A stretch of DNA of 64,000 nucleotides. It comes from Candidatus Latescibacterota bacterium. GTDB lineage: Bacteria; Latescibacterota; UBA2968. Positions within the stretch are counted from its first letter, which is position 1. Every line of letters begins with the position of its first letter. The translations under genes were made by a program, and so were the position numbers. The stretch lies in NCBI GenBank assembly GCA_965204375.1, contig OZ241986.1, positions 3,520,001 to 3,584,000 on the forward strand, given 5' to 3'. Positions 1 to 64,000 of the stretch are shown piece after piece. The notes under the pieces are model-generated. The model saw nothing but the letters and a program-made list of their open reading frames with translations, was not told the origin of the DNA and ran no database searches.

Positions 1-385
1 TTGGAGAGAAACGCAAATATCCGAGCAAGGGCATAGAAAGCCACTCTTGCGTATGTCGGGACTTCAGGGCAGTTGACAGCAGCGGGTTGCGACCGCAGGT
101 TTGGGTGGTATGCCCCCTAACTGTGCCCCTCGAATCTGTCCAGTGCAAGACAGCAACCCATTGCACCGCACACCAGATAGACCCGCCTCTCCACTAACGT
201 CACCAGAGAGGAGAAAAGACCTGTGTCCCACCGCCGAAACCGTTTGCTCCTCTACGAGAGTGCCTTTGGATGGACTATGACAAAAGTCTCTGAAATAATA
301 CTCATACATCAGTAATGCTACAACCAAAAAACGGCACAGCCGATTGCCTCTTACCACGCCCAAAGGATGTGGCTTCCACTAACGA

Positions 386-790
386 GTGAAGGTCTTCTTC
401 GAATGGCCGTACGAGGAATCGTGGAATATTACCCAGGCTCACCACTACCTCAGCCGATTCTGTGAGTTTGATCCCGAGCATTGCCTCCTCGCCCTCGACA
501 AAAATAAGGTAATTGGCGCGATGTTCGGATACTGCTATCCCTGGCAAGACCGAATCAACTACTACATGCAAGAACTTTTTGTCGATCCCGATCAAAGGCG
601 GTCAGGCCACGGACGAAGACTGGTGCGTCATCTGCTCGACAAACTCGGAGAATCGGACGTATCCATGTCCCTGATCGCCAATGAGGCAACGCCAGCAGCC
701 GCATTCTACGAGGAACTTGGACTGCGGCAGCACAGATACTACAAATTTTATTGCGGTACCATAAAACCGGGGGATTATGTAGTTGAGTAG
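386..790 (+). CDS. GNAT family N-acetyltransferase; C-terminus altered by IS insertion
   Basis: ELFVDPDQRRSGHGRRL (acetyl-CoA motif A) and AAAFYEELG. The last codons lie inside the IS left end. The start is uncertain and the N-terminus looks short. Confidence 0.8.
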   Translation: MKVFFEWPYEESWNITQAHHYLSRFCEFDPEHCLLALDKNKVIGAMFGYCYPWQDRINYYMQELFVDPDQRRSGHGRRLVRHLLDKLGESDVSMSLIANEATPAAAFYEELGLRQHRYYKFYCGTIKPGDYVVE

Positions 791-792
791 CA
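770..792 (+). repeat. Left terminal inverted repeat of the IS1595 element
   Basis: Reverse complement of 4142-4164 with one mismatch; directly preceded by TAAAACCG. Confidence 0.93.
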
Positions 793-822
793 TGATCGCT
801 CCTCCTTTCAGTTTCAATTTAG

Positions 823-851
823 AAAATATGAATATTCATTGACATTGTAAA
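823..851 (-). promoter_or_regulatory. Predicted outward-facing sigma70 promoter with palindromic operator-like site
   Basis: Minus strand TTTACA-17 bp-TATTTT; the spacer contains the perfect palindrome ATGAATATTCAT (828-839). Confidence 0.45.
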
Positions 852-867
852 AGGGATTCGATAGATT
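839..867 (+). promoter_or_regulatory. Predicted sigma70 promoter for the 976-1431 passenger gene
   Basis: TTGACA (839-844)-17 bp-TAGATT (862-867). Confidence 0.6.
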
Positions 868-975
868 ATCAGCATCTGTCAAATTACTGATATTTTTGTC
901 TTACATTACGAATATACGTTTTAGCCCTGACGGACAAACTCACGGAAGCCCTGACGGCATCCAAAGGAGAGTTCC

Positions 976-1431
976 ATGGATATACAGAGACTCATTAAAG
1001 AAGAGTACAAGGAGCATGAACCTTTCTATTGCAAGGAACACGCTTTGGCAATATCGAAAAGGAACGTACTCGAAAGAATTGTGCGCGAGCGTTCTGGAGA
1101 GCCTGAGGTAGTCCCCTCGATCTGGGATAACAAGCGGGCACCTACTCCGATTGTGGTGCCAGGGGGATCTGGTGGCGAAGCCATAGGTGTTGCTTTAGTC
1201 GCTTTGCTCATCGGCGGCGGCTATGCGCTATACAAATGGCTATCCAGTGACGATGCCCAAACGTCGTCCAATGACACTTCTGGCAACTCTGGTGCCCCTT
1301 CTGTGAATGAGCAACTCAACCGCATCGAGGAAAGGCTCGACGGACTCGACGCGAAACACGCCGACATTGAAAGGGCGCAAGATAGAGCGAAAGCCATCCT
1401 GGACCGCCTTAAAGTTCCCGAAGCGGCTTAA
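976..1431 (+). CDS. Hypothetical single-pass membrane protein with C-terminal coiled coil (IS passenger)
   Basis: SD AAAGGAG before ATG; hydrophobic AIGVALVALLIGGGYALYKWL; heptad-like LNRIEERLDGLDAKHADIERAQDRAKAIL. Confidence 0.7.
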   Translation: MDIQRLIKEEYKEHEPFYCKEHALAISKRNVLERIVRERSGEPEVVPSIWDNKRAPTPIVVPGGSGGEAIGVALVALLIGGGYALYKWLSSDDAQTSSNDTSGNSGAPSVNEQLNRIEERLDGLDAKHADIERAQDRAKAILDRLKVPEAA

Positions 1432-1443
1432 CCATATTACATG

Positions 1444-1530
1444 AAAAAAGCCCTGGCGGTATCGAGTCAAACTGCTGATAGCATTAGAGCATTCAAGTTT
1501 GTCCGTCAGGGCCATGAGAGCTAATTTCCT
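1444..1530 (-). ncRNA. Predicted structured antisense sRNA convergent on the 976-1431 gene
   Basis: Minus strand GCCCTGACGG...CCGCCAGGGC closing stem followed by TTTTTT, with inner CAAACT/AGTTTG stem. Complementary to leader sites 879-892, 923-933 and 946-961. The 5' end is uncertain. Confidence 0.45.
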
Positions 1531-1600
1531 GTCATAATTTTATGCCAGAAAAAGGGAGATTTCGCAACTAAAATACTGCCCACTTGGGCAGTAAAAACAC

Positions 1601-1629
1601 TTGCATTTCAGAGGTTACGATGTTATCTT
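1601..1629 (+). promoter_or_regulatory. Predicted sigma70 promoter of the transposase leader
   Basis: TTGCAT-17 bp-TATCTT; preceded by inverted repeat TACTGCCCA/TGGGCAGTA (1574-1593) and overlapped by GGTTACGAT/ATCGTAACC (1613-1646). Confidence 0.5.
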
Positions 1630-1666
1630 TATATCAAATCGTAACCCCTTATTTTTTGGGTAGATA

Positions 1667-1750
1667 TAAAAAGGGCGAGACCTATGTTCGCGCATAGGTC
1701 TCGCCCGACTGCCCTCCATCAAGCTAAACAAAGTGACATTGCCTTAGCTT
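1667..1750 (-). ncRNA. Predicted antisense RNA (about 85 nt) to the transposase leader
   Basis: Minus-strand promoter TTGCAA-17 bp-TATTTT (1785-1757); hairpin 1719-1752; terminator stem 1673-1706 followed by a T run on the minus strand. Confidence 0.5.
1668..1706 (-). terminator. Rho-independent terminator
   Basis: Perfect 14-bp stem GGGCGAGACCTATG/CATAGGTCTCGCCC, 6-nt loop, T tract on the minus strand. Confidence 0.7.
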
Positions 1751-1804
1751 GAACAAAAAATAACGGGTAGCCACACAAATTGCAAGAGAAAAGTGAGGTG
1801 TGCT

Positions 1805-2770
1805 ATGGCTACCAATGCCCCTGGCATGCATTTCCGTGAGGGCATGTCTCTGATTCAGTTGTTCCAGATGTTTCCTGATGATGAGGCTGCCGAGAAGTGG
1901 TTTGTTCACACGCGCTGGCCGGATGGGATGGCCTGTCCGCACTGTGGGAGTACGAATGTCAACGAAAAGGCCACACACCCTACGATGTCCTTCAGATGCC
2001 GAGAATGTGTCAAATACTTCTCGCCAAAGACGGGCACCATCATGGCACGATCTAAGCTCGGATACCAGATATGGCTTATTGCCATCTATCTCTACACCAC
2101 ACACCTTAAAGGCGTGTCCTCTATGAAGCTACACAGAGACCTCGACATCACACAGAGAACCGCCTGGTTCTTACTCCATCGCATCAGGCACGCCATGTCT
2201 GAGGAGGAACAGACCCTCTTTGAGGGCACAGTAGAAGTCGATGAGACGTATATCGGTGGGAAGGAAGGGAACAAACACGCCAAAGACAAACTGCGTACTG
2301 GCAGAGGCACAGCAGGCAAAGTCCCTGTGGCCGGTGTCAAGAACAGAGACACAAAGCAAGTGCAGGCAATCGTGATCGACGAGGCCGATGAGGACACGTT
2401 GAAAGTGTTTATTGAGGATACTGTGGCGCGTGGGGCCACTGTCTATACGGACGGCTCACACGTCTATAACAGTCTGGAGGGGTATGAACACGAAAAGGTG
2501 ATTCACTCGCGGGGCGAATACGTCCGGGGGGATGTGTGGACAAACGGCATCGAATCATTCTGGTCAGGGATCAAACGCGGCATTATGGGCGTGTACCACA
2601 AGATCAGCCCAAAGCACCTGTGGCGATATGTCACAGAGTTTGTGGCACGCCAGAACATGCGGATGCGAGACACCATCGACCAGATGACGCTCATTGTGCG
2701 GAGGTTCGAGGGAAAACGGCTAAGGTATGCAGACTTGACGGCACTGTATCCATCGCTGGAATTACGTTGA
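1805..2770 (+). CDS. IS1595-family transposase (Zn ribbon + ISXO2-like DDE domain)
   Basis: RWPDG..CPHCGS..CRECVK zinc ribbon; VEVDETYIGG, VYTDG, TNGIESFWS, YHKISPKHL..Y..EF motifs; SD GAGGTG. Confidence 0.95.
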   Translation: MATNAPGMHFREGMSLIQLFQMFPDDEAAEKWFVHTRWPDGMACPHCGSTNVNEKATHPTMSFRCRECVKYFSPKTGTIMARSKLGYQIWLIAIYLYTTHLKGVSSMKLHRDLDITQRTAWFLLHRIRHAMSEEEQTLFEGTVEVDETYIGGKEGNKHAKDKLRTGRGTAGKVPVAGVKNRDTKQVQAIVIDEADEDTLKVFIEDTVARGATVYTDGSHVYNSLEGYEHEKVIHSRGEYVRGDVWTNGIESFWSGIKRGIMGVYHKISPKHLWRYVTEFVARQNMRMRDTIDQMTLIVRRFEGKRLRYADLTALYPSLELR

Positions 2771-2795
2771 CAGGCACGGCGATATGATGTATAAC
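2767..2795 (+). promoter_or_regulatory. Predicted sigma70 promoter for the small passenger ORFs
   Basis: TTGACA (2767-2772)-17 bp-TATAAC (2790-2795), overlapping the transposase stop codon. Confidence 0.6.
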
Positions 2796-2809
2796 TAAAC
2801 TGTGCAGAA

Positions 2810-2882
2810 CGCACAAATGGAAATGACTCACCCCGTAGAAGGTGAGCCATTCCAAACACTAAAATTCATCGCCGACAGATGA
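2810..2882 (-). ncRNA. Predicted antisense RNA (about 70 nt) to the leader of the small ORFs
   Basis: Minus-strand promoter TTGACA-17 bp-TAAGTT (2917-2889); GC-rich hairpin GGAAATGACTCACC/GGTGAGCCATTCC near the predicted 3' end. Confidence 0.45.
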
Positions 2883-2936
2883 TGCCTAAACTTACATCAC
2901 TTGGGGGCATCTGTCAAGGCGGAAAGGAAGCATGCT

Positions 2937-3110
2937 ATGCCCTTCAATAAAGAAGAAGCCTTGCAGGAGATGGAGGCAGAGCGGGTAGCATTAGAGGTCT
3001 ATCTGCGCCGGAACGGAGAGACGCCACAATCCATCCAACGGCGCATACCGAAGGCGCCACCACCCATAGAATCAAAGCCGATCATGCCGACAGTGCCACC
3101 ACCCATTTGA
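2937..3110 (+). CDS. Hypothetical 57-aa protein with Pro-rich tail (IS passenger)
   Basis: SD-like AAGGAAG 6 nt before ATG; downstream of the predicted promoter. No family recognised. Confidence 0.5.
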   Translation: MPFNKEEALQEMEAERVALEVYLRRNGETPQSIQRRIPKAPPPIESKPIMPTVPPPI

Positions 3111-3123
3111 ACGGAGGGTAGTC

Positions 3124-3333
3124 ATGAATCAGCCAGTACTTATTGAACCTGAGAGTGTAGTAGTGGACCGTAGCCCTATGCCAATTCCTCGTCCGGTGAC
3201 ACTTGCTATTCATTATCGCACCTCAGATGGTGCATTGTCTGTCATAGTGTTCGGATTGACCGTACCACAGGCAGATAAATTGGAGTCGGATTTACGTCTA
3301 AAGAGGGGAGAAGCCTCAACATCAGGAATATGA
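3124..3333 (+). CDS. Hypothetical 69-aa protein (IS passenger)
   Basis: SD GGAGG before ATG; 13 bp after the previous ORF. Confidence 0.5.
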   Translation: MNQPVLIEPESVVVDRSPMPIPRPVTLAIHYRTSDGALSVIVFGLTVPQADKLESDLRLKRGEASTSGI

Positions 3334-3486
3334 AGCATAAACATACATCCATCTGGTATCTCTAACGACGCCTGAAACTTCGCCATTTCTTCCCAGTTTA
3401 TTTCGTAATCGCTGGCTTTTTGCTGTTCTGAAGTAGCCATCTCTCTCACCTCCTTCTGAGATTAAAATATCAGGTTGGAAAATCAC

Positions 3487-4104
3487 ATGCAAATATACAC
3501 CCCAGGTGGATTGACAATCAAGTTACATGCAGACCGGGTTGAGCGTGTATTAAAACCTGTCCGTCATCTCATAAACATCGAAGATGCTTTCGTTGATATT
3601 CAATTATGGGCAAACTTCCCCGGTAATATGTTGTCAATTTTAGCTATTATTACTGCTCTAACCACACAGTCATGGACTTCGGTATTGATTGTGGGTGTTC
3701 TTGGCTTTGTTTTGGTCGATCTCTACCAACAATTTTTTTACTCACGTTTTCTCAAGGTGTTATTTCCTTTTGTATTAGGGGCGTTCTACGTCACACTGCC
3801 AGCCTCATTGATCACCATTTATATTTTATATCAAGAAGGTGCTATTATAGCTGGAATCACTCAGTTTGTTATGGTTCTTATGGACATTACAGGCATTGCC
3901 GATTTGATTTTATTTTTTTCTACGCCTATTAGGTTTTCTGTCCGATGCCTCTTTGGCAAAAGAGCAAAGGAAGGTGCGATTGAAGAGGCCTTTATTAAAA
4001 TCTTGAATCACAAAGCAAGACAAGTTGGCGTAATTCTCGATTGGCAAAGCTACAATCGCCGAGAAACTGATACCTCTTTCTTTTTTGGGGATCATGTGAG
4101 ATAA
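3487..4104 (+). CDS. Hypothetical multi-pass membrane protein (IS passenger)
   Basis: AT-rich ORF of about 205 aa with several hydrophobic segments; ends 37 bp before the right terminal repeat. Confidence 0.7.
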   Translation: MQIYTPGGLTIKLHADRVERVLKPVRHLINIEDAFVDIQLWANFPGNMLSILAIITALTTQSWTSVLIVGVLGFVLVDLYQQFFYSRFLKVLFPFVLGAFYVTLPASLITIYILYQEGAIIAGITQFVMVLMDITGIADLILFFSTPIRFSVRCLFGKRAKEGAIEEAFIKILNHKARQVGVILDWQSYNRRETDTSFFFGDHVR

Positions 4105-4141
4105 TGCTGCCAGCACACGCATCACTTGCCTCCTTTCGCTC

Positions 4142-4164
4142 TGCTACTCAGCTACATAATCCCC
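4142..4164 (-). repeat. Right terminal inverted repeat of the IS1595 element
   Basis: 22/23 match to the left repeat; directly followed by TAAAACCG. Confidence 0.93.
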
Positions 4165-4199
4165 TAAAACCGGACGTGGAATAGTCTATCTTACAAGCC

Positions 4200-4676
4200 A
4201 TGCAAATCGAGAATATCAAGCACCACCTCGACGCCATTGACACGCTATCACAGGCGCAATTTGAACTGTGGGGACCTCTTACAGGTCGAAACACACTAAA
4301 AGAATATCGCGAGTTACTCCACTTCGCCGCCGAATCCGAGAGCCTGCCAACCACGCTCGTTGCCGTAGAAAACGCAACCGTCCTCGGCTCTGTAAACGTA
4401 CTCGAAAACGATCTGCTACTCCGTCCTGATATTGCGCCCTGGTTAGCGCAATTATTTGTATTTCCAAATTTCCGACGCCGGGGTGCAGGTGCATTGCTAA
4501 TTGCGGGTGCGATTGCAGAGGCGCGAAAGCTGAACAGACCAATACTCTATCTGTACACGTCTGGAACGCTACCGAGTTATTACGAAAAACTCGGATGGTC
4601 TCGCATGGGAGAGATCGCGTACCTGGGCAAGCGCAGAGTGATAATGGCCTACGAAATCGATTTAAAAATAAAATAG
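4200..4676 (+). CDS. GNAT family N-acetyltransferase
   Basis: PWLAQLFVFPNFRRRGAGALL, LYLYT and YYEKLGW motifs. Confidence 0.9.
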   Translation: MQIENIKHHLDAIDTLSQAQFELWGPLTGRNTLKEYRELLHFAAESESLPTTLVAVENATVLGSVNVLENDLLLRPDIAPWLAQLFVFPNFRRRGAGALLIAGAIAEARKLNRPILYLYTSGTLPSYYEKLGWSRMGEIAYLGKRRVIMAYEIDLKIK

Positions 4677-4808
4677 GCGCGATTACTGTGAAATAGATGA
4701 AGGGATGGCTTCTTCTTGATTTATGCACACCCCTCAGTTATATGATTGTTTTTTAACAAATTTAATCTATATTTCTTTATACAAACAATGGGATCCTGGA
4801 GAAAGCAC

Positions 4809-4991
4809 ATGATAGAAAAAGTCGTTCGAAAGCGAAACCTGACAACGCATTCCCAGGCAAAAGAAGATCTGGCCTACTGGCTGAGTCGGCCCGCAGAAGA
4901 GCGGGTTTTAGCCGTAGAATATCTCAGGCGACAACACCATGGAAGTACAGGAAGACTTCAAAGAGTTGCTCGCGTTATTAAACGCGCATGA
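4809..4991 (+). CDS. Small hypothetical protein, probable partner of the downstream nucleotidyltransferase
   Basis: DLAYWLSRPAEERVLAVEYLR type of peptide; overlaps the start of the next gene. Confidence 0.6.
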   Translation: MIEKVVRKRNLTTHSQAKEDLAYWLSRPAEERVLAVEYLRRQHHGSTGRLQRVARVIKRA

Positions 4992-5388
4992 TGTCGAATA
5001 TGTGATCGTGGGTGCGTATGCGCTTTCACATCATGGTGTACCGCGATACACTGGGGATCTGGACATTTTGATTCGGGCAGAAACCGAAAATGCGCGACGA
5101 ATTTTAGATGCTCTATTAGAATTTGGATTCGGAAATCTGGAATTGACATTGACAGACTTTACCATGCCCAATCATGTCATTCAACTTGGATATCCTCCCG
5201 TGCGTGTTGATCTAATTACGTCAATTACAGGTGTTTCATGGGAAGAAGTAGCAAAAAATAAGGAAACGGGAATATATGGCGGCATTGAGGTCTTTTATAT
5301 TGGACGACCTCAACTGGTGAAAAACAAACGTCTTACTGGTCGCCAAAAGGATTTGGCCGATCTGGAGGCATTGGAAGAAAACGAGTAA
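4939..5388 (+). CDS. Minimal nucleotidyltransferase-fold protein
   Basis: YVIVGAYAL..HGVPRYTGDLDI (GG/GA..DxD signature) and C-terminal NK..TGRQKDLADL. Confidence 0.8.
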   Translation: MEVQEDFKELLALLNAHDVEYVIVGAYALSHHGVPRYTGDLDILIRAETENARRILDALLEFGFGNLELTLTDFTMPNHVIQLGYPPVRVDLITSITGVSWEEVAKNKETGIYGGIEVFYIGRPQLVKNKRLTGRQKDLADLEALEENE

Positions 5389-5418
5389 AAATCGCCGATA
5401 TATTGTTCCTATTATATG

Positions 5419-5453
5419 AAAAAGCCTTACAGATCATTCTGTAAGGCTTTTTT
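5419..5453. terminator. Bidirectional rho-independent terminator
   Basis: AAAAAGCCTTACAGA-tcat-TCTGTAAGGCTTTTTT. Confidence 0.85.
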
Positions 5454-5563
5454 GCGGCATTAATCTTTACCCACCCCTCCCGTGTAATACAGAAACCCTT
5501 TGGTAGATAGAACTGTCAAATGATAAATCTCCGTTGTAAGACGCTATCTATCAGGGAGTATTC

Positions 5564-5908
5564 ATGACCATCATACGATACCCGGGAAAAGCGGTTGGTC
5601 GCAGTGAATCCGTCGAACACAATGGCATCCTCTATACAGCCGTCATTGCGCCGGACTTATCTGCAGACTTCAAGAGCCAGACCCGGCAAGCGCTCGAACA
5701 GTTAGACACAAACCTCGCTGAGGCAGAAACCGATAGAACCTGTCTCCTCTCCGTCACAATCTATATCACAGATATGTCAAAGAAACCCATCCTGAACGAA
5801 ATTTGGGACGCCTGGATCGGTCCCTACAATTGGCCCCAGCGCGCCTGTATAGAAGCCAGGCTCGAAGGAAATACACTTGTAGAGATAGTCGCAATTGCTG
5901 CGAAATAA
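5564..5908 (+). CDS. RidA/YjgF family protein
   Basis: QTRQALEQLD, LLSVTIYITDM, NEIWDAW, PQRACIEARL, LVEIVAIAA. Confidence 0.9.
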   Translation: MTIIRYPGKAVGRSESVEHNGILYTAVIAPDLSADFKSQTRQALEQLDTNLAEAETDRTCLLSVTIYITDMSKKPILNEIWDAWIGPYNWPQRACIEARLEGNTLVEIVAIAAK

Positions 5909-5923
5909 CATCAAACAGAAGGA

Positions 5924-6424
5924 ATGATCATAATGGACACACACATCAGAGTCAGCACAAAAGCTCTCATACTTCGAGACGACGCCATTCTGCTCGTGGA
6001 ATACGATGACGAATCGGGACTTCACTACAACATGCCGGGAGGCGGTGTTGAACCGGATGAGACTCTGGAAGAGGCACTTAAAAGAGAGATAAAAGAAGAG
6101 ACCTGCGCTGAAGCCGAAGTAGGTCGGCCGCTCATCATTACGGAATACGAGCCAAAAAGAAATGCATTCTGGGGAGGAACGCGTCACTCACTTACAGTGA
6201 TCTTCGAGTGCAAGCTCACAGGTGATACAGAACCCCGGATGCCACAAAAACCAGACCCCAATCAGACAGCGGTCAAATGGATTCCCCTCGTTGATCTGGA
6301 AAAAGTGGAATTGCTCCCACACGTCACAGATCACATTCTGGCCTACGCGAACAAACAGGAAAACCACTACCCAATCTATCTCTGCGAACCCATAAACCCC
6401 GATAAAGTGCAGAAGTATCTTTGA
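5924..6424 (+). CDS. NUDIX hydrolase
   Basis: Nudix box PGGGVEPDETLEEALKREIKEET. The start could be 5933. Confidence 0.92.
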   Translation: MIIMDTHIRVSTKALILRDDAILLVEYDDESGLHYNMPGGGVEPDETLEEALKREIKEETCAEAEVGRPLIITEYEPKRNAFWGGTRHSLTVIFECKLTGDTEPRMPQKPDPNQTAVKWIPLVDLEKVELLPHVTDHILAYANKQENHYPIYLCEPINPDKVQKYL

Positions 6425-6456
6425 TGCACTCGGAAAACAAAAGAACGGTTTAGACC

Positions 6457-7170
6457 ATGGCAAAATTTGAAGAATCCAGGTGGGGCGAAACAGAATACGC
6501 CCAGGAATATCAAGACCATTCGCAACACTTTTTACCCGAACGAAATACGCATTTCGAGATACTTGCTTCATTCTACCAGCATTTTGTTCAGAAAAAGCGC
6601 GTTCTCGATCTCGGATGTGGAGATGGAATTATAAGCGAGAGACTACTCCTTATAGACCCTCATATCCAATTGGTAGCAGTTGATGGCTCTGAAGAAATGC
6701 TTTCAGCCGCTAAAAAGAGACTTGCTGTATATGACGTAGAAAATTTCATCAAAATGCCTTTCGAAGATATAATCGAAGGTAAAGTAAACCTGGATACCTT
6801 CGACTTCATTGTCTCTTGCTTCGCCATTCACCACCTGGAGAAATTACAAAGACGAGGGCTATTTGAAAAAATTCTGAATATGTTAGCACCAAACTCGTAT
6901 TTTCTGAATATCGATATTGTTTTACCAACAACAGAACCCCTCGAAAACTGGTATTTCGACCTCTGGAGAGAATGGATTCAAAAGCATGAAGAGCAAGAAA
7001 ATCTCTCTGAATCCTTTTCACATATTCCCGATGAAGCGCGTGTTCGTCCTGAGAACTTTTATGATACGTTAGAGAGCCAACTTGAGGATTTGCAGATAGT
7101 CGGCTTTGAGGAAATCACCTGCCATTACCGATATGGGCTTTTTGGAATATATAGCGGGAGAAAGCCATAA
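6457..7170 (+). CDS. Class I SAM-dependent methyltransferase
   Basis: VLDLGCGDG, AVDGSEEML, FDFIVSCFAIHHL. Confidence 0.92.
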   Translation: MAKFEESRWGETEYAQEYQDHSQHFLPERNTHFEILASFYQHFVQKKRVLDLGCGDGIISERLLLIDPHIQLVAVDGSEEMLSAAKKRLAVYDVENFIKMPFEDIIEGKVNLDTFDFIVSCFAIHHLEKLQRRGLFEKILNMLAPNSYFLNIDIVLPTTEPLENWYFDLWREWIQKHEEQENLSESFSHIPDEARVRPENFYDTLESQLEDLQIVGFEEITCHYRYGLFGIYSGRKP

Positions 7171-7208
7171 AAAATAACGAGAATCCGTTTTCATTTTAAC
7201 CGGAGATA

Positions 7209-8024
7209 TTGTCAAATATGGACCCATCCATCCTCAATTACTACGGAAACTATTATAATGAAATTGACCGATTCAATGACGGCACCGGTCGCCTGGAGTA
7301 CATACGCTCGAAACAGATTCTGGATCGGTACTTACCCCAGGCCCCTATCAACGTCCTCGACGTCGGTGGCGGTCCAGGCGCGTACTCGTCTTGGCTCGCA
7401 GAGAAAGGACACAAAGTCCATCTGGTGGATCCCGTCCCTCGACATCTCAAGGAGGCGGAAGAACGCGCCAGAAAGCACCCTCTAAAAAGCATCCAGAAGG
7501 GCGATGCTCGTAGCTTGAGATGGTCAGACGAAACCATGGACATCGTCTTGCTCATGGGGCCACTATATCACCTGACGAAGGCCGAAGATCGAAAAAAGGC
7601 GCTTCGTGAGGCCAGAAGAGTTCTGAAAACTGGAGGACTCTTATTTGCAGCCGCAATTACGCGATTTGCATCTCTACTTGACGGACTAAGATCCGGGGCG
7701 ATCCTCGATCCAGCCTTCCGAGCAATTGTAGAGCGTGACCTGAAAGACGGCCAACATCGCAATCCTGAAGAAAACAAAGATTACTTTACCACTGCCTACT
7801 TCCATCGCCCGGAGGAACTGGCTATCGAAATCACTGAATGCGGATTCGCCCAGTGCCAGACATTGGCCGTAGAAGGTGCCGCCTGGTTGCTCGGAGATAT
7901 AAAAGATCAATTGGAAGATTCTGAACGCCGCGAAATACTTCTCGATGCAATACAGAAACTTGAGGCAGAGCCATCTCTACTTGGCGCTTCTCCGCACATT
8001 ATGGCAGTGGCTCAGAAACCTTGA
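7209..8024 (+). CDS. Class I SAM-dependent methyltransferase
   Basis: VLDVGGGPGAY, GDARSL, DIVLLMGPLYHL. The start may be the ATG at 7218. Confidence 0.92.
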   Translation: MSNMDPSILNYYGNYYNEIDRFNDGTGRLEYIRSKQILDRYLPQAPINVLDVGGGPGAYSSWLAEKGHKVHLVDPVPRHLKEAEERARKHPLKSIQKGDARSLRWSDETMDIVLLMGPLYHLTKAEDRKKALREARRVLKTGGLLFAAAITRFASLLDGLRSGAILDPAFRAIVERDLKDGQHRNPEENKDYFTTAYFHRPEELAIEITECGFAQCQTLAVEGAAWLLGDIKDQLEDSERREILLDAIQKLEAEPSLLGASPHIMAVAQKP

Positions 8025-8093
8025 TTACTTTCCCTCGATACACCATCATTTTTCAAGAAGACCATCCCTAACATTCTTTAGGAATCAACAAAA

Positions 8094-9110
8094 ATGTCTT
8101 CAAACAAAAGAAATGGCGATATGGACCCTCGGCTTGCATTGGCTTTATCCGAGATAGACACTATCGTGCAAGCAACGCCCAATCTAACACTTGATAAAGA
8201 CTACTTACCCGGGTTTCCAGGCGGAACGAATACAGCTCTATTTGGTCACTTAGACGGCAAACCCATCGTCTTTAAATATTTCCATAACAAAGACAGAAAG
8301 AACCAGGAAGAAAAAGTATTAGAACTCTTTCAGAAAACTGGATATGTCCCTCAACTTTATCCGATCAAAAACGACTCTGTCCTCATAATCGAACGATTGC
8401 CTGGACTGCCATTTTTCATGGTTGAAGAGAATGTAAGTTTGGAGGAATGGGAAGGACTTTTTAATCAATTGGGACAGGCGCTCGCGAGCATTGTCAAAAT
8501 TGCTCCAGGATCTGATTTAGCAATTTCAGGAAGACAAGATCTACCGCGTGAACCTGGTTTTGACTACAAATTTTACTGCACTGCAAATTTAGAAACCTTC
8601 TTTGACACAGTCATAGAAATATCCGCTGGCGTCTTAGAAACGAGTGATTTACCACATCATTCCCTCTTAGAGAATTCTCTCAACGATCTACGAGCAAATA
8701 GAGATGCGATTCTGGCATATCGCAGTTTTATTTTTTTAGATGATTTTCATTATAGCAATATCATCGCCCAGGGTCCTACTCTACAAGGATTCATAGATCT
8801 GGAGATGTCGCGCTACAGCAATGAAGTCCTGGTTCTGGGATCTGTTATGGCGTCAGTTATACCCAGCCAATTAGAACGCTGGTCCTGGATTAAAAAAGGC
8901 TATGAAGCTATTCGCGGAAATAGACTCGATCCCGAAACAATCTACCTATCAGAAATTGTTGCGCCATTTAACCGTTGGATTCGGTTTATGTGGTATTGGG
9001 GCTGTGACGAAGTACCAGACTGGGCAAAAGAAAAAAATCTCCGAATGTCAGTCATTCAAGATATCAAGAGCGTCGTGGACATCATTGAATCGTTGAGAGC
9101 TATATCCTGA
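8094..9110 (+). CDS. Aminoglycoside phosphotransferase/kinase-like protein
   Basis: GGTNTA loop, VFKYF, DDFHYSNII (Brenner-like motif), GFIDLE. Start uncertain. Confidence 0.7.
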   Translation: MSSNKRNGDMDPRLALALSEIDTIVQATPNLTLDKDYLPGFPGGTNTALFGHLDGKPIVFKYFHNKDRKNQEEKVLELFQKTGYVPQLYPIKNDSVLIIERLPGLPFFMVEENVSLEEWEGLFNQLGQALASIVKIAPGSDLAISGRQDLPREPGFDYKFYCTANLETFFDTVIEISAGVLETSDLPHHSLLENSLNDLRANRDAILAYRSFIFLDDFHYSNIIAQGPTLQGFIDLEMSRYSNEVLVLGSVMASVIPSQLERWSWIKKGYEAIRGNRLDPETIYLSEIVAPFNRWIRFMWYWGCDEVPDWAKEKNLRMSVIQDIKSVVDIIESLRAIS

Positions 9111-9111
9111 T

Positions 9112-10050
9112 ATGCTACTGGATCGCAATCCAACATGGCACGGCTTGACAGACGGGAAAATGCCCCCTTTCCCTGCGGCAGTTGTGCGAGATGTTCTCGC
9201 TCGTTTTGAGATTGAGAATCCAGCCAGGTTAAAAGCATGGCCCTTCGGCCCATTTGATATTATAGCTGCCTTTGAATATCGCAACACTCCCTATCTCTTA
9301 AAGGGTCGCCATGTCGAACAACGAGGCGTCAAATCACTGTATCAAACACAAGACATGCAAAAGCAACTCCTGCAACTGGGCTTTCCCGTATCAGACTTTA
9401 TAGCCAATTCTTTTGGCGAAACACTGGTAGAAGGTCCCGACTGGCAGGACGAAGGAAATATCTTCTATGAAATTCAGACCATTCTACCCGGCGTGCCATT
9501 TTCTTCTGATACGCACACAGCTTCCTTATCTGGAAAACTGCTCGGACAACTCCATCTCCTCGGACAGGAAATTCAATCGGATCTCCTGAGTAAGTTTTAC
9601 TACATTGATACGTTCGTGAGCAGATTTCCCAATCAGTTACAGGTAGTCCTTCAAAATAATAGGGATTTACAACGCGGAGAAAGCCTGGAAATCAAAGACG
9701 CTATAACACGATTATCGGATGCTTCGACACGTTCTTCACTTACACATCGCCTGACACACGGCGACTTCACACCCGATAATCTCCTGATGAACCAGGATGA
9801 ACTTTTCTTGATTGATAATGATGAACTTGGATTTGGCGCTGCGGCGATCGATGTCGCGTGGGGCCTAACCTATCTATTTGGTCTGAACATCAAATTGGGA
9901 CAGATCTTCCTGAGCGAATACAAAAAGCACATTCCCGAATTTGCCGAAAGCGATCTTTTGGCTGTTAAGGACTACTTGCTCGCTTTAAATATACACGCGT
10001 ATAATGTGTCGGAATTGTTAGATATTCTGCATACATTGTGCTCTATTTAA
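9112..10050 (+). CDS. Phosphotransferase (APH/type II homoserine kinase-like)
   Basis: LGQLHL, THGDFTPDNLL, LIDND. Confidence 0.8.
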   Translation: MLLDRNPTWHGLTDGKMPPFPAAVVRDVLARFEIENPARLKAWPFGPFDIIAAFEYRNTPYLLKGRHVEQRGVKSLYQTQDMQKQLLQLGFPVSDFIANSFGETLVEGPDWQDEGNIFYEIQTILPGVPFSSDTHTASLSGKLLGQLHLLGQEIQSDLLSKFYYIDTFVSRFPNQLQVVLQNNRDLQRGESLEIKDAITRLSDASTRSSLTHRLTHGDFTPDNLLMNQDELFLIDNDELGFGAAAIDVAWGLTYLFGLNIKLGQIFLSEYKKHIPEFAESDLLAVKDYLLALNIHAYNVSELLDILHTLCSI

Positions 10051-10105
10051 AGGTTACATCACCTGAGAACGTATCCGGCTGACCAATGCAGACTGAGGAC
10101 ATACC

Positions 10106-10303
10106 ATGCCTAACTTAGACCGCATTGAAATCAATCCCAAAGTGATGATGGGAAAACCTGTGGTGAAGGGGACGCGCATTCCAGTCGATCTAATTTTGAG
10201 AAAACTGGGGGAAGGAGCATCAGAAGACGATTTGCTTGACGCTTATCCCCGGCTCACATTAGAAGATATACGCGCTTGTTTGGGGCTATTCAATGGGAGG
10301 TGA
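10106..10303 (+). CDS. DUF433-type antitoxin-like protein, no intact partner
   Basis: RIEINPKVMMGKPVVKGTRIPV...LLDAYPRLTLEDIRACL. Confidence 0.85.
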   Translation: MPNLDRIEINPKVMMGKPVVKGTRIPVDLILRKLGEGASEDDLLDAYPRLTLEDIRACLGLFNGR

Positions 10304-10353
10304 AATTTGCTTTGGCCTGGCCCAATTCCATGCAGAATGACTGTGAGAATATC

Positions 10354-10812
10354 ATGTTAATCACTGTCCGTGCTGCACAATTGAGTGACTTACCTCAGTT
10401 GGCCAGAATGAATAGCTGTCTCGTGGATGATCAGGGCAGCGAGAATCCGTTTTCATTGAAAGAATACGAGGACCGGTTTCGCGAGTGGTTAGATACCAAT
10501 ATATGGACGGTAGATGTATTTCTACATGATAGACAGGTAATAGGCTATTCTGTCTATCAAGAGCGTGCTGACTACTATGACCCAAATGAAGCGGTAATTT
10601 ATATCCGACAGTATTACATTAAACGCTCTCATCGTCGGCTTGGCCTGGGTAAAGCAGCCTTCCAGATTCTGATAGATACGCGTTTTCCAAAGCATGTTCA
10701 ATCTATAGCCCTCGATGTCATGGCAACCAACTCAGCGGGCCAGAATTTTTGGAAAAAAATGAGCTTTAACGAATATTTTATTGCGATGAAAAAGGAACTG
10801 AAACAAGAGTAA
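10354..10812 (+). CDS. GNAT family N-acetyltransferase
   Basis: VRAAQLSDLPQL, YIKRSHRRLGLGK, NSAGQNFWKKM. Confidence 0.85.
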   Translation: MLITVRAAQLSDLPQLARMNSCLVDDQGSENPFSLKEYEDRFREWLDTNIWTVDVFLHDRQVIGYSVYQERADYYDPNEAVIYIRQYYIKRSHRRLGLGKAAFQILIDTRFPKHVQSIALDVMATNSAGQNFWKKMSFNEYFIAMKKELKQE

Positions 10813-10864
10813 TTCACAAGCCGCGTCAGAAGGCAATCTACCGAAAGTACCCTACCGAGAAATC

Positions 10865-11899
10865 ATGGACACGATACCCCGCATAATCAGAATAGAAGCC
10901 GATAATTCTTACTCTGCCGGTGTCCGTCTTGGCGAGAGCCTCGGCCGTAGTTTTGGTGCCTACCTTGAAGATTATATTGCTGCCCGAAGTCTGTCAGCGA
11001 AGAACTGCGCTAAGCCTTCGGAAACGCATGCTGTAGCGTGGATCAATGCTCTACCCCAGCATATATGTGACAGGTTTCGGGGCCTCTCTGAAGGGAGCGG
11101 GATACCGTTCGAGCGCATAGCACATTGGGGTTATCTGGAGGTGGCACTCAGTCAGGGCTGTAGCAGTATCATCTGCCGGTCCAAAGGCAAAGTCTGGATT
11201 GGTCATAACAACGATACCTTTGTACCCAAGCTATGGGGATATATCACTGTCCTGGAGATCAAGGGGCGCATCCCAACCATGTACTTCGGGCTTGCGGGAG
11301 ATATCTGGGCGACCGCTGGAATCAATAAGGCGAAGCTCTGGCTACACGTTGATCACTTGCCAGCAACTGATAAGCCAGACAGTAAAAAAGCCGTCCTACC
11401 GACGTATGGCTTCATCGTTGAAGCTCTGGAGACGTGTGAAAACATTGATGATGTACGGGATCTCCTGAATAAAATTGACAGAACAGAAGGTATGATCCTG
11501 ATAGTTGCGGATGGCAAAACAGATGAAGCAGCCGTCTTTGAATGCTCATGTTCGAGATGGAGACTGGAGAGAGTCAAAACGGATTGGGCTGTGCGAACAA
11601 ACCACGCCGTGATGGGACGAGGAAACAGAAAAACTGGAAAGCGACCACTCGATACATGGAGCAGATACAATCGTCTGGCGCAACTTCTCGAAAACAGCTA
11701 CAACAGCGGAATATCCCCAACACCATCGGACTTGAAAACATATCTCGCCGACGACGGCGTGGAGCGAAGAGGCGATGAGTTCGCGACAGCGTATTCAGTC
11801 GTCGTGTGCCCCGCTACCAGCCGGACTGAATTCACACTGGGTGGACAACCAGCGGCCAGTTGTGGGAACTGGTCTCATATTGAGTGGCCCTGGCACTAA
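10865..11899 (+). CDS. Peptidase C45 / acyl-CoA:6-APA acyltransferase-like Ntn hydrolase
   Basis: Autocleavage-type GCSSI motif, HNND, GIN and RTNH motifs. Confidence 0.8.
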   Translation: MDTIPRIIRIEADNSYSAGVRLGESLGRSFGAYLEDYIAARSLSAKNCAKPSETHAVAWINALPQHICDRFRGLSEGSGIPFERIAHWGYLEVALSQGCSSIICRSKGKVWIGHNNDTFVPKLWGYITVLEIKGRIPTMYFGLAGDIWATAGINKAKLWLHVDHLPATDKPDSKKAVLPTYGFIVEALETCENIDDVRDLLNKIDRTEGMILIVADGKTDEAAVFECSCSRWRLERVKTDWAVRTNHAVMGRGNRKTGKRPLDTWSRYNRLAQLLENSYNSGISPTPSDLKTYLADDGVERRGDEFATAYSVVVCPATSRTEFTLGGQPAASCGNWSHIEWPWH

Positions 11900-11920
11900 A
11901 AAAAAAAGAAAGGTTACATA

Positions 11921-14320
11921 ATGATCGGTAAATACTTTGTCATTGCATTAAGGCGCACATTCAGCGATAAGACCTTCTCTTTGATCAATCTAATCGGGCT
12001 TTCTATTAGCATGGCAAGCGTAATACTCATTATGGTATTTGTGTCTAATGAGTTGACCTTCGACACCTTTCATAAAAACTCCGATCGCATATTCAGAGTA
12101 TTGAGAGAAACTGAATCTTTAGCAGGAGCACCCCAGATTTCACCAGGGACCTCCGGTATGTTGGGGCAGAGTTTGGTGGCAGACATTCCTGAAATTGAGA
12201 AAGTTACTCGTTTTTTTAGAATGAGCCAAAACTGGGCAACCAATGAAGAGAAGGGATTTTTTGTAGCAGTTTGTGCTGTTGATCAAGAATTTTTGCAGAT
12301 GTTTTCTTTTCCTCTCAAAATTGGAGATCCAAAAACCGTTTTGAAAGACAAATTCGCTGTCGTTATAACAGAAGAAACTGCAGAAAAATTTTTCGCCAAT
12401 GAAAATCCCATTGGCAAAACAATCTCTGTTGACGGCAGGTATTTTGGTGGAGATTATTTTGTCTCTGGCGTAGTAAAAGATATACCTCGAAACTCCTCTT
12501 TGCATTTTGACATATTGACATCTACGGTTCACAATGAAATACCATTGACTGCCTGGGAGAGATGGCAACCAAATACATCCTGGCGACCAATCCAGACATT
12601 TGTCCTGTTGTCTGATGCTGCGTCTCCCAAAAACATAGATACCAAACTTCAGGACCTTTTAAATCGTTATATGGGACCCGATGTAAGTGAACGCAATCGA
12701 TATATCCTCCAACCTCTGGAAAGAATGTATTTATACTCTAACCTTGAATATGGAATCAGTAGCGGCGGGGACATTACATACGTCTATATTTTTTCGGCAA
12801 TCGCAATATTTATTGTACTTATTGCCAGCTTTAACTTTGTAAATCTATCTATAGCGCGATCTGCTACCAGACTAAAAGAAATTGGCGTAAGAAAAACCGT
12901 CGGAGCCCATAAGAGCAGCCTCATCTTCCAGTTTATAGCCGAAGCTGTTTTTATGGCATTTTGTTCTTCACTCCTCGCCTTTTGTATTGTAGAAATCTCG
13001 CTTCCTTATCTGGATAACTACATAAATCAAGAAGGCAAATTGGAATTCAGTGGACATCTGTTATTTGTTATAACATTTCTTACAGCCCTCGTTATAGGCA
13101 CTCTATCTGGACTTTATCCCGCGCTTTTCCTGGCATCTTTTCATCCCGTCCAAATATTAAGGCGTGAACTCCAGTTTAATAACTCTGGAAAATGGCTGAG
13201 AAATGGCTCTCTAATTTTTCAATTTGCGGCTTCTGTCGTGCTTATCATCAGTACGATTATTGTTTATGAACAAATGGCGTTTATTCAAAACAAAGCGTTG
13301 GGATTTGATAAAGAGCATATCGTCGTATTACCTCTTTTTACGACTGATCGCTCCCTAAATGAGCGATATCGCGTTATTAAGCAGGAATTTTTGAAACACC
13401 CCAATGTGATCTCTGCATCTGCATCCAATTCTACTATCGCCTGGTTTGGTGGCGCATTCCATACAGTCTATCCCGAAGGTTTTCAGGGTAGCGAATGGCA
13501 GATGAGAATACTGGGCGTTGACGAAGACTTTATAGATCTGTATGGGATAACACTGTCAAAAGGTCGAAACTTTTCTGTAGAGATTCCGGGTGATGCAACC
13601 GATGCTTATATCTTAAATGAAACAGCAGTTGAGCAACTCGGGTGGCAAAATCCAATAGGAAAACAGTTCGAATGGGCATATTGGAAGCGCAAGGGCATTG
13701 TGGTTGGTATTGTTGAGGATTTTCATAACCGATCTCTCAAAGAACCCATCAGGCCAATTGCTTTATGTATGTGGCAGCCCAAGTATAATCTTCTTTCTCT
13801 AAAAATTAGAGGTGAAAATATCAAAGATACAATGGCTTTTTTGGAGGATCAATGGAGGCGATTTATTCCCGACAAACCATTCAAAGCCGCCTTTTTAGAT
13901 GAACACCTGAACCAGCTATATCAAAATGATATTAATTTCGGGCGTATATTTGGTGTATTTGCATTGCTCGCCATTTTTATAGCCTGTTTGGGCATGTTGG
14001 GCATGGTATCTTATGCTTTAGAAAGAAGAACAAAAGAGATTGGAATTCGAAAAATTTTGGGCGCTTCAGCCTGGCACATTATTGTCCTGATTTTCTCCGA
14101 GTTTTTCGGAATCCTTGTTGTCGCTAATTTATTTGCGTGGTTAATTGCATTTCTTTTGATGGATAATTGGTTGCTTTCATTTGCTTACAGGATCGAACTG
14201 TCACCTCATACTTTTGCCCTGGGAACGCTATTTGCAATTGCAATTACTTTTGCAACGGTAGCCTCGCATTTGATACAAGCCACCTCAAAAAATCCCATTG
14301 ACGAAATAAGGTATGAATAG
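11921..14320 (+). CDS. MacB/FtsX-type ABC transporter permease (duplicated, about 800 aa)
   Basis: SLINLIGLSI, NFVNLSIARS..RLKEIGVRKTVGA, second RTKEIGIRKILGAS, C-terminal NPIDEIRYE. Confidence 0.95.
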   Translation: MIGKYFVIALRRTFSDKTFSLINLIGLSISMASVILIMVFVSNELTFDTFHKNSDRIFRVLRETESLAGAPQISPGTSGMLGQSLVADIPEIEKVTRFFRMSQNWATNEEKGFFVAVCAVDQEFLQMFSFPLKIGDPKTVLKDKFAVVITEETAEKFFANENPIGKTISVDGRYFGGDYFVSGVVKDIPRNSSLHFDILTSTVHNEIPLTAWERWQPNTSWRPIQTFVLLSDAASPKNIDTKLQDLLNRYMGPDVSERNRYILQPLERMYLYSNLEYGISSGGDITYVYIFSAIAIFIVLIASFNFVNLSIARSATRLKEIGVRKTVGAHKSSLIFQFIAEAVFMAFCSSLLAFCIVEISLPYLDNYINQEGKLEFSGHLLFVITFLTALVIGTLSGLYPALFLASFHPVQILRRELQFNNSGKWLRNGSLIFQFAASVVLIISTIIVYEQMAFIQNKALGFDKEHIVVLPLFTTDRSLNERYRVIKQEFLKHPNVISASASNSTIAWFGGAFHTVYPEGFQGSEWQMRILGVDEDFIDLYGITLSKGRNFSVEIPGDATDAYILNETAVEQLGWQNPIGKQFEWAYWKRKGIVVGIVEDFHNRSLKEPIRPIALCMWQPKYNLLSLKIRGENIKDTMAFLEDQWRRFIPDKPFKAAFLDEHLNQLYQNDINFGRIFGVFALLAIFIACLGMLGMVSYALERRTKEIGIRKILGASAWHIIVLIFSEFFGILVVANLFAWLIAFLLMDNWLLSFAYRIELSPHTFALGTLFAIAITFATVASHLIQATSKNPIDEIRYE

Positions 14321-14420
14321 ACCGGGAATCAGAGAAAACGACATAATGGGGTTGGTTTGTATGATTCGGATTCCCTCTTCTATCCCTGGATCTCACCCCT
14401 ATTCTATTCGATGATCTCAA

Positions 14421-14621
14421 ATGCCGCTCATTAAAAATCAGGATATTCGCATCTGTTATGAAGTTGTTGGAGAGGCCGATTCATTTATGTTCGACGCTGT
14501 GAAACGCGGGGCCGGTCAAATCCCCGAAGCAAAATTGGTCATTATTCCAGGTCTTGATCACGGACAAGCATACGCTGATAGTCGCCTGATTTTACCTCAT
14601 GTGAGGGACTTTCTGCGTTAA
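14421..14621 (+). pseudogene. Internally deleted alpha/beta-hydrolase remnant
   Basis: N-terminal IRICYEVVGE joins directly to C-terminal IPEAKLVIIPGLDH..VRDFL; the nucleophile region is absent. Confidence 0.65.
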
Positions 14622-14667
14622 ATATGTGAAATTAGGATGGCGCATGTTGGTATATGGCGAAATACCT

Positions 14668-15366
14668 TCAGTTGCGACCTACCCCTAATATTTCGGGCAG
14701 GTCAGTCAATGAACTGATTTCGTAATCGGCCTTGATCCCCGTGTCATTTGTCAGACCTTCGCGATTTAGCCAAACCGTATGTGCTCCGGCTGCACCTGCA
14801 CCTGCAACATCCTGTTCCAGAGAATCTCCGACGTGTAAGAGCTGCGCCAGCGGACAACACGCCCTCTGTGCGGTAATCTGAAAAATTCTTTGATCAGGCT
14901 TCGCAACACGCACATCCTGAGCAAGAACAACAAAGCCAAAACGACCTGCAAGGCCACAGCGTTCCGGGTAACTATTCCCATTTGACAAAAGCCCGATCTT
15001 GAAATGAGGAGCCAAAGTATCAAGCGCAGGTATAACATCCTCATACAACTCAATATCTTCGAACCGATGCTTTAGATATATCGTATTGAGATGCATGGCC
15101 AGATCACTATCCGGATATCCAACATATTCAAGCGTCTTCTCAAATGCCAGCCGTCTGATCTCCTCGAGATTCCAGACCTCGCCTTTCACCTCCTCAGCAA
15201 GCCGATTGCGAATCGCAATCATATCCTCAACCGCAAGGTCTAAAGCGCGTCGTGTCGGAACATGCCCGCGCAATTCCCTCAATGTATGCGTTAGCGAATG
15301 TCGCATGACCTTGTAGAAGTCCCACAAGGTCATATCACCATCAAAAGAAATAGCTGAAATTCGCAA
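14668..15366 (-). CDS. HAD family hydrolase
   Basis: ISFDGDMTL, LLSNG, KPD..IF, HVGDSLEQDVAGA. Confidence 0.93.
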   Translation of the reverse strand: MRISAISFDGDMTLWDFYKVMRHSLTHTLRELRGHVPTRRALDLAVEDMIAIRNRLAEEVKGEVWNLEEIRRLAFEKTLEYVGYPDSDLAMHLNTIYLKHRFEDIELYEDVIPALDTLAPHFKIGLLSNGNSYPERCGLAGRFGFVVLAQDVRVAKPDQRIFQITAQRACCPLAQLLHVGDSLEQDVAGAGAAGAHTVWLNREGLTNDTGIKADYEISSLTDLPEILGVGRN

Positions 15367-15382
15367 GATCCCCTCCTCTTAG

Positions 15383-15499
15383 TGTTCATTTTCGGACACC
15401 ACTGTACCAAAATCGGACACTTATTAAGACATCAATCCTAAGCAATTTTCATAACCTATTGTTATTTCATTATTTGACTTTTCCGGCACAGTTTTTGCT
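15383..15499 (+). promoter_or_regulatory. Predicted sigma-54 promoter with two upstream activator sites and an IHF-like site
   Basis: CGGCAC-AGTTT-TTGCT (GG-N10-GC, 15484-15499); TGT-N10-ACA (15383-15398) and TGT-N11-ACA (15403-15419), both ending TCGGACAC; TAACCTATTGTT near 15452. Confidence 0.7.
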
Positions 15500-15688
15500 T
15501 TAAAAATAGGTAATCCTGAGACTACTCTGGTTGTCTATAAGGAAATAGAAATGCAAAACCGCCATCTTCTTCCATTTGTGGCGTATGCAGGTCGGAGGTT
15601 TTTTGCCGGGAGAATCGAACAATGGTGAAAATTCAATAGTGTGACACACCGTTTCTGATCAATTTGATAGAATAAGAAGGGATTCGCA

Positions 15689-18100
15689 ATGTTTGAAAAC
15701 TATCTAAAAGTTGCAGTTCGAAACCTGATTAAATTTAAGATGTTTTCATTTCTGAATATCAGTGGTTTAGCTATTGGGATGGCCTGTTGTATTTTGGTTG
15801 TTTTATATATACAGGATGAAATAGGGTACGACCAGTTCCACGAAAAAAGCAATCACATTTACCGGGTGCTAAGAGAAAGGAAAGCCCATAGCGGTGAATC
15901 CCATACGCAGCCGGGCACTTCAGGGGCGCTTGCACCTTCTCTGCTGAAAGATTTTTCAGAAATACAAAGTGCTGTCCGTACCTGGGACATTGATACGTGG
16001 ATAAACTACAAAGAAAAATGGTTTCAACAAAAATTTATGATGACCGATTCTAAAATCTTTGAAATCTTCTCTTTTCCTTTCTTAAAAGGCGATCCGAGGA
16101 CAGCTCTGGTGGAACCTTATACCATTGTTCTCACCCAGGAAATGGCAAATAAATTCTTCCCTGAAGAAGATCCCATAGGCCGAACAATCACCGTTGAACA
16201 CCGATATTTTAGAGGGGATTACAAAATCACAGGTGTCCTGGAAGATATACCAATAAATTCGACAATTCAATTCGACTGTCTCGCTTCGTCTGCATCATCG
16301 GAATGGAGACAAAAAGAATTTGCTGGCATTGTGTGGGAAAGGTGGCAGCGCGAGAGTGGTTGGCTACCAATAGAAACTTTTATTTTGCTACAAGAAGGGG
16401 ACCCACCTTCCAAATTGGAACAGAAATTGAGCGACTTTATGGCCCGCTATATGGGAGAGGAAGTCCGATCACATAATGTCTATCACCTTCAGCCGCTCAA
16501 CCGCATTCACCTCTATTCTAACGTAGATTACGGTATGACCATGTATAGTGACATCTCGTATATCTACTTACTCTCTACACTTGCCTTTTTTATTCTACTC
16601 ATTGCCTGTATCAATTTTATGAATCTCGCTACGGCACGCGCCACCACCAGGGCAATGGAAGTAGGTATGCGTAAGGTGGTGGGTGCCAATCGGCGGGTAT
16701 TAATTGTACAATTTTTGGGAGAATCCCTTCTGCTATCATTGCTCGCCCTCTTGTTGGCATTGAGTTTGGTTGAGCTTTTCCTACCTACCTTTAATGCCTT
16801 TACACTTAAGGCATTGTCGCTAAGTATCCAGAACGGATCTCTATTGGTCGGATTATCCGGTATTACGGTATTGGTCGGCCTATTTTCCGGAATTTATCCT
16901 GCTTTTATTTTATCTGCCTTTGAACCCATGGATATTCTCAAAGGAGGCAAGTTAGTTTCCACTAAAAACAGCACTCGATTCCGAAAGGGATTGGTTATTT
17001 TTCAATCCTCAATTTCTGTTATATGTATCATCGGCACGATAACCGTCTTCAATCAAATGAATTATATGAGGAATAAAGACCTGGGTTTCGATAAAGATCA
17101 GGTCCTGATCATGGAGTTATACATGACAGATCGGTCATTGACGAGCAATTATCGTGCAATACATCAGGAATTTCTAAAACATCCAGATATATTGGCGGCA
17201 ACGGCTTCTCATACATTGCCCAATATTGGGTGGGGAGAGCGCTGGGTAGTTTATCCAGAAGGAAGTAATTCGGATGATTGGGAGATGAATATATTGGCAG
17301 CTGATGAGAACTTTATGGACTTATTTCAGATCGAAATTAAAGAAGGCCGAAATTTCTCAAGCGACATTGCACGCGATACCACAAATGCCTATATCCTGAA
17401 TGAAACGGCGGTCAAACAACTGGGTTGGGAGAAGCCAATTGGCAAACGATTTGAGTGGAATGATAGGCCTGGAAAAGTGATTGGCGTCGTCGAGGATTTT
17501 CATCTGCTATCTCTGCACGAAAAAATAGGACCTGTTTTCGTCTGCATGTGGGTTCCCAAATGGAATTATCTCTCCCTCAAAATTAAAAAAGATAATGTTG
17601 CCAACACGATCCAATTCGTGGAGAACCAGTGGAAACGACTAATCCCAAATTTCCCCTTCAATTTTTATTTTTTAGATGAAAACATAGATAAATGGAATTA
17701 TGAGGCTGAGATAAAATTAGAAAAAATGCTCCGATTAGTATCATTGATTACAATTATGGTATCCTGTCTGGGCTTATTTGGGCTAACTGCCTTTACCGTG
17801 CAGTATCGCAACCACGAAATGAGTATCCGAAAGGTACTGGGTGCTTCTAAGTCCAATATCTGGTGGTTGCTCGTGAGGGATTTTTTAGGACTCATTTTAT
17901 TGACCAATATCATTGCATGGCCCATAGCTTTTTTCGTCATGGAGGCCTGGCTGCAGGATTTTCATTATCGCGTTCAGGTGGATCTTATCACGCTGATCCT
18001 GAGCAGTGGTATATTCCTGATGATTGCCCTGCTTACCATAGTCTATCATACCCTGAAAACTGCTCTACTAAATCCCATTCATCATTTGCGTTACAAGTGA
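15689..18100 (+). CDS. MacB/FtsX-type ABC transporter permease
   Basis: MFENYLKVAVRNL, ACINFMNLATAR, EVGMRKVVGA; paralogue of 11921-14320. Confidence 0.95.
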   Translation: MFENYLKVAVRNLIKFKMFSFLNISGLAIGMACCILVVLYIQDEIGYDQFHEKSNHIYRVLRERKAHSGESHTQPGTSGALAPSLLKDFSEIQSAVRTWDIDTWINYKEKWFQQKFMMTDSKIFEIFSFPFLKGDPRTALVEPYTIVLTQEMANKFFPEEDPIGRTITVEHRYFRGDYKITGVLEDIPINSTIQFDCLASSASSEWRQKEFAGIVWERWQRESGWLPIETFILLQEGDPPSKLEQKLSDFMARYMGEEVRSHNVYHLQPLNRIHLYSNVDYGMTMYSDISYIYLLSTLAFFILLIACINFMNLATARATTRAMEVGMRKVVGANRRVLIVQFLGESLLLSLLALLLALSLVELFLPTFNAFTLKALSLSIQNGSLLVGLSGITVLVGLFSGIYPAFILSAFEPMDILKGGKLVSTKNSTRFRKGLVIFQSSISVICIIGTITVFNQMNYMRNKDLGFDKDQVLIMELYMTDRSLTSNYRAIHQEFLKHPDILAATASHTLPNIGWGERWVVYPEGSNSDDWEMNILAADENFMDLFQIEIKEGRNFSSDIARDTTNAYILNETAVKQLGWEKPIGKRFEWNDRPGKVIGVVEDFHLLSLHEKIGPVFVCMWVPKWNYLSLKIKKDNVANTIQFVENQWKRLIPNFPFNFYFLDENIDKWNYEAEIKLEKMLRLVSLITIMVSCLGLFGLTAFTVQYRNHEMSIRKVLGASKSNIWWLLVRDFLGLILLTNIIAWPIAFFVMEAWLQDFHYRVQVDLITLILSSGIFLMIALLTIVYHTLKTALLNPIHHLRYK

Positions 18101-18185
18101 TTGTTCTTGGGCTGCATCGGTGGGCATATCCTCCTCGGACAGACACACTGAATCACCTGCGCCCAACACTCAGTGAGAGGCACCA

Positions 18186-20552
18186 ATGTTCAAAAATTAT
18201 GTCTTAGTAATGATCAGAAATCTCAGACGAAATACGATCTATGCCACAATTAACGTCCTGGGGCTTGCCATAGGTCTGGCCTGTTGTATTGACATTGGTT
18301 TCTTTATTCACCGCGAAATGAGCTTTGATTTCATGCACGCGAAGTTGGATAAGATCTACCGCGTTTTGAGAGAAACGGGCGATATGGACAACCGCCGTTT
18401 CACAGCATCTTGTCCGCCTCCTCTGGGTCCAGCTATCCAGCAAACCCTCCCAGAAATTTCAAAGGTTGTACGCCTCCTGAATCCGGACAATCCCCCGCCT
18501 GTTATATCTTATGACGATAAGAAATTCTATGAAAAAAATTTCTACTTCGCTGACACAAACTTTCTGAATGTATTTAGCTTTCAACTGCTTGCGGGTGACA
18601 AGCAATCTGTCCTGAATGAACCATTTTCCGTAGTGATTACAGAATCTATTTCAAAGAAATATTTCGGTAGCCAGAACCCTATAGGAAAAATTCTAAAATT
18701 TAAAAACCATCTCGACTTAAAGGTCACAGGTATCATACAGGACATGCCTATCACATCCAGTCTCCAATGTGAATTTATAGCGTCATTTTCAACAATTCAA
18801 CGTTGGCTTGGCAAAGCGCATTTAGATAATTGGGACATATCGATGTACTCCACGTACGTTCTCCTTGAAGATGGTGCTGCGATTCAACCTGTTTATGAAG
18901 GAAACTTTTTGGGCATACCCGCAACACAAGATGAACGGATACATTTTCAGCCAATGCGAAGAATTCACCTGTATTCTCAAAAAGACTATGGAATAGGAAG
19001 CACTGGCAACATCAATGAAGTTTATAGCTATTCATTGATCGCAATTCTGGTATTGTTTGTCGCCTGTATAAACTTCACCAATCTGGCGACAGCACAATCA
19101 CTTCAGAGAGCCAGAGAAGTTGGCCTGCGTAAAGTTGTAGGAGCACAAAAGTGGCAGTTGATCACACAACATCTGGGAGAGGCTGTTTTTTTAGTATTTC
19201 TCGCACTTGTATTAGCAATAAGTCTATTGGAAAATTTTTCTTTGATGCAGAGCATTTTTGCGACGGGTATCATCTCGAATCTGAGCAATTGGAAAGTCAT
19301 ATCTCTGTTGTGCATATTGGGTTTGCTGATCGGCATAATGGCGGGTTTATATCCCGCTTTTGTCATATCGTCATATACACCCGATCAGATTTTAAAGGGC
19401 AAATCTTCGGGCAAATCAAAATCCAATTTTAGAAATTCTCTCGTTATTACACAGTTCGCTGTATCGGCTACCTTACTCGTAGGCACTTTTGTTACAAGCG
19501 ATCAAATCTCCTTTTTGAGAAACCAAAATCCCGGTTTTGATGCCGAACAAATAATGGTTGTTCCACTTCGCTCCGATGCCTTGAGAAAAAATCCAGAACC
19601 AGTGAAAAGTATATTACAAAAACATCCCAACATAATCCAAGCCAGTGCGGTGGGTTTGTTGCCTGCTGGCCCTATGGGATCGAGCATGTTTCGTGTGGAT
19701 CAGAATGCAGAACTCCGAATGGATATATTATGGATAGATTATGACTTCATTAAAACTCTTGGCGTGAATTTGATGGCAGGACGTGATTTTTCACGCGCGT
19801 TTGCCGGTGATCAAAATGAATCTTTTATTCTAAACGAAACAGCGATCCGCTATGCTGGATATAAAGACGCGCAAACCGCAATTGATCAGCCATTTCATAA
19901 GGTATCAGAGGGCAAGACCATAGACCGCGGATCAATAATTGGTGTTGTCGAGGATTTCAACTTCAAATCCTTTAAGCAACACATCTCACCGCTTGTCATT
20001 CGGATCAAATCCTGGCCAACATATTTGCTGATAAGATGTGCTCCCAATGACCTGTCACATACCGTTGAATCAATACAAGCCATTATGCAGAGTTTTGATA
20101 TGGAGAATCCTTTTGAATACAGTTTTTTAGATCAAAAATTTGATGCGTTTTATCACCGTGAAGAAAAACGCAAGCGGTTATTCAGTTCATTTTCAATACT
20201 GGCGATATTTGTTAGTGCCATCGGTATGTTCGGCCTCTCATTTTACACCGCCAATATCCGAAAACGAGAAATCGGGATTCGAAAGGTTCTCGGCGCATCT
20301 GAAATGAATCTTCTAATGATGGTCAGTAAAGAGACCCTTAGCCTCATTCTCATTGCGAACATCATAGCCTGGCCAATCGCGTATTTTATCATGCAATCCT
20401 GGCTTCAAAATTTCGCCTATCGTATTGACCTTGGTTTAAGTCCATTTATCCTGACAATTTGCACAACTATCGCTCTGGGTATAATGGCTATAAGCTACTA
20501 TGCGCTAAAGCTAATTCGCGAGAATCCGGTTGCCGTCTTTCGCGATAAATAA
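18186..20552 (+). CDS. MacB/FtsX-type ABC transporter permease
   Basis: MFKNY..RNL, ACINFTNLATA, REVGLRKVVGA, REIGIRKVLGAS. Confidence 0.95.
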   Translation: MFKNYVLVMIRNLRRNTIYATINVLGLAIGLACCIDIGFFIHREMSFDFMHAKLDKIYRVLRETGDMDNRRFTASCPPPLGPAIQQTLPEISKVVRLLNPDNPPPVISYDDKKFYEKNFYFADTNFLNVFSFQLLAGDKQSVLNEPFSVVITESISKKYFGSQNPIGKILKFKNHLDLKVTGIIQDMPITSSLQCEFIASFSTIQRWLGKAHLDNWDISMYSTYVLLEDGAAIQPVYEGNFLGIPATQDERIHFQPMRRIHLYSQKDYGIGSTGNINEVYSYSLIAILVLFVACINFTNLATAQSLQRAREVGLRKVVGAQKWQLITQHLGEAVFLVFLALVLAISLLENFSLMQSIFATGIISNLSNWKVISLLCILGLLIGIMAGLYPAFVISSYTPDQILKGKSSGKSKSNFRNSLVITQFAVSATLLVGTFVTSDQISFLRNQNPGFDAEQIMVVPLRSDALRKNPEPVKSILQKHPNIIQASAVGLLPAGPMGSSMFRVDQNAELRMDILWIDYDFIKTLGVNLMAGRDFSRAFAGDQNESFILNETAIRYAGYKDAQTAIDQPFHKVSEGKTIDRGSIIGVVEDFNFKSFKQHISPLVIRIKSWPTYLLIRCAPNDLSHTVESIQAIMQSFDMENPFEYSFLDQKFDAFYHREEKRKRLFSSFSILAIFVSAIGMFGLSFYTANIRKREIGIRKVLGASEMNLLMMVSKETLSLILIANIIAWPIAYFIMQSWLQNFAYRIDLGLSPFILTICTTIALGIMAISYYALKLIRENPVAVFRDK

Positions 20553-20573
20553 AAACGTGGAATAATCCGTCGT

Positions 20574-21389
20574 CTAATCGCCCGCCCCTGAAGGCCGCAC
20601 ATACAACGCCTCAAAGCGATCCTTCGCCTCCCATCCCAACAACCGCTTCGCTTTATCGGGCCGATACTTATCGTGCGGCAGCCGCGCGCAAATGAAAAAA
20701 TTCTCATAAAGCGACGGCATCTCGGGCGCTCGCAGTCCGCACAAAAACGCCGTACCCGTATCCTCCCACGACGTCGAATAGGGATGTGCGCCGCGCCCAT
20801 ATTCTTCGGGCAGCACCTCTCCCGGCCGAAACTGCGTATAGACAAACGCAAGCACCTCCAGGCCCTCGCGCTCGGCAAAAACGCGTGTCACATGCCCGCC
20901 CAGATACTTGGTCAGCGCGTAGAGATCATCGCCAGGATGCAGCGGAATATCGGCATCCAACTGAAAATCATTCCAATAATCGGCATTGTGGTCCAGCGAA
21001 GTGTGAAAAGGTCCCGTGTGGATCAGCCGCTTAATCCCACATGCCACGCAGGCCTTAGCCACATTGTACGCACCCACCATATTCACCTGAAAAGCCAGCA
21101 CCGGATGCGGCCGAATCACAGACACATTGATCGCCGCATCCATACCCTCACATGCGGCCAGCACCTGCTCGTAATCCGTAATATCCACAACCCGATTCTC
21201 GTGCGGCGGCCCCAACACCTCTGGAATCGGCGCCCGTGGACTTTGCGGCGGCGAAACCGCGATCTCTGTCATCAGACGAAGATCGGTCACTCGCAAAGTA
21301 TAGTGGTCTTTAAGCGCAGAAATCGCCGCTGCACCCACCGGACCACCCGCCCCAAACAACACCACATTGCCCTCATTTACAGTTGCCAT
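20574..21389 (-). CDS. NAD-dependent epimerase/dehydratase family protein
   Basis: VVLFGAGGPVG, VNMVGAYNV, YALTK (YxxxK); SD GAGAGG. Confidence 0.88.
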   Translation of the reverse strand: MATVNEGNVVLFGAGGPVGAAAISALKDHYTLRVTDLRLMTEIAVSPPQSPRAPIPEVLGPPHENRVVDITDYEQVLAACEGMDAAINVSVIRPHPVLAFQVNMVGAYNVAKACVACGIKRLIHTGPFHTSLDHNADYWNDFQLDADIPLHPGDDLYALTKYLGGHVTRVFAEREGLEVLAFVYTQFRPGEVLPEEYGRGAHPYSTSWEDTGTAFLCGLRAPEMPSLYENFFICARLPHDKYRPDKAKRLLGWEAKDRFEALYVRPSGAGD

Positions 21390-21399
21390 AATATCCCTC

Positions 21400-21969
21400 T
21401 CACGCAAAACGCCCACTCGACGCCACATGCGCCAGCGACCAGTGATGCCCTTCACGCTCGGCTGTAAGCGCATCGCGCACCGCCGCCACTACATCCTCTG
21501 CCACCGTCTCCACACCCAGCGCACCAAGACGCAAACAGCGCACTTCGATCTTGCCCGTACGCGCAATCTCTCGACCCACCAGCTCAGCCATAAACGGTGC
21601 TAACGACCCTGCCTCTGCTCGCGGTATCGCATTCCACCGGGGATCAACGATATATTCCTCCGGATAATCCCGCACCAAATCCAGACAACTCAACAGCACC
21701 ACCTTCTCAACACCGGCGGCACAGGCAGCCGTCAGAGCCACATAAGTACCCCGCGCCGCAGCATCGAGCAGAACCTGCTCACTATCCCCTATCGGATCAC
21801 TCGCCGCCGCGTACACAACAGCCTCTACGCCTTCCAGCACCGGATCTACCGACTCCCGCTCAAGCAAATCGACTTCCGAACCAATCGCCACCACCTCAAA
21901 ACCCGCACCCAACCCCGTCGCCAGCAGCGCACCCCAGGGACGATCCGCGCCAATCACTGCCACATTCAT
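21400..21969 (-). CDS. Short divergent NAD(P)-binding epimerase-like protein
   Basis: VAVIGA, RGTYVAL..AC.AGVEKVVLLS, CLRLG; YxxxK is absent; SD GAGGAGG. Confidence 0.7.
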   Translation of the reverse strand: MNVAVIGADRPWGALLATGLGAGFEVVAIGSEVDLLERESVDPVLEGVEAVVYAAASDPIGDSEQVLLDAAARGTYVALTAACAAGVEKVVLLSCLDLVRDYPEEYIVDPRWNAIPRAEAGSLAPFMAELVGREIARTGKIEVRCLRLGALGVETVAEDVVAAVRDALTAEREGHHWSLAHVASSGRFA

Positions 21970-22134
21970 AGTACTCCTCCTCAATTATCCCGCAATATAC
22001 GCGATACGCTCCGCGGAATGCAACCTTCAAAAAGCGCACATACCTATTTGTATTGCACCTGTATCTCAAAGGCTATATTTTGCCATCGATTAAACCGCAT
22101 CATCCACCATCTATTCCTTCAAGGAGAACCGGAC

Positions 22135-23880
22135 ATGGACCGCGAATCTATGACCAATGAAGAGAATTACTTCTTCGACACCAGAGGTTATATCATCATC
22201 CCCGGTGCCCTCACCTCGAAAGAAGTCGATTCCCTCAACAGCACCCTCGACGACGCCGGACCCACCGACAATCTCCTGACACTACCTGCCCCCCTGCGAG
22301 AACCCTTCCGCGATCTTCTTATCCATCCCGTCCTGGTCTGGTACCTCAACCAGATCTGTGGCCACGGCTTTCGCCTGGACAGAGCACCCCGCCTGATCGG
22401 AGAAGCTGCTGGCGACGATCCCAATGCCCCGCTACAGGGCAACAACGAACCCAGAGACACGGCCCGGGCCTACTACTTTCAGAACCAATACCGCGTCTGC
22501 CACGGCGTGCGCGTCATCTGGGCACTCTGCGATGTCAACCCGGACGACGACGGCGTAGTCCTGGTTCCTGCAAGCCACAAAAGCAATGTAGAAGCACCCG
22601 AAGACCTCCTCACAGGTGCAGACGACATGGACCTGGTCGAACAACCCGTGCTCAAAGCCGGCGACCTGCTCATCATTGCCGGAACCACCCTTCAGGGCCT
22701 CCGCCCCTGGAAAGGGCGCAATCCGCAACGCCTCATCGCCTGCGAATATGCCAACCGCGCTGTCCTGCAATCCAACGGATCAGGAGCAAAAATAGAACCC
22801 AGACCGGAATGGATGGCCAACCTCCCATCCGAACACCTGGCCGTCCTCTCCAACCCCGGATACAAAGACACCACCGACCCGCCGCCAACCCTCAATACCG
22901 ATGGCAAAAAGACCTGGCTGGAAAAATCGCCGGACATTCTCCACCCCTCGTTTTACAAACCCGACCCCGACGCTGGCATTGACCACAAAGAACTCTACTT
23001 CTGGGACCTCACCGGCTATCTCATCGTGCGCAATGTCATGGACGAAGAATGGCTGGCACGGGCCAACGAAGCCATCGACAAATTCTCCGATCGCATTGTC
23101 GTGGGCGAAGAACTCGCCCGGGGATCCAAAAGCCTCCGGGGCACCGGACGCCCCACGCTCAGCGGCCTTCTCCACCTGCCCGAACCCTATTGCGAACCCT
23201 TCCGCAAAATGCTCATCCACCCGGCCGTCATCGGCCGCCTCAACTGGATGATGGGCAGCGGATACCGGTGCAACGGGGCCACCGCCTTCTGTTCGGTCAA
23301 AGGCTCCACCGGGCACTCCCTCCACGGCGGTAACGAACCCCTCACACCCTCCCGAAGCTATGTCTTCCAGAACGGCCGCAGCCATGCCGAATTTGTCCGC
23401 GCTGTCTGGCAATTGCACGACACAACCCCTGGCGGAGGAGGATTCGTCTGCGTCCCGGGAAGCCACAAAGCCTATTATCGCATGCCCGAAGGCATCCGCA
23501 CCAGCGACGACGACATGGGCACCATCCGCCAACCCGTCCCGAAAGCCGGCGACATCCTCTTCTTTATGGACACCGTCCTCACCCACGGGGCCTGGCCCTG
23601 GAAATCCGACATCAGCCGCCGGTCCATCTTCTTCAGTTACTATTCCCGCCACCACTCCTATCGCGGCGGCGTCATCGAACCCGAAGACCGCTGGGGAGAA
23701 GACATAGTCGAAGGCATGACCGAAGCCCAATTTGCCGTCATGCGCGGTTCCACCCGCGATGCCAGGAGCAGAAACACGCCGCGCCTCGTTGTAGAAAACG
23801 GCCAGCTAAGTGTCTCCTACGACGCCATGGGAGACCGTTATGAATACCCGGTGCGAAGACCGGACGATAAGAGAAAATAA
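22135..23880 (+). CDS. Tandem two-domain PhyH-like Fe(II)/2OG dioxygenase
   Basis: Two repeats of YFFD..GY, VPASHK/VPGSHK and KAGD. Domain 2 has LHGG and THGA; domain 1 has LQGN and LQGL. Confidence 0.85.
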   Translation: MDRESMTNEENYFFDTRGYIIIPGALTSKEVDSLNSTLDDAGPTDNLLTLPAPLREPFRDLLIHPVLVWYLNQICGHGFRLDRAPRLIGEAAGDDPNAPLQGNNEPRDTARAYYFQNQYRVCHGVRVIWALCDVNPDDDGVVLVPASHKSNVEAPEDLLTGADDMDLVEQPVLKAGDLLIIAGTTLQGLRPWKGRNPQRLIACEYANRAVLQSNGSGAKIEPRPEWMANLPSEHLAVLSNPGYKDTTDPPPTLNTDGKKTWLEKSPDILHPSFYKPDPDAGIDHKELYFWDLTGYLIVRNVMDEEWLARANEAIDKFSDRIVVGEELARGSKSLRGTGRPTLSGLLHLPEPYCEPFRKMLIHPAVIGRLNWMMGSGYRCNGATAFCSVKGSTGHSLHGGNEPLTPSRSYVFQNGRSHAEFVRAVWQLHDTTPGGGGFVCVPGSHKAYYRMPEGIRTSDDDMGTIRQPVPKAGDILFFMDTVLTHGAWPWKSDISRRSIFFSYYSRHHSYRGGVIEPEDRWGEDIVEGMTEAQFAVMRGSTRDARSRNTPRLVVENGQLSVSYDAMGDRYEYPVRRPDDKRK

Positions 23881-23920
23881 AATACGTGACATACCAGAAT
23901 GGAGTCGCAAGTATGTTGGC

Positions 23921-24029
23921 AGACGCCGCGTCAGAAGATGGATTTGGCATTACAACGCGCGAAGGAGATCAGGAAATGAGTAAAGTAAGTGACTTGCACA
24001 AGAAATGGAGCCATGACCCAGAATACCGG
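23921..24029 (+). repeat. Direct-repeat fragment of the higB/higA junction (copy of 31101-31209)
   Basis: 109 bp, identical over ATGAGTAAAGTAAGTGACTTGCACAAGAAATGGAGCCATGACCCAGAATACCGG; 7,180 bp apart. Confidence 0.9.
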
Positions 24030-24159
24030 TTTATCTTGTATCTATATCTCAAAGGCTATATTTTTCATTAACCTCTTTGCGATTGGGATAATCCATGCGA
24101 TACCTGGCCTGAAAATCGGGCGATAGACGCACAGTAAGTAGGGAGAAGGAGAAAGTAGA

Positions 24160-25260
24160 ATGCCAGTACTAAAAAGCATTAATATCAGTGGTTTTCGATC
24201 CATCAAAGAGATGTCATTGGAGCTTCGACCTCTCAATATTTTGATTGGTGCTAATGGAGCGGGTAAAAGCAATCTCATTGCTTTTTTTAAATTCGTGAAT
24301 GAATTGATGGGCGGACGACTTCAGCAACATATAGGAGCAACGGGACGGGCCACAGGCAATTTGCACTTCGGCCCTAATATAACCCCTCAATTGGAAGCGG
24401 AAATGGTATTTGAGGTGGAGAATGGTACAGATACCTACTACATGAGACTGTTCCACGCTGCCGGTGATTCTCTGATTTTTGCTGAAGAAACACTCGCATT
24501 TCATCAAAAAGGCTATCCGAAACCCTGGCCCGTATCGCTGGGGAGTGGTCATCAGGAAACACGAATTATTAATGAAGCGGAAGAAGGTGGACCTACTGCA
24601 AGAACACTCAGGCATTTGCTGAATCATTGTCGCGTCTATCACTTCCACGATACTTCGCCAACTGCGAGAGTCCGGCAGTATTGTTACGTCGGCGACGATC
24701 GCTGGCTCATGCCCGACGCAGCGAATCTGGCAGCGGTATTGTATGCACTCAAGTCCCATAAGGAAAAGGTATATCGCCGGATTGTGGCGACGATTCGACA
24801 GGTAGCACCATTCTTTGAGGACTTTGATCTCGAGCCGACCAATTCCAGAGACATCATTCTCAACTGGCGTCATCACAAGTCCGATCTCATTTTCGGCCCC
24901 CATCAACTCTCGGACGGTACGCTACGGGCAATCTGTCTGATTTCGCTGCTGCTACAGCCGGAAGAAAATCTTCCATACCTGATTGTGGTAGATGAACCAG
25001 AACTCGGACTACACCCGTATGCGCTCGATGTAATTGCGTCGCTATTTCAAGCAGCAAGTGACCAAACACAGGTCCTCGTCAGTACGCAGTCCAGCGCGTT
25101 TCTCAACGCTTTTGAACCAGAGGACATTGTGGTTGTCGAGCGCAGTGATGAGGCTACAGAGTTTATCAGGCCAGATGCCGAAAAACTCGACGCGTGGCTG
25201 GAAGACTATTCGCTTGGAGAGATCTGGGAAAAAAACGTCATCGGTGGGGGGCCGCACTAA
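24160..25260 (+). CDS. ABC/SMC-like ATPase (AAA_21 type)
   Basis: GFRSI, GANGAGKS, LSDGT signature, IVVDEPELGLHP, VSTQS. Confidence 0.92.
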   Translation: MPVLKSINISGFRSIKEMSLELRPLNILIGANGAGKSNLIAFFKFVNELMGGRLQQHIGATGRATGNLHFGPNITPQLEAEMVFEVENGTDTYYMRLFHAAGDSLIFAEETLAFHQKGYPKPWPVSLGSGHQETRIINEAEEGGPTARTLRHLLNHCRVYHFHDTSPTARVRQYCYVGDDRWLMPDAANLAAVLYALKSHKEKVYRRIVATIRQVAPFFEDFDLEPTNSRDIILNWRHHKSDLIFGPHQLSDGTLRAICLISLLLQPEENLPYLIVVDEPELGLHPYALDVIASLFQAASDQTQVLVSTQSSAFLNAFEPEDIVVVERSDEATEFIRPDAEKLDAWLEDYSLGEIWEKNVIGGGPH

Positions 25261-25937
25261 TGTCTCGGCTCTATCTCTTTGCCGAAGGAACAACAGAGCA
25301 GACATTTGCCAATACGGTTTTGAAGTCGCATCTGGCAAATTTTGATGTTTACATGCACAAGCCGGTTTTAATTGCACACGCCCGAAAGAAAGGAAGAATT
25401 CATCGCGGGGGTGGAAGAAACTTTACAGCAATGCAGAATGACATCAACCGTTTTCTCAAGCAGGAGTCGGGACGTGATGTATTTTTTACCACCATGATTG
25501 ACCTTTATGCTCTGCATGCAAAATTTCCCGGCATGGAAGAAGCTGAAAAATTACGTCACGACCCGCACAAGCGAGTCGAAGCTCTCGAAAAATCTTGGCT
25601 TGAGGGAATCGGCGACAAACGATTTATCCCATTCATTCAGTTACATGAATTTGAAACTTATTTGTTTTGTGATGTATCCCTATTCGCTCACTTTTTTGAA
25701 AATGCAGATTCCCAAATCTCCGCTTTACAGGATGTCCAGCCTCCAGAACTGATTGACGACGGACAAGATACAGCCCCATCAAAACGCATCGCCGCCCAAT
25801 TTCCCAACTACTCAAAAGCAACAGTAAGCCCACAGATGGCCGAACTGATTGGTTTGGAAAACATCCGATCCAAATGCCCCCACTTTAATGCGTGGCTTGA
25901 ACAACTTGAAAAACTCGGAACACCTGAGAGGCACTGA
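25260..25937 (+). CDS. DUF4276-like (TOPRIM-like) protein
   Basis: LFAEGTTE, TTMIDLY, IQLHEFE, PELIDD..TAPSKRI, CPHFNAW; start overlaps the ATPase stop (TAATG). Confidence 0.82.
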   Translation: MSRLYLFAEGTTEQTFANTVLKSHLANFDVYMHKPVLIAHARKKGRIHRGGGRNFTAMQNDINRFLKQESGRDVFFTTMIDLYALHAKFPGMEEAEKLRHDPHKRVEALEKSWLEGIGDKRFIPFIQLHEFETYLFCDVSLFAHFFENADSQISALQDVQPPELIDDGQDTAPSKRIAAQFPNYSKATVSPQMAELIGLENIRSKCPHFNAWLEQLEKLGTPERH

Positions 25938-25943
25938 CGAATC

Positions 25944-28900
25944 ATGGCAAAAATGACGACGCAATTAACGAAAGCAGTTGAAATCTACTTCAATGACCTG
26001 CAACGGATTCGCGCATTAGGAGGGGGAACTGGAGAGCGGTCATTCTACGGACCGCTTGCCAACCTGCTGAACGCCATAGGGGACACGCTCAAGCCGAAGG
26101 TGTCTTGCGTGATCGAGTTAGCTGATCAAGGTGCAGGCCATCCCGATCTTGGTCTTTATGCGGCACGTCAGATGCAAAAGGGCCAACCACGCGAAGGGCA
26201 AGTACCAGAATGCGGTGTGATTGAGGTGAAACCCGCGGGCGATGACACATGGATGGTCGCAAAGGGCGATCAAGTGAGTCGTTATTGGGAACGCTATCGC
26301 CTCGTGCTGGTGACCAATACCCATGACTTTATACTCGTTGGCGAGGATTTGGAGGGACGTCCGGCCAAACTCGAAACGTTCCGACTGGCCGAAAACGCGG
26401 AGGAATTCGAACGCCTTCTGGAGACGCCGCACGGCTTTGCGGATAAAGTTGGCGCGCGTTTTGGCGAGTATCTGTGCCGAGCACTATCGCATCGCGCACG
26501 TCTGACCGAACCAAAGGATCTTGCATGGCTGCTCGCCTCGTATGCACGGGATGCCCTCAGTCGCGTTGAGGCGTCAAATGACACATCAGCATTGACCGTC
26601 GTGCGCCTGGAACTTGAGAATGCCCTTGGCGTCCGATTTGAGGGTGATCGCGGTACGCGCTTCTTCCACTCAACGCTGGTACAAACGCTGTTCTATGGTG
26701 TCTTCTCTGCCTGGGTACTGTGGACACGACAAACCCCGCCGCCAGATAAACCATTTAATTGGCACGAAGCGGTTTGGCATTTGCGCGTACCCGTCTTGAG
26801 GGTACTGTTTCAACAACTCTCTGACCCAGGACGCCTGCGACCACTCGGCCTTGTCGAGGTGCTCGACTGGACCGCAGATGCTCTTGACCGCGTGGATCAG
26901 GCCGCCTTCTTCGCTCACTTCAACGAGGGCGAAGCAGTGCCCTATTTCTACGAGCCGTTTTTGGAAGCCTTTGATCCCGCACTTCGAAAGCAATTGGGCG
27001 TTTGGTACACGCCAACCGAAGTGGTGCGCTACATGGTTGCCCGTGTCGATAAGGCACTTAAAGACGACCTCGGCATCGCAGATGGACTCGCTGCAGAAAA
27101 CGTCTATGTGCTCGATCCGTGTTGCGGCACCGGCGCATATCTGGCAGAAGTGCTACACCGCATTGCCAATAATATGGAAAGCCGAGGTCTGGGTGCGCTC
27201 ACTGGCGCAAGGATAAAACAGGCCGCGCTGGAACGGGTATTTGGTTTTGAGATCATGCCCGCGCCATTTGTCGTAGCGCATTTGCAGGTCGGGCTGACGA
27301 TGCAGGCACTTGACGCACCATTGGCTGATGATGAAACAGAACGCCCCAGTATCTTCCTCACTAACGCGCTAACCGGATGGGAACCTGAATGGGATCCAGA
27401 AAAGATAAGGCCACAGCTATTTCCAGAACTGAAAGAAGAACACGACCGCGCCGAGGAAGTGAAGCGAAAAACGCCTATCCTCGTAATCCTCGGCAATCCA
27501 CCCTATAACCGATATCCCGGTGTGGGCATGAGTGAGGAACGGGCACTAACGTTGGCTTACCGCGCTCCCAAACGAGTGGAATTATTAGAAAAGAAAGCCT
27601 TAAACGATCTCTACATTAGATTTTTTCGCATGGCTGAACGGCGCATCGCAGAGAACACAGGTCAAGGCATTGTCTGTTTCATCTCTAATTATTCCTGGCT
27701 CGATGGATTAGCGTTTGCCGGCATGAGAGAACGCTACTTAGAGGCATTCGACGCGGTCCGAATTGACTGTCTGAACGGCGATAAATACAAGACGGGTAAA
27801 GTGGCACCCGATGGCTCGCCGGACCCAAGCATCTTCTCAACGCCTAGCAATCCCGCGGGCATTCAGGTCGGAACCGCCATAACTACACTGGTTCGTAGAG
27901 TAGATCACACACCGTCGCGTGCAATCGGTTTTCGCCATCTATGGGGGCAAACGAAGCGCAAGAAACTATTGGATACAGCAGAATCGGAACCAGATGATCT
28001 ATACACCAACATCGTGCCAGTTCTTCCGCTTGGCTTACCTTTCGGATCAATGGCAGTCAGCGAAGAATGGTTCGACTGGCCTGCGTTACCCGATCTGTTT
28101 CCGGTTTTCTTTTCGGGAGCAAATACGAACCGAGACCCGTTTCTCGTTGATATCGATCTCGGCCAGCTTAAGCATCGCCTAATTGATTACTTCAATCCTG
28201 TCTTGAATCACGATGAGATTGCTAGACGCTACCCGGCGATTATGAAGCCCTTGAGTTATTTTGATGCGATAGCAACGCGAGAGACATTGCTTCGACGTGG
28301 AGGCCCGACCCCAACAGGCTTTATTCCTTATACTTATCGTCCCTTCGATACCCGCTGGCTCTACTGGGAGGCAGATACAAAGCTACTGAATGACAAACGC
28401 GCCGATTACTTGTCACAGGTATTCGAAGACAACTTATGGTTATCTGCCGCCAAGCATCTACGCAAACACCCAAAAGAGCCGCAAGCCTGTTTTGCACAAC
28501 ATCTATCTTCGCTTCACCTTATAGAACGAGGGGCAAACATGTTCCCCGCCTACCTCCGTTACGCTGAAAAAGGAAACGACAGCAACTCCGCACAACTCAG
28601 GCCCAATGTGACTATCGAGGCAGGGAACTATCTCAGATATCTTGACGCAAGTGTGGATGACTTGTTCTACCATGTTCTCGCTGTGCTCCACAATCCTACC
28701 TACCGTGAAGCCAATGCGGATGGATTACGCATGGGCTGGCCGCGCATTCCACTGCCTGGCTGGCCCGATGGCAAGGCTGAAGGTACGGCGGATGCCCTTG
28801 TCCAATCGGCAGCGCGAGGGCGCGAACTGGCTCGACTACTTGATCCTGAAGCACCGGTACGGGGCGTTACCCACGGTGGTTTGCGTCCAGAAATCGCCGC

Positions 28901-29309
28901 CATTGCCGTGCCTACGACCAGCGATGGACGCAATATGACTGGCGATGATTTTGCAGTAACAGCAGGGTGGGGACATTTCGGATCAGGCCAAGCCGTGATG
29001 CCGGGTAAGGGACGAGCTATTGAACGCGACTACACGCGAGACGAGCGCATTGCGCTGGGTGATGCCATACTCACGCTTGGCGAAACTACTTTCGATATCT
29101 ACCTGAATGACCGCGCCTACTGGCGCAACATCCCCGCCGCGATTTGGGACTATAAGCTCGGTGGGTATCAGGTGCTAAAAAAATGGCTATCGTATCGGGA
29201 ACATAAAGTTCTTGATCGGGCATTGACGCCGGAGGAAGTCCAGTACTTTGCGGATACGGCGAGAAGGATTGGAGCGATATTGCTGATGACAGCGCGAGAT
29301 ATTTCGTGA
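25944..29309 (+). CDS. Single-chain restriction-modification enzyme (PD-(D/E)XK nuclease + N6-adenine MTase + type ISP-like specificity domain)
   Basis: HPDLG..GVIEVK, GVWYTP, VLDPCCGTG, GNPPY, YRPFD.RWLY, GGYQVLKKWLSYR. No helicase motifs seen. Confidence 0.9.
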   Translation: MAKMTTQLTKAVEIYFNDLQRIRALGGGTGERSFYGPLANLLNAIGDTLKPKVSCVIELADQGAGHPDLGLYAARQMQKGQPREGQVPECGVIEVKPAGDDTWMVAKGDQVSRYWERYRLVLVTNTHDFILVGEDLEGRPAKLETFRLAENAEEFERLLETPHGFADKVGARFGEYLCRALSHRARLTEPKDLAWLLASYARDALSRVEASNDTSALTVVRLELENALGVRFEGDRGTRFFHSTLVQTLFYGVFSAWVLWTRQTPPPDKPFNWHEAVWHLRVPVLRVLFQQLSDPGRLRPLGLVEVLDWTADALDRVDQAAFFAHFNEGEAVPYFYEPFLEAFDPALRKQLGVWYTPTEVVRYMVARVDKALKDDLGIADGLAAENVYVLDPCCGTGAYLAEVLHRIANNMESRGLGALTGARIKQAALERVFGFEIMPAPFVVAHLQVGLTMQALDAPLADDETERPSIFLTNALTGWEPEWDPEKIRPQLFPELKEEHDRAEEVKRKTPILVILGNPPYNRYPGVGMSEERALTLAYRAPKRVELLEKKALNDLYIRFFRMAERRIAENTGQGIVCFISNYSWLDGLAFAGMRERYLEAFDAVRIDCLNGDKYKTGKVAPDGSPDPSIFSTPSNPAGIQVGTAITTLVRRVDHTPSRAIGFRHLWGQTKRKKLLDTAESEPDDLYTNIVPVLPLGLPFGSMAVSEEWFDWPALPDLFPVFFSGANTNRDPFLVDIDLGQLKHRLIDYFNPVLNHDEIARRYPAIMKPLSYFDAIATRETLLRRGGPTPTGFIPYTYRPFDTRWLYWEADTKLLNDKRADYLSQVFEDNLWLSAAKHLRKHPKEPQACFAQHLSSLHLIERGANMFPAYLRYAEKGNDSNSAQLRPNVTIEAGNYLRYLDASVDDLFYHVLAVLHNPTYREANADGLRMGWPRIPLPGWPDGKAEGTADALVQSAARGRELARLLDPEAPVRGVTHGGLRPEIAAIAVPTTSDGRNMTGDDFAVTAGWGHFGSGQAVMPGKGRAIERDYTRDERIALGDAILTLGETTFDIYLNDRAYWRNIPAAIWDYKLGGYQVLKKWLSYREHKVLDRALTPEEVQYFADTARRIGAILLMTARDIS

Positions 29310-29316
29310 GTCTTAG

Positions 29317-30783
29317 CTACACTGATCCCTCTGAGGGATTTTGATATTCAAATCCGAGATTATTGCGAAGGACGTCATTGTTATTTGCTATGGACTTAAT
29401 AAATTTGCTATCCATCCCAATTAAGTGCAGAAAATGCAACTGAAATAGAGCTTCAAGTTTTATGCACAATTTCCATAAGTCCTCTCCACTGGATGCTTTG
29501 TTCTCAAGACTGCTGTCGTAATGTGTCAAATAGTTTCTTGTATCAACCACCTTGCCAATGAAAGAATCACGCTTTCTTGCATTTCCAAACAAGTCTCTAA
29601 ATGGTTCAATCATTTGTTTTATTCGCTTTCGCAATGAAAGCTCATTGGCATATTTCAGTTTTTCATCTATCCATTGCCTTTGCCCATCATCTGGGATAGC
29701 AGTCAATATCGTGTCTATGAGATTGCGAAACTCATCCTCCGACATTTGAGTTTCTTGAGAATTTCTTCTGTGTAGCGTTTCTATACCCTGCGCGAGCGAT
29801 AAGAACTTTCCCTCCAGATATTTGTGACCACCAGACCTGGAAGCAAAATACAGGTTGAATGCAGGCTTTGAAGTCTCGTAGTTCTCAAACCATTTGATCA
29901 GAATTTCTTCGAGTTGATCAGCTACGTTACCATATCCAAAAAACATATTATGCGGATGGATCCTTAGTTTTGTCTCAGAATTTGGCTCGCTTTGATCATA
30001 AATTCTTATGGGGATTTCACGCGTCTTACCATATTCAATTTCTTGCGTGATTTCTTTTGAGTAGCCAGTGACAGAATCTATAGAAACGGTCTTATCAATT
30101 GCAAAACACAGGAAGTTATGGAGCTTGAAGACCAGGTCCAAAAAATATTCAAGAGACCGCATTTTTTTCGATTTCAAAGATATATACGCCTTCTGAGTAA
30201 TATGTCCTTCGGTAAAACCAAGAGAATGAGTCAATCTAAAAAAAAATTTTAATTCAATTCCATCTGGAAGATTAAGCGCGATTTCTTTAGGAAAACGAAA
30301 ATGTATCGAATGGCTCCCTTCCTCCCAATTGCGTTCTGTCTGAAACCCGGAAAACGAGAGCCACTCATCAAGCCCCTCCATAGAAAATTCAAGCGTTGAG
30401 AAAGCAATTTCCTCTCCTTCATCGTAATTGACTCCGATGAATGCACGAGTGGCATGGATAGTTGAGGTTGATACACCGACGGCTAACAAATCTAGTGGCC
30501 AATTGTCATAGAGGCATTTGTCTAACGTAATTAAGTCATTATCAGTTATCCCTACAATGCGATTTATCCTATTTTCCGATCTATTTAGGGTCACATTCAA
30601 TCTATCTGGTGCTCCCCCCAAGCGGCGTTTGTTGAATGCGTAAAACCGAGATTCACTAAATTGGCTGACCTCAACCGTTATCTCTCCTGACTCGGAAATG
30701 CGGAGAATCCCTGGTATTTTGTTTTCGGCATCATCTGGCAACCAGAAAAACCCATGTTTTTCTATTGGCTCAGGAAGTCGCAT
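29317..30783 (-). CDS. ApeA-like N-terminal domain + HEPN ribonuclease
   Basis: GFFWLP..IPGIL start, FLSLAQGIETLHR, NELSLRKRIK, TRNYLTH (RxxxxH); AT-rich; SD AAGGAG. Confidence 0.85.
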   Translation of the reverse strand: MRLPEPIEKHGFFWLPDDAENKIPGILRISESGEITVEVSQFSESRFYAFNKRRLGGAPDRLNVTLNRSENRINRIVGITDNDLITLDKCLYDNWPLDLLAVGVSTSTIHATRAFIGVNYDEGEEIAFSTLEFSMEGLDEWLSFSGFQTERNWEEGSHSIHFRFPKEIALNLPDGIELKFFFRLTHSLGFTEGHITQKAYISLKSKKMRSLEYFLDLVFKLHNFLCFAIDKTVSIDSVTGYSKEITQEIEYGKTREIPIRIYDQSEPNSETKLRIHPHNMFFGYGNVADQLEEILIKWFENYETSKPAFNLYFASRSGGHKYLEGKFLSLAQGIETLHRRNSQETQMSEDEFRNLIDTILTAIPDDGQRQWIDEKLKYANELSLRKRIKQMIEPFRDLFGNARKRDSFIGKVVDTRNYLTHYDSSLENKASSGEDLWKLCIKLEALFQLHFLHLIGMDSKFIKSIANNNDVLRNNLGFEYQNPSEGSV

Positions 30784-30832
30784 AGTAAATTCTCCTTGTA
30801 ATAAATATACCTGATTTGCTATATTGTGTGTT

Positions 30833-31159
30833 ATGAGATGGACAGTAGAGACTCTAAATGCCACTGTAGATAAAGAGCTTGACGCCTTGCCCAATGATAT
30901 GCGTGCTCGTTTTGTACGCATCAGTGAGTTGATCGCTGCGGTCGGTTTGGAGCGCGTTGGCGCACCCTATGTCAAGCACTTGACCGGCCCGCTTTGGGAA
31001 ATGCGCATGAGAAGTAAAGATGGGATATCGCGTGCGCTATATGTTACTATTCGAGACAAAAGAGTCATAGTGGTACGGGTCTTTATCAAAAAGACACAGA
31101 AGACGCCGCGCCGGGAGATTGACCTGGCATTACAACGCGCAAAGGAGATCAGAGAATGA
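30833..31159 (+). CDS. higB: RelE/HigB-family toxin
   Basis: PYVKHLTGPLWEMR, RALY, FIKKTQKTPRREIDLA; toxin-first order. Confidence 0.85.
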   Translation: MRWTVETLNATVDKELDALPNDMRARFVRISELIAAVGLERVGAPYVKHLTGPLWEMRMRSKDGISRALYVTIRDKRVIVVRVFIKKTQKTPRREIDLALQRAKEIRE

Positions 31160-31446
31160 GTAAAGTAAGTGACTTGCACAAGAAATGGAGCCATGACCCA
31201 GAATACCGGGCGGCCTATGAAGAACTCGGCCTGGAGTTTGACCTGGCCCGTGTGCTGATTGAGGCCCGCATTGGTGCCAAGCTCACGCAAGCGCAACTTG
31301 CTGAGCGCATGAAGACAACGCAATCGGTCATTGCGCGGCTTGAGAGTGGGCGCGTTCACCCATCCACCAAAACATTGCAAAAAATCGCTCAGGCCACTGG
31401 TACCCGACTCAAAATTAGTTTTGAAACCACCGGCACCCCAAACTGA
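31156..31446 (+). CDS. higA: XRE-family HTH antitoxin
   Basis: LTQAQLAERMKTTQSVIARLESG; ATGA overlap with the toxin. Confidence 0.85.
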   Translation: MSKVSDLHKKWSHDPEYRAAYEELGLEFDLARVLIEARIGAKLTQAQLAERMKTTQSVIARLESGRVHPSTKTLQKIAQATGTRLKISFETTGTPN

Positions 31447-31527
31447 GCCAAGCGTCTTCGGAATGTCTTTCCAGCCTTAAGTCCTCAATAATCGTGTTCA
31501 TATTCGGGTACGTGTCAATGCCTTCGA

Positions 31528-32199
31528 TCATGTCCTGGTACCAGAATAACTCATAAGCTCTTGAACTTTCTGCCGAAAATAGCGAAAACTGGGCGATTTG
31601 TTGTTCTTTACATTCATGAGTGGAGCGATGTTCGTTGCCCATATCGACTTTTCCCTACCAACCGCTCTCCATCCCTTCCTTGTCAGTCCCGTTGCACCGC
31701 CTTGAAATATGGCGTCCGCCAGGAGTTCCCAGGTACCGCAAACAGCGTCATTTTTATAACCGTTCAGGACATTGTCCCTAGCATTTGGGTAAGCGGTCTT
31801 GATCGCAGGAATATCGCCAAGTAACCAGGCTTCCCCTTCTTCTATGGCAATACAAAACCGGGTCTCTGGCCTGGGATTACACGCATTCAGAACTCTGAAA
31901 AGTTCCTGACGAAATATTTTCAGACACTTATCATCCAGATCGCAAACCACAATCACTGCTGCTGGGTAGTTATCGGGATAGCCTGCAAATGTCTTTCCAT
32001 ATCCCCTGAGCAACCTGAGAAGTTGGTCGAGCAAAATGCGCTTACTCGCATCGGTACTGCTCTTGAGATTTTTGGGAATATGGCCGATTCCTCTGTATGC
32101 ATGAACCTTAAACGAATGCTCGGGTCCAATAATCTTTGGAATCAAAATATCGAGTGCCTTTTTGCCAGACTGATCTTCGACGAGCACTTCAAAATGCAT
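31528..32199 (-). CDS. DUF4276-like (TOPRIM-like) protein
   Basis: EVLVEDQSG, VVCDLDD, IEEGEAWLLGD, NKSPSF. Confidence 0.8.
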   Translation of the reverse strand: MHFEVLVEDQSGKKALDILIPKIIGPEHSFKVHAYRGIGHIPKNLKSSTDASKRILLDQLLRLLRGYGKTFAGYPDNYPAAVIVVCDLDDKCLKIFRQELFRVLNACNPRPETRFCIAIEEGEAWLLGDIPAIKTAYPNARDNVLNGYKNDAVCGTWELLADAIFQGGATGLTRKGWRAVGREKSIWATNIAPLMNVKNNKSPSFRYFRQKVQELMSYSGTRT

Positions 32200-32203
32200 C
32201 CAA

Positions 32204-33430
32204 TCACCTCTCGTCGAAATAATCGCTGTACCAGAGGCCTCCTAATGGCAATCCCTCTGCAACCATGTTATTCACGACGGGATCATCACTTGCTCGGCGA
32301 ATCGTCGAAAAACCATCGTCACCTTTTTCCAGAATCCAGACCTCATCCGGCTCCAAGGCATTGACAAAGTATGGTTGGTGCGTGGTAATAAAAACCTGCG
32401 AACCGCCTGGAGTATCGGCGTGTTCGCGAAATTCATTAGCCAGAGTCTCCAGGAGTTTGTGATACAGGCCATTCTCCGGTTCTTCAATGCAGAGAAATGG
32501 TGGTGGACTCGGATCTTCGAGCAGCAACAGATAGGCAAACACCTTGAGCGTTCCATCGGACACTTGCTGCGCGTAAAAGGGATCTTGAAAGCCCTTGTCA
32601 TTGAACCTGAGCAGCAACCGACCATCACTGGTTCTTTCTGTATCAATCCTGTCTATGCCCGGAATTTTTCCAGCGATATTTTCTAATATAGCCTGAAAAC
32701 GCTCTGGATGTTCACGCTCCATAAATTGCACGACATTACCGAGATTATCGCCATGGATATTGAGACGGTTCTGCGGACCCGCCATAGGCAAACTGCGGGC
32801 TGCATCTGGGGTGAAATAACTCAGATACCATCCCTCAATGAAGCGACGAAAAGCGGAGATTCGCGGATGTTGTTTCAAAGCACCGAGCGTGGCAATACCC
32901 AGCTTCCGATGGTCTTCTAATTCAACAAACTCAGCATCTTTGGGTTGTTTCCCTTCTTTTTTAAACTCGGAAAAATCGAAACCTTCTGCTGTTTTATTTT
33001 CCTTCCAAACAAAGCCCCAACCTTCTCTGAGTACAAGAAAAGATTTGTTCCTATGTATCATACCTTCTTCCAACACATAGGGACGCCCATTCTCGTCTTG
33101 CTCAATGGCGATCTTATAGCCAATAAGCCGGGCATTTTCATGTTCCCTGTAAAACACCTCGAACTCAATAGGGTCTGTTTGTCCATAAGTCCTCAGTTTC
33201 TCGAAGCCACCGCGTCCTCGTGCATCGCAGGCCTCCTCAACGCCGAACTTGAGCGCATCCGAAAGGAATCCAAACGCATCAAATAGGGCACTTTTTCCCA
33301 CGCCATTTTTGCCGATCACTGCTGTCATAGGGGTAAGCAGTTGGGCATCCTGTTGATTCCATAAGGGACCCAGCGTAATATCCTTGAGTACCTTGAAATT
33401 TTTTATTCTAAAGATTTCTATCCTGGCCAT
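32204..33430 (-). CDS. ABC/SMC-like ATPase (AAA_21 type)
   Basis: IKNFK, GKNGVGKS, VSDGT, CIEEPENGLY, ITTHQP. Confidence 0.92.
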   Translation of the reverse strand: MARIEIFRIKNFKVLKDITLGPLWNQQDAQLLTPMTAVIGKNGVGKSALFDAFGFLSDALKFGVEEACDARGRGGFEKLRTYGQTDPIEFEVFYREHENARLIGYKIAIEQDENGRPYVLEEGMIHRNKSFLVLREGWGFVWKENKTAEGFDFSEFKKEGKQPKDAEFVELEDHRKLGIATLGALKQHPRISAFRRFIEGWYLSYFTPDAARSLPMAGPQNRLNIHGDNLGNVVQFMEREHPERFQAILENIAGKIPGIDRIDTERTSDGRLLLRFNDKGFQDPFYAQQVSDGTLKVFAYLLLLEDPSPPPFLCIEEPENGLYHKLLETLANEFREHADTPGGSQVFITTHQPYFVNALEPDEVWILEKGDDGFSTIRRASDDPVVNNMVAEGLPLGGLWYSDYFDER

Positions 33431-33810
33431 TTTACAGTCCTCTTTGGCGTTGTCTTCTTCAAATTTCTATTTTAATAATCGCCGACTCCTTAAAGCTACG
33501 TAACATCAATGATCTAAGCAAAAAAACTCGTAAATGCAAGTTTTAAGGGTCATCTTCAGGCAAAATCGGTCTTGATAAAATTCGGTTCTCAATATATTCT
33601 GATTGTATCTATTACTTAACCAAAGGACCTCGCCATGCCCAGCATCCCCTGGCGGCCCAGAGTTATCCTGTCCGACCAAAGCTTCCGCGGTGTCCTCTTT
33701 GAACCCCTGTGCAGGGGATAGTGGACAATCTGCTACTGTTTTTTATATTGAAAGGCGGTAAGACATAAGAGCCTGCGTTTAACGCCTCGCCTTAAAAGAA
33801 AGGACTCGCA

Positions 33811-34548
33811 ATGGCCGTTGAAACACTTCCACTAACAGCAAATCAGATTGACCAATACCATCGAGACGGTTTTATACTGGCCTCGGGATTAATCCCCGAG
33901 GCTATTGCACGCACGGGCGAAGCCGCAATGTGGGAAGTCATGGACATGGACCCTGACGCCCCGGAAACCTGGGACAACTTTTCGGACGAAGCGAAAGCAT
34001 CCACAGTGCAGGCCGGATTCAAACCCAGATCAAAATTATTCCAATACTTCGGCAACCAACACCCCGACCTCCTCGCCTGTTACACACCCGAAATGATGGC
34101 AGCAATGGCGCAATTGACCGGCGAAAGTATAGATCTCTTTCATCCACCAGACGGCACACTCATACAAAACGTTTTTCCCTCAGATGAAAAATGGGCGTGG
34201 CAAGGGGCGCATTTTGACGGTGGCGTAAAAGCCAAAATGCACAAAACACTCCCCGGCCCATTTATCATCAACTCCATCATCTATCTCAACGACATCGAAA
34301 AACACGGCGGGGGAACAGTCGCGTGGCCCGGATCCCACAAACCCATTCGCGTACTGGCAGAATCCGACCCCGAAAAATACGAATACATGTGGCGGCTATC
34401 ACAAGACCTGCACACCGTCGATATCGGCGACCCCGTAGAACTGGAACCAAAATGCGGTGACATACTGTTCTTCGCTCACTTCTGCGTCCACGCCGCCACC
34501 AATAACGTACGCGACATGCCCCGCCTGGCACTGCGAAGTCGGTGGTAA
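33811..34548 (+). CDS. PhyH-like Fe(II)/2OG dioxygenase
   Basis: QYHRDGF, HFD, WPGSH, GDILF..VH, PRLA. Confidence 0.88.
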   Translation: MAVETLPLTANQIDQYHRDGFILASGLIPEAIARTGEAAMWEVMDMDPDAPETWDNFSDEAKASTVQAGFKPRSKLFQYFGNQHPDLLACYTPEMMAAMAQLTGESIDLFHPPDGTLIQNVFPSDEKWAWQGAHFDGGVKAKMHKTLPGPFIINSIIYLNDIEKHGGGTVAWPGSHKPIRVLAESDPEKYEYMWRLSQDLHTVDIGDPVELEPKCGDILFFAHFCVHAATNNVRDMPRLALRSRW

Positions 34549-34553
34549 AAGGC

Positions 34554-34666
34554 AGGTAAGAAGTGAGAAGTAAGAAGTGAGAAAGCCCCGCTCCACCACC
34601 CAAAAGCTGGTGCCTTATCCCACTTCAACCTTCGACCTTCCCACTTCAACCTTCAACCTTCACACT
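34554..34666. repeat. Two facing arrays of degenerate 7-bp tandem repeats
   Basis: Four ARGTRAG units (34554-34581) and seven TCVMMCT units (34618-34666). Confidence 0.75.
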
Positions 34667-34670
34667 TCTT

Positions 34671-36638
34671 ATGGCTCTTTCTTCTGCTCAGGAGGCGATA
34701 TATCCAGCGACTAAACCGAAGCTGATATCGTGGAAAGTCGTGGTCGCGGGCCTGCTGTTAATCGTCGCATCGGACTACTACATCAACTGGTCCACCGTAA
34801 TCTTGCGGGCGTCGAAGAACAACAAAGCTCTATTCCCGATGGGCCTGTTTTTCCCTTTTGTAGTACTCGTAGGGACCAACCTGCTACTCAGATGGGTAAA
34901 ACCGCAATGGGCACTGAACCGGGGACAACTGTGCGTAGCCCTGGGCATGGGACTGATCGGCTCGCTATTCCCATTCTATGGCCTGGCATCCTACGTCGTC
35001 GGCACCATTGCCGCGCCCTATTATTTCGCCACCCCGGAAAACGGCTGGGCAGAACTGCTACACCCCAACATGGTCTCCTGGCTGGTCATGAACAACGAAG
35101 ACAAAGCCGTGACCCATTTCTACGATGGCCTGCCTCCGGGTCAGCCCATACCCTGGAGAGCCTGGGCTGTACCTGTATTCTGGTGGATGACCTTTGTGGC
35201 CGCAGCGGCCTGCGTGGCCCTCTGCCTCATGGTAATACTGCGAAAACAGTGGGTGGAAAACGAACGCCTGGAATTCCCGCTCATGGAAGTGGGCATGCAG
35301 GTCGCTCAGGTAGATAAGCGCAATGGCGGACTCTCCTTGCTCAACCAACCGCTCTTTCGCGTGGGTTTCTGGATCGGGATATTTGCAGTATTCTGGAACA
35401 TCATCTCGTACTTTTATCCCTTAATACCGGGGCTACCAACCACGCACACCGAAGGCCAGTGGTTCCGCTGGCTGGAAGGCGCCAAACCCTTCTGGGTACA
35501 AATCAGCATTTACGTCATAGGCTTTGCCTACTTTGCGCGAGTCGAAACCCTGTTCAGCTTCTGGCTATTCTTTCTCTTCACAGAAATCGAAGTCGCAACC
35601 TTTGATCGCCTGGGAATCGCGGCAGGACACGGAGGCGGCGAAGCCGTGCGGTCGCAAAATTTTGGAGTACTATGCGCCTATGTCATGTTCGGACTGTGGA
35701 TGGCGCGGGGACATCTAAAAGCCGTATTTCGGAAAGTCTTCAAAAATGCCTCCGACGTAGATGACTCTCGAGAAGCAATGTCCTACCGCGCGGCACTAAT
35801 CGCCCTCATAGCCTCCCTGCTGTACATGGTAGCGTGGCTACACGCCGCCGGAATGGAAATCCGGGTCGTCGTCCTGTACCTGTTTTTCACCGCAGTAGCC
35901 TACATTGGAATGGCCCGATTCGCCGCAGAACTGGGCCTGCCTTATGGAGATATTGCCTACCACTCAATAACCTGGACACCCCTCCACATCATGGGCGGGC
36001 AAACAGTAACAGCATCCACACTAACCTGCCAGGGCTATCTATGGGCCATGTTCGGAAAAACCCGGGGATTTCTGGGACCGCCAATCGCGCAAATGCTGAA
36101 ACTGACCACACCGCTACGCGTCGAAAGGGGGCGTTTATTCGGCGTAATCGTACTCGCCGTAGTAGCAGGCGCGACATTTGCCATACTCCACGCCATATAC
36201 ATGGGCTATTCCGGCGGCGGCTTCAACCTCAGAGCCGCGTGGAACCTGTTAATCGGACCACAGCGCTCCTACGATGCCTCAGTAACCTGGATCCGCAACC
36301 CGGAAGCACCCGACGTAGAGCGCATGTTATTCATGGGATCCGGCGTATTGATCACAGCCGTACTCACCTATCTGAAATACCGCTTCGTACACCTGCCCCT
36401 CCACCCCGTAGCCCTGATGCTACAGGGCACCTATATGGCGCAAAAAACCGTATTTTCGGTATTTCTCATCTGGATCTACAAAGCGACCATACTAAAAATA
36501 GGTGGCGTGCGCCTCTACAGAACAGGACAACCATTCTTCATCGGTCTGCTAATCGGATATGCCATAGCGACATTCTTATCCTGCGTAATAGACAGCATCT
36601 TCTTCTTTGGACAGGGACACCTGGTACACGGATTTTAG
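34671..36638 (+). CDS. Polytopic membrane protein, putative transporter (DUF6785/DUF6784-like)
   Basis: PYYFATPENGW, IPWRAWAVP..WW, LRKQWVENERLEFPL, LHPVA, PFFIGL; many hydrophobic segments. Confidence 0.75.
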   Translation: MALSSAQEAIYPATKPKLISWKVVVAGLLLIVASDYYINWSTVILRASKNNKALFPMGLFFPFVVLVGTNLLLRWVKPQWALNRGQLCVALGMGLIGSLFPFYGLASYVVGTIAAPYYFATPENGWAELLHPNMVSWLVMNNEDKAVTHFYDGLPPGQPIPWRAWAVPVFWWMTFVAAAACVALCLMVILRKQWVENERLEFPLMEVGMQVAQVDKRNGGLSLLNQPLFRVGFWIGIFAVFWNIISYFYPLIPGLPTTHTEGQWFRWLEGAKPFWVQISIYVIGFAYFARVETLFSFWLFFLFTEIEVATFDRLGIAAGHGGGEAVRSQNFGVLCAYVMFGLWMARGHLKAVFRKVFKNASDVDDSREAMSYRAALIALIASLLYMVAWLHAAGMEIRVVVLYLFFTAVAYIGMARFAAELGLPYGDIAYHSITWTPLHIMGGQTVTASTLTCQGYLWAMFGKTRGFLGPPIAQMLKLTTPLRVERGRLFGVIVLAVVAGATFAILHAIYMGYSGGGFNLRAAWNLLIGPQRSYDASVTWIRNPEAPDVERMLFMGSGVLITAVLTYLKYRFVHLPLHPVALMLQGTYMAQKTVFSVFLIWIYKATILKIGGVRLYRTGQPFFIGLLIGYAIATFLSCVIDSIFFFGQGHLVHGF

Positions 36639-36650
36639 AGGAGAAATTTA

Positions 36651-37595
36651 ATGGCAGTTGACACCAGAACACATGGCTTAACCGCGGAAGAACGCGAGAC
36701 TTACGCAAAAGACGGATTCTTCATCCGACCAAAAGCCTTCGACACTTGCGAAATTGACGCACTGCGCGACAGAATCGAAGACCTCGTAGAACTCATCGAG
36801 ACCTCCAAAGTATTGCCAGAGCAACAAAAACAAGCAATTCTAAAACGCAACATCGGAATCGAAGCGACTTCTGGACCCGCATCGTTAAACAGCATAACGC
36901 GACTTCACAGATTCAGCGCACTGGTGCGATCCCACATCCGCGACCCAAGGAGACTGGAAGCGGTCACACAGATCGTAGGATCGGATCTGTTCTGTCCCAA
37001 CGACCTGTACTTTTTCAAACCCCCGGGCACCGGGCGGCCCATCGCGTGGCACCAGGACTCCTGGTACTTCCGAAACACGTATATCAGCAGCATAGGTGAC
37101 GCCATAGAACAAGCCTCAATTGGAACCTATCTGGCACTGGATGACGCAGATGAAGAAAACGGATGCTTGTGGGTAATCCCCGGCAGCCACCGCCTGGGCG
37201 TAGTAGATCACAGCCAGGTCGAAAGCGACGAGTACTTATTGCAAAAGAGATTGACCGTATCCGACGAAATGGAAAAACAGGCACTACCAGTAGAAGTGCC
37301 AAAAGGTGCGCTCGTATTTTTCAACAACGCCCTGTTTCACCGCAGCACCCCCAACAGATCGGATCGGTTTCGGCGGGCCTATATCGTACACTATATGAAA
37401 GCGACCATTCAGCATACCAATACCCGGAACATGCAGAGGATCGCCAAAGAAACGGAGCACTGGGGCACAAATGAGATGTACATCTGCGGAGTGCCCGGAA
37501 CCGTACAAACAACGCCCGAAAAAGAAAGCATGAACTGGGACAAGGCCCTGGGCCGAACATTGACAGAAGACGACATTCGGATTAAAAGGAAATAA
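36651..37595 (+). CDS. PhyH-like Fe(II)/2OG dioxygenase
   Basis: FKPPG..WHQDSWY, NGCLWVIPGSH, HRSTPNRSDRFRRA. Confidence 0.93.
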   Translation: MAVDTRTHGLTAEERETYAKDGFFIRPKAFDTCEIDALRDRIEDLVELIETSKVLPEQQKQAILKRNIGIEATSGPASLNSITRLHRFSALVRSHIRDPRRLEAVTQIVGSDLFCPNDLYFFKPPGTGRPIAWHQDSWYFRNTYISSIGDAIEQASIGTYLALDDADEENGCLWVIPGSHRLGVVDHSQVESDEYLLQKRLTVSDEMEKQALPVEVPKGALVFFNNALFHRSTPNRSDRFRRAYIVHYMKATIQHTNTRNMQRIAKETEHWGTNEMYICGVPGTVQTTPEKESMNWDKALGRTLTEDDIRIKRK

Positions 37596-37596
37596 A

Positions 37597-39063
37597 ATGC
37601 CAGATAAACGCCCCAACATCCTCTACATCATGACCGACGACCATGGAACCGGCGCCCTGAGTTGCTACGGCAGCCAGATCAACCACACCCCCAACATGGA
37701 CCGCATTGCCCACGGAGGAATGCGTCTGGACAATTGTTACGTCACCTACTCCCTGTGCTCGCCCAGTCGCGCCTCCATCTTAACAGGAAAATACGCACAT
37801 CTCCATGGACAAACATCAATCGGTGGAAATATCTTCGACGGCACACAACAAACATTCCCCCGTCTATTACAGGACGCGGGATATCAAACAGCAATCATCG
37901 GGAAATGGCACCTCCACAGCATACCAACTGGCTCTGATCACTACAGCGTCATGTGGGGACAAGGCTCTTATTTTGATCCCAAATTTATCGAACCCGGCGA
38001 ACATGGTCCCGTATGGAAAGAAAGCCGGGGATATTCGACAGACCTGGTAACCGACAAATGCCTGGACTGGCTCAAAGAACGAAACACCGAACAACCCTTT
38101 ATGCTCTTATGCCATTTCAAATCCCCCCATTACAACTGGGAACCGGACGAAAAACACAAAACCATGTACCAGGATGAAACAATCCCCGAACCAGAGACAT
38201 TTGACCACAATTTTGGAGACAGCCCGGTACCTCCCGAAGCATTGCAAGTCAAGCTCGAAACCGTCCATGAACAATGGAATATCACCCATTGGGACGCTAT
38301 GCCCGAAGGATTATCCATGCAGCAGCAAAAACACAGAAACTACCAGTACTTCATCAAAGACTACCTCCGCTGTGTGGCATCGGTAGATGATAACATCGGG
38401 CGGCTCCTCGACTACCTCGACGAACAAAACCTCGTCGAAAGCACAGTTGTAGTATATACCTCAGACAACGGGATGTTCCAGGGCGAACACGGCTGGGTCG
38501 ATAAAAAAATGATGTACGAAGAAAGCCTACGAGTTCCCTTCTTAATCCGATACCCCAGAGAAATAGCAGCGGGAACCCACACAAATGACATGGTCATCAA
38601 CCTCGACTATGCACCGACCTTCTTAGAATACGCCGGGCAACCCATCCCCGCAGACATCCAGGGAAAAAGCCTGGTACCCCTCCTGCGAGAACAAACGCCA
38701 GAAGATTGGCGAACCGCCTTTTACTACCAGCACTTCGACATCCACCCCGACGGCGAACTGGCAAACTGCGGTGTACGCACCAAAAATTTCAAACTAATCT
38801 GGTACAACCACAACTACGACCACTACCAGCTCTTCGACACCCAAAAAGACCCCAGCGAAACCCGGGATGTATCCGAAGACTCCGAATACGCCTCAACAGT
38901 ATCCGAAATGAAAGCCTTGCTGCGGGCAGAACGCGAAAAAGCGGGCCTGACAGACGAAATAGAACAACAAATATTTAACAGCGATAACATACCTCAAACG
39001 CGCAAGCAGATGAACGCGTTATTGCAAACGATAGATGCCAACACCGCAAAGGAAAAACAATGA
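37597..39063 (+). CDS. Cys-type sulfatase
   Basis: RPNILYIMTDD, CSPSRASILTG, GKWHL, TSDNG. Confidence 0.95.
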   Translation: MPDKRPNILYIMTDDHGTGALSCYGSQINHTPNMDRIAHGGMRLDNCYVTYSLCSPSRASILTGKYAHLHGQTSIGGNIFDGTQQTFPRLLQDAGYQTAIIGKWHLHSIPTGSDHYSVMWGQGSYFDPKFIEPGEHGPVWKESRGYSTDLVTDKCLDWLKERNTEQPFMLLCHFKSPHYNWEPDEKHKTMYQDETIPEPETFDHNFGDSPVPPEALQVKLETVHEQWNITHWDAMPEGLSMQQQKHRNYQYFIKDYLRCVASVDDNIGRLLDYLDEQNLVESTVVVYTSDNGMFQGEHGWVDKKMMYEESLRVPFLIRYPREIAAGTHTNDMVINLDYAPTFLEYAGQPIPADIQGKSLVPLLREQTPEDWRTAFYYQHFDIHPDGELANCGVRTKNFKLIWYNHNYDHYQLFDTQKDPSETRDVSEDSEYASTVSEMKALLRAEREKAGLTDEIEQQIFNSDNIPQTRKQMNALLQTIDANTAKEKQ

Positions 39064-41048
39064 AAAATGCAAAACTCCGCTACAGACAGGTACACCTGGA
39101 CTTTCACACCTCTGAACACTGTCCGAATGTCGGGGGCAAATTTGACGAAGACCAGTTCATCGGCGCCCTGAAAAAAGGACATGTCAATTCCATAACCATC
39201 TTTGCACAATGTCATCACGGCTGGTGTTATTACCCCACAAACACGGATATGAGGCATCCCAACCTGCAAACCGACCTCGTCGGACGCATGCTCGCCGCAG
39301 CCAAAAAAGCCGACATCAACATGCCCGTCTATATCACCGTACAATGGCAGGAAAAAGCTGCCCGCGAACATCCCGAATGGCGCGTCAGGCGACCCGATGG
39401 GGGCTATGTGGGACGGCCAACCATGCATCCCCATACCCCTCTGCCACACGGCGGATGGTATCGCCTGTGTTGCAATACGCCCTATCTGGAAGCGAGTGTC
39501 TTGCCCGTATTGACAGAAGTAATGGACATGTACAACCCCTCTGGCATCTTCCTGGACATCACCGGGGAAGAAATTTGCACCTGTGATTGGTGTATCGCCA
39601 GCATGCACGAAAAAGGGCTTGACCCCAATAACGCTGGAGATCGAGTTATCCACTCACAAGAAGTGTACAAAGACTATCTAACCAAAACCACCGACATCAT
39701 CTGGAGCCGCAATCCCGACGCCACAATTTATCACAACGGAAGCGACAAAAAGGGTAGGCACGACCTCTACCCCTACTGGTCGCACCACGAAATCGAATCC
39801 CTGCCAACCGGCATGTGGGGATACAACCACTTCCCGACAAACGCGCGCTACTTCACAAACCTGCCCGACTGCAACGCAATCGCACAAACGGGCAAATTCC
39901 ATCGCATGTGGGGCGAATTTGGCGGCTTCAAAAATCCAGTCGCACTGGAATACGAAGTGGGACAAATCATCTCATTAAATTGCCGCTGTATGGTCGGCGA
40001 TCAACTCCATCCAGAAGGAGAGATGGACGAAGAAACCTATCGCATCATAGGCGAAGCGTACAAACGCGTTGAAGAACGCGAACCATGGCTGGAAGGTGCC
40101 GAACACGTGGTAGATGTAGCGATCCTCGCACCCTCGGGCGTACACAAAGACAGAGACCTGGAAGACAGCGAAGTCGGCGCCGGCCTCATGCTCATGGAAA
40201 ACCACATCCCGTTCTTAATGCTCGACGAAACAATGGATCTATCCCCCTACCAGTTGCTGATCTTACCAGACAGCGTGCGCGTGGACGACGCCCTAAAAGC
40301 GAAAATCGATGCCTTTCTGGCAAATGGCGGCAAGCTCCTGTCATCTGGCGAAAGCGGCCTGGACCCTGCGGGAAAAGATTTTGCGTATGACATCGGCGCC
40401 AAATATACTGGCCCCTCGCCCAATGACATAGAATATGTAGTCGTCGAAGACGCCATCGCCGCAAATTTGGTACGCACCCCATTCCTCGTCTATGAATCTG
40501 GCGTAACGACAAAAGTGACAGACGGCGAAATCCTCGCAGCCGCGTGGAAACCGTATTTTAACCGCACACACGGAAAATTTTGCTCCCACCGAAACACCCC
40601 TTATGAAGGCGACGCGGGTTGGCCCTCTGTCATACGCAAAGGCAACGTCATACACATCGCACAACCCATCTTCAGAGTCTATGACGACCAGGGAATGCAA
40701 TTGCACCGCGACCTGGTAAAAAACTGTATCGACCTGCTCTACGACGACCCCTTATTGCAGGTCGGCCTGCCATCGTGTGGCCGCGTAAATCTAACCCGCC
40801 AACCCCAGGAAGGAAATCGGCTAATCCTGCATCTCATGTACGCCAACCCCATCAAACGGGGCGACACAAATGTAATTGAAGACATTATTCCACTATACGA
40901 TATTCCGGTCTCATTAAAAGCGGACCGCGACATATCTCGCGTGTACCTCGCCCCCGAAAATGAGGACATTGAATTTGCAGTATCGAACGGGCGCGTGTCA
41001 TTTACCGTGCCCAAGGTCGAAATGAATCAGATTGTAGTGATTGAATAA
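39060..41048 (+). CDS. Glycoside hydrolase, GH151-like alpha-L-fucosidase with trimerisation-type domain
   Basis: RQVHLDFHTS, FAQCHHGWCYY, GIFLDI, EIESLPT, TGKFH..WGEFGG, GDQLHP. Confidence 0.75.
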   Translation: MKNAKLRYRQVHLDFHTSEHCPNVGGKFDEDQFIGALKKGHVNSITIFAQCHHGWCYYPTNTDMRHPNLQTDLVGRMLAAAKKADINMPVYITVQWQEKAAREHPEWRVRRPDGGYVGRPTMHPHTPLPHGGWYRLCCNTPYLEASVLPVLTEVMDMYNPSGIFLDITGEEICTCDWCIASMHEKGLDPNNAGDRVIHSQEVYKDYLTKTTDIIWSRNPDATIYHNGSDKKGRHDLYPYWSHHEIESLPTGMWGYNHFPTNARYFTNLPDCNAIAQTGKFHRMWGEFGGFKNPVALEYEVGQIISLNCRCMVGDQLHPEGEMDEETYRIIGEAYKRVEEREPWLEGAEHVVDVAILAPSGVHKDRDLEDSEVGAGLMLMENHIPFLMLDETMDLSPYQLLILPDSVRVDDALKAKIDAFLANGGKLLSSGESGLDPAGKDFAYDIGAKYTGPSPNDIEYVVVEDAIAANLVRTPFLVYESGVTTKVTDGEILAAAWKPYFNRTHGKFCSHRNTPYEGDAGWPSVIRKGNVIHIAQPIFRVYDDQGMQLHRDLVKNCIDLLYDDPLLQVGLPSCGRVNLTRQPQEGNRLILHLMYANPIKRGDTNVIEDIIPLYDIPVSLKADRDISRVYLAPENEDIEFAVSNGRVSFTVPKVEMNQIVVIE

Positions 41049-41063
41049 AGAAAGGAGTCTCTC

Positions 41064-41975
41064 ATGGCAGAAACAAAAAAAATCGTCCGATCGGAGCCCT
41101 TTGTAATCAACAAAAACATGGGCAGTCCGATGGCGATATCCACCCGAGATCTAACGCCCAAAAATGCGGATGGTCTCCCGGTAGTCTTGCCCACAGAAAA
41201 ACAAAAATACGACTTTGATCGCAATGGGTGGCTCTTGATCCCCGGCGTACTCTCAAAAGACGAATGCGACGAAATGCGGACCTTTGCCGAGCGACTGGCC
41301 AAAGACCCCGAAAGCATACCCGAACACGAACGCTGCCCACTTGGGGGACCATTGCAAAAATTAGCCGACCACCCCGTTATCGTCGGATTCATGAACGAAT
41401 TTGTAGCATATCCTCCTCTCGCCAACGACGAGCGATACGGATTCAGACTGGAAACATCCCACCTGTTTTACCGCGATGCTGAAACACCCGGAAAATTTAG
41501 CCCGCATAACGGCAATGGCCTGTTTCGCATGCCCTGGGACTCGCACTTTTACCGGTGCATCCCCGGCAAAGCCTGGAGCGGACTAACGCGCGTGGTATGG
41601 GAATTTAACCCCGTCAAAAAAGGCCAGGGCAGCACATTATTTGTAACCGGCAGCCACAAAGCCGCTTATCCAGCACCCGAAACCGTCCGCGCCCCCGAAT
41701 CAACCATGTGGGAAACCTACGGTTGTCCCCCCGGATCGCTGTTGTTCTTCACCGAAGCAATCACGCACAGCGCACATCCCTGGACCAATACCGAAAATAA
41801 TCGCCTCGCCGTATTCAACCTCTACAACATCGTCGCGAGCCGATGGCATTCGTGGTTGCCCCCCGAAAAACTCATCGAATCCATGCCCCCCCTCAGACAA
41901 ACGCTCTTCAGCGAACCGTACAACGAAAAAGTGGATACATTCTTCCCGCGCACAACGGCGTATATGGACGGATAA
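41064..41975 (+). CDS. PhyH-like Fe(II)/2OG enzyme with HxG motif
   Basis: YDFDRNGWL, PHNG, VTGSHKA, EAITHS, NRLA. Confidence 0.85.
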   Translation: MAETKKIVRSEPFVINKNMGSPMAISTRDLTPKNADGLPVVLPTEKQKYDFDRNGWLLIPGVLSKDECDEMRTFAERLAKDPESIPEHERCPLGGPLQKLADHPVIVGFMNEFVAYPPLANDERYGFRLETSHLFYRDAETPGKFSPHNGNGLFRMPWDSHFYRCIPGKAWSGLTRVVWEFNPVKKGQGSTLFVTGSHKAAYPAPETVRAPESTMWETYGCPPGSLLFFTEAITHSAHPWTNTENNRLAVFNLYNIVASRWHSWLPPEKLIESMPPLRQTLFSEPYNEKVDTFFPRTTAYMDG

Positions 41976-41992
41976 CTGAAAAGGAGACCAAC

Positions 41993-42892
41993 ATGGACAG
42001 CAATGGAACCATAACACCTTATATCATCGACAAAAATCTGGGCAGTCCCATGGACGACTACTCAGATGTATTGCCAAAGAAAAATGGCGACGGATTAGAC
42101 ATCATCGAACCGACCGCAGAGCAGAAATACCGGTTCGACAAAGACGGATGGTTATTGGTCCCAGGTGTATTGAGCGAACAGGACATCAAAGAAATGCGGG
42201 AATTTTGTATCCAGCTACATCTCGATCCCCAATCGCTCCCCGAACACGAGCGCACCCCGCTGGCAGGACCCACACAAAAATTGATAGACCATCCTCTGGT
42301 AGTCGGCATGATGAATGAATTCATGGCCAATCCCCGCTTATCAAGCCCCAATTGTTATGGATTCAGCCTGGCCGCCAATGGACTCTGGTATAGAACCGCA
42401 CCCACCCGGCGCAATGAAGGCAAAAGAGAAGCCCGTCAGTTTAGCCCACACAACGGCAATGGACTATATCGCCTGCCCGGCGACGCGCACTATTACAACG
42501 CCTTTCCCGGCAAAGCCAACAGCGCGCATACCCGCGTGATCTGGGAATTGAACCCCGTCAAACACAAACAGGGCGGCACACTCCTCGTAACGGGCAGCCA
42601 CAAAGCTGTGTACACTGCGCCCGACGAAATTCAAGACCCCGACTCCAGCATCTGGACGACCTATTCATGTCCGGCAGGCTCGGTCCTATTCTTTGCAGAA
42701 GCGACAACACACAGCGCGTATCCGTGGATCAACGAAGAAAACGATCGCATTGCCATTGCCAACCTCTACAACTTCGTGGATGGCGGTCACGCCGGACTAC
42801 TGCGACCAGATCCCCACATACTGAAATCCATGCCCCCAATTCGCCAGACCCTGTTCAGAGAGCGATATGCCGGTCAAAATGTCGTCAGGTGA
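41993..42892 (+). CDS. PhyH-like Fe(II)/2OG enzyme with HxG motif (tandem paralogue)
   Basis: YRFDKDGWL, FSPHNGNG, VTGSHKA, EATTHS; SD AAGGAG before ATG 41993. Confidence 0.85.
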   Translation: MDSNGTITPYIIDKNLGSPMDDYSDVLPKKNGDGLDIIEPTAEQKYRFDKDGWLLVPGVLSEQDIKEMREFCIQLHLDPQSLPEHERTPLAGPTQKLIDHPLVVGMMNEFMANPRLSSPNCYGFSLAANGLWYRTAPTRRNEGKREARQFSPHNGNGLYRLPGDAHYYNAFPGKANSAHTRVIWELNPVKHKQGGTLLVTGSHKAVYTAPDEIQDPDSSIWTTYSCPAGSVLFFAEATTHSAYPWINEENDRIAIANLYNFVDGGHAGLLRPDPHILKSMPPIRQTLFRERYAGQNVVR

Positions 42893-42898
42893 GACCCC

Positions 42899-44287
42899 AT
42901 GGACCAGAACCGACCAAATATCCTGTTCATAATGACAGATGAGCAGCGTTTTGACCACCTGGGAAGTGTAAACTCCGCGGTAAAAACACCGCACCTGGAC
43001 GCCCTCGCCAATGACGGCGTTCTATTCAGCCGGGCATATACGCCCAATCCATCGTGCGTACCTGCGCGAGCGGGAATCTTCACCGGAAAATATCCACACC
43101 AGTGCGCGGCACCCACCTTTATCACCTATCTGCCAGCGCACGAAAAGACGTTCATGAGTTATTTACAAGAAGCGGGATATTATACCGCAGTAATAGGAAA
43201 ACAGCACTTTGGCGAATCGAAAATTAAACGGGGTTATAACCATGAAGACATTATAGACAGCCACAGCCCCGCGCCTCAGAATCCAAACCGCAACTCCTAT
43301 AATCAGTGGCTATGGAACTCCGGATTCAAGCACCGCAGCGAACTAATACAGGGAAATCCCGACATCAGAAGATATTCGGAATGGAAGGCAAACCCAAAAT
43401 ACCACGTCGATCACTACGTGGGCGACCGGGGCCGCGAATGGATCGAAAGCGGCATGCCCGAGGATCGCCCCTGGTTTTGCTGGATCTCATTTCCAGGTCC
43501 CCACGGACCAATCGACTGTGGCAATCTTCCCCAGGCCGACCTGTACGACCCGGCTGAAATTGACATGCCAGAAACAAATTTCGAAATGCTGGCACAAAAA
43601 CCTCCGCACAACTCATTGCGAGGCGGACCCGAGCGCCAACAGCCTTTTACAAAAAATGAAATCCGCAAACTGCGACACGCTTATTACGCAAACGTAACAC
43701 TCATAGATGAAAAAATTGGTGCAATCGTACAGGCATTAAAAAATAGCGGCACCTATGACAACACCCTCATATTCTTCACCAGCGACCACGGCGACTTCAT
43801 GGGCGACTTCCAGCTCATGGCCAAAGGTCAAAACATAATGGAAGTACTCATGCGCATCCCCTTTATAATCAAGCCCCCAAAAGGTGGCGCACGCGGAAAA
43901 GTGGAATCATCTCTCATCTCCGCAATCGATATTGCAGCCACCAGTTTAACCGTTGCTGGCGCAGAAGTACCCGAACACATGGCCTCACGCGACCTGTCGC
44001 ATTACTGGTCCCATGCAGAAGACCTGGACGACCGGGATGAGTTATACATGGAAGCATCGGGCATTCGGTGTTTGCGCACCCGGCGCTGGAAAATAGGGCA
44101 TTATTGGAACAAACCCTATGGCGAACTCTACGACCTGAAAAACGACCCGTGGGAAAAAGAAAACCTGTGGGACCGCCAGGACATAGCAGAGTTAAAATCC
44201 AAACTACAAAAACGCTTGCTGGATAAACTGATCGAATTGAGCCAGCGGTCTTATATCGCGTGGAATCACGGCGCACCTGAATTATGA
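42899..44287 (+). CDS. Cys-type sulfatase
   Basis: RPNILFIMTDEQR, CVPARAGIFTG, GKQH, TSDHG, ELYDL..DPWE. Confidence 0.95.
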   Translation: MDQNRPNILFIMTDEQRFDHLGSVNSAVKTPHLDALANDGVLFSRAYTPNPSCVPARAGIFTGKYPHQCAAPTFITYLPAHEKTFMSYLQEAGYYTAVIGKQHFGESKIKRGYNHEDIIDSHSPAPQNPNRNSYNQWLWNSGFKHRSELIQGNPDIRRYSEWKANPKYHVDHYVGDRGREWIESGMPEDRPWFCWISFPGPHGPIDCGNLPQADLYDPAEIDMPETNFEMLAQKPPHNSLRGGPERQQPFTKNEIRKLRHAYYANVTLIDEKIGAIVQALKNSGTYDNTLIFFTSDHGDFMGDFQLMAKGQNIMEVLMRIPFIIKPPKGGARGKVESSLISAIDIAATSLTVAGAEVPEHMASRDLSHYWSHAEDLDDRDELYMEASGIRCLRTRRWKIGHYWNKPYGELYDLKNDPWEKENLWDRQDIAELKSKLQKRLLDKLIELSQRSYIAWNHGAPEL

Positions 44288-45318
44288 GGGATCACGGAAT
44301 GAACGGATATCGGATTGGAATTGTAGGATGTGGTGGAATAGCGCATCGGCACATTGCGGGATATCGGGAAGTCGCGCACGACCTGGGAGAAGTCGTCGCA
44401 GGATGTGATATAGACAAAGAGCAACTGAATGGATATTGCGACCAATACGACATACCCAACCGCTTTACAAATGCGGCAGACATGATCGCATCGGGAGAAG
44501 TCGATGTCATCAGCCTGTTAACACCCCCTGCCGTGCGCCATGACGTAATCTTCCCCGCAATTGAAAAAGGCATCCATCTCCTCGTCGAAAAACCATTTGG
44601 CGAAACATTGTGCGATGCGGTATCCTTTGTCGAAGCCGCGGAAAAAGCAGGCGTAACCCTGGCAGTAAACCACCAATTGGGATTCATGGAAGACGTCGTC
44701 GCAATGCGCGACATCATCAATTCGGGTGATATTGGCGACATACGTTATATATCGCACGACGAATTAAAAAACCGGACGCGAGTACGCGGGTGGCGAAGCC
44801 AGGAGCAGCGCCTGGAAATCAGTATCTTTAGCATCCACCTCATCGACCGCATCCGCACATTGGCGGGTAGCCCTCCCCAAAGCGTATCAGCCGTAACGCG
44901 CCATTGGAATCCAGACGTCAAAGGCGAAACCTTTACCAGCTTGACAGTACAATTTGAAAATGGCATCGTCGGCACCATGGTATCCAACTGGCATGGCTTA
45001 ACCCTATCGGAATGTCGATTGCGCGTAGATGCCACAAGAGGATCGATCCTATCCGTCAAAAAAGTCGTACTTGACGACACAGCCACATTGCACATCCATC
45101 CTCTGAATGCAAAAAAGGAAACACGCGAATTTCACCGCGAAGGGGCATTCACACACGCAATGGGTGAAAGTATGAACCACCTGATGGACTCGGCGCGGCG
45201 CGGCACAGAACCCATGCACAGTGGGCGAGGAAATTTATACACCATGCAAATTGTCGATGCGGCCTATCTATCGGCACAACGCGGCGGACAAATGGTAGAA
45301 GTGGAAGAAATAAAATAA
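44284..45318 (+). CDS. Gfo/Idh/MocA family oxidoreductase
   Basis: IGIVGCGGIA, HLLVEKP, IHLID. The start may be 44299. Confidence 0.92.
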   Translation: MRDHGMNGYRIGIVGCGGIAHRHIAGYREVAHDLGEVVAGCDIDKEQLNGYCDQYDIPNRFTNAADMIASGEVDVISLLTPPAVRHDVIFPAIEKGIHLLVEKPFGETLCDAVSFVEAAEKAGVTLAVNHQLGFMEDVVAMRDIINSGDIGDIRYISHDELKNRTRVRGWRSQEQRLEISIFSIHLIDRIRTLAGSPPQSVSAVTRHWNPDVKGETFTSLTVQFENGIVGTMVSNWHGLTLSECRLRVDATRGSILSVKKVVLDDTATLHIHPLNAKKETREFHREGAFTHAMGESMNHLMDSARRGTEPMHSGRGNLYTMQIVDAAYLSAQRGGQMVEVEEIK

Positions 45319-45334
45319 TACTGGAGGAACAGCA

Positions 45335-46135
45335 ATGACCGCAGATTGTCCCACAACCCCTGAAGATATCGCGCAATATCAAAAAAAGGGATTCATCAGC
45401 TATCCCAATTTCTTCTCTCCAGAAGACCTCCGGGAACTGGCAGACGCGCTCGACCACGCCGTAGCAATCAACCGCGCCAGAATCAAAGGCGCAGAAAACG
45501 CGGGACGAGGCAGACCCGAATACGAACTCGTATTTAATCAAATGGTCAACCTCTGGACCGACTATGCAGGCGCGCGAAAAATTGCCCTGAACAAACGCCT
45601 CGCAGAATCCGCTCGCCGACTATCACAAGCCAAACAAATCCGCATCTATCACGACCATGCACTCATAAAACCACCCGGCGTCAAAAGCCGGGAAACCAAC
45701 TGGCACCAGGACTTTCCGTACTGGTCTGGCATGGATCGCCCGGGCGCACTCTCTGCCTGGATCGCAATCGATGATGTCTATGTCGAAAATGGCTGCATGC
45801 ACTTCGTCCCCGGAAGCCACAAATTCGGCAAACAAGAAGGCATAAGCCTGACCACTCAGGGCGAAAGCATCGTCGAAAAAATGAAAGAACGCGGACACAA
45901 AGTCGCCGAACCGGAAACCATAGAACTGCCAGCCGGCGGCGTCACCTTCCACCATGGATGCAACTTCCACTATGCAGGACCCAACCTCAGCGACAAACCC
46001 CGCCGCGCATTCGCCATCATCTACATCCCCGACTACGTCCTCTTCACCGGCAAAAACGACGCAGCGGGCGCGCAAGACGAAATGGAAATCGGCAAACCCT
46101 GGGATCACCCCCTGCATCCCGTAATCGCAGAATAA
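45335..46135 (+). CDS. PhyH-like Fe(II)/2OG dioxygenase
   Basis: WHQDFPYW, NGCMHFVPGSH, HYAGPN.SDKPRRA. Confidence 0.93.
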   Translation: MTADCPTTPEDIAQYQKKGFISYPNFFSPEDLRELADALDHAVAINRARIKGAENAGRGRPEYELVFNQMVNLWTDYAGARKIALNKRLAESARRLSQAKQIRIYHDHALIKPPGVKSRETNWHQDFPYWSGMDRPGALSAWIAIDDVYVENGCMHFVPGSHKFGKQEGISLTTQGESIVEKMKERGHKVAEPETIELPAGGVTFHHGCNFHYAGPNLSDKPRRAFAIIYIPDYVLFTGKNDAAGAQDEMEIGKPWDHPLHPVIAE

Positions 46136-46147
46136 AGGAGGCCAAAA

Positions 46148-47098
46148 ATGTTGACCCCTGAACAATGCGAATCATACCAGCGCAACGGCTATCTCTTAGT
46201 CCCCAATCTCTTCTCAAAAGAGCAATTGGCACCCGCGCTCGAAGTCACAGAACAAAATGCTTACGGCAAATCTCACGAAGCATTCAACGCCGAAATAGAC
46301 GCCCATCCCGAAATTGCAGAAACACTCATCAGACCAAAAGGCCGCCGCAGCTTTGGCGGACCCCGCGCGCAATTTCACGACATCCCAACGGGTATTGACG
46401 CCATTGATCAGACCCTTGAACACGAACCTTTTTTAGACGCCCTATCCCAACTCTTAGACACACCCGACATGCACTACCACCACGGCTTTGTCTATGCCCG
46501 TAGCGGACGCTTAGACCGGGGAACCCCTAAAGAACCCTGGCAGGGCTTCCACATCGACTGGGCAAAACCTCTGCTCCCCCCGCACCCGGAATGGCAACGC
46601 TACGGCCACATTCAAGCCTGGGTTTATTTAACCGACAACGACGCAGACTGCGCCCCGGTCCGCGTATTGCCCGGCGCACACAGCAAAATGAACAAACTCA
46701 TCCGCGACCCAATAGGCACAGAACACGCATCTTATCGCTTTGACGACATCCGCGAACTCCCTTACAAATTCGAACCCGTCACCGCCACCGGAAAAACCGG
46801 AACCGTACTCTTTTACAGCTCACACATGCCCCATTCAGCCCAGGCATTCACCAACCCCAGAAAACAACGCGCAGTCCTCTTCTACGCCGTGGGCCGCAGA
46901 GACACCAGCACCTGGACACTCACGGAAAAACGAGACATACAAGAACGCGGACGCCTGCGCCCCTTCCTGACAAAAACCACCGCAAGAGTCCGCAGCCTCT
47001 TTGGCTGGCCCAATCCCGGTGACGACTTCTACACGCCAGAAACGCTTCACCTTATCAAAAACGCCTACCCAGAAATGGACCTCAGTCCATACTATTAA
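46148..47098 (+). CDS. PhyH-like Fe(II)/2OG dioxygenase
   Basis: YQRNGYL, FHID, VYLTD, PGAH, GTVLFY..PHSA, QRAV. Confidence 0.88.
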   Translation: MLTPEQCESYQRNGYLLVPNLFSKEQLAPALEVTEQNAYGKSHEAFNAEIDAHPEIAETLIRPKGRRSFGGPRAQFHDIPTGIDAIDQTLEHEPFLDALSQLLDTPDMHYHHGFVYARSGRLDRGTPKEPWQGFHIDWAKPLLPPHPEWQRYGHIQAWVYLTDNDADCAPVRVLPGAHSKMNKLIRDPIGTEHASYRFDDIRELPYKFEPVTATGKTGTVLFYSSHMPHSAQAFTNPRKQRAVLFYAVGRRDTSTWTLTEKRDIQERGRLRPFLTKTTARVRSLFGWPNPGDDFYTPETLHLIKNAYPEMDLSPYY

Positions 47099-47110
47099 GG
47101 AACATCGCAC

Positions 47111-48853
47111 ATGACAGAACGCCCCAATGTAATCCTGATCTTAACCGACGATCAGGGATATGGGGATCTAAGCTGCACGGGCAATCCCGTATTAAAAACA
47201 CCACATCTGGACCAATTATACGACCAGAGCGTGCGCTTGACCGACTACCACGTAGATGCCATGTGTTCTCCCACAAGAGCCGCGCTCATGACTGGACGAT
47301 ATGCTACGCGCACCGGCGTATGGAGCACCTTGCGGGGCCGATATATCATGCGCCGGGACGAAATCACCATCGCCGACGCATTTGCGGACTCGGGCTATCG
47401 CACCGGCATCTTTGGCAAATGGCATCTGGGCGACAACTATCCCTATCGCCCTTTTGACCGGGGATTTCGAGAATCCCTGAGCTTTGGCGGCGGCGTAGTA
47501 GGAGAAATCCCAGACCACTGGGACAACGACAACTTCACCGCCACATATCTCCGAAACGGCGCACCCGAACAACACGCCTGCTATTGCACAGACGTATGGT
47601 TCAACGAAGCCATGCAATTTATGGAGGCGGATGAAACCCCATTCTTCTGCTACATCTCCACCAACGCCCCCCATGGCCCATTCAACGTACACGAAAAATA
47701 CAGCGCACCTTATTTGAAACAGGGCATACCGAAACAGCGCGCGCGATTCTACGGCATGATCGCAAACATCGACGAAAACATCGGACGCCTCCGCCAGTGG
47801 CTCTCAGACAATAACCTGACAGAAAACACCATACTGATCTTCATGGGAGACAACGGCACATCCATGGGAACGGGAATAACCGCGGATGGATATCCAACAG
47901 ATGGATATAACGCGGGCATGCGCGGCAAAAAAACGTGGGTCTATGACGGCGGCCATCGCAACGCGTGTTTCATACACTGGCCCGCCGGAAAACTGACAGG
48001 CGGACGCGATATCGATCACCTGACCGCACACATCGACATCATGCCCACATTGATCGACCTCTGCGAACTTGAACCACCGGACGCAAAACTCGACGGCACC
48101 AGCCTCACACCTCTATTAAACAACACTTCTAACAACTGGCCCACACGCACCCTATTCGTACACCAGCAACAAATTGATCACCCGAAAAAATACAAAGACT
48201 TCGCCGCCATGACCGACCGCTGGCGACTCGTACACACGGGAACGTGGCGCGACCCACAATATGAACTATACGACCACAAACGCGACCCTGAGCAAAAATA
48301 CGACATAGCAGAGCACCATCCCGATATCGTACAAACACTGCGCGAAGCGTATGAAAATTGGTGGATTGACATCTCCCGGCGATTTGGCGAATACAGCGAA
48401 ATCGCAATCGGATCTCACCATGAAAATCCCACAACACTAACCGCACACAGTTGGCACGGAAAAGAAGGCATATACAGCCAGCGACATGTGCGCCAAAAAG
48501 AGCGAGACAACGGATTCTGGGCCATCGACATCGAACAAGACGGAGAATACGAATTTGAACTCCGCCGCTGGCCCATTGAAATCGACACACCGGTCTGCGC
48601 CGCACTACCGGGCAGAACCGGCGTACCTTATGTAGATGATCTACTACCGGGAGAAGCACTCACCATCAAAACGGCAAAATTGCAAGTAGGCGATATCGTC
48701 CAACAAAAAGCAGTTGGCGAAGAAGACAAATACATCGCCTTTCATCTATCACTCAAAAAAGGCTCAACCCACGTACAAACCTATTTTGACGATGGCATTG
48801 ACGAGCCACCTGGTGCCTACTATGTTTATATAAAGAGAATCAGTCCCGCTTAG
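47111..48853 (+). CDS. Arylsulfatase-type Cys sulfatase
   Basis: [37 protein letters not shown]. Confidence 0.95.
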
Positions 48854-48914
48854 CCACCTGGGACTACACAATCACATTTCGTTTTCGAGGTATATATCGA
48901 GAAAGGAGATCATA

Positions 48915-49172
48915 ATGCAGACCAGACTCACATTGCAGATGGATGATAAATTGGTTGCACTGGCCAAAACACATGCAAAGAAACGCGGAAAGTCGGTTTC
49001 AAAGCTCGTTGCAGACTATATCAAATTTTTGGATAGCCTGGAAAAGAGCAAACAGGAGCCGCCATCGAAAAAAAAATACGGGCCGATCACAGAATCTTTG
49101 AAGGGTGCATTGAAAGATGCAAAAGTAGATGAAGAGGACTATTATCGCTATCTTGAGGAAAAATATCGATGA
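48915..49172 (+). CDS. Ribbon-helix-helix antitoxin (DUF6364-like)
   Basis: TRLTLQMD..AK.HAKKRGKSVSKLV..Y, YLEEKY; ATGA overlap with the PIN gene. Confidence 0.82.
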   Translation: MQTRLTLQMDDKLVALAKTHAKKRGKSVSKLVADYIKFLDSLEKSKQEPPSKKKYGPITESLKGALKDAKVDEEDYYRYLEEKYR

Positions 49173-49615
49173 TTGTCCTTTTTGATACAGATGTGGTTTT
49201 GGATGTTTTGCTAGATCGCACACCTTTCGTCGAAGCTGCGCTACTTTTGTTTGATCACGCAGAACAAAAAGCGATTCATGGATATCTTTGTGCAACGACG
49301 ATAACGAATATTTATTATATCGCAAGGCCCAGAGTTGGCAAAGCTGTTGCTCTGAATCGCATCCGAGAATTGCTCGATATTTTTGAGATTGCATTGGTCA
49401 ACCGTTCTGTGTTGTCAATGGCTGTTGACGGCAGCTTTTCAGACTTTGAAGATGGTGTTTTATATGAATCTGCTCGCCGTGTTGGTGCTGAGTTTATTGT
49501 CACGCGCAATGCATCTGATTTTGAAAAATCCGAGATACCTGTTTATTCTCCAGATGATTTGAATGCATTAATAGATTTGCGCGACGCAGAAGAAGTGGAT
49601 ACAGGAGGAATTTAG
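49169..49615 (+). CDS. PIN-domain (VapC-like) toxin
   Basis: VLFDTDVVLD, DFEDG, IVTRN..DF. Confidence 0.88.
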   Translation: MIVLFDTDVVLDVLLDRTPFVEAALLLFDHAEQKAIHGYLCATTITNIYYIARPRVGKAVALNRIRELLDIFEIALVNRSVLSMAVDGSFSDFEDGVLYESARRVGAEFIVTRNASDFEKSEIPVYSPDDLNALIDLRDAEEVDTGGI

Positions 49616-49617
49616 AA

Positions 49618-50883
49618 ATGGCATCACGCGTAACGGGTGTCCCCCGCCCCGTAGGTATATCTGTTTACGACCCCGAGCGTAGCTGGAATGGCTATACGGT
49701 CTATGCTGGCGGTGAGATAATTGACATGAACGGCAACCTCGTAAAGCATTTTGAACTGTCACAACTGGGCAAAATAATGCCTGGCGGGCATATTCTCGGT
49801 GATCGGCGTTACAACGGTCCTCGTATGGAACGGGGGCGCGAACTCGTTCAGTTGGATTGGGATGGGAATGAAGTCTGGCACTATAATAAAACTGAGCAAA
49901 TCGAGATTGATAAGAAAAAAATCTGGTCCGCCAAGCAACACCACGATTTTGAGCGCGAAGGCAGTCCAACCGGGTATTATGCGCCGGGTTTAGATCCCAT
50001 TATAGAAGGCGGAAATACAATAGTGCTCGCAGCAAAAGAAGTCGAAAGGCCACATATCGCACCTGGGGTGCTGCATGGCGATTGTATTTTGGAAGTAAAT
50101 TGGGACGGTGACATCGTGTGGGAATGGCAAAGTGTGGATCACTTTGATGAAATGGACTTTAGCGAAGAAGCAAAAAATGCGATTTACCGGGGTGGGCGTG
50201 TCGGAGCAGATCCTTATGACTGGGTACACTCCAACAGTGTATCCTATTTGGGCCCAAACAAATGGTATGATGCTGGCGATGAGCGCTTTCATCCAAATAA
50301 TTTTATTTGGGATGGCCGACATACCAACACAATCGCAGTAATCAGCAAAGAAACGGGTGAAATCGCGTGGAAAGTCGGGCCGGATTATTCACTGACATCC
50401 AAACTGCGGGCATTGGGCTGGATTATTGGACTGCATCACGCACATATGATACCAAAAGGCTTGCCCGGTGAAGGCAATATCCTGGTATTTGATAATGGCG
50501 GTGCTGCTGGATATGGCGCACCGAATCCGGGTGCTCCCAACGGACGGATGAACGCGGTACGAGATTATTCTCGTGTGGTAGAATTCGATCCAATAACACT
50601 GGAGCTCGTATGGGAGTATTCCGCGCTCAAGGCGGATGGCGACCGGATCCGCGCCTACCGTTTTTACAGCCGTCCGTGGAGTTCTGCACAGCGCTTGCCC
50701 AATGGCAATACACTGATTTGCGAAGGAGCAGGTGGTCGGCTTTTTGAAGTCACTCCCGAACTTGAAATAGTCTGGGAATTTATCAGCCCTCGCGAAACGT
50801 GTTATCGCGCTTATCGCGTCCCTTATGAGTGGATCCCGCAACTGGACAAACCAGAAGAAAAAGCTATCGCCGTCAAAAAATAA
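49618..50883 (+). CDS. Arylsulfate sulfotransferase (ASST) family protein, no signal peptide
   Basis: IDMNGN, QHHD, DWVHSNS, HHAH, ILVFDNG, SRVVE, SAQRLPNGNTLI, YRAYR. Confidence 0.85.
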   Translation: MASRVTGVPRPVGISVYDPERSWNGYTVYAGGEIIDMNGNLVKHFELSQLGKIMPGGHILGDRRYNGPRMERGRELVQLDWDGNEVWHYNKTEQIEIDKKKIWSAKQHHDFEREGSPTGYYAPGLDPIIEGGNTIVLAAKEVERPHIAPGVLHGDCILEVNWDGDIVWEWQSVDHFDEMDFSEEAKNAIYRGGRVGADPYDWVHSNSVSYLGPNKWYDAGDERFHPNNFIWDGRHTNTIAVISKETGEIAWKVGPDYSLTSKLRALGWIIGLHHAHMIPKGLPGEGNILVFDNGGAAGYGAPNPGAPNGRMNAVRDYSRVVEFDPITLELVWEYSALKADGDRIRAYRFYSRPWSSAQRLPNGNTLICEGAGGRLFEVTPELEIVWEFISPRETCYRAYRVPYEWIPQLDKPEEKAIAVKK

Positions 50884-50893
50884 AGGAGCACAA

Positions 50894-52033
50894 ATGAAAA
50901 TCACCGATCTACACGTCATGCGTATGGGCACACCGGGAAAGGGTGGGGGGACAAACTGGACATTTGTAAAAATCGAAACCGACGCCGGCATATACGGACT
51001 GGGCGAAGCCAGTCTGCAATACAAAGACGAAGGACTAATAGCGGAATTCGGAGCATTCAAACGATTCCTAATCGGCAAAGACCCCTTTGAAATCGAGCGA
51101 CTATGGACCTCGCTATATCGGCGCGTCACCTGGTCTGGCGGACCCGTAACCACCAGTGCCATCAGCGCCATTGACCTCGCGCTATGGGACATCAAAGGAA
51201 AAGCACTCGGCGTACCCGTATATGAACTGCTCGGCGGCAAATCTCACGATAAAATACGCATGTACGCCAACGGCTGGCCCAGCAAAGGAAACACACCCGA
51301 AAGCATTGCCGAAGGCGTAAAACAGGTCGTAGATCAGGGCTATACAGCCTTAAAATTCTATCCCTTTGGCGGCGAACAAGTCGCAAAAATCGACCGAATA
51401 GAACACGGCGTCGCACTCGTAGAAGCCGCGCGAGAAACCGCCGGACCGCAAGTCGAAATCGGCATTGACATCCGCACGCGGTTAAACATCTGGAGCGCGC
51501 GCCGGGTCGCACAAGCACTCGAACCATACAACATCGCCTGGATGGAAGAACCCATCTTATGGGACAACCCCGAAGCCCTCGCGCAATTTGCCCACGAAGT
51601 GCGCGTACCCATTGCAACCGGCGAACAACTGTACACCCGCTGGGGATTCCGCTCACTATTAGAACTGAACGCCGTAGGCATCATCCAGCCGGACATCTGC
51701 CACGCGGGCGGCATCACCGAACTAAAAAAAATAGCGGCAATGGCCGAAACCTATTACGTAACCGTCGCACCGCACAACTCCAACGGCCCGATCTCCACCA
51801 TCGCCAGCCTGCATCTGGACCTCTGCATACACAACAGCCTGATGCAGGAAATATTCCTATCGTCCATCGGCCACTACAACGAAGTCCTCACACAGCCTAT
51901 CGAAGTAATCGACGGCTATTGTGTCCCACCCGAAGGGCCCGGCTGGGGCGTAGATTTGAAAGCAGATGTCCTGGCAAAATATCCGCCAAAACCATTTACC
52001 CCCATTGAATCAGAGCCTTATGTAGAATTTTGA
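50894..52033 (+). CDS. Mandelate racemase/enolase-superfamily acid-sugar dehydratase
   Basis: AISAIDLALWDIKGK.LGVPVYELLGG, WMEEP, PIATGE, IIQPD, APHN. Confidence 0.9.
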   Translation: MKITDLHVMRMGTPGKGGGTNWTFVKIETDAGIYGLGEASLQYKDEGLIAEFGAFKRFLIGKDPFEIERLWTSLYRRVTWSGGPVTTSAISAIDLALWDIKGKALGVPVYELLGGKSHDKIRMYANGWPSKGNTPESIAEGVKQVVDQGYTALKFYPFGGEQVAKIDRIEHGVALVEAARETAGPQVEIGIDIRTRLNIWSARRVAQALEPYNIAWMEEPILWDNPEALAQFAHEVRVPIATGEQLYTRWGFRSLLELNAVGIIQPDICHAGGITELKKIAAMAETYYVTVAPHNSNGPISTIASLHLDLCIHNSLMQEIFLSSIGHYNEVLTQPIEVIDGYCVPPEGPGWGVDLKADVLAKYPPKPFTPIESEPYVEF

Positions 52034-52058
52034 TAATTCTATCTTTACAGGAGAAACC

Positions 52059-53468
52059 ATGGCAATACAACTACCCGAAGGCCCTTTTGAACCGAACTGG
52101 GATTCACTCTCAAATTATCGCGTTCCCGACTGGTATCAGAACGACAAATTTGGCATCTTCATTCACTGGGGCGTGTATTCAGTACCCGCTTATGGAAGCG
52201 AATGGTACCCCCGCAACATGTATCAACAAGGCTCCAAAGAATTCGCGCATCATGTAGCGACCCATGGCGAACACAGCAAATTTGGATACAAAGACTTCAT
52301 CCCCATGTTCAAAGCGGAAAAATACGATCCCGACCACTGGGCCGACTTATTCCGCAGAGCCGGCGCCCGCTTTGTCGTCCCCGTAGCCGAGCATCACGAT
52401 GGATTTGCCATGTACGACACCGACCTGTCGGACTGGTGCGCGGGCAAAATGGGACCCAAACGCGATCTCATTGGCGAACTCGCCGAAGCCGTACGCAAAC
52501 AATGGCTGATATTTGGATTATCGACGCACCGCGCAGAACACTGGTGGTTCATGGATGGCGGGATGCAATTTGACTCCGATGTGCAAGACGGACAATACGC
52601 GGGCTTATACGGACCCGCGCAACCGAGGGACAGCCAGCCCAACGAAGAATTCTTAGACGACTGGCTCGCACGCACCTGCGAACTTGTCGATAAATACCAC
52701 CCGCAAATCGTGTGGTTTGATTGGTGGATACAAGAACCCGCTTTCGCGTCTTACGTACAGCGTTTTGCAGCCTACTATTACAACCGCGGCGCCGAATGGG
52801 ATCGCGGTGTAGCGATCAATTACAAACACGATACCTTTCCCCCAGAGGTCGCAGTTTACGACATTGAACGCGGGCAATTAGACGACATCAACCCGCACTT
52901 CTGGCAAACCGACACCTGCGTAGCGAGAAAATCCTGGGGATATATCGAAGAAGAACGGGGATACAAAAGCGCCTCGCAATTAATCGGCGACCTGGTAGAT
53001 ATCGTGAGCAAAAACGGCGCACTCTTGCTCAACGTAGGCCCCCGCGCCGATGGCACAATCCCCGAAGAAGAAGAGGCACTGCTACTCGCAATCGGCAAAT
53101 GGCTCACCGTGAACGGCGAAGCGATCTACGACTCGCGCCCCTGGAAAGTATTTGGCGAAGGCCCCACAGAAGTCGCAACAGGTTCATTCACCGATACAAA
53201 GCGGCAGATGTTTACCGAACGCGACATCCGCTTCACCACGCGAGGGGACATCCTCTACGCAACCGTATTGGCAATACCCGAAAAAGATGAAGTAACGATC
53301 CAATCGCTCGGTTCCTCCCTGCGTCTGCTAACCAAACCAATCGACAAAGTCGAACTATTGGGAGCAGGCACATTGAAGTGGTCGCAAACAATGCGCGGAC
53401 TAAAAGTCCAATTGCCCGCAGAAAAACCATGCGAACACGCGCTCGTCTTAAAAATCACGCCAAAATAA
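52059..53468 (+). CDS. GH29 alpha-L-fucosidase
   Basis: KFGIFIHWGVYSVP, AEHHDGF, WFDW, VSKNGALLLNVGP. Confidence 0.95.
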   Translation: MAIQLPEGPFEPNWDSLSNYRVPDWYQNDKFGIFIHWGVYSVPAYGSEWYPRNMYQQGSKEFAHHVATHGEHSKFGYKDFIPMFKAEKYDPDHWADLFRRAGARFVVPVAEHHDGFAMYDTDLSDWCAGKMGPKRDLIGELAEAVRKQWLIFGLSTHRAEHWWFMDGGMQFDSDVQDGQYAGLYGPAQPRDSQPNEEFLDDWLARTCELVDKYHPQIVWFDWWIQEPAFASYVQRFAAYYYNRGAEWDRGVAINYKHDTFPPEVAVYDIERGQLDDINPHFWQTDTCVARKSWGYIEEERGYKSASQLIGDLVDIVSKNGALLLNVGPRADGTIPEEEEALLLAIGKWLTVNGEAIYDSRPWKVFGEGPTEVATGSFTDTKRQMFTERDIRFTTRGDILYATVLAIPEKDEVTIQSLGSSLRLLTKPIDKVELLGAGTLKWSQTMRGLKVQLPAEKPCEHALVLKITPK

Positions 53469-53540
53469 GCGTGCCCTGTGCCCGCCCGTTAGCGGAACCG
53501 GCGTTCAAGTGCCGCTTTTACAAAAAAGGAAACCTGCGTC

Positions 53541-55115
53541 ATGCGCTTTTTTAACACGACCGGGCCGGTGGTAGCTGAGGATCACTACTGCATCCCACCC
53601 TTAAAACGGCTCGACCTCACCGAGGTTCGGCAACTCATCCGCGACAAACGCTACTTCGTCCTGCACGCGCCCCGGCAGACAGGCAAGACTTCTGCTCTGC
53701 TGGCCCTGCGCGACCTGCTCAACGCCGAGGGCAACTACCGTTGCGTGTACGTCAATATCGAAAGTGCCCAAGCCATGCGCGAAAATGTGGAACGGGCGAT
53801 GCAGGTCATCTTGGGCGATCTGGCTTCTTGGGCGCGTTTGACGTTAAGCGACGAATTTTTGACCGAGAATTGGTCTGGCATCTTCGCTGAGTTCGGCGCA
53901 GGTGCGCTACGCGAGGTGTTGACGCGCTGGGCACAGGCCGATCCGAAACCGCTGGTGCTGCTCATCGATGAGATCGACTCCTTGATCGGCGATACGCTGT
54001 TGGCCGTACTGCGGCAACTCAGAGCGGGTTATGTTCTGCGTCCGACGAGTTTTCCGCAAAGCGTGGTGCTGTGCGGGGTGCGCGATGTACGTGATTACCG
54101 CATCCAATCCACCGCAGAGAACGCGATTATCGCGGGCGGCAGCGCGTTCAACATTCGAGCTGAATCCCTGCGCCTGGGCGACTTTTCGCCGGACGAGGTG
54201 CATACACTCCTATCGCAACACACCGAGACAACCGGACAGATATTCGCTGAGGACGCACAGAACGAGATATGGAAACTGACGCGGGGACAGCCGTGGCTCG
54301 TGAACGCTTTGGCTTATGAAACCTGTTTTAAGAACAAGAGCGGGCGAGATCGCAGCCAACCCATCACAGCCGAGGCGATATGCGACGCACGGGAGCAACT
54401 CATCCTGCGTCGAGAGATACACCTCGACCAGTTGGCCGACAAGCTCAAGGAAGACCGCGTGCGGCGCGTCGTTGAGCCGCTACTGAGCGGCGGTGAGGAA
54501 CGCCACTTCACTGACCGCGACCTGGAGTATGTGCAGGATCTCGGTCTTGTAGCTCAAGATCTGCCGTACCGCATTGCCAATCCCATCTACGCCGAAGTCG
54601 TGCCCCGCGAACTGACGTGGGTGGTACAAGGGGAGTTTGAGCAGGAAACCGCCTGGTACGTCAATGACGATGGCAGCCTGAATGTGGTCAAACTGATGAC
54701 CGAGTTCCAGACCTTCTTCCGCGAGCACTCAGAGCATTGGGTGAGACGATTTCAATACCAGGAGGCGGGGCCACAGTTGTTATTGCAGGCGTTTTTGCAG
54801 CGCATTTTGAACAGCGGTGGACGCATTGAGCGGGAGTATGGCCTTGGGCGGATGCGTACGGATCTATTGATCGTCTGGCCGCAGGGCGATGTGACGCGCA
54901 AGATTGTGATTGAGTGCAAAATTCTCCACAAGGGCCTGGAGCAGACCATTGCCGATGGCCTGAAACAGACCGCGGAGTACATGGATCGCTGCGATGCGGA
55001 GGCGGGGCATCTGGTGGTCTTTGACCGTCGAGAAGACAGACGTTGGGAAGAGAAGGTTTTCCACCGTCGCCAGGTATCGGAAAGCGGCGTGGAGATCGAT
55101 ATTTGGGGCATGTAA
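53541..55115 (+). CDS. AAA-like ATPase with C-terminal PD-(D/E)XK nuclease-like domain
   Basis: MRFFNTTGP, APRQTGKTS, LLIDEID, REY..GRMRTDLLI..VIECK. Confidence 0.85.
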   Translation: MRFFNTTGPVVAEDHYCIPPLKRLDLTEVRQLIRDKRYFVLHAPRQTGKTSALLALRDLLNAEGNYRCVYVNIESAQAMRENVERAMQVILGDLASWARLTLSDEFLTENWSGIFAEFGAGALREVLTRWAQADPKPLVLLIDEIDSLIGDTLLAVLRQLRAGYVLRPTSFPQSVVLCGVRDVRDYRIQSTAENAIIAGGSAFNIRAESLRLGDFSPDEVHTLLSQHTETTGQIFAEDAQNEIWKLTRGQPWLVNALAYETCFKNKSGRDRSQPITAEAICDAREQLILRREIHLDQLADKLKEDRVRRVVEPLLSGGEERHFTDRDLEYVQDLGLVAQDLPYRIANPIYAEVVPRELTWVVQGEFEQETAWYVNDDGSLNVVKLMTEFQTFFREHSEHWVRRFQYQEAGPQLLLQAFLQRILNSGGRIEREYGLGRMRTDLLIVWPQGDVTRKIVIECKILHKGLEQTIADGLKQTAEYMDRCDAEAGHLVVFDRREDRRWEEKVFHRRQVSESGVEIDIWGM

Positions 55116-55131
55116 TTGAGGAACTTATCCA

Positions 55132-55917
55132 ATGACATCCGATCACATACACTGGTCATTTCAGTACGATGGCAGAAGTCAGACGCCCCATTTTGGCAAT
55201 CAGTTGATCGAAATACTGAATGCAGGCACTATGCCATCGCCTGAAAAAAAATACACCGTCCTCCCGAACTACTGGAAAGGATACAAAGGGCGGGCAGGTG
55301 GAGAAGCCCCGCGCGACCTATCAATTGGCGAAGTAATAATCGATAGAAAGCGCGAACCATCGAAAAACTGGCATTACGATATTCAATTTCTCAACACCAC
55401 AAGTGGCGAAAATCTGCACCTCGACTACACTTGCGCGGACGACGACTTTCACACCCTGCGGGATACCTGGCGCGTAACAGCGACCAATGGTGCAGGAGAT
55501 AAATATCGCCAATTCACCTGCGAGGGACACATCACATCACAGGAAGACCAGCAGCGCGTCACACTCGTCGTCAACAACACAACCTTACCACTCGGCCATA
55601 TCGACAACACCCACCCCATCACCTGCAACTGGACGCTATTCGACGTCATTCCAAAACTCGCACACCAGTTAAAATCTTCCGGCAAACAAATCTCCCTCAC
55701 CATATTGGAAGACCTCGAAAAAGTCCGCACACCCGCACATATCGGCTATATGGAAGACTGCACTTTACCACTCAGCGACAGAACCCTAAAACTCTCCGGC
55801 TTCTTCGTCTATGGCGCGGGAACACTACCCTCGTACTGGTGGCTGGACCAGCAAGAACAGGTCATGATCGCATCGACCACATTCCAGACCTTTGTAATCT
55901 CAGGAGGTGCAGCATGA
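55132..55917 (+). CDS. Hypothetical protein
   Basis: 261-aa ORF with SD GAGG; stop overlaps the sulfatase start (ATGA). No family recognised. Confidence 0.7.
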   Translation: MTSDHIHWSFQYDGRSQTPHFGNQLIEILNAGTMPSPEKKYTVLPNYWKGYKGRAGGEAPRDLSIGEVIIDRKREPSKNWHYDIQFLNTTSGENLHLDYTCADDDFHTLRDTWRVTATNGAGDKYRQFTCEGHITSQEDQQRVTLVVNNTTLPLGHIDNTHPITCNWTLFDVIPKLAHQLKSSGKQISLTILEDLEKVRTPAHIGYMEDCTLPLSDRTLKLSGFFVYGAGTLPSYWWLDQQEQVMIASTTFQTFVISGGAA

Positions 55918-57365
55918 GTGACCGACCCAACATCCTGTTCATCAACACCGACCAGCACACCTGGGACGTCATATCTGCCTACGGCAACACACACGTAAAA
56001 ACGCCACACATCGACCGTCTGCACAACAACGGCATCTCATTCATGCGGTCTTATAGCAGCGACCCGGTCTGCGCCCCTGCGCGAGCGAGCTGGATGACCG
56101 GGCGATACACCTCGGAAGCTGGCACCCCATTCAACGGCGGCCATCTGCACGAAGACATACCCGATCTCGGTCAAATATTACAACAAAGCGACCATCGCGC
56201 AATCCACTGCGGCAAATGGCACGTAGATGGTCGAAATGTATATGACAGCTTCGACGTCCTGTACTACGGCCAACAGCGAATCGGTGCAGGCGGCGGCGAA
56301 TACTACGACGCGGCAATGACGCACGCAGTCGTAGATTTTTTAACCAACTACGACAAAACCGACCCATTTTACCTCCAGATCTGGTACGTCAACCCACACG
56401 ACATCTGCGAATATGGCCACAACTTTGAAACAAAAGAAATGCCCGACGCCATACGCCGGGGCATGCTCACCGAAGAAGAACTACCCCCCCTACCTGACAA
56501 CTTTAATTACGACACCCGCGAAACCGTCTTACACCGCGTATGCAGGCGCATAGACGAATGTCTGATCCACTGGCCCATCTTGCGAGCCATGAAAACATGG
56601 GACGAACTTCAATGGCGAACATTTATATGGCATCACCACCGATTTGTAGAAAAAGTAGATGGTGAAATCGGCCTGATCTTAACCGCCCTTGAGCAAAGCG
56701 GCCTCGCGGACAACACTGTAATCATCTTCAGCGTAGATCACGGCGAAGCCTTTGGCCAGCACCAGATGTTCCAGAAATTCTCCCTCTACGAAGCCAGCAT
56801 TCGCGTACCCTTTATCGTCTCATCACTCGGCCACAACCTGAACATCCCCAAAGGCGCGTTTGATCACCAACACTTTGTATCCGGTGTCGATCTCCTGCCC
56901 ACCGTATGCGACTACGCCGGAATCGACCCACCCGAACATGCGCGGGGAATGAGCGTGCGCCCCCTCGTTGAAGGCCGGGACGTACCCTGGCGCGACTTTG
57001 GCTTCGTAGAAAGCAACTACTGGGGACGCGCACTGCTTTTTGACCGATACAAATACGTTTGTGAGTATATTCCCTACGGAGATAAAAAAGACTTGCTCCC
57101 ACCCGGACCCGACCCCGAACGCATCGGCCTCGAACAAATTTTTGACCTCAGGAACGACCCGGGCGAAACGCAAAACCTCGCCTATGACGAAAACAAACGC
57201 GCATTATTGATACAATGTCGCCAGGCACTCCTGAATTTTGAAGCGGGATTGGAACGGCGGCAAATCACACACGAGCGACCCACCCGTCAAATCGGCAACT
57301 GGGGACAGAGGATCCGGGCGCACTGGGACGCACATCCCGAACTGGAAGCCCTGAGGATTCCCTAA
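55914..57365 (+). CDS. Cys-type sulfatase
   Basis: RPNILFINTDQH, CAPARASWMTG, GKWH, SVDHG; SD AGGAGG. Confidence 0.93.
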   Translation: MSDRPNILFINTDQHTWDVISAYGNTHVKTPHIDRLHNNGISFMRSYSSDPVCAPARASWMTGRYTSEAGTPFNGGHLHEDIPDLGQILQQSDHRAIHCGKWHVDGRNVYDSFDVLYYGQQRIGAGGGEYYDAAMTHAVVDFLTNYDKTDPFYLQIWYVNPHDICEYGHNFETKEMPDAIRRGMLTEEELPPLPDNFNYDTRETVLHRVCRRIDECLIHWPILRAMKTWDELQWRTFIWHHHRFVEKVDGEIGLILTALEQSGLADNTVIIFSVDHGEAFGQHQMFQKFSLYEASIRVPFIVSSLGHNLNIPKGAFDHQHFVSGVDLLPTVCDYAGIDPPEHARGMSVRPLVEGRDVPWRDFGFVESNYWGRALLFDRYKYVCEYIPYGDKKDLLPPGPDPERIGLEQIFDLRNDPGETQNLAYDENKRALLIQCRQALLNFEAGLERRQITHERPTRQIGNWGQRIRAHWDAHPELEALRIP

Positions 57366-57385
57366 AACAGAAAGGACAAAGCACC

Positions 57386-58939
57386 ATGAGCGACACGCCA
57401 GATTACACATCACTCGTACCGCACTACACATTTCCAAACACACTCGAAGAACAGCGCGAAGCCCTCGCCACAAATCCGCTATTACAGCGGATGAATGAAT
57501 CGCGCAAAGAGTATGAAGGCGACCCGCACAGGCCCATCTACCACTATGTAAACCCGGAACACACACTCAACGACCCCAACGGCCTCTGCTTCTGGCAGGG
57601 GCGATGGCATCTGTTTTACCAGGCATATCCCCCCGAAGACCCCCGCCAGCACTGGGGACACGCCATCAGCGACGACTTAATCCACTGGGAAGACTTGCCC
57701 TATGCGATATATCCCAATCCCGAACGCTGCTGTTTTTCCGGCTCAACACTCGTAGAAGACGACCGCGTCATCGCCATGTATCACGGCACCATGGTCGGCA
57801 ACATGGTCGCCGTATCCAGCGATCCCCTGCTCTTAAACTGGGAAAAAGTAACCGGACAAGCCGTAATCCCCATGCAAAATCCCGATGGCTCCACCCCGCC
57901 CTATCGGGTATTTGATCCCTGCATCTGGAAAAAGGGCGATTTTTACTACTCCCTCTCGGGCGGCACCCTGCCCGGACCGGGCGGCAAGCGCACCCGCGCG
58001 AACTTCTTGCTCCGATCACCCGACCTGGCGAACTGGACGTATTTGCATCCATTTGTCGAAGACGACCTCTTCACACTCGTTGGCGACGACGGTGCCTGCC
58101 CCTATTTCTGGCCCATTGGCGATCGTCATATCCTGCTATTCTACAGCCACATGAGCGGCGGGCAGTATCTCCTGGGCGACTACGACAAAGAACGCGACAA
58201 ATTTGTAGTAACAGCGCATGACAAATGCAATTTTGGACCTTATGGTCCCTGTGGCGTACACGCGCCTTCGGCAACCCCGGATGGCAATGGCAATATCATC
58301 GTCATCTTCAACATGAACCCGGGCAAGCCAACAGAGAATTGGAACCAGATCATGACCTTGCCCCGCAAAATGACGCTTATCGGCGAAGAAGATATACGCA
58401 TAGAACCAGCGGGCGACGTAAAATCCCTGCGCCGCGACCACCAGCACACAGGTCGCATGACACTCGCCGCCAATAGCGAGATCGTCCTCGACACTATTCA
58501 GGGCAATGCAATGGAGATCGTCGCTGAAATCGATACCAAAAACGCGCCCATGGTCGAAATGGACGTATTGCGGTCACCCAACAAAGAAGAAGTCACGCGC
58601 ATCATGTTCTTCAAAGATCGCGGATTCAGAAATCGAGAACGCAACACACAGAAGAGCCTGATCACAATCGACTCATCGTGTTCATCCATTCTACCCGACG
58701 TGCGCACCCGCGCGCCAGAAACCGGTTCGGTCTATATCGAGCCGGATGAAACCTTAAAATTGCGCGTATTCGTCGATAAAAGCGTCGTAGAAGTATTCGT
58801 AAACGGCAAACAATGCGTGGCACTGCGCGTCTATCCCGGGCGCGAAGACAGCACTGGCGTCTCCCTCCGGTCACAGGGACAGGACAGCGAACTCCTGTCT
58901 CTCGACGCCTATCAGATGGAGAACATCTACACATCCTGA
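57386..58939 (+). CDS. GH32-family protein with atypical catalytic motifs
   Basis: LNDPNG, WHLFYQ, HWGHA.S.DL, FSGS, VFVDKSVVEVF. RDP appears as FDP and EC as AC. Confidence 0.85.
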   Translation: MSDTPDYTSLVPHYTFPNTLEEQREALATNPLLQRMNESRKEYEGDPHRPIYHYVNPEHTLNDPNGLCFWQGRWHLFYQAYPPEDPRQHWGHAISDDLIHWEDLPYAIYPNPERCCFSGSTLVEDDRVIAMYHGTMVGNMVAVSSDPLLLNWEKVTGQAVIPMQNPDGSTPPYRVFDPCIWKKGDFYYSLSGGTLPGPGGKRTRANFLLRSPDLANWTYLHPFVEDDLFTLVGDDGACPYFWPIGDRHILLFYSHMSGGQYLLGDYDKERDKFVVTAHDKCNFGPYGPCGVHAPSATPDGNGNIIVIFNMNPGKPTENWNQIMTLPRKMTLIGEEDIRIEPAGDVKSLRRDHQHTGRMTLAANSEIVLDTIQGNAMEIVAEIDTKNAPMVEMDVLRSPNKEEVTRIMFFKDRGFRNRERNTQKSLITIDSSCSSILPDVRTRAPETGSVYIEPDETLKLRVFVDKSVVEVFVNGKQCVALRVYPGREDSTGVSLRSQGQDSELLSLDAYQMENIYTS

Positions 58940-58950
58940 CACCCACCCAC

Positions 58951-58990
58951 AAAAAAGCCCCCGACGCCACAATAGCACCGGGGGCTTTTT
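58951..58990. terminator. Bidirectional terminator between convergent genes
   Basis: AAAAAGCCCCCG...CGGGGGCTTTTT. Confidence 0.8.
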
Positions 58991-59003
58991 GTTTTACGCT
59001 CTA

Positions 59004-60269
59004 CTATTCATTCTCATATTGCGCGGCGTAAATCGTGAGTTTGGTCGCCTCTCCGATTTGTTCGAGCTCTGGGCGGCGTCCAGATAGACGCAGGCTATCT
59101 CTCACCAGGTTCAAGAACCCCTCTCCTCTCGCTTCCATAAAGCTGCTGCCGGTCAGCGCGCTCTTGTAATCGCGCATAAAGCCCGCCAGAAGTTGATTGC
59201 GGCGAACGGGCTGGCAGCCCGCGTATAAATTCTCAATAGTCAGCGTGTTGTAGAGCGCACCCGGATTCTGAAACTCAATTCGGTCGGGAAACATGCGAAT
59301 GATAATCTGCGAACCCGCAATTTCGTAATCCCGATGCACAACCGCGTTCACAACAGCTTCCTGAAGCGCTGTGAGTGCGTAACTCGGATAATCCCTTCGG
59401 CCATCTCCATCCTTCCTGGAAACCGTTGGAACCAGAGGAGAAACCCGTAAATAGGACACCACCTGGGCGATCTGTTCAGGCACTGGTCCAACGAATCGGT
59501 TGCTATCCACAGTATTGCCATCGGGTGTATCGTGGGTATATACGGCCAAATCGATATAAGCACCGTATATATATCGCTCGGGCTGTTCTGCAAATAGCAA
59601 CACCCCAAGGTATGTCGGCGTCACACCCGAGTCGAGCACTGCGGCGAGTTTGTGGGCCACAAGAGTGGAACCCCAGTCATCGGGCTTGGACCAATCCGAG
59701 AAGCGATCGCGAAAGTATTTTTCCAGACGAACCTCGCTCAGATCATCCAGACTACTGCCCAACAGCGGTCGTTCCTCAATCGGACTGGTCAGACGACGCG
59801 CACTCAACAGACGGGCAAGTCGCTCCGGAGGAATGGATTGCCGGTGGCTACCCAACCGTTGAAGATAGCGTCCATCGCTCGTTTGATGTACATCGAATCT
59901 CGACATGGGGATCTCAACAATCAAACAGAGTTTTGGGACATCGTCTTCTCCGGGCAGATATTCCCAATCCAACGCCGGAACAATCATCGGCTTACAGTTA
60001 TTCAGCGCCACATTGACTACAAATTGCTCCAGAAGATCGCGCTTTTCGGGCTCGATACCGACTGGCATGCGATCGCTATTGCGCACACCTATCACAACCA
60101 CGCCACCCTTCGTATTCGCCATGCTGACAAATACTTCGGCAAGTCTGGAAGTGGCGCGTCCTTCTTCCCTCGCAAAGGAAATTCTGTCTCCCCGAAACAC
60201 AATCTCCTTTAATTCGAGTTCAGTATCTTCTCCGGCCCGAATAGAAGCCAGGCGTTCTTGTTTATTCAT
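59004..60269 (-). CDS. AlbA_2 (Schlafen-like) domain + HATPase-like domain protein
   Basis: GEDTELELK, SMANTKGGVVVIGV, ALQEAVVNAVVHRDY, RIEFQNPG, EARGEG. Confidence 0.85.
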   Translation of the reverse strand: MNKQERLASIRAGEDTELELKEIVFRGDRISFAREEGRATSRLAEVFVSMANTKGGVVVIGVRNSDRMPVGIEPEKRDLLEQFVVNVALNNCKPMIVPALDWEYLPGEDDVPKLCLIVEIPMSRFDVHQTSDGRYLQRLGSHRQSIPPERLARLLSARRLTSPIEERPLLGSSLDDLSEVRLEKYFRDRFSDWSKPDDWGSTLVAHKLAAVLDSGVTPTYLGVLLFAEQPERYIYGAYIDLAVYTHDTPDGNTVDSNRFVGPVPEQIAQVVSYLRVSPLVPTVSRKDGDGRRDYPSYALTALQEAVVNAVVHRDYEIAGSQIIIRMFPDRIEFQNPGALYNTLTIENLYAGCQPVRRNQLLAGFMRDYKSALTGSSFMEARGEGFLNLVRDSLRLSGRRPELEQIGEATKLTIYAAQYENE

Positions 60270-60312
60270 CGTCGCTTTGTTCCGTGTTTGTTACCCGGTT
60301 ATTACACAACCT

Positions 60313-61497
60313 TCACGACAGAGTCTGGAAACGCTCCCACGCTTCGCCAGCCGCTGCAGCTTGCCGCTCCAGCTCACCGCGCCAACCGATCACCTCGCCA
60401 GCTTTGATGCGCTTAATGTCGAATCCCGGATACCGGTCCTCGAGCGTATCCCCGAGTTTCGTTCTCTCGGCCCAGCGATCCCACGCCGTCTTCATCCACT
60501 CGTGTGGCAGTGCTTCTCGCACAGCGGGATCGAGCTGCCATGCATGTCGCACATCGCTCACAGAAGGCTCTTCGTCAGATGGTCCCGACCACTTCGACCA
60601 ACCGATTGACAACGTATTGCGCTCGCGACCGGGAACCGTGTGCCCCGTATGGATCGTCGCCCCATTGCGGATCAGAGCCTCCCCGGCCTTGAGCCGGATC
60701 GCCACCTGTCCCGGCAATGGATCTTCGCCATTCCAACTCGGCGTATGCGGCACCCCCTGCTCCTTTACCGCCTTCGGCAAAAGCACATCGTGCTCAAACG
60801 GCGTACGCCACCGATTGTGGCTCCCCGGTATGAGTTCGTGACACTCATCGTCCGCCAATGCCAAAAACATACTCACGCCATTTCGCTCCTTCAAAGACTT
60901 CGCGTTATTTGCGCGGATCTCTTTCCAGCGTTTTCTCTCGACCTCCTCGGAATACGCCTCTGGATCTCTACCCCGCTCATCCCGCTGTGCAAAATAGCGC
61001 TCACCCGTGCCCCACCACGTCACATCCCGGTGCCAGCTGAGCTTATTCTCTTTCTGCCGCGGATTGCACCACAGCAGCAAACCACCCAGCACCATATCTT
61101 CTGGCTCCAGCCCCCCATCACACCACGAATGAACAAAACTCAGAAAATCTGGCGAACCGTGGAACTCCGCAAAACACGGCTCTCCAAAAGCCGGATGGAT
61201 AAGCCCCCGAATCGCCCACGGCTCATCATTACCCGTGCGGTGTACATACCCCTTCGAGCAATCGATCTTGCTATACTCATTCTCTGGCGCGCACGCCTCG
61301 GTCACGCGGCGCCCCGCCTCGCGGAGAACGGGAATCCAGGGATTATCGGCAAAATCGTTAATAATGACAAAACCGTGCGCCTCCAGATGCGCCAATCGCT
61401 CTGGCGTAGCCCCGGGAGCCGAAAGCTCCGGTTTGAAATCGGCAAAAGCCGGAGCGCGATAAACCGTCGATGGTGATTGAGAATTGGACATCTTCAT
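60313..61497 (-). CDS. PhyH-like Fe(II)/2OG dioxygenase (long form)
   Basis: LEAHGFVII, WHRD, IPGSH, LKAGE..IHTG, ERNT. Confidence 0.82.
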   Translation of the reverse strand: MKMSNSQSPSTVYRAPAFADFKPELSAPGATPERLAHLEAHGFVIINDFADNPWIPVLREAGRRVTEACAPENEYSKIDCSKGYVHRTGNDEPWAIRGLIHPAFGEPCFAEFHGSPDFLSFVHSWCDGGLEPEDMVLGGLLLWCNPRQKENKLSWHRDVTWWGTGERYFAQRDERGRDPEAYSEEVERKRWKEIRANNAKSLKERNGVSMFLALADDECHELIPGSHNRWRTPFEHDVLLPKAVKEQGVPHTPSWNGEDPLPGQVAIRLKAGEALIRNGATIHTGHTVPGRERNTLSIGWSKWSGPSDEEPSVSDVRHAWQLDPAVREALPHEWMKTAWDRWAERTKLGDTLEDRYPGFDIKRIKAGEVIGWRGELERQAAAAGEAWERFQTLS

Positions 61498-61711
61498 TCC
61501 TTTCGCCCCGTGCCAGACCTATCGTCTCAGCACTGAGGTCATCGTAAAGGTGATAAATCTGCTTTTCCCCACTTCCCGTGAAATTATGGCATGAAACAAA
61601 AAAATTATCAAGCGTTTTGCTATTCGTAAGAAAGTAAAAATGTTGCTTTTTTTTAAAACTGGTATAATTTTGGGCGAGATAAAATTGAAACGCGAATTTG
61701 AGGAGACCGCA

Positions 61712-62491
61712 ATGGAACTAACCGAAAGCCAAAAGCGCTTCTTTTACGAAGAAGGCTATCTCAAAGTCTCGGGTGCCGTACCTCGCGTAATGGTAGATGC
61801 CGCGCGGCAGGCGATCAATGCCGAAATAGGCAAAGGCAATACCAACCCCTTTCCCGAAATCAACGCCACACCCGTAATCACGGACCTGTTCAACGAAACA
61901 CCCGCCTTCTCACTCCTCGAATCCGCATTGGGAGAAGGCAATCTGCAGCGCAGTCAGACGGGAAGTATCAAGCTCAATTTTCCGCGACCGCCAGGCAGTC
62001 TTCCAAAAGATACTTTAACGGAAAAAATTGGATGGGGCAGAAGTGGCGGACACCTGGACGGCATTAAAGCCGTAGGCGCCCGGCTGCGAGGATTACGCGA
62101 AGACGGAACTTATAACCGGAATTTTACATCTTTTGCGGTCGTATATCTCGACGATGTCCCCGTTCCCAATGGCGGCAACTTTACAGTATGGCCCAAATCG
62201 CATCACTTCTTTGAAAACTACTTCAAAGAACACGGACATCAAATACTGGATGACCACATGCCCCATGTCGAACTACCCGAAGGTCCAGTATTTGTAACTG
62301 GGGAAGCGGGAGACGTGGTCTTTGCCCATCACGCCATGGTACATACCGGCTGTCCCAACACCTCGCCAGACATTCGATACGCCGTGATCTTCAGGACCAA
62401 ACACACCCAGATCGACGAAATCGGACTCGATGCCTTCACAGATATATGGCGCGAATGGGATGGTGTGCGCGAGACTGTCGGCGTAGTATAA
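61712..62491 (+). CDS. PhyH-like Fe(II)/2OG dioxygenase
   Basis: FYEEGYL, HLDG, WPKSH, AGDVV..VH..PN..DIRYA; SD GAGGAG. Confidence 0.88.
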
Positions 62492-62517
62492 ACCAAACCA
62501 CAGAAAGGAAATCCATT

Positions 62518-63411
62518 ATGAAACGCCAACAAGCAACTGACTTTGACCAGGAACTCCTCGACCTCTACGATGAATATGTCCACGGACAAACAGACCGGCG
62601 AGGCTTCTTAAACCGCGCAACGAAATTCGCAGTCGGCGGCGTAACCGCTGCCGCTCTGCTGGACAGTCTGAAGCCCAATTACGCGCTTGCACAGCAAATC
62701 GCCAAAGACGACGAGCGCATCAGCGCCGAATATATCGAATATCCATCTCCAGAAGGACACGAAAAAACGCGCGGATACCTCGTCGCGCCAGCACAGACAG
62801 AAAGCAAAGTACCCGGCGTCGTTGTCATCCACGAAAATCGCGGCCTAAATCCCTACGTAGAAGACGTTGCCCGGCGCGTGGCAACGGCCGGTTTCCTGGC
62901 ATTAGCCCCCGACGCACTCGCCCCCCTCGGCGGATATCCCGGCACCGATGACGAAGGGCGGCTCATGCAGCGCGAGATAGACCGCAATAAAATGACAGAA
63001 GACTTCATCGCCTCTGCGCGTTATTTACACACACACGAAAAATGCACCGGCAAAGTCGGCGTCGTAGGCTTCTGCTTTGGCGGCGGCATGTCGAACACCC
63101 TTGCCGTGCGCATCCCCGACATCATCTCTGCCGCAGTCCCCTTTTACGGCCGCCAACCCGCTGTCGAAGACGTGCCAAAAATAAAAGGCGCCTTGCTCAT
63201 CCACTATGCCGAACTGGACAGACGCATCAACCGGGGCTGGCCCGCTTATGAAGCCGCGCTCAAAGAAGCAGGTGTGAATTACACGACTCATATATACGAA
63301 AACGCCAACCACGGATTTCACAATGACACAACGCCGCGCTATGACGAAGCCGCTGCAAAATTGGCATGGCAACGCACGATTGACTTTTTTAATGAGACAT
63401 TGAAAGAATAA
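62518..63411 (+). CDS. Dienelactone hydrolase family protein with twin-arginine-like N-terminus
   Basis: [27 protein letters not shown]. Confidence 0.92.
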
Positions 63412-63430
63412 TTTTTTTCAAGGAATCTTC

Positions 63431-64000
63431 ATGAACGGCATTGAATACATCGCTCGCATATTGAAACAAGAAGGCGTCGAATGGCTCTCCTGTTACCCCA
63501 GCAATCCTCTAATTGAAGCCGCAGCCCAGGAAAGCATTCGCCCAATCGCATTTCGCCACGAACGCGGGGCAGTCATGGCCGCAGACGGCTTTAGCCGCAC
63601 CAGCAACCGACAGCGATTTGGCGTCGTGGCAATACAGGCACAAGCCGGTGCAGAAAACGCAATGGGTGGCATTGCCCAGGCTTATGCCGACAACGTCCCA
63701 ATTCTGGTCCTCCCAGGCGGCGTAAGACTCAATCAAATCGCAGTTCGTCCCAATTTTTCCGCAACCCACACCTATCGCGGATGGGTCAAACGCGTCGAGG
63801 CGATCTATCGACCAGAAGATGTCGGCACCGTAATGCGCCGCGCATTCCACGCGCTTCGCAATGGTATTTCGGGCCCCGTCGTAGTCGAAATGACCTCCGA
63901 CGTCTGCGCAGAGGAAATACCCGCCGATGCACAAAATTATCACTCGCCAAAACGCGCGCAACAGGTGCCCTCGTCCGGAGACATCAAAGATGCCGTCACA
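63431..64000 (+). CDS. Thiamine pyrophosphate-binding protein (runs off window end)
   Basis: Hand translation MNGIEYIARILKQEGV...FRHERGAVMAADGFSR...AYADNVPILVL; absent from the ORF track because there is no stop in the window. Confidence 0.88.
   Translation, partial: MNGIEYIARILKQEGVEWLSCYPSNPLIEAAAQESIRPIAFRHERGAVMAADGFSRTSNRQRFGVVAIQAQAGAENAMGGIAQAYADNVPILVLPGGVRLNQIAVRPNFSATHTYRGWVKRVEAIYRPEDVGTVMRRAFHALRNGISGPVVVEMTSDVCAEEIPADAQNYHSPKRAQQVPSSGDIKDAVT

Follow-up and report, generated by a model that had tools for sequence, protein, structure and literature searches.

What kind of element occupies a 3.4-kb segment of a 64,000-nt stretch of DNA (the window) from a Candidatus Latescibacterota genome, and how might its genes be controlled? 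A sequence-only reading had described a complete IS1595 element with passenger genes and three sense/antisense promoter pairs, and had proposed a modular RNA-regulated mini-transposon. We compared the segment with the rest of its genome and with related genomes. The account that we favor, and consider somewhat better than even, is that of a passenger-carrying IS1595-family element (tIS) with three stacked layers of transposase control, a second unit of face-to-face promoters before orfB, and orfA placed on a separate unit, X. Modular RNA regulation, as a prediction, is supported by sequence comparison for two of the three proposed units, those of the transposase and orfB, and the first proved to be a rearranged X.

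An intact IS1595-family transposon with passenger genes

A genome-wide scan for the terminal repeats recovered both ends of the element (Table 1) and a second copy in the same genome (G000, 4398607-4402001) with 100% identity over all 3395 bp. The repeats (23 nt, 22/23 or 96% complementary) and the exact 8-bp duplication on both sides are as had been read from the sequence. The second copy has its own, different 8-bp duplication, CCCAAAAT, and identity between the copies stops at the element ends. Further, the two flanks adjoin directly in four of seven same-genus loci examined (G003, G008, G005, and G010), the other three matching the left flank only; in the G010 empty site the target sequence is single, as TAAAAACG. 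Proof that the element is a complete IS1595-family transposon carrying passenger genes, a category already known, comes from the empty sites and the second, identical copy. The element is intact and recently active and has moved as one 3395-bp unit; because both copies, including orfA to orfE, are identical, the nontransposition genes inside the repeats move along with it.

The transposase gene makes up 966 nt of the 3395 bp (28.5%), in agreement with the earlier figure of under 30%. Its product matches PF12762 (1.5e-38, covering 3-153/153), and is thus of the DDE_Tnp_IS1595 type, as well as NF033547 (6.5e-58) and, at residues 24-69, the zinc ribbon PF12760 (6.1e-09). The element ends begin with GG (GGGGATTATG...), as in the IS1595 family, and their GGGGATTAT type is one that we take, by eye, to fit the ISNwi1-subgroup end consensus ggnnatTAT. 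An N-terminal zinc ribbon is a trait of all IS1595-family groups except IS1016 (PMC8101967, in excerpt).

The layout had been thought undescribed for IS1595. For the passengers this does not hold, since IS1595-family tIS elements (tISCpe8 and MTnSag1/tISSag10) are already in print (PMC5704250, in excerpt). According to the excerpts of PMC5704250 and PMC8101967 used here, our element shares with them a DDE_Tnp_IS1595 transposase with a zinc ribbon, inverted repeats of ~23-25 bp starting with GG, an 8-bp duplication, and passengers inside the repeats. It differs in that four to five orphan ORFs flank the transposase on both sides, whereas the known tIS elements carry one resistance gene; in its transposase, whose identity to annotated IS1595 transposases from plasmids does not exceed 44%; and in its host genus, within Candidatus Latescibacterota. 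Taken by itself, the element is an ordinary addition to a known class, with unexplained cargo. For the RNA units, the literature searched, outside ISfinder and partly in excerpt, yielded no description of an antisense RNA, or of a structured leader with an antisense unit, for an IS1595-family element. Rfam gave no gathering-level match in the whole window; between 500 and 4500, the sole match with an E value of ≤1 was rpfG, which scored 20.6 bits where the threshold is 75.9.

Table 1. Features of the element, in window coordinates. Promoters are given as -35 hexamer, spacer length, and -10 hexamer
Feature	Position	Strand	Description
Target-site duplication, left copy	762-769		8 bp, TAAAACCG
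Element	770-4164		3395 bp; IS1595-family transposon with passenger genes
IRL	770-792	+	GGGGATTATGTAGTTGAGTAGCA; 22/23 nt match to IRR; found in genome-wide scan
X promoter	839-867	+	TTGACA-17-TAGATT; drives orfA here (predicted); homologous promoters in X copies
orfA 5' UTR	874-975	+	5' part of X; fold z = -0.9, no more structured than chance
orfA	976-1431	+	151-aa orphan; one predicted membrane helix, C-terminal coiled coil
Inverted X-type terminator hairpin and T-run	1444-1512	-	Complete; 57 bits to X model
Relic of ancestral left end	1554-1593	+	Aligns with IRL of simpler relatives E5 and G006
Transposase promoter	1601-1629	+	TTGCAT-17-TG-T-TATCTT; TG extension; 8/12
Helix B and U-run	1610-1657	+	Arms 1610-1621/1638-1649; predicted intrinsic terminator
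Helix C	1644-1768	+	Long-range; 1644-1658/1754-1768, 93% complementary; closes leader domain
Predicted antisense RNA	1750->1667	-	~84 nt, against transposase 5' UTR
Hairpin D	1706-1673, U-run 1672-1667	-	Predicted antisense terminator; conserved in 9/9 leaders
Predicted antisense promoter	1757-1785	-	TTGCAA (1785-1780)-17-TATTTT (1762-1757)
Start-codon hairpin	1766-1813	+	GGTAGCCA/TGGCTACC; sequesters transposase AUG in MFE fold
Transposase gene	1805-2770	+	966 nt, 321 aa; IS1595 family; zinc ribbon and DDE domain
orfB sense promoter	2767-2795	+	TTGACA-17-TATAAC; last T missing
orfB leader	2802-2936	+	Structured; fold z = -4.3
Second antisense unit	2805-2917	-	Predicted RNA ~2882->~2805 via hairpin 2850-2823 to U-rich tract
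Second antisense promoter	2917-2889	-	TTGACA (2917-2912)-17-TAAGTT (2894-2889)
orfB	2937-3110	+	57 aa, hydrophilic, Pro-rich tail; orphan
orfC	3124-3333	+	69 aa; orphan
orfD	3213-3440	-	Doubtful gene; strong SD (AAGGAGGTG) before ATG at 3440
orfE	3487-4104	+	205-aa multi-pass membrane protein; orphan
IRR	4142-4164	-	23 nt; found in genome-wide scan
Target-site duplication, right copy	4165-4172		8 bp, TAAAACCG; exact repeat of left

Conserved structures and a predicted antisense RNA in the transposase leader

If the leader is regulatory, which of its parts are conserved? We aligned nine homologous leaders from seven genomes of the genus: the window element (E1), E4, and E5 from G000 and one each from G016, G020, G008, G002, G009, and G006. 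The identical second copy of E1, the 5'-truncated G020b, and fragments in G010 and at G000 646482 were omitted. The transposase genes of these elements share only 71-78% DNA identity. Two of the three leaders that had been called hairpin rich are indeed structured, those of the transposase (1636-1810, fold z = -7.7) and orfB; that of orfA is not.

A consensus promoter scan of the region, with a sigma-70 consensus that may not suit this phylum, found 9 sites against 5.4 ± 2.6 expected. Among the three forward promoters that had been read as sigma70-like, it flagged only that at 839-867; the other two fail the rule of the scan, yet both are conserved in relatives. The transposase promoter is found at the homologous place in eight of the nine leaders and is missing from G008.

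The 5' arm of helix B sits in the spacer of the transposase promoter, so only read-through transcripts would contain the hairpin and should be terminated by it. In the alignment, 80.4% of helix B cells are paired, 7 of 12 pairs carry double-sided changes, and none of 500 shuffles reached the covariation score, although with nine related sequences the shuffles overstate significance. There are 13 G.U cells on the plus strand versus 7 A.C; in E1 itself, the minus strand is the more stable (-15.7 versus -12.2 kcal/mol). The U-run is kept in all nine leaders. Helix and U-run together are strong in six, and the helix is degenerate in G016, G020, and G008, with 4 of 12 Watson-Crick pairs.

The antisense unit proposed at 1750->1667 withstood comparison. 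Its promoter, TTGnnn-17-TAT[T/A/C]TT, recurs at the homologous place with a spacer of exactly 17 nt in eight of nine leaders, missing only in the decayed G002 copy. The predicted RNA has a fold z of -5.7. All 10 inner pairs of hairpin D are intact throughout (90/90 cells), 7 of 14 pairs are altered on both sides in a compensatory manner, and again 0 of 500 shuffles scored as high, a figure that for nine related sequences overstates significance. Hairpin D and helix B thus both covary. Hairpin D has nine G.U cells and no A.C on the minus strand, which points to a minus-strand RNA, and the plus-strand A-run before it, equivalent to a minus-strand T-run after it, is present in 9/9 leaders.

Alternatively, the hairpins might be only two-way insulators and mRNA-folding elements, the "antisense promoters" being chance AT-rich sequences or by-products of helix C. 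The consensus scan flagged neither antisense promoter (1757-1785 and 2889-2917). The -10 of the first lies within the 3' arm of helix C, which forms a duplex of -11 to -16 kcal/mol in all nine leaders and is part of the MFE fold, so conservation of the -10 could instead reflect sense-strand structure. Terminators against impinging transcription are also common at IS ends, as in IS200 (PMC4513863, in excerpt). We nevertheless regard this alternative as improbable: the TTG keeps its exact 17-nt distance upstream of TATxTT in those eight leaders though the spacers diverge, and on the sense strand it falls in a hairpin loop with no evident role. Further, a dedicated minus-strand terminator with strand-specific G.U pairs follows 45-80 nt downstream, with no upstream minus-strand gene to terminate, and the orfB unit repeats the layout in unrelated sequence.

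At the 3' end of the leader, the predicted MFE fold pairs two or more nucleotides of the AUG in every one of the nine leaders, with partner sequences that differ between two subclades. The predicted secondary structure would thus occlude initiation of transposase translation, as in IS200.

A model of three stacked controls and its relation to IS200 and IS10

The data above establish the boundaries, mobility, and family of the element and the conservation or covariation of its parts; from them we infer that the RNA units are transcribed, on which strand they act, and what effect they would have. In the favored account, the transposase promoter would be nested in an intrinsic terminator, helix B, whose 3' arm and U-run lie just past the start site; transcripts arriving from orfA or from outside would be stopped, and the promoter's own transcripts, without the 5' arm, would pass. 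A promoter inside its own read-through terminator would be a compact insulator design. Folding of the leader would then bury the AUG in a hairpin. Finally, a convergent promoter between leader and ORF would give an antisense RNA with full complementarity to the central part of the 5' UTR and with its end at the conserved minus-strand terminator. This RNA would most likely cut transposase output, through duplex-triggered decay, leader refolding, and/or promoter collision.

Control of transposase by antisense RNA, terminator, and hairpin is established for IS200 and IS10; IS200 has a left-end terminator against impinging transcription, a Shine-Dalgarno (SD)-sequestering hairpin, and the antisense small RNA art200 (PMC4513863, in excerpt). 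Like IS200 as portrayed in those excerpts, the element is predicted to have a translation-occluding hairpin and a cis-encoded RNA against the 5' UTR, of ~90 nt in IS200, and it may have a terminator near its left end, helix B being strong in six leaders and degenerate in three. The transposase families are unrelated, HUH in IS200 and DDE here, and in our element the predicted terminator shares sequence with the promoter. The first three codons lie within art200, whereas the RNA predicted here, with its start at ~1750 and the SD at 1793-1798, stays ~43 nt short of the SD and overlaps neither SD nor AUG. The IS10 RNA-OUT covers the ribosome-binding site (RBS) and blocks 30S binding; here the RBS is left uncovered and only the 5' UTR interior would be paired, over ~84 nt versus 35 in RNA-OUT/RNA-IN, so an IS10-type mechanism would not apply directly. 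The predicted control logic resembles that of IS200 and IS10, a familiar logic in a new family. If the account is true, IS1595, here in a barely studied uncultivated phylum, would join the small number of IS families for which control by antisense RNA is documented, and a three-layer brake like that of IS200 (terminator, start-site hairpin, and antisense RNA) would have arisen by convergent evolution.

A second predicted face-to-face unit before orfB

The antisense unit proposed at 2882->2810, with its 17-nt spacer, also recurs in relatives. orfB would be preceded by face-to-face promoters laid out like those of the transposase but unrelated in sequence. Counterparts of the sense promoter are TTGACA-17-TAAAAT (G016), TTGACA-17-TAACGT (G002), and TTGGCA-18-TATATT (G014). 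The antisense promoter is kept in 4/4 loci, followed in the same place in each by a GC hairpin of unrelated sequence and a U-rich tract; the U-tracts are interrupted, and the sample is four loci in all. The predicted RNA has a fold z of -2.7. In these four loci, the unit stands before three different ORFs. A homologue of orfB itself, 77% identical at the DNA level, lies in the decayed G002 element; family searches with orfB gave nothing above threshold.

Face-to-face promoters with an antisense RNA of ~70-80 nt against a long structured leader are also the arrangement of hok/sok and CopA/CopT, and a portable cassette before small ORFs recalls type I toxin-antitoxin systems and plasmid countertranscripts. 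In G014, the homologous cassette stands before a basic and hydrophobic ORF of 24 aa. orfB was rejected as a type I toxin: its hydrophilic, Pro-rich 57-aa product is unlike a small hydrophobic membrane toxin.

orfA stands on a rearranged copy of unit X

What of the first pair? Unit X, as we name it here, is a separate promoter-hairpin-terminator unit of ~125 nt. Homology to X in the orfA 5' UTR extends as far as ~957, within the loop of the X terminator hairpin, where the RBS of orfA is fused; the promoter and 5' portion of X would drive orfA. The first "sense/antisense pair" is a split copy of X, its terminator half inverted behind orfA, and not a pair. The proposed antisense unit 1530->1444 is weak, and its body is the inverted X terminator.

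That orfA, the transposase, and orfB each have a functional counter-transcript, 1530->1444 included, is in our view quite unlikely. The inverted hairpin with its T-run is a bona fide minus-strand terminator, and inspection of the alignment by eye shows TTGCGA-19-TAAAAT conserved upstream in E1, G002, and G009. The RNA would also complement the orfA 3' UTR and, through the inherited X helix, the orfA 5' UTR at 879-893, but the match to the 5' UTR is accounted for by the descent of both from a single X unit. The promoter-like motif has a 19-nt spacer; the hairpin has a fold z of -1.7 on the minus strand versus -3.0 on the plus; it has an A.C mismatch on the minus strand, and it alone among 11 copies has, on its own strand, a non-pair at the covarying position of the outer stem. 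The promoter-like motif is kept in G002 and G009 where the hairpin is missing, and the orfA leader is unstructured.

A decayed ancestral left end at ~1554 leaves orfA, the left cargo, on its outer side. Only in E1 does a hairpin in this relic (1574-1593) resemble a terminator, on the minus strand. The relic, the split and partly inverted X, and nested or decayed relatives (G020a with an IS256-like gene, the decayed G002, and E3 without a transposase) could mean that the element is a decaying composite of at least two IS fragments whose modules are nested-insertion junk, functionless beyond transposition. We consider this very improbable. The two identical copies, with ORFs and ends intact, argue for a working unit, and the leader features are kept through compensatory changes at the divergence of the transposase genes given above.

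Beyond the favored account, we put forward only tentatively, as possible rather than probable, that the cargo-carrying IS1595 elements of the genus share a toolkit of portable and self-contained RNA control cassettes, the face-to-face promoter/antisense unit and X, shuffled between elements. Such cassettes would be placed before the transposase and unrelated cargo genes, and newly captured genes would come already equipped for regulation at the RNA level. That the orfB-type cassette and X both recur before different genes suggests that regulatory RNA modules, besides genes, are exchanged between transposons. X would, in addition, contain a covarying long-range helix that competes against its own terminator.

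The cargo genes

All cargo proteins are orphans. Family searches with orfA gave nothing above threshold, and a protein search returned six matches, itself included, with conserved motifs among them. orfE has 4 matches in 5.8e9 proteins, one being its own cluster at 99%, and was not found in 131 other genomes of the class; helices are visible in its predicted structure, a poor model. orfD and orfC overlap; in G016, orfD is either broken or missing, and orfC has an intact homologue, with homology running from the RBS to just past the stop codon.

E1 is a complete, recently mobile IS1595-family element

A repeat finder placed the terminal inverted repeats of E1 (3395 bp, window positions 770-4164) at 770-792 and 4142-4164, with 96% complementarity over 23 nt, and the same 8 bases, TAAAACCG, are found at both 762-769 and 4165-4172. 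The window corresponds to G000:C1:3520001-3584000, and a search of this host genome (G000) revealed another copy, at 4398607-4402001, with 100% identity across all 3395 bp. The identity ends exactly at the element termini, and this copy has an 8-bp duplication of its own, CCCAAAAT. At four of the seven same-genus loci with the left flank (G003, G008, G005, and G010), E1 is missing and the left flank joins the right flank; in G010, TAAAAACG is present once. At the remaining three loci, the left flank alone matched at the threshold used. The second copy with its own duplication and the E1-free sites therefore demonstrate that E1 is a genuine, complete element that has moved recently as one unit, cargo included, as the repeats and duplication had suggested in the sequence-only reading; its identity as an insertion sequence (IS) and its mobility are certain. 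That reading had also put the transposase at less than 30% of the element, and the transposase gene (tnp, 1805-2770) occupies 966 of the 3395 bp (28.5%). E1 interrupts a GNAT acetyltransferase gene (386-790) within its last codons, altering the C-terminal residues. A second GNAT gene lies beyond the other side of E1 (4200-4676).

The tnp ORF is the only long ORF of E1 assigned to a family. Its product matches PF12762 (DDE_Tnp_IS1595; 1.5e-38) over the whole profile, PF12760 (zinc ribbon; 6.1e-09), and NF033547 (6.5e-58). E1 has all the characters by which PMC8101967 defines the IS1595 family: the 8-bp duplication, zinc ribbon, DDE domain, and GG-starting ends. IS elements of this family that carry passenger genes (tIS), such as tISCpe8 and MTnSag1/tISSag10, are described in PMC5704250. 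In its passengers and mobility, E1 is ordinary for its class. No annotated plasmid-borne IS1595 transposase exceeds 44% identity to that of E1, and E1 is therefore a new IS. The ends of E1, GGGGATTAT, appear by eye to fit the ISfinder consensus of the ISNwi1 group.

The transposase leader has a conserved, predicted antisense unit

We aligned the 240 to 330 nt upstream of the tnp ATG from nine elements in seven genomes: E1, the related G000 elements E4 and E5, and elements of G016, G020, G008, G002, G009, and G006. The identical second E1 copy, a 5'-truncated element (G020b), and gene-less fragments (G010 and G000 646482) were left out. These leaders are few and related sequences; when the leader alone was used to search 31 genomes of the family at the DNA level, no further copies appeared, and every match was within the genus. 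Five features are common to the leaders: a sense promoter, helix B, hairpin D, an antisense promoter, and an overall leader fold (see the table). The promoters were not called by a consensus scan, and a search of Rfam returned nothing usable. More distant IS1595 elements, 41-68% identical in the first 80 residues, have short leaders with the inverted repeat approximately 80-100 nt from the ATG, and by eye the module is absent from them.

Features of E1, its transposase leader, and its relatives (window positions unless a locus is named)
Feature	Position or length	Strand	Description
orfA	976-1431	+	151 aa; one membrane helix, coiled coil
orfB	2937-3110	+	57 aa; hydrophilic
orfC	3124-3333	+	69 aa; next after orfB
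orfD	3440-3213	-	very good SD; doubtful gene
orfE	3487-4104	+	205 aa; multi-pass membrane protein
tnp sense promoter	1601-1629 (E1)	+	TTG[C/A]nT-17-TATCTT; homologous place in 8/9 leaders, absent from G008
Helix B	1610-1621 with 1638-1649, then directly TTATTTTT	+	covarying; strong in 6/9 leaders
Helix C	1644-1658 with 1754-1768	+	long-range; closes the tnp leader fold
Hairpin D	1673-1706	-	in 9/9 leaders
tnp antisense promoter	1785-1780 and 1762-1757 (E1)	-	TTGnnn-17-TAT[T/A/C]TT; homologous place in 8/9 leaders
Predicted tnp antisense RNA	start ~1750, end 1667-1672	-	~84 nt; from antisense promoter and hairpin D tail
Start-codon hairpin	GGTAGCCA 1766-1773 with TGGCTACC 1806-1813	+	tnp AUG paired in predicted fold
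Unit X, E1	839-957 and 1444-1512		two pieces
Unit X, locus L007	1458-1613 and 1952-2129 (minus)
Unit X, locus L023	701-858
Unit X, locus L071	5871-6025	-
E4	3773 bp		delimited E1 relative, G000
E5	2423 bp		delimited E1 relative, G000
Further delimited E1 relatives	2.0-5.0 kb		G009, G020, G006

Hairpin D is present in all nine leaders. On the plus strand, an A-run precedes it in all nine leaders and a T-run follows it in none, so that on the minus strand it is in every case a stem-loop followed by a T-rich tail. The minus-strand alignment shows pairing in 90 of 90 cells for the inner 10 pairs. Hairpin D has nine G.U cells and no A.C cells on that strand, and in G020 and G008 the stem is perfect on the minus strand only. 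This strand bias is the strongest indication that hairpin D acts as a minus-strand RNA. In helix B, 80.4% of 107 cells are paired, compared with 31-48% in slid controls, and 13 G.U cells on the plus strand stand against 7 A.C cells. Six leaders have a strong helix B (-12 to -22 kcal/mol), and in G016, G020, and G008 it is degenerate; in E1, its minus-strand version is slightly more stable than the plus. Covariation among aligned leaders, an earlier suggested check, was evident in both structures: both sides have changed in 7 of the 14 pairs of hairpin D and 7 of the 12 of helix B, and neither score was reached by any of 500 shuffles.

A TG extension is present in six of the eight leaders possessing the sense promoter. 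At the antisense promoter site, the decayed G002 leader has TATCTC. The sense leader (1636-1810) folds at -67.5 kcal/mol (z = -7.7) and the predicted antisense RNA at -38 kcal/mol (z = -5.7). An antisense unit running from 1750 to 1667 behind a promoter with a 17-bp spacer, first proposed from E1 by itself, is thus backed by comparison of the promoter and hairpin D across the leaders.

A 126-aa ORF antisense to the 5' part of tnp (1724-2104) was rejected as a gene, since no antisense ORF of at least 90 aa is listed there for E4 or E5; further against it, the predicted antisense transcription start site lies downstream of the ORF.

A proposed model for control of the transposase

The -10 box of the tnp promoter lies in the loop of helix B, and the 5' arm of the helix lies in the promoter spacer. 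Only transcripts initiated upstream contain the full helix, and we therefore read it as a candidate read-through terminator: it would stop transcripts arriving from upstream, and those of the tnp promoter itself would escape. The start-site hairpin would cover the translation start of tnp. In the predicted local fold of every one of the nine leaders, the AUG has two or more paired bases, with partner sequences that differ between two subclades. The sense and antisense promoters face each other approximately 125 bp apart, and the antisense -10 box overlaps helix C. We favor a model in which the antisense RNA would act through duplex-dependent cleavage or refolding of the leader, together with promoter collision. 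Direct blocking of the ribosome in the manner of IS10 is unlikely because the predicted RNA stops short of the SD sequence (1793-1798). Overall, we consider it fairly likely that the tnp antisense RNA is real and repressive.

As described in PMC4513863, IS200 combines a terminator against impinging transcription, a start-site hairpin, and an antisense RNA of approximately 90 nt to the 5' untranslated region, and IS10 also has a convergent antisense RNA. The tnp leader of E1 has a predicted set in the same arrangement as that of IS200 (candidate terminator, start-site hairpin, and antisense to the 5' untranslated region). With IS10 it shares the convergent antisense RNA, which in E1, unlike in IS10, is predicted not to overlap the SD sequence. 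Among the papers searched, none describes an antisense RNA in an IS1595-family element.

A candidate unit precedes orfB

A further sense/antisense unit had been proposed ahead of orfB, with a counter-transcript from 2882 to 2810. The segment 2867-2928 recurs in G016 at 88-91% identity, where it lies immediately behind a related element's transposase and precedes a different, Cys-rich 59-aa ORF. Another copy, in G014 (locus L070, ~5700-5860), is in an 8.5-kb locus without a transposase, and a diverged unit lies ahead of an orfB homologue in G002. At all four loci, the minus strand keeps an antisense promoter (TTGACA-17-TA[A/T]nnT), followed approximately 30 nt past the predicted start by a GC-rich hairpin, whose sequence is unrelated from locus to locus, and next by a U-rich tract. 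Sense promoters are upstream in all four (TTGACA-17-TATAAC, TAAAAT, or TAACGT, and TTGGCA-18-TATATT). The sense leader has a z score of -4.3 and the predicted antisense RNA one of -2.7. The layout is that of the tnp unit, without sequence similarity to it. The antisense promoter of the proposal is thus kept at every locus, with a hairpin behind it; because the U-tracts are interrupted and the loci number only four, the unit is a tentative prediction that may well be correct, with doubt slightly the heavier. After the G014 copy comes a 24-aa ORF, basic and hydrophobic (MSKKATRWLRLAIHFARLLVNLFG), which resembles a type I toxin.

Unit X accounts for the orfA region

Two segments flanking orfA are pieces of one RNA-like unit, unit X. 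Contiguous copies exist elsewhere: one adjoins the right end of E4 and reads inward, another lies beside that copy, and others are in G012 and G016. In unit X, which is approximately 120-143 nt long, a promoter (TTGACA-17-TAAATT, TACATT, or TAGATT) is followed by approximately 55 nt and then by a long hairpin, GCCCTGACGG...CCGTCAGGGC, which includes an inner CAAACT/AGTTTG stem and leads into a T-run. It has no match in Rfam. With a covariance model derived from the four full copies, 13 places were located in 6 of 132 class genomes. They are confined to the genus and often lie inside IS1595-type elements, two of them in related elements of G016 and G006. In 11 matches, 95.4% of cells are paired and both sides have changed in 6 of 20 pairs, in an alignment that, being fitted to the model, leans to structure.

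The first ~20 nt of unit X show complementarity to the inner portion of the hairpin loop on its 3' side. This long-range duplex is predicted at -25 to -31 kcal/mol (z = -6.8 to -8.5) in the four full copies and holds in the G006 copy. Compensatory changes distinguish E4 from the neighboring copy, and the helix forms from quite different sequence in G016. Because only 2 nt separate the pairing segment of the loop from the 3' arm of the terminator, the two structures are probably mutually exclusive.

In E1, the forward unit X breaks off within the loop, where it is joined to the ribosome-binding site (RBS) of orfA, so the unit X promoter is predicted to drive orfA. The orfA leader is unstructured (z = -0.9), and a complete unit X hairpin lies inverted behind orfA. 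The antisense RNA against orfA that had been proposed from 1530 to 1444 is not supported; its body is this inverted terminator. The promoter-like motif upstream of it has a 19-nt spacer, its fold is weaker on its own strand than on the plus strand (z = -1.7 versus -3.0), and the copy at 1444-1512 has the sole non-pair at a covarying stem position among the 11 matches. We regard a real RNA here as unlikely. The broader proposal of an RNA-regulated element is consequently supported in part: strongly for tnp, through comparison only, to a middling degree for orfB, and not for orfA.

Cargo genes and the origin of the left cargo

In Pfam, NCBIfam, PADLOC, and PHROGs, no family reached threshold for orfA, orfB, orfC, or orfE; the subthreshold matches included XhlA (19.6 bits versus a cutoff of 34.7) and holin-like PHROGs (E ~0.01). 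Among 5.8 billion proteins, orfA has six matches and orfE four, all unnamed, and the orfA relatives have invariant motifs in common. A search of the ESM Atlas for cargo relatives gave no lead, the orfE query had no match in the 131 other genomes of the class, and a metagenome scan with the orfE alignment returned nothing useful. AlphaFold models of the cargo (mean pLDDT, 36.6 and 53.9) were too poor for a fold search. An intact homologue of orfC is present in G016, with DNA homology that begins at the RBS and stops after the stop codon; the proteins differ at 15 of 69 residues, with substitutions spread evenly among the codon positions (9/9/10). As a conserved gene, orfD was rejected, its G016 homologue being broken or absent. 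A promoter-like sequence (TTGATT-18-TATATT; 3492-3521, minus strand) lies inside the start of orfE and points to orfD; a transcript from it would be antisense to the orfE start region.

Positions 1554-1593 of E1 align with the left terminus (inverted repeat plus first bases) of E5 and G006, two simpler relatives in which a functional left repeat directly precedes the leader. E1 thus contains an inner left end, now decayed, that marks where the core IS ancestrally ended on the left, and the orfA block, with its own good left repeat, is outside that core. The arrangement fits capture of the left cargo by fusion with the end of another element, after which the inner end would have been lost.

Relatives and remnants of E1

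Relatives of tnp with 71-78% DNA identity are present in 13 of the 20 same-genus genomes searched. The proposed survey of copies across the genome and its relatives yielded, besides the identical copy in G000, delimited elements whose cargo differs in nearly all. G002 has a decayed whole-element relative with pieces of orfA, leader, transposase, orfB, and right end. In E4 (G000:C1:1314625-1319341), right-end repeats occur at element positions 3761 and 4705, 944 bp apart and each preceded by unit X, which suggests a tandem or nested remnant.

A 1965-bp element at G000:C1:4045388-4047352 (L005/L011) has E1-type inverted repeats, its right end matching the left repeat of E1 at 23 of 23 nt. Its transposase is reduced to a 56-aa remnant, and the other strand encodes ORFs of 369 aa (with an NPPF motif) and 176 aa, both lacking a Pfam family. 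The cargo ORFs of E3, a relative that lost its transposase, likewise have no Pfam family. The flanks are A-runs, so the target duplication is ambiguous. It may be a nonautonomous cargo element movable by the E1 transposase. In G002, a 39-bp stretch (L067, 4783-4821) consists of a 25-nt left end, identical to that of E1, that runs straight into the final ~14 nt of a right end; its flanks show no clear duplication, and it looks like an internally deleted remnant.

A metagenome scan with the E1 transposase returned nothing useful. Loci L046, L047, L049, and L050 hold bacterial and archaeal relatives. Full-length ones with 57-60% identity are in records titled Caldilineaceae and Phototrophicaceae. 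Archaeal matches are fragments: one from a Cenarchaeum MAG (54%, residues 2-130 only) and one of only 21 residues from a Nitrosopumilaceae MAG. Spread of this transposase type across phyla is possible, and perhaps, given that the archaeal matches are fragments, across domains.

Follow-up and report, generated by a model that had tools for sequence, protein, structure and literature searches.

A candidate split terminator/leader module around a passenger gene of an IS1595-family element in Latescibacterota

The gene ORF151, a passenger of an IS1595-family insertion sequence in the window (the whole 64,000-nucleotide stretch of DNA that was analysed), is surrounded by repeats that we read as the parts of a terminator/leader module, reused by mobile elements of this Latescibacterota genus and here split between two converging transcripts. 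We give this reading about an even chance of being right. In the contiguous form of the module, segments 'b' and 'd' would pair as an intrinsic terminator, and segments 'a' and 'c' would form a crossing, mutually exclusive helix. On the plus strand of the window, the leader driven by promoter P1 would keep the 5' stem-loop, 'a' and two copies of 'b' (b1 and b2) and, having neither 'c' nor 'd', would run straight into the Shine-Dalgarno (SD) stretch and ORF151. On the minus strand, the complete b-c-d-U6 hairpin would lie just past the ORF151 stop codon, behind promoter P2. There it would end P2 transcription, giving an antisense RNA of ∼90 nt and shielding ORF151 from convergent transcription, and the ORF151 mRNA would pass through the hairpin to a plus-strand terminator at 1613-1657. 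The inverted repeat and the direct repeats would, on this account, be the same module parts in opposite orientations. The sequences themselves show the element, its repeats, the module family, the hairpin and the conservation of the promoters, whereas we infer both the production of the two RNAs and any regulatory effect. Regulation, if there is any, would most likely depend on the P2 RNA overlapping the 3' UTR perfectly and on the predicted closure between the 5' and 3' UTRs of the mRNA; regulation by blocking the ribosome-binding site (RBS) is unlikely.

Repeats and predicted transcripts around ORF151

All four features that a preliminary description of this DNA had reported were found again at the same coordinates. 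The 17-mer GCCCTGACGGACAAACT at 924-940 (plus strand) recurs at 1496-1512 as an exact inverted copy. With as many as 3 mismatches allowed, the window contains no further match, and at least two matches arose in 0 of 100 dinucleotide shuffles. The direct repeats are also present, AAGCCCTGACGGCATC (946-961) recurring at 1448-1463 and TCAAATTACTGATA (879-892) at 1467-1480, each with 2 mismatches, but at least two matches were also obtained in 10 and 9 of 100 shuffles, respectively. Taken alone, both direct repeats are within chance expectation, and what lends them credibility is solely their agreement with defined parts of the module family in other loci.

Within the leader, the 17-mer at 924-940 is the first copy of the conserved 5'-arm motif (b1) as well as the left arm of the inverted repeat. 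The second, tandem copy (b2, 946-961, plus strand) ends one base ahead of the SD stretch AAAGGAGAG (963-971), which is followed by the ATG at 976. G013 and the third locus of genome G000 have this b1-linker-b2 tandem too, and the exact 17-mer is present in three other loci (the third locus of G000, G013 and G027), all of which are without an inverted partner. Thus the perfect inverted repeat reflects conservation of a motif rather than co-evolution of a pair. A pair-specific meaning of the repeats is not supported, given that the a/c and b/d complementarities are intrinsic to the module family and that the 17-mer occurs in those three further loci.

Upstream of the leader is a promoter-like site, P1 (839-867, plus strand; TTGACA, 17 nt, TAGATT), which points inward from the end of the element, agrees with the consensus at 10 of 12 positions and is homologous in G027, G013 and the third locus of G000. 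It is followed by the 5' stem-loop of the leader (868-893, plus strand; TATCAG...CTGATA, with a helix of 877-881 with 888-892), which carries segment 'a' (the repeat at 879-892). From the other side, P2 (1539-1567, minus strand; TTGCGA, 17 nt, CATAAA) was read from the sequence as a leftward promoter-like site. Its hexamers are kept, with a changed spacer, in the diverged relatives G027 and G029 (three sequences in total), and in G029 a leftward ORF of 65 aa follows the site. A promoter consensus scan passed over P2 because the final T is missing from its second hexamer.

Three further hairpins lie beyond P2. One, on the minus strand and upstream of the promoter, resembles a terminator (1574-1593); the next, on the plus strand, is followed by a U-run (1613-1657; folded helix of 1613-1621 with 1638-1646); and the third, which an inverted repeat scan also returned, is on the minus strand and has a perfect 14-bp stem and a U-run (1673-1706). 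The hairpin at 1613-1657 is kept in relatives of the element with altered arm sequences, and is likely both to end the ORF151 mRNA and to insulate the transposase gene behind it. An antisense ORF of 91 aa (1240-1515, minus strand) has neither an SD stretch nor a Pfam family and was taken as non-coding.

The downstream hairpin itself occupies 1444-1512 on the minus strand and ends, in the manner of an intrinsic terminator of a leftward RNA, in a U6 tail (U-run from 1449 to 1444). Among its parts are the repeats at 1448-1463 and 1467-1480, the complements of 'd' and 'c' respectively, and the arm at 1496-1512 (b1), and it scores 81 bits (E 7e-17) with our covariance model R1. As had been described, a single closed hairpin ending in U6 is the predicted fold of the minus strand of 1444-1513 (−22.9 kcal/mol, z −3.55, with 0 of 200 shuffles as good), the weakest among the hairpins that were folded (the range otherwise being −29.9 to −40.8 kcal/mol). 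The plus strand of the same stretch folds better (−26.4 kcal/mol, z −4.43) because one A-C mismatch of the minus strand becomes a G-U pair, and the hairpin may therefore serve the mRNA instead of a minus-strand RNA. Its orientation, its U-run and the polarity of its family all fit a minus-strand intrinsic terminator: a G+C-rich stem followed by a U-run is found on the transcribed strand when 1512 is read towards 1444, and this polarity is common to all 8 aligned hairpins. From P2 to the end of the U-run, an RNA running from ∼1532 to 1444, or ∼90 nt, is a reasonable prediction. Of the small downstream RNA that had been proposed, then, a convergent transcript antisense to the 3' UTR of the ORF151 mRNA can reasonably be predicted from P2 and the U6 hairpin; its pairing at the RBS is not supported.

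The passenger gene and its insertion sequence

ORF151 (976-1431, plus strand) encodes a 151-aa membrane protein with a single transmembrane helix. A hydrophobic segment at residues 67-87 and further helices at 3-14, 20-40 and 110-145 give a layout in which one membrane helix sits between two helical soluble parts; an AlphaFold2 model of the protein is of low confidence (mean pLDDT 58.3). The family is rare and unnamed, the gene being present in 2 of 168 genomes of the phylum. A search of genome contigs returned only a record like that of G027 and one spurious match of 15 residues, no relatives appeared among the metagenome and viral contigs searched, and a search of the ESM Atlas gave no usable match; there are, besides, metagenomic protein homologues (P0002-P0015). 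At the one homologous locus that was compared, in G027, the copy keeps P1-a-b1 and P2 without the hairpin, and the gene is a truncated pseudogene.

That ORF151 is a passenger of an insertion sequence, as had been suggested, is borne out: the gene lies inside a 3,395-bp IS1595-family element (window 770-4164), of which it is one of several passengers. The element is bounded by 23-bp terminal inverted repeats (GGGGATTATGTAG... at 770-792, plus strand, and its partner at 4142-4164, minus strand) that match at 22 of 23 positions, and by an 8-bp target-site duplication, TAAAACCG, at 762-769 and 4165-4172. Eight base pairs is the length of the target-site duplication in the IS1595 family. A second copy at genome positions 4398607-4402001 is 100% identical to window 770-4164 across all 3,395 bp but has a different target duplication, CCCAAAAT, and the differing 8-bp duplications at the two sites show independent transposition. 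The transposase gene (1805-2770, plus strand) was recognised by Pfam and NCBIfam profiles: DDE_Tnp_IS1595 (E 1.5e-38), Zn_ribbon_IS1595 for an N-terminal zinc ribbon (E 6.1e-9), and transpos_IS1595 (E 6.5e-58; 196 bits, the cut-off being 75). The element therefore has the DDE transposase with zinc ribbon, the inverted ends and the 8-bp duplication of an IS1595-family member, a family on which Siguier et al. reportedly worked in 2009.

Behind the transposase gene are three other passenger ORFs of unassigned function on the plus strand of 2901-4104 (2901-3110, 3124-3333 and 3475-4104, the last encoding a 209-aa membrane protein), for which no family in Pfam, PHROGs, PADLOC or NCBIfam rose above threshold. 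All four passenger proteins together had 0 families in PHROGs, PADLOC and NCBIfam. In a basic relative of the element, L014, the left inverted repeat directly adjoins the conserved region upstream of the transposase gene, which makes window ∼795-1565 an add-on. Members with passenger genes, termed tIS, exist in some IS families, according to the part of PMC7986276 that treats them. With passenger-carrying IS1595 elements, the present one shares the transposase with its zinc ribbon, the inverted ends, the 8-bp duplication, the occurrence of two identical copies and the extra genes inside. It differs in that its passengers belong to no named family and in that a lineage-specific RNA module surrounds the passenger at its left end.

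Related modules in other genomes

In its full order the module consists of a promoter, leader segment 'a', the 5' arm 'b', segment 'c' complementary to 'a', the 3' arm 'd' and a U-run, and the sequence of 'b', GCCCYGRCGGACAA, barely varies. Covariance model R1 recovered 17 hairpins (E ≤ 2.3e-5) in 9 of the 31 family genomes, all of them in the genus of the window; this count leaves out weaker matches (E 2.6e-4 to 0.01) of ∼40 nt each that resemble ordinary terminators. Contiguous modules, in which promoter, a, b1(b2), c, d and U-run form one unit, are found in the third locus of G000, in G013 and in G011. From its anatomy, such a contiguous module looks like a terminator/antiterminator leader preceding accessory genes.

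The 8 hairpins that were aligned share, without a single change, a 14-nt core in the 5' arm, but they differ in the 3' arm, where G-U pairs and mismatches are tolerated. Pairing is seen in 94.3% of the cells of this alignment, as against 27-52.5% when the partner arm is slid. Covariation in the b:d stem is not significant, with 1 pair changed on both sides and a score that was reached by 89 of 500 shuffles; our reading of this stem as RNA rests on the polarity of the U-run and on the G-U pairs. When complementarity between leader and hairpin (a:c) was compared with 200 shuffles for each of 16 hairpins, 6 had a value that no shuffle attained, 2 had one that just 1-2 shuffles attained, and 7 did not rise above shuffles; the complementary sequences differ between sub-types. 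The P2 leader of the window has no alternative helix (79 of 200 shuffles were as good), the window's 'a' lying on the other transcript. Over 15 nt, the 'c' stretch of the predicted P2 RNA is complementary without a mismatch to the leader of another module, the second one at the third locus.

The modules neighbour unknown ORFs, a DDE transposase and AbiEi/AbiEii genes, and no candidate protein is consistently adjacent to them. The phage RNA c4, which had been brought up for its duplicated targets, has no counterpart here: over the locus of the element, the third locus and seven module loci there was no Rfam family at E ≤ 1 and no c4-like match. An rpfG match (E 0.5, window about 729-802) was dismissed as noise. 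A pattern scan of metagenome contigs for the hairpin gave 31 loci that were discarded, most being without a closed b:d stem and none having other parts of the module.

Should the split-module reading hold, the locus would represent not a new toxin-antitoxin system but a previously undescribed RNA regulatory module, confined to one lineage of uncultured, sponge-associated Latescibacterota. Such a module would be marked by an unusually invariant 5' arm and by its position ahead of diverse accessory genes, within insertion sequences as well as close to AbiE defence genes, and it would belong to no Rfam family. The split, convergent layout at ORF151 would furthermore be a clean case for the re-use of attenuator parts as antisense regulators. 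It also carries a caution, namely that perfect inverted repeats flanking a passenger gene can be merely two copies of a conserved motif.

RNA pairing, alternative readings and known systems

The minus-strand RNA holds a 17-mer that is identical, not complementary, to the copy in the 5' UTR; it is within the ORF151 mRNA itself that the 5' UTR and the 3' UTR are complementary over 17 bp. Pairing of the P2 RNA beside the RBS, which had been put forward as the means of silencing ORF151, proved unfavourable once accessibility was counted, at totals of +2.3 to +4.2 kcal/mol. The hybrid at 946-961 yields −20.1 kcal/mol and that at 879-892 yields −11.0 kcal/mol, but opening the sRNA's own terminator and the mRNA costs more, leaving totals of +3.5 and +2.3 kcal/mol. 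The gain of the cofolding ensemble is only about −3.1 kcal/mol. The plain duplex of the P2 RNA with the 5' UTR (−39.1 kcal/mol) does not discriminate, being equalled or bettered by 82 of 500 shuffles and by 237 of 495 other windows. In equilibrium folds of 874-1530 and 874-1662, all 17 pairs of the helix 924-940:1496-1512 form with probabilities of 0.907-1.0 per pair, and the local 3' hairpin has a probability of 0. The SD stretch is partly open in this closed form (unpaired probabilities up to 0.9), so that no effect on translation is predicted.

These energies bear on the proposal that ORF151 and the P2 RNA form a type I toxin-antitoxin-like pair, with a membrane toxin and an antitoxin RNA that pairs with the 5' UTR beside the RBS by way of direct repeats read in opposite directions, in the manner of par/Fst, with the 3' UTR, in the manner of bsrG/SR4, or with both, and so stabilises the element or aborts infection. 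The three sites on the RBS side come to +3.5, +2.3 and +4.2 kcal/mol, the duplex energy is unremarkable, segment 'a' in the two ORF151-type leaders has drifted from the complement of 'c' by 2 and 4 positions, and the repeats are generic module parts; the G027 copy, though a pseudogene, is without the hairpin. We therefore consider the proposal very unlikely, notwithstanding an arrangement that has the geometry of 3'-overlapping type I pairs (a convergent, terminator-ended sRNA over the 3' UTR of a membrane-protein mRNA in a mobile element) and complementarity of 14/16 to 946-961 and 12/14 to 879-892. Type I toxins are described in PMC6563280 and PMC3919570 as small hydrophobic proteins, and we applied a size criterion of usually under about 60 aa; at 151 aa, with one membrane helix and long soluble helical parts, ORF151 is not of this kind. 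Nor did any toxin, holin or defence family match it above threshold. In favour of the proposal is a sub-threshold match of residues 110-145 to the lysis-associated XhlA (E 0.0011; 19.6 bits, the cut-off being 34.7). A close parallel is bsrG/SR4 of Bacillus subtilis, in which, according to PMC3834814, SR4 starts contact from its terminator loop and affects both the decay of bsrG mRNA and its SD region. Common to both are a convergent, terminator-ended sRNA (predicted in our case) over the 3' end of a membrane-protein mRNA and a mobile element; the size of ORF151 and the use of RNA parts that are generic modules preceding unrelated genes set our locus apart. The toxin-antitoxin reading is thus unsupported, the antisense arrangement is plausible, and a role in addiction or abortive infection would be pure conjecture.

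A toxin need not be invoked if the mRNA folds back on itself, the b1:b1' helix setting its stability or translation and the P2 RNA opening the closure by sequestering the 3' arm. Besides the equilibrium folds, one base speaks for this. The b1 of the minus strand has A where G would perfect its own stem, and so agrees with the 5' b1 at every base but leaves that stem with a mismatch; this difference could be a hint of selection for long-range pairing, or of gene conversion. However, any perfect 17-bp complement will win an equilibrium fold, which ignores co-transcriptional folding and translating ribosomes, the identity of the 17-mer in three loci without an inverted partner means that its conservation needs no such pairing, and the partly open SD stretch gives no predicted effect on translation. 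We hold this account to be unlikely. We regard as similarly improbable that the 'b' motif is a binding site for a protein (an antiterminator or translational regulator), the RBS-side copies and that in the P2 RNA being targets or decoys. It would suit the invariance of the 5' arm over 14 nt in 8 hairpins with varying 3' arms, and the a:c state of type-1 leaders would place 'b' in a loop, but no candidate protein is consistently found beside the modules. A further possibility is that recombination between the 17-bp copies inverts 941-1495, swapping ORF151 between P1 and P2 and restoring a contiguous P1 module. The flanking inverted repeat is perfect, and the flipped state, drawn on paper, would read P1-a-b1-c-d-U6, as in the modules third2 and G011a, with a leftward gene driven by P2, as in G029. 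Yet all three copies compared (two in G000, one in G027) share one orientation, no ORF of the element encodes a serine or tyrosine recombinase or a recombinase domain (though a factor encoded elsewhere might act), and colinearity with canonical modules extends through b2 (862-956, 87%), so the breakpoint is not at b1. In contigs of 4 runs the element is one unitig with 0 strand changes among the 14 joints listed, which is weak evidence given that contigs drop rare variants. Inversion we judge highly improbable.

The split-module reading could be taken one step further: a cis-acting terminator/antiterminator leader would have been split by rearrangement into a trans-acting pair, an mRNA leader (a, b1, b2) and a convergent sRNA (b, c, d), that regulates its neighbour and possibly the leaders of sister modules. 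We think this extension quite unlikely. If true, it would offer a natural snapshot of type I toxin-antitoxin-like antisense control arising from an attenuator, together with RNA cross-talk between insertion sequences.

As in attenuators and the expression platforms of riboswitches, the contiguous relatives have a U-tailed b:d helix and a crossing a:c helix between a strong promoter and the next ORF; they differ from these in having no known sensor, an invariant 5' arm and no Rfam family (E ≤ 1), and in the window the two halves are on different strands. In the par locus of pAD1 (Fst, RNA I-RNA II), direct repeats transcribed in opposite directions create complementarity near the start of the toxin mRNA, and a terminator is shared; the repeat pairings at ORF151, in contrast, are imperfect and energetically unfavourable. 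The hok mRNA of hok/sok folds back 5' to 3', whereas the fold-back predicted here is that of an equilibrium calculation, and ORF151 is not a short toxin. Antisense RNAs encoded by insertion sequences, such as RNA-OUT of IS10, pair with the start of the transposase mRNA. The RNA predicted here would similarly be a small antisense RNA inside an insertion sequence and near one of its ends, but it would lie opposite the 3' UTR of a passenger gene.

An insertion sequence with a membrane-protein passenger

The 3,395 bp at 770-4164 are 100% identical to a second site in the same 6.34-Mb genome. Both copies are closed by 23-nt inverted repeats (GGGGATTATGTAG..., 22 of 23 positions matching) and flanked by 8-bp duplications that differ between the sites (TAAAACCG versus CCCAAAAT), and the central gene encodes an IS1595-family transposase (Pfam E 1.5e-38, with a zinc ribbon; NCBIfam E 6.5e-58). 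Given the identical copies, the ends, the duplications and the transposase, we infer that ORF151, the small membrane-protein gene at 976-1431 (+), and three more ORFs of unnamed function are passengers of a transposition-competent insertion sequence (IS), a class termed tIS (PMC7986276). A GNAT acetyltransferase gene (386-790) loses its last codons to the IS, and its reading frame now stops inside the left inverted repeat. In a basic relative of the element (L014 in genome G028) the left inverted repeat adjoins the conserved stretch in front of the transposase gene, which argues that approximately 795-1565 is an add-on at the IS left end.

A sponge-metagenome contig (run X4) connects 765 to 4198 via 32 other letters, and represents a relative lacking the IS (flank 4165-4190). 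Partial copies of the sequence occur in sponge, coral and marine metagenomes, with small shares in each. At the IS borders, 770 and 4164-4165, loose ends in sequencing runs X2 and X3 include flanks unlike both assembly sites; consensus agreement is just 0.62 at 770, and 4165 shows a new flank. More insertion sites in this sample are likely, which would make the IS an active one. Many IS relatives conserve the stretch that precedes the transposase gene (1570-1792 here). Within it are a plus-strand hairpin with a U-run (1613-1657), which recurs at this position in relatives with arms that change in step, and two minus-strand terminators (1593->1574 and 1706->1673); its probable role is to insulate the transposase gene against outside transcription from both directions.

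The 151-residue ORF151 product has one hydrophobic segment (residues 67-87), preceded by basic and followed by acidic residues, suggesting an N-terminus inside and a C-terminus outside. A low-confidence AlphaFold2 model (mean pLDDT 58.3) begins with a helical hairpin at the N-terminus and ends in a long helix at the C-terminus, the membrane helix lying between them. Judged by database searches the family is rare and unnamed, with five relatives in a collection of 5.8 billion sequences, 11 cluster representatives (E <= 0.001) among 1.84 billion, and matches in 2 of the 168 phylum genomes. The sole family match, to XhlA over the C-terminal helix, is sub-threshold (19.6 bits versus a cut-off of 34.7); PHROGs, PADLOC and NCBIfam gave no match, and the ESM Atlas no usable one.

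Module parts on two converging strands

The preliminary description listed an inverted repeat, two direct repeats and a minus-strand hairpin around ORF151, and all four are present. The 17-mer GCCCTGACGGACAAACT (924-940) recurs as a perfect reverse complement (1496-1512); allowing up to three mismatches, the 64-kb window has no further match, and at least two matches arose in 0 of 100 dinucleotide shuffles. The direct repeats, 946-961 with 1448-1463 (14/16 identical) and 879-892 with 1467-1480 (12/14), were equalled in 10 and 9 of 100 shuffles respectively, and considered alone are not beyond chance. The minus strand of 1444-1513 folds into a single closed hairpin with a U6 end (-22.9 kcal/mol, z -3.55, equalled by none of 200 shuffles).

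The same non-coding pieces form one contiguous unit in genomes G013 and G011 of the family and at a third locus in the window's own genome (G000), where the unit adjoins a 75%-identical IS1595 transposase gene. The order is a TTGACA-type promoter, a leader whose 5' stem-loop contains segment a, motif b (GCCCTGRCGGACAA, in some units tandem as b1 and b2), c in the apical part and complementary to a, d as the 3' arm and complementary to b, and a U-run. The inverted repeat is thus b1 against b1; one direct repeat sets b2 against the complement of d, the other a against that of c. Since the exact 17-mer is also present in the third locus, G013 and G027, in none of these with an inverted partner, its perfect inverted repeat reflects conservation of a motif rather than co-evolution of 924-940 with 1496-1512.

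In the window, as against its relatives, the module parts lie on two converging strands. Rightward, promoter-like site P1 (839-867, 10/12 consensus positions) is followed by the 5' stem-loop with a (868-893), b1 (924-940), b2 (946-961), a Shine-Dalgarno stretch (963-971) and ORF151; no c or d intervenes, so this leader is without a terminator. Leftward, the b-c-d-U6 hairpin is complete (1512->1444; it scores 81 bits with the covariance model described below) and lies just past the ORF151 stop codon, and to its right is a second promoter-like site, P2 (TTGCGA-17 nt-CATAAA, 1567->1539). A consensus promoter scan did not list P2, because its second hexamer has no final T; homologous sites with diverged spacers read TTGCGA-17-CATACT in G027 and TTGCGA-17-CATAAT in G029. 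The conserved P2 and hairpin together predict a leftward RNA of ~90 nt ending at the hairpin. Read-through of this P2 RNA past the hairpin would be antisense to ORF151, while the ORF151 mRNA would itself read through 1444-1512, which has no plus-strand U-run, and end at the hairpin and U-run of 1613-1657. A convergent, terminator-ended antisense RNA beside a passenger membrane-protein gene is, on this sequence evidence, a sound prediction, and this part of the preliminary interpretation stands. The repeats are generic parts of a conserved module, and that this module has been split between two converging transcripts is a reading we hold with moderate confidence.

The 1444-1513 hairpin folds better as plus strand (-26.4 kcal/mol), because the minus-strand b1 has an A in place of the G that perfect pairing in its own stem would need, and so is identical to the 5' b1; this could hint at selection or at gene conversion. 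The G027 copy retains P1, a, b1 and P2. A deletion between two GAAGCC stretches has removed b2, the start codon and ~70 codons, and ~36 unrelated bases occupy the expected hairpin position; this copy is decaying, and therefore says little on function. In G029, P2 is followed by a leftward 65-aa ORF with a good Shine-Dalgarno stretch. Its product (L011, 1202-1399, minus strand) combines a coiled coil with a membrane helix at the C-terminus, and Pfam gives weak coiled-coil matches only, XhlA (E 0.037) among them. In this IS group the left-end passenger seems repeatedly to be a small single-pass membrane protein.

RNA pairing and alternative readings

One correction applies to the preliminary logic: in the minus-strand RNA the 17-mer is identical, not complementary, to that of the 5' UTR, and the 17-bp complementarity joins the 5' and 3' UTRs within the plus-strand mRNA. 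The duplex energy of the P2 RNA with 874-1000 is not outstanding, being equalled or bettered by 82 of 500 shuffles and 237 of 495 other windows. At the site beside the ribosome-binding site (946-961) a hybrid of -20.1 kcal/mol is offset by opening costs of +9.5 for the mRNA and +14.2 for the small RNA, a total of +3.5 kcal/mol; the totals are +2.3 at 879-892 and +4.2 for b1 with d, and cofolding gains approximately -3.1 kcal/mol in ensemble energy. Pairing beside the ribosome-binding site is thus not favoured. The totals are positive because the small RNA holds c and d inside its own terminator. In addition, a in the two ORF151-type leaders (window and G027) departs from the complement of c at 2 and 4 positions. 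A type I toxin-antitoxin-like pair is accordingly very unlikely in our estimation: type I toxins are described as small hydrophobic proteins, and ORF151 bears no mark of one, nor did the families searched yield a toxin match above threshold. The toxin-antitoxin, addiction and abortive-infection ideas find no support.

A functional 5'-3' fold-back of the ORF151 mRNA has in its favour that the predicted full-length fold closes 924-940 with 1496-1512 (P 0.907-1.0 for each pair). An equilibrium fold will, however, always prefer a perfect 17-bp helix, and we consider the fold-back unlikely. Recognition of b by a protein is equally doubtful, and would be compatible with the split-module reading. An inversion switch seems highly improbable. 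On paper, flipping 941-1495 regains the canonical contiguous P1 module and places ORF151 behind P2 (compare G029), which gives the idea some appeal; however, all three copies with DNA have a single orientation, the IS encodes no site-specific recombinase, and no strand change was found among the joints listed in contigs of four runs, weak evidence since it comes from contigs only. Furthermore, colinearity of the leader with canonical modules extends through b2 (862-956, 87%), which means that b1 is not where the rearrangement occurred. Returning to the split module, the P2 RNA is by geometry wholly complementary to the mRNA 3' UTR, and any regulation would more likely act through this overlap and the modelled 17-bp closure.

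By eye, c at 1466-1480 is an exact 15-nt complement of the a leader of the third locus's second module (G000, 1318775-1318830), a better match than the 12/14 to its own neighbour's leader; RNA cross-talk between elements via c is conceivable.

The module family and a second structured RNA

The more novel outcomes are a module family with an unexplained invariant arm and a second structured RNA that accompanies it elsewhere. In an alignment of eight hairpins the 5' arm is invariant across 14 nt, and the variation of the 3' arm consists of G-U pairs and a few mismatches; pairing holds in 94.3% of cells, but in 27-52.5% once the partner is shifted by 1-3 columns. True covariation falls short of significance in this alignment, one pair having changed on both sides (a score reached by 89 of 500 shuffles). 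A covariance model built from the eight finds 17 matches, counted at E <= 2.3e-5 and leaving out weaker ones of ~40 nt, in 9 of 31 family genomes, every one in the window's genus. Scoring each hairpin interior, 3' arm included, against its upstream 100 nt, complementarity exceeded all 200 shuffles for 6 of 16 hairpins; it was reached by one or two shuffles for two more and by 10 for another, and was undistinguished from shuffles in the remaining 7, the window's minus-strand hairpin among them (79/200). The a:c sequences differ by sub-type (CATCAGACTGTTGATA with its partner, GTCACCAAAC with GTTTGGTGAC, CTGTCACCAGCTACTG with CAGTAGTTTGGTGACAG), so the helix is kept despite changes on both sides, with 16-19 near-perfect a:c pairs in contiguous modules. 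Given the order a-b-c-d, a:c and b:d cross and their long helices are mutually exclusive; the contiguous unit would appear to have the anatomy of a terminator/antiterminator leader before the next ORF. Rfam (E <= 1) has no family for the module sequences.

In two genomes, contiguous 'type-1' modules (L070 of G012, 3-1285; L069 of G028, 1783-2382) adjoin AbiEi/AbiEii toxin-antitoxin genes, a neighbourhood that suggests a defence-island or mobile context. These have a strong promoter, a 55-nt leader, the b-hairpin and then a large ORF without known function.

Outside the window, a second family of structured RNAs (~170-200 nt) has its members immediately next to b-hairpins, on either side, and upstream of small ORFs. 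By nhmmer, G000 has eight copies, at 1318035-1318196, 1318505-1318678, 660412-660544 and 662490-662631 on the minus strand and 4304225-4304374, 6229300-6229462, 6243996-6244151 and 2990666-2990824 on the plus strand; others are at L018, L042, L072, L095, L097 and L098. Of eight aligned copies, four (G019, G020b, G015, G020c) come with a TTGACA-17-TATATT promoter of their own. Rfam gave no match at E <= 1. RNAalifold predicts 29 pairs, 11 with compensatory changes, and the closing-helix sequence is wholly different between copies; the family looks like a riboswitch or other new cis-regulatory RNA.
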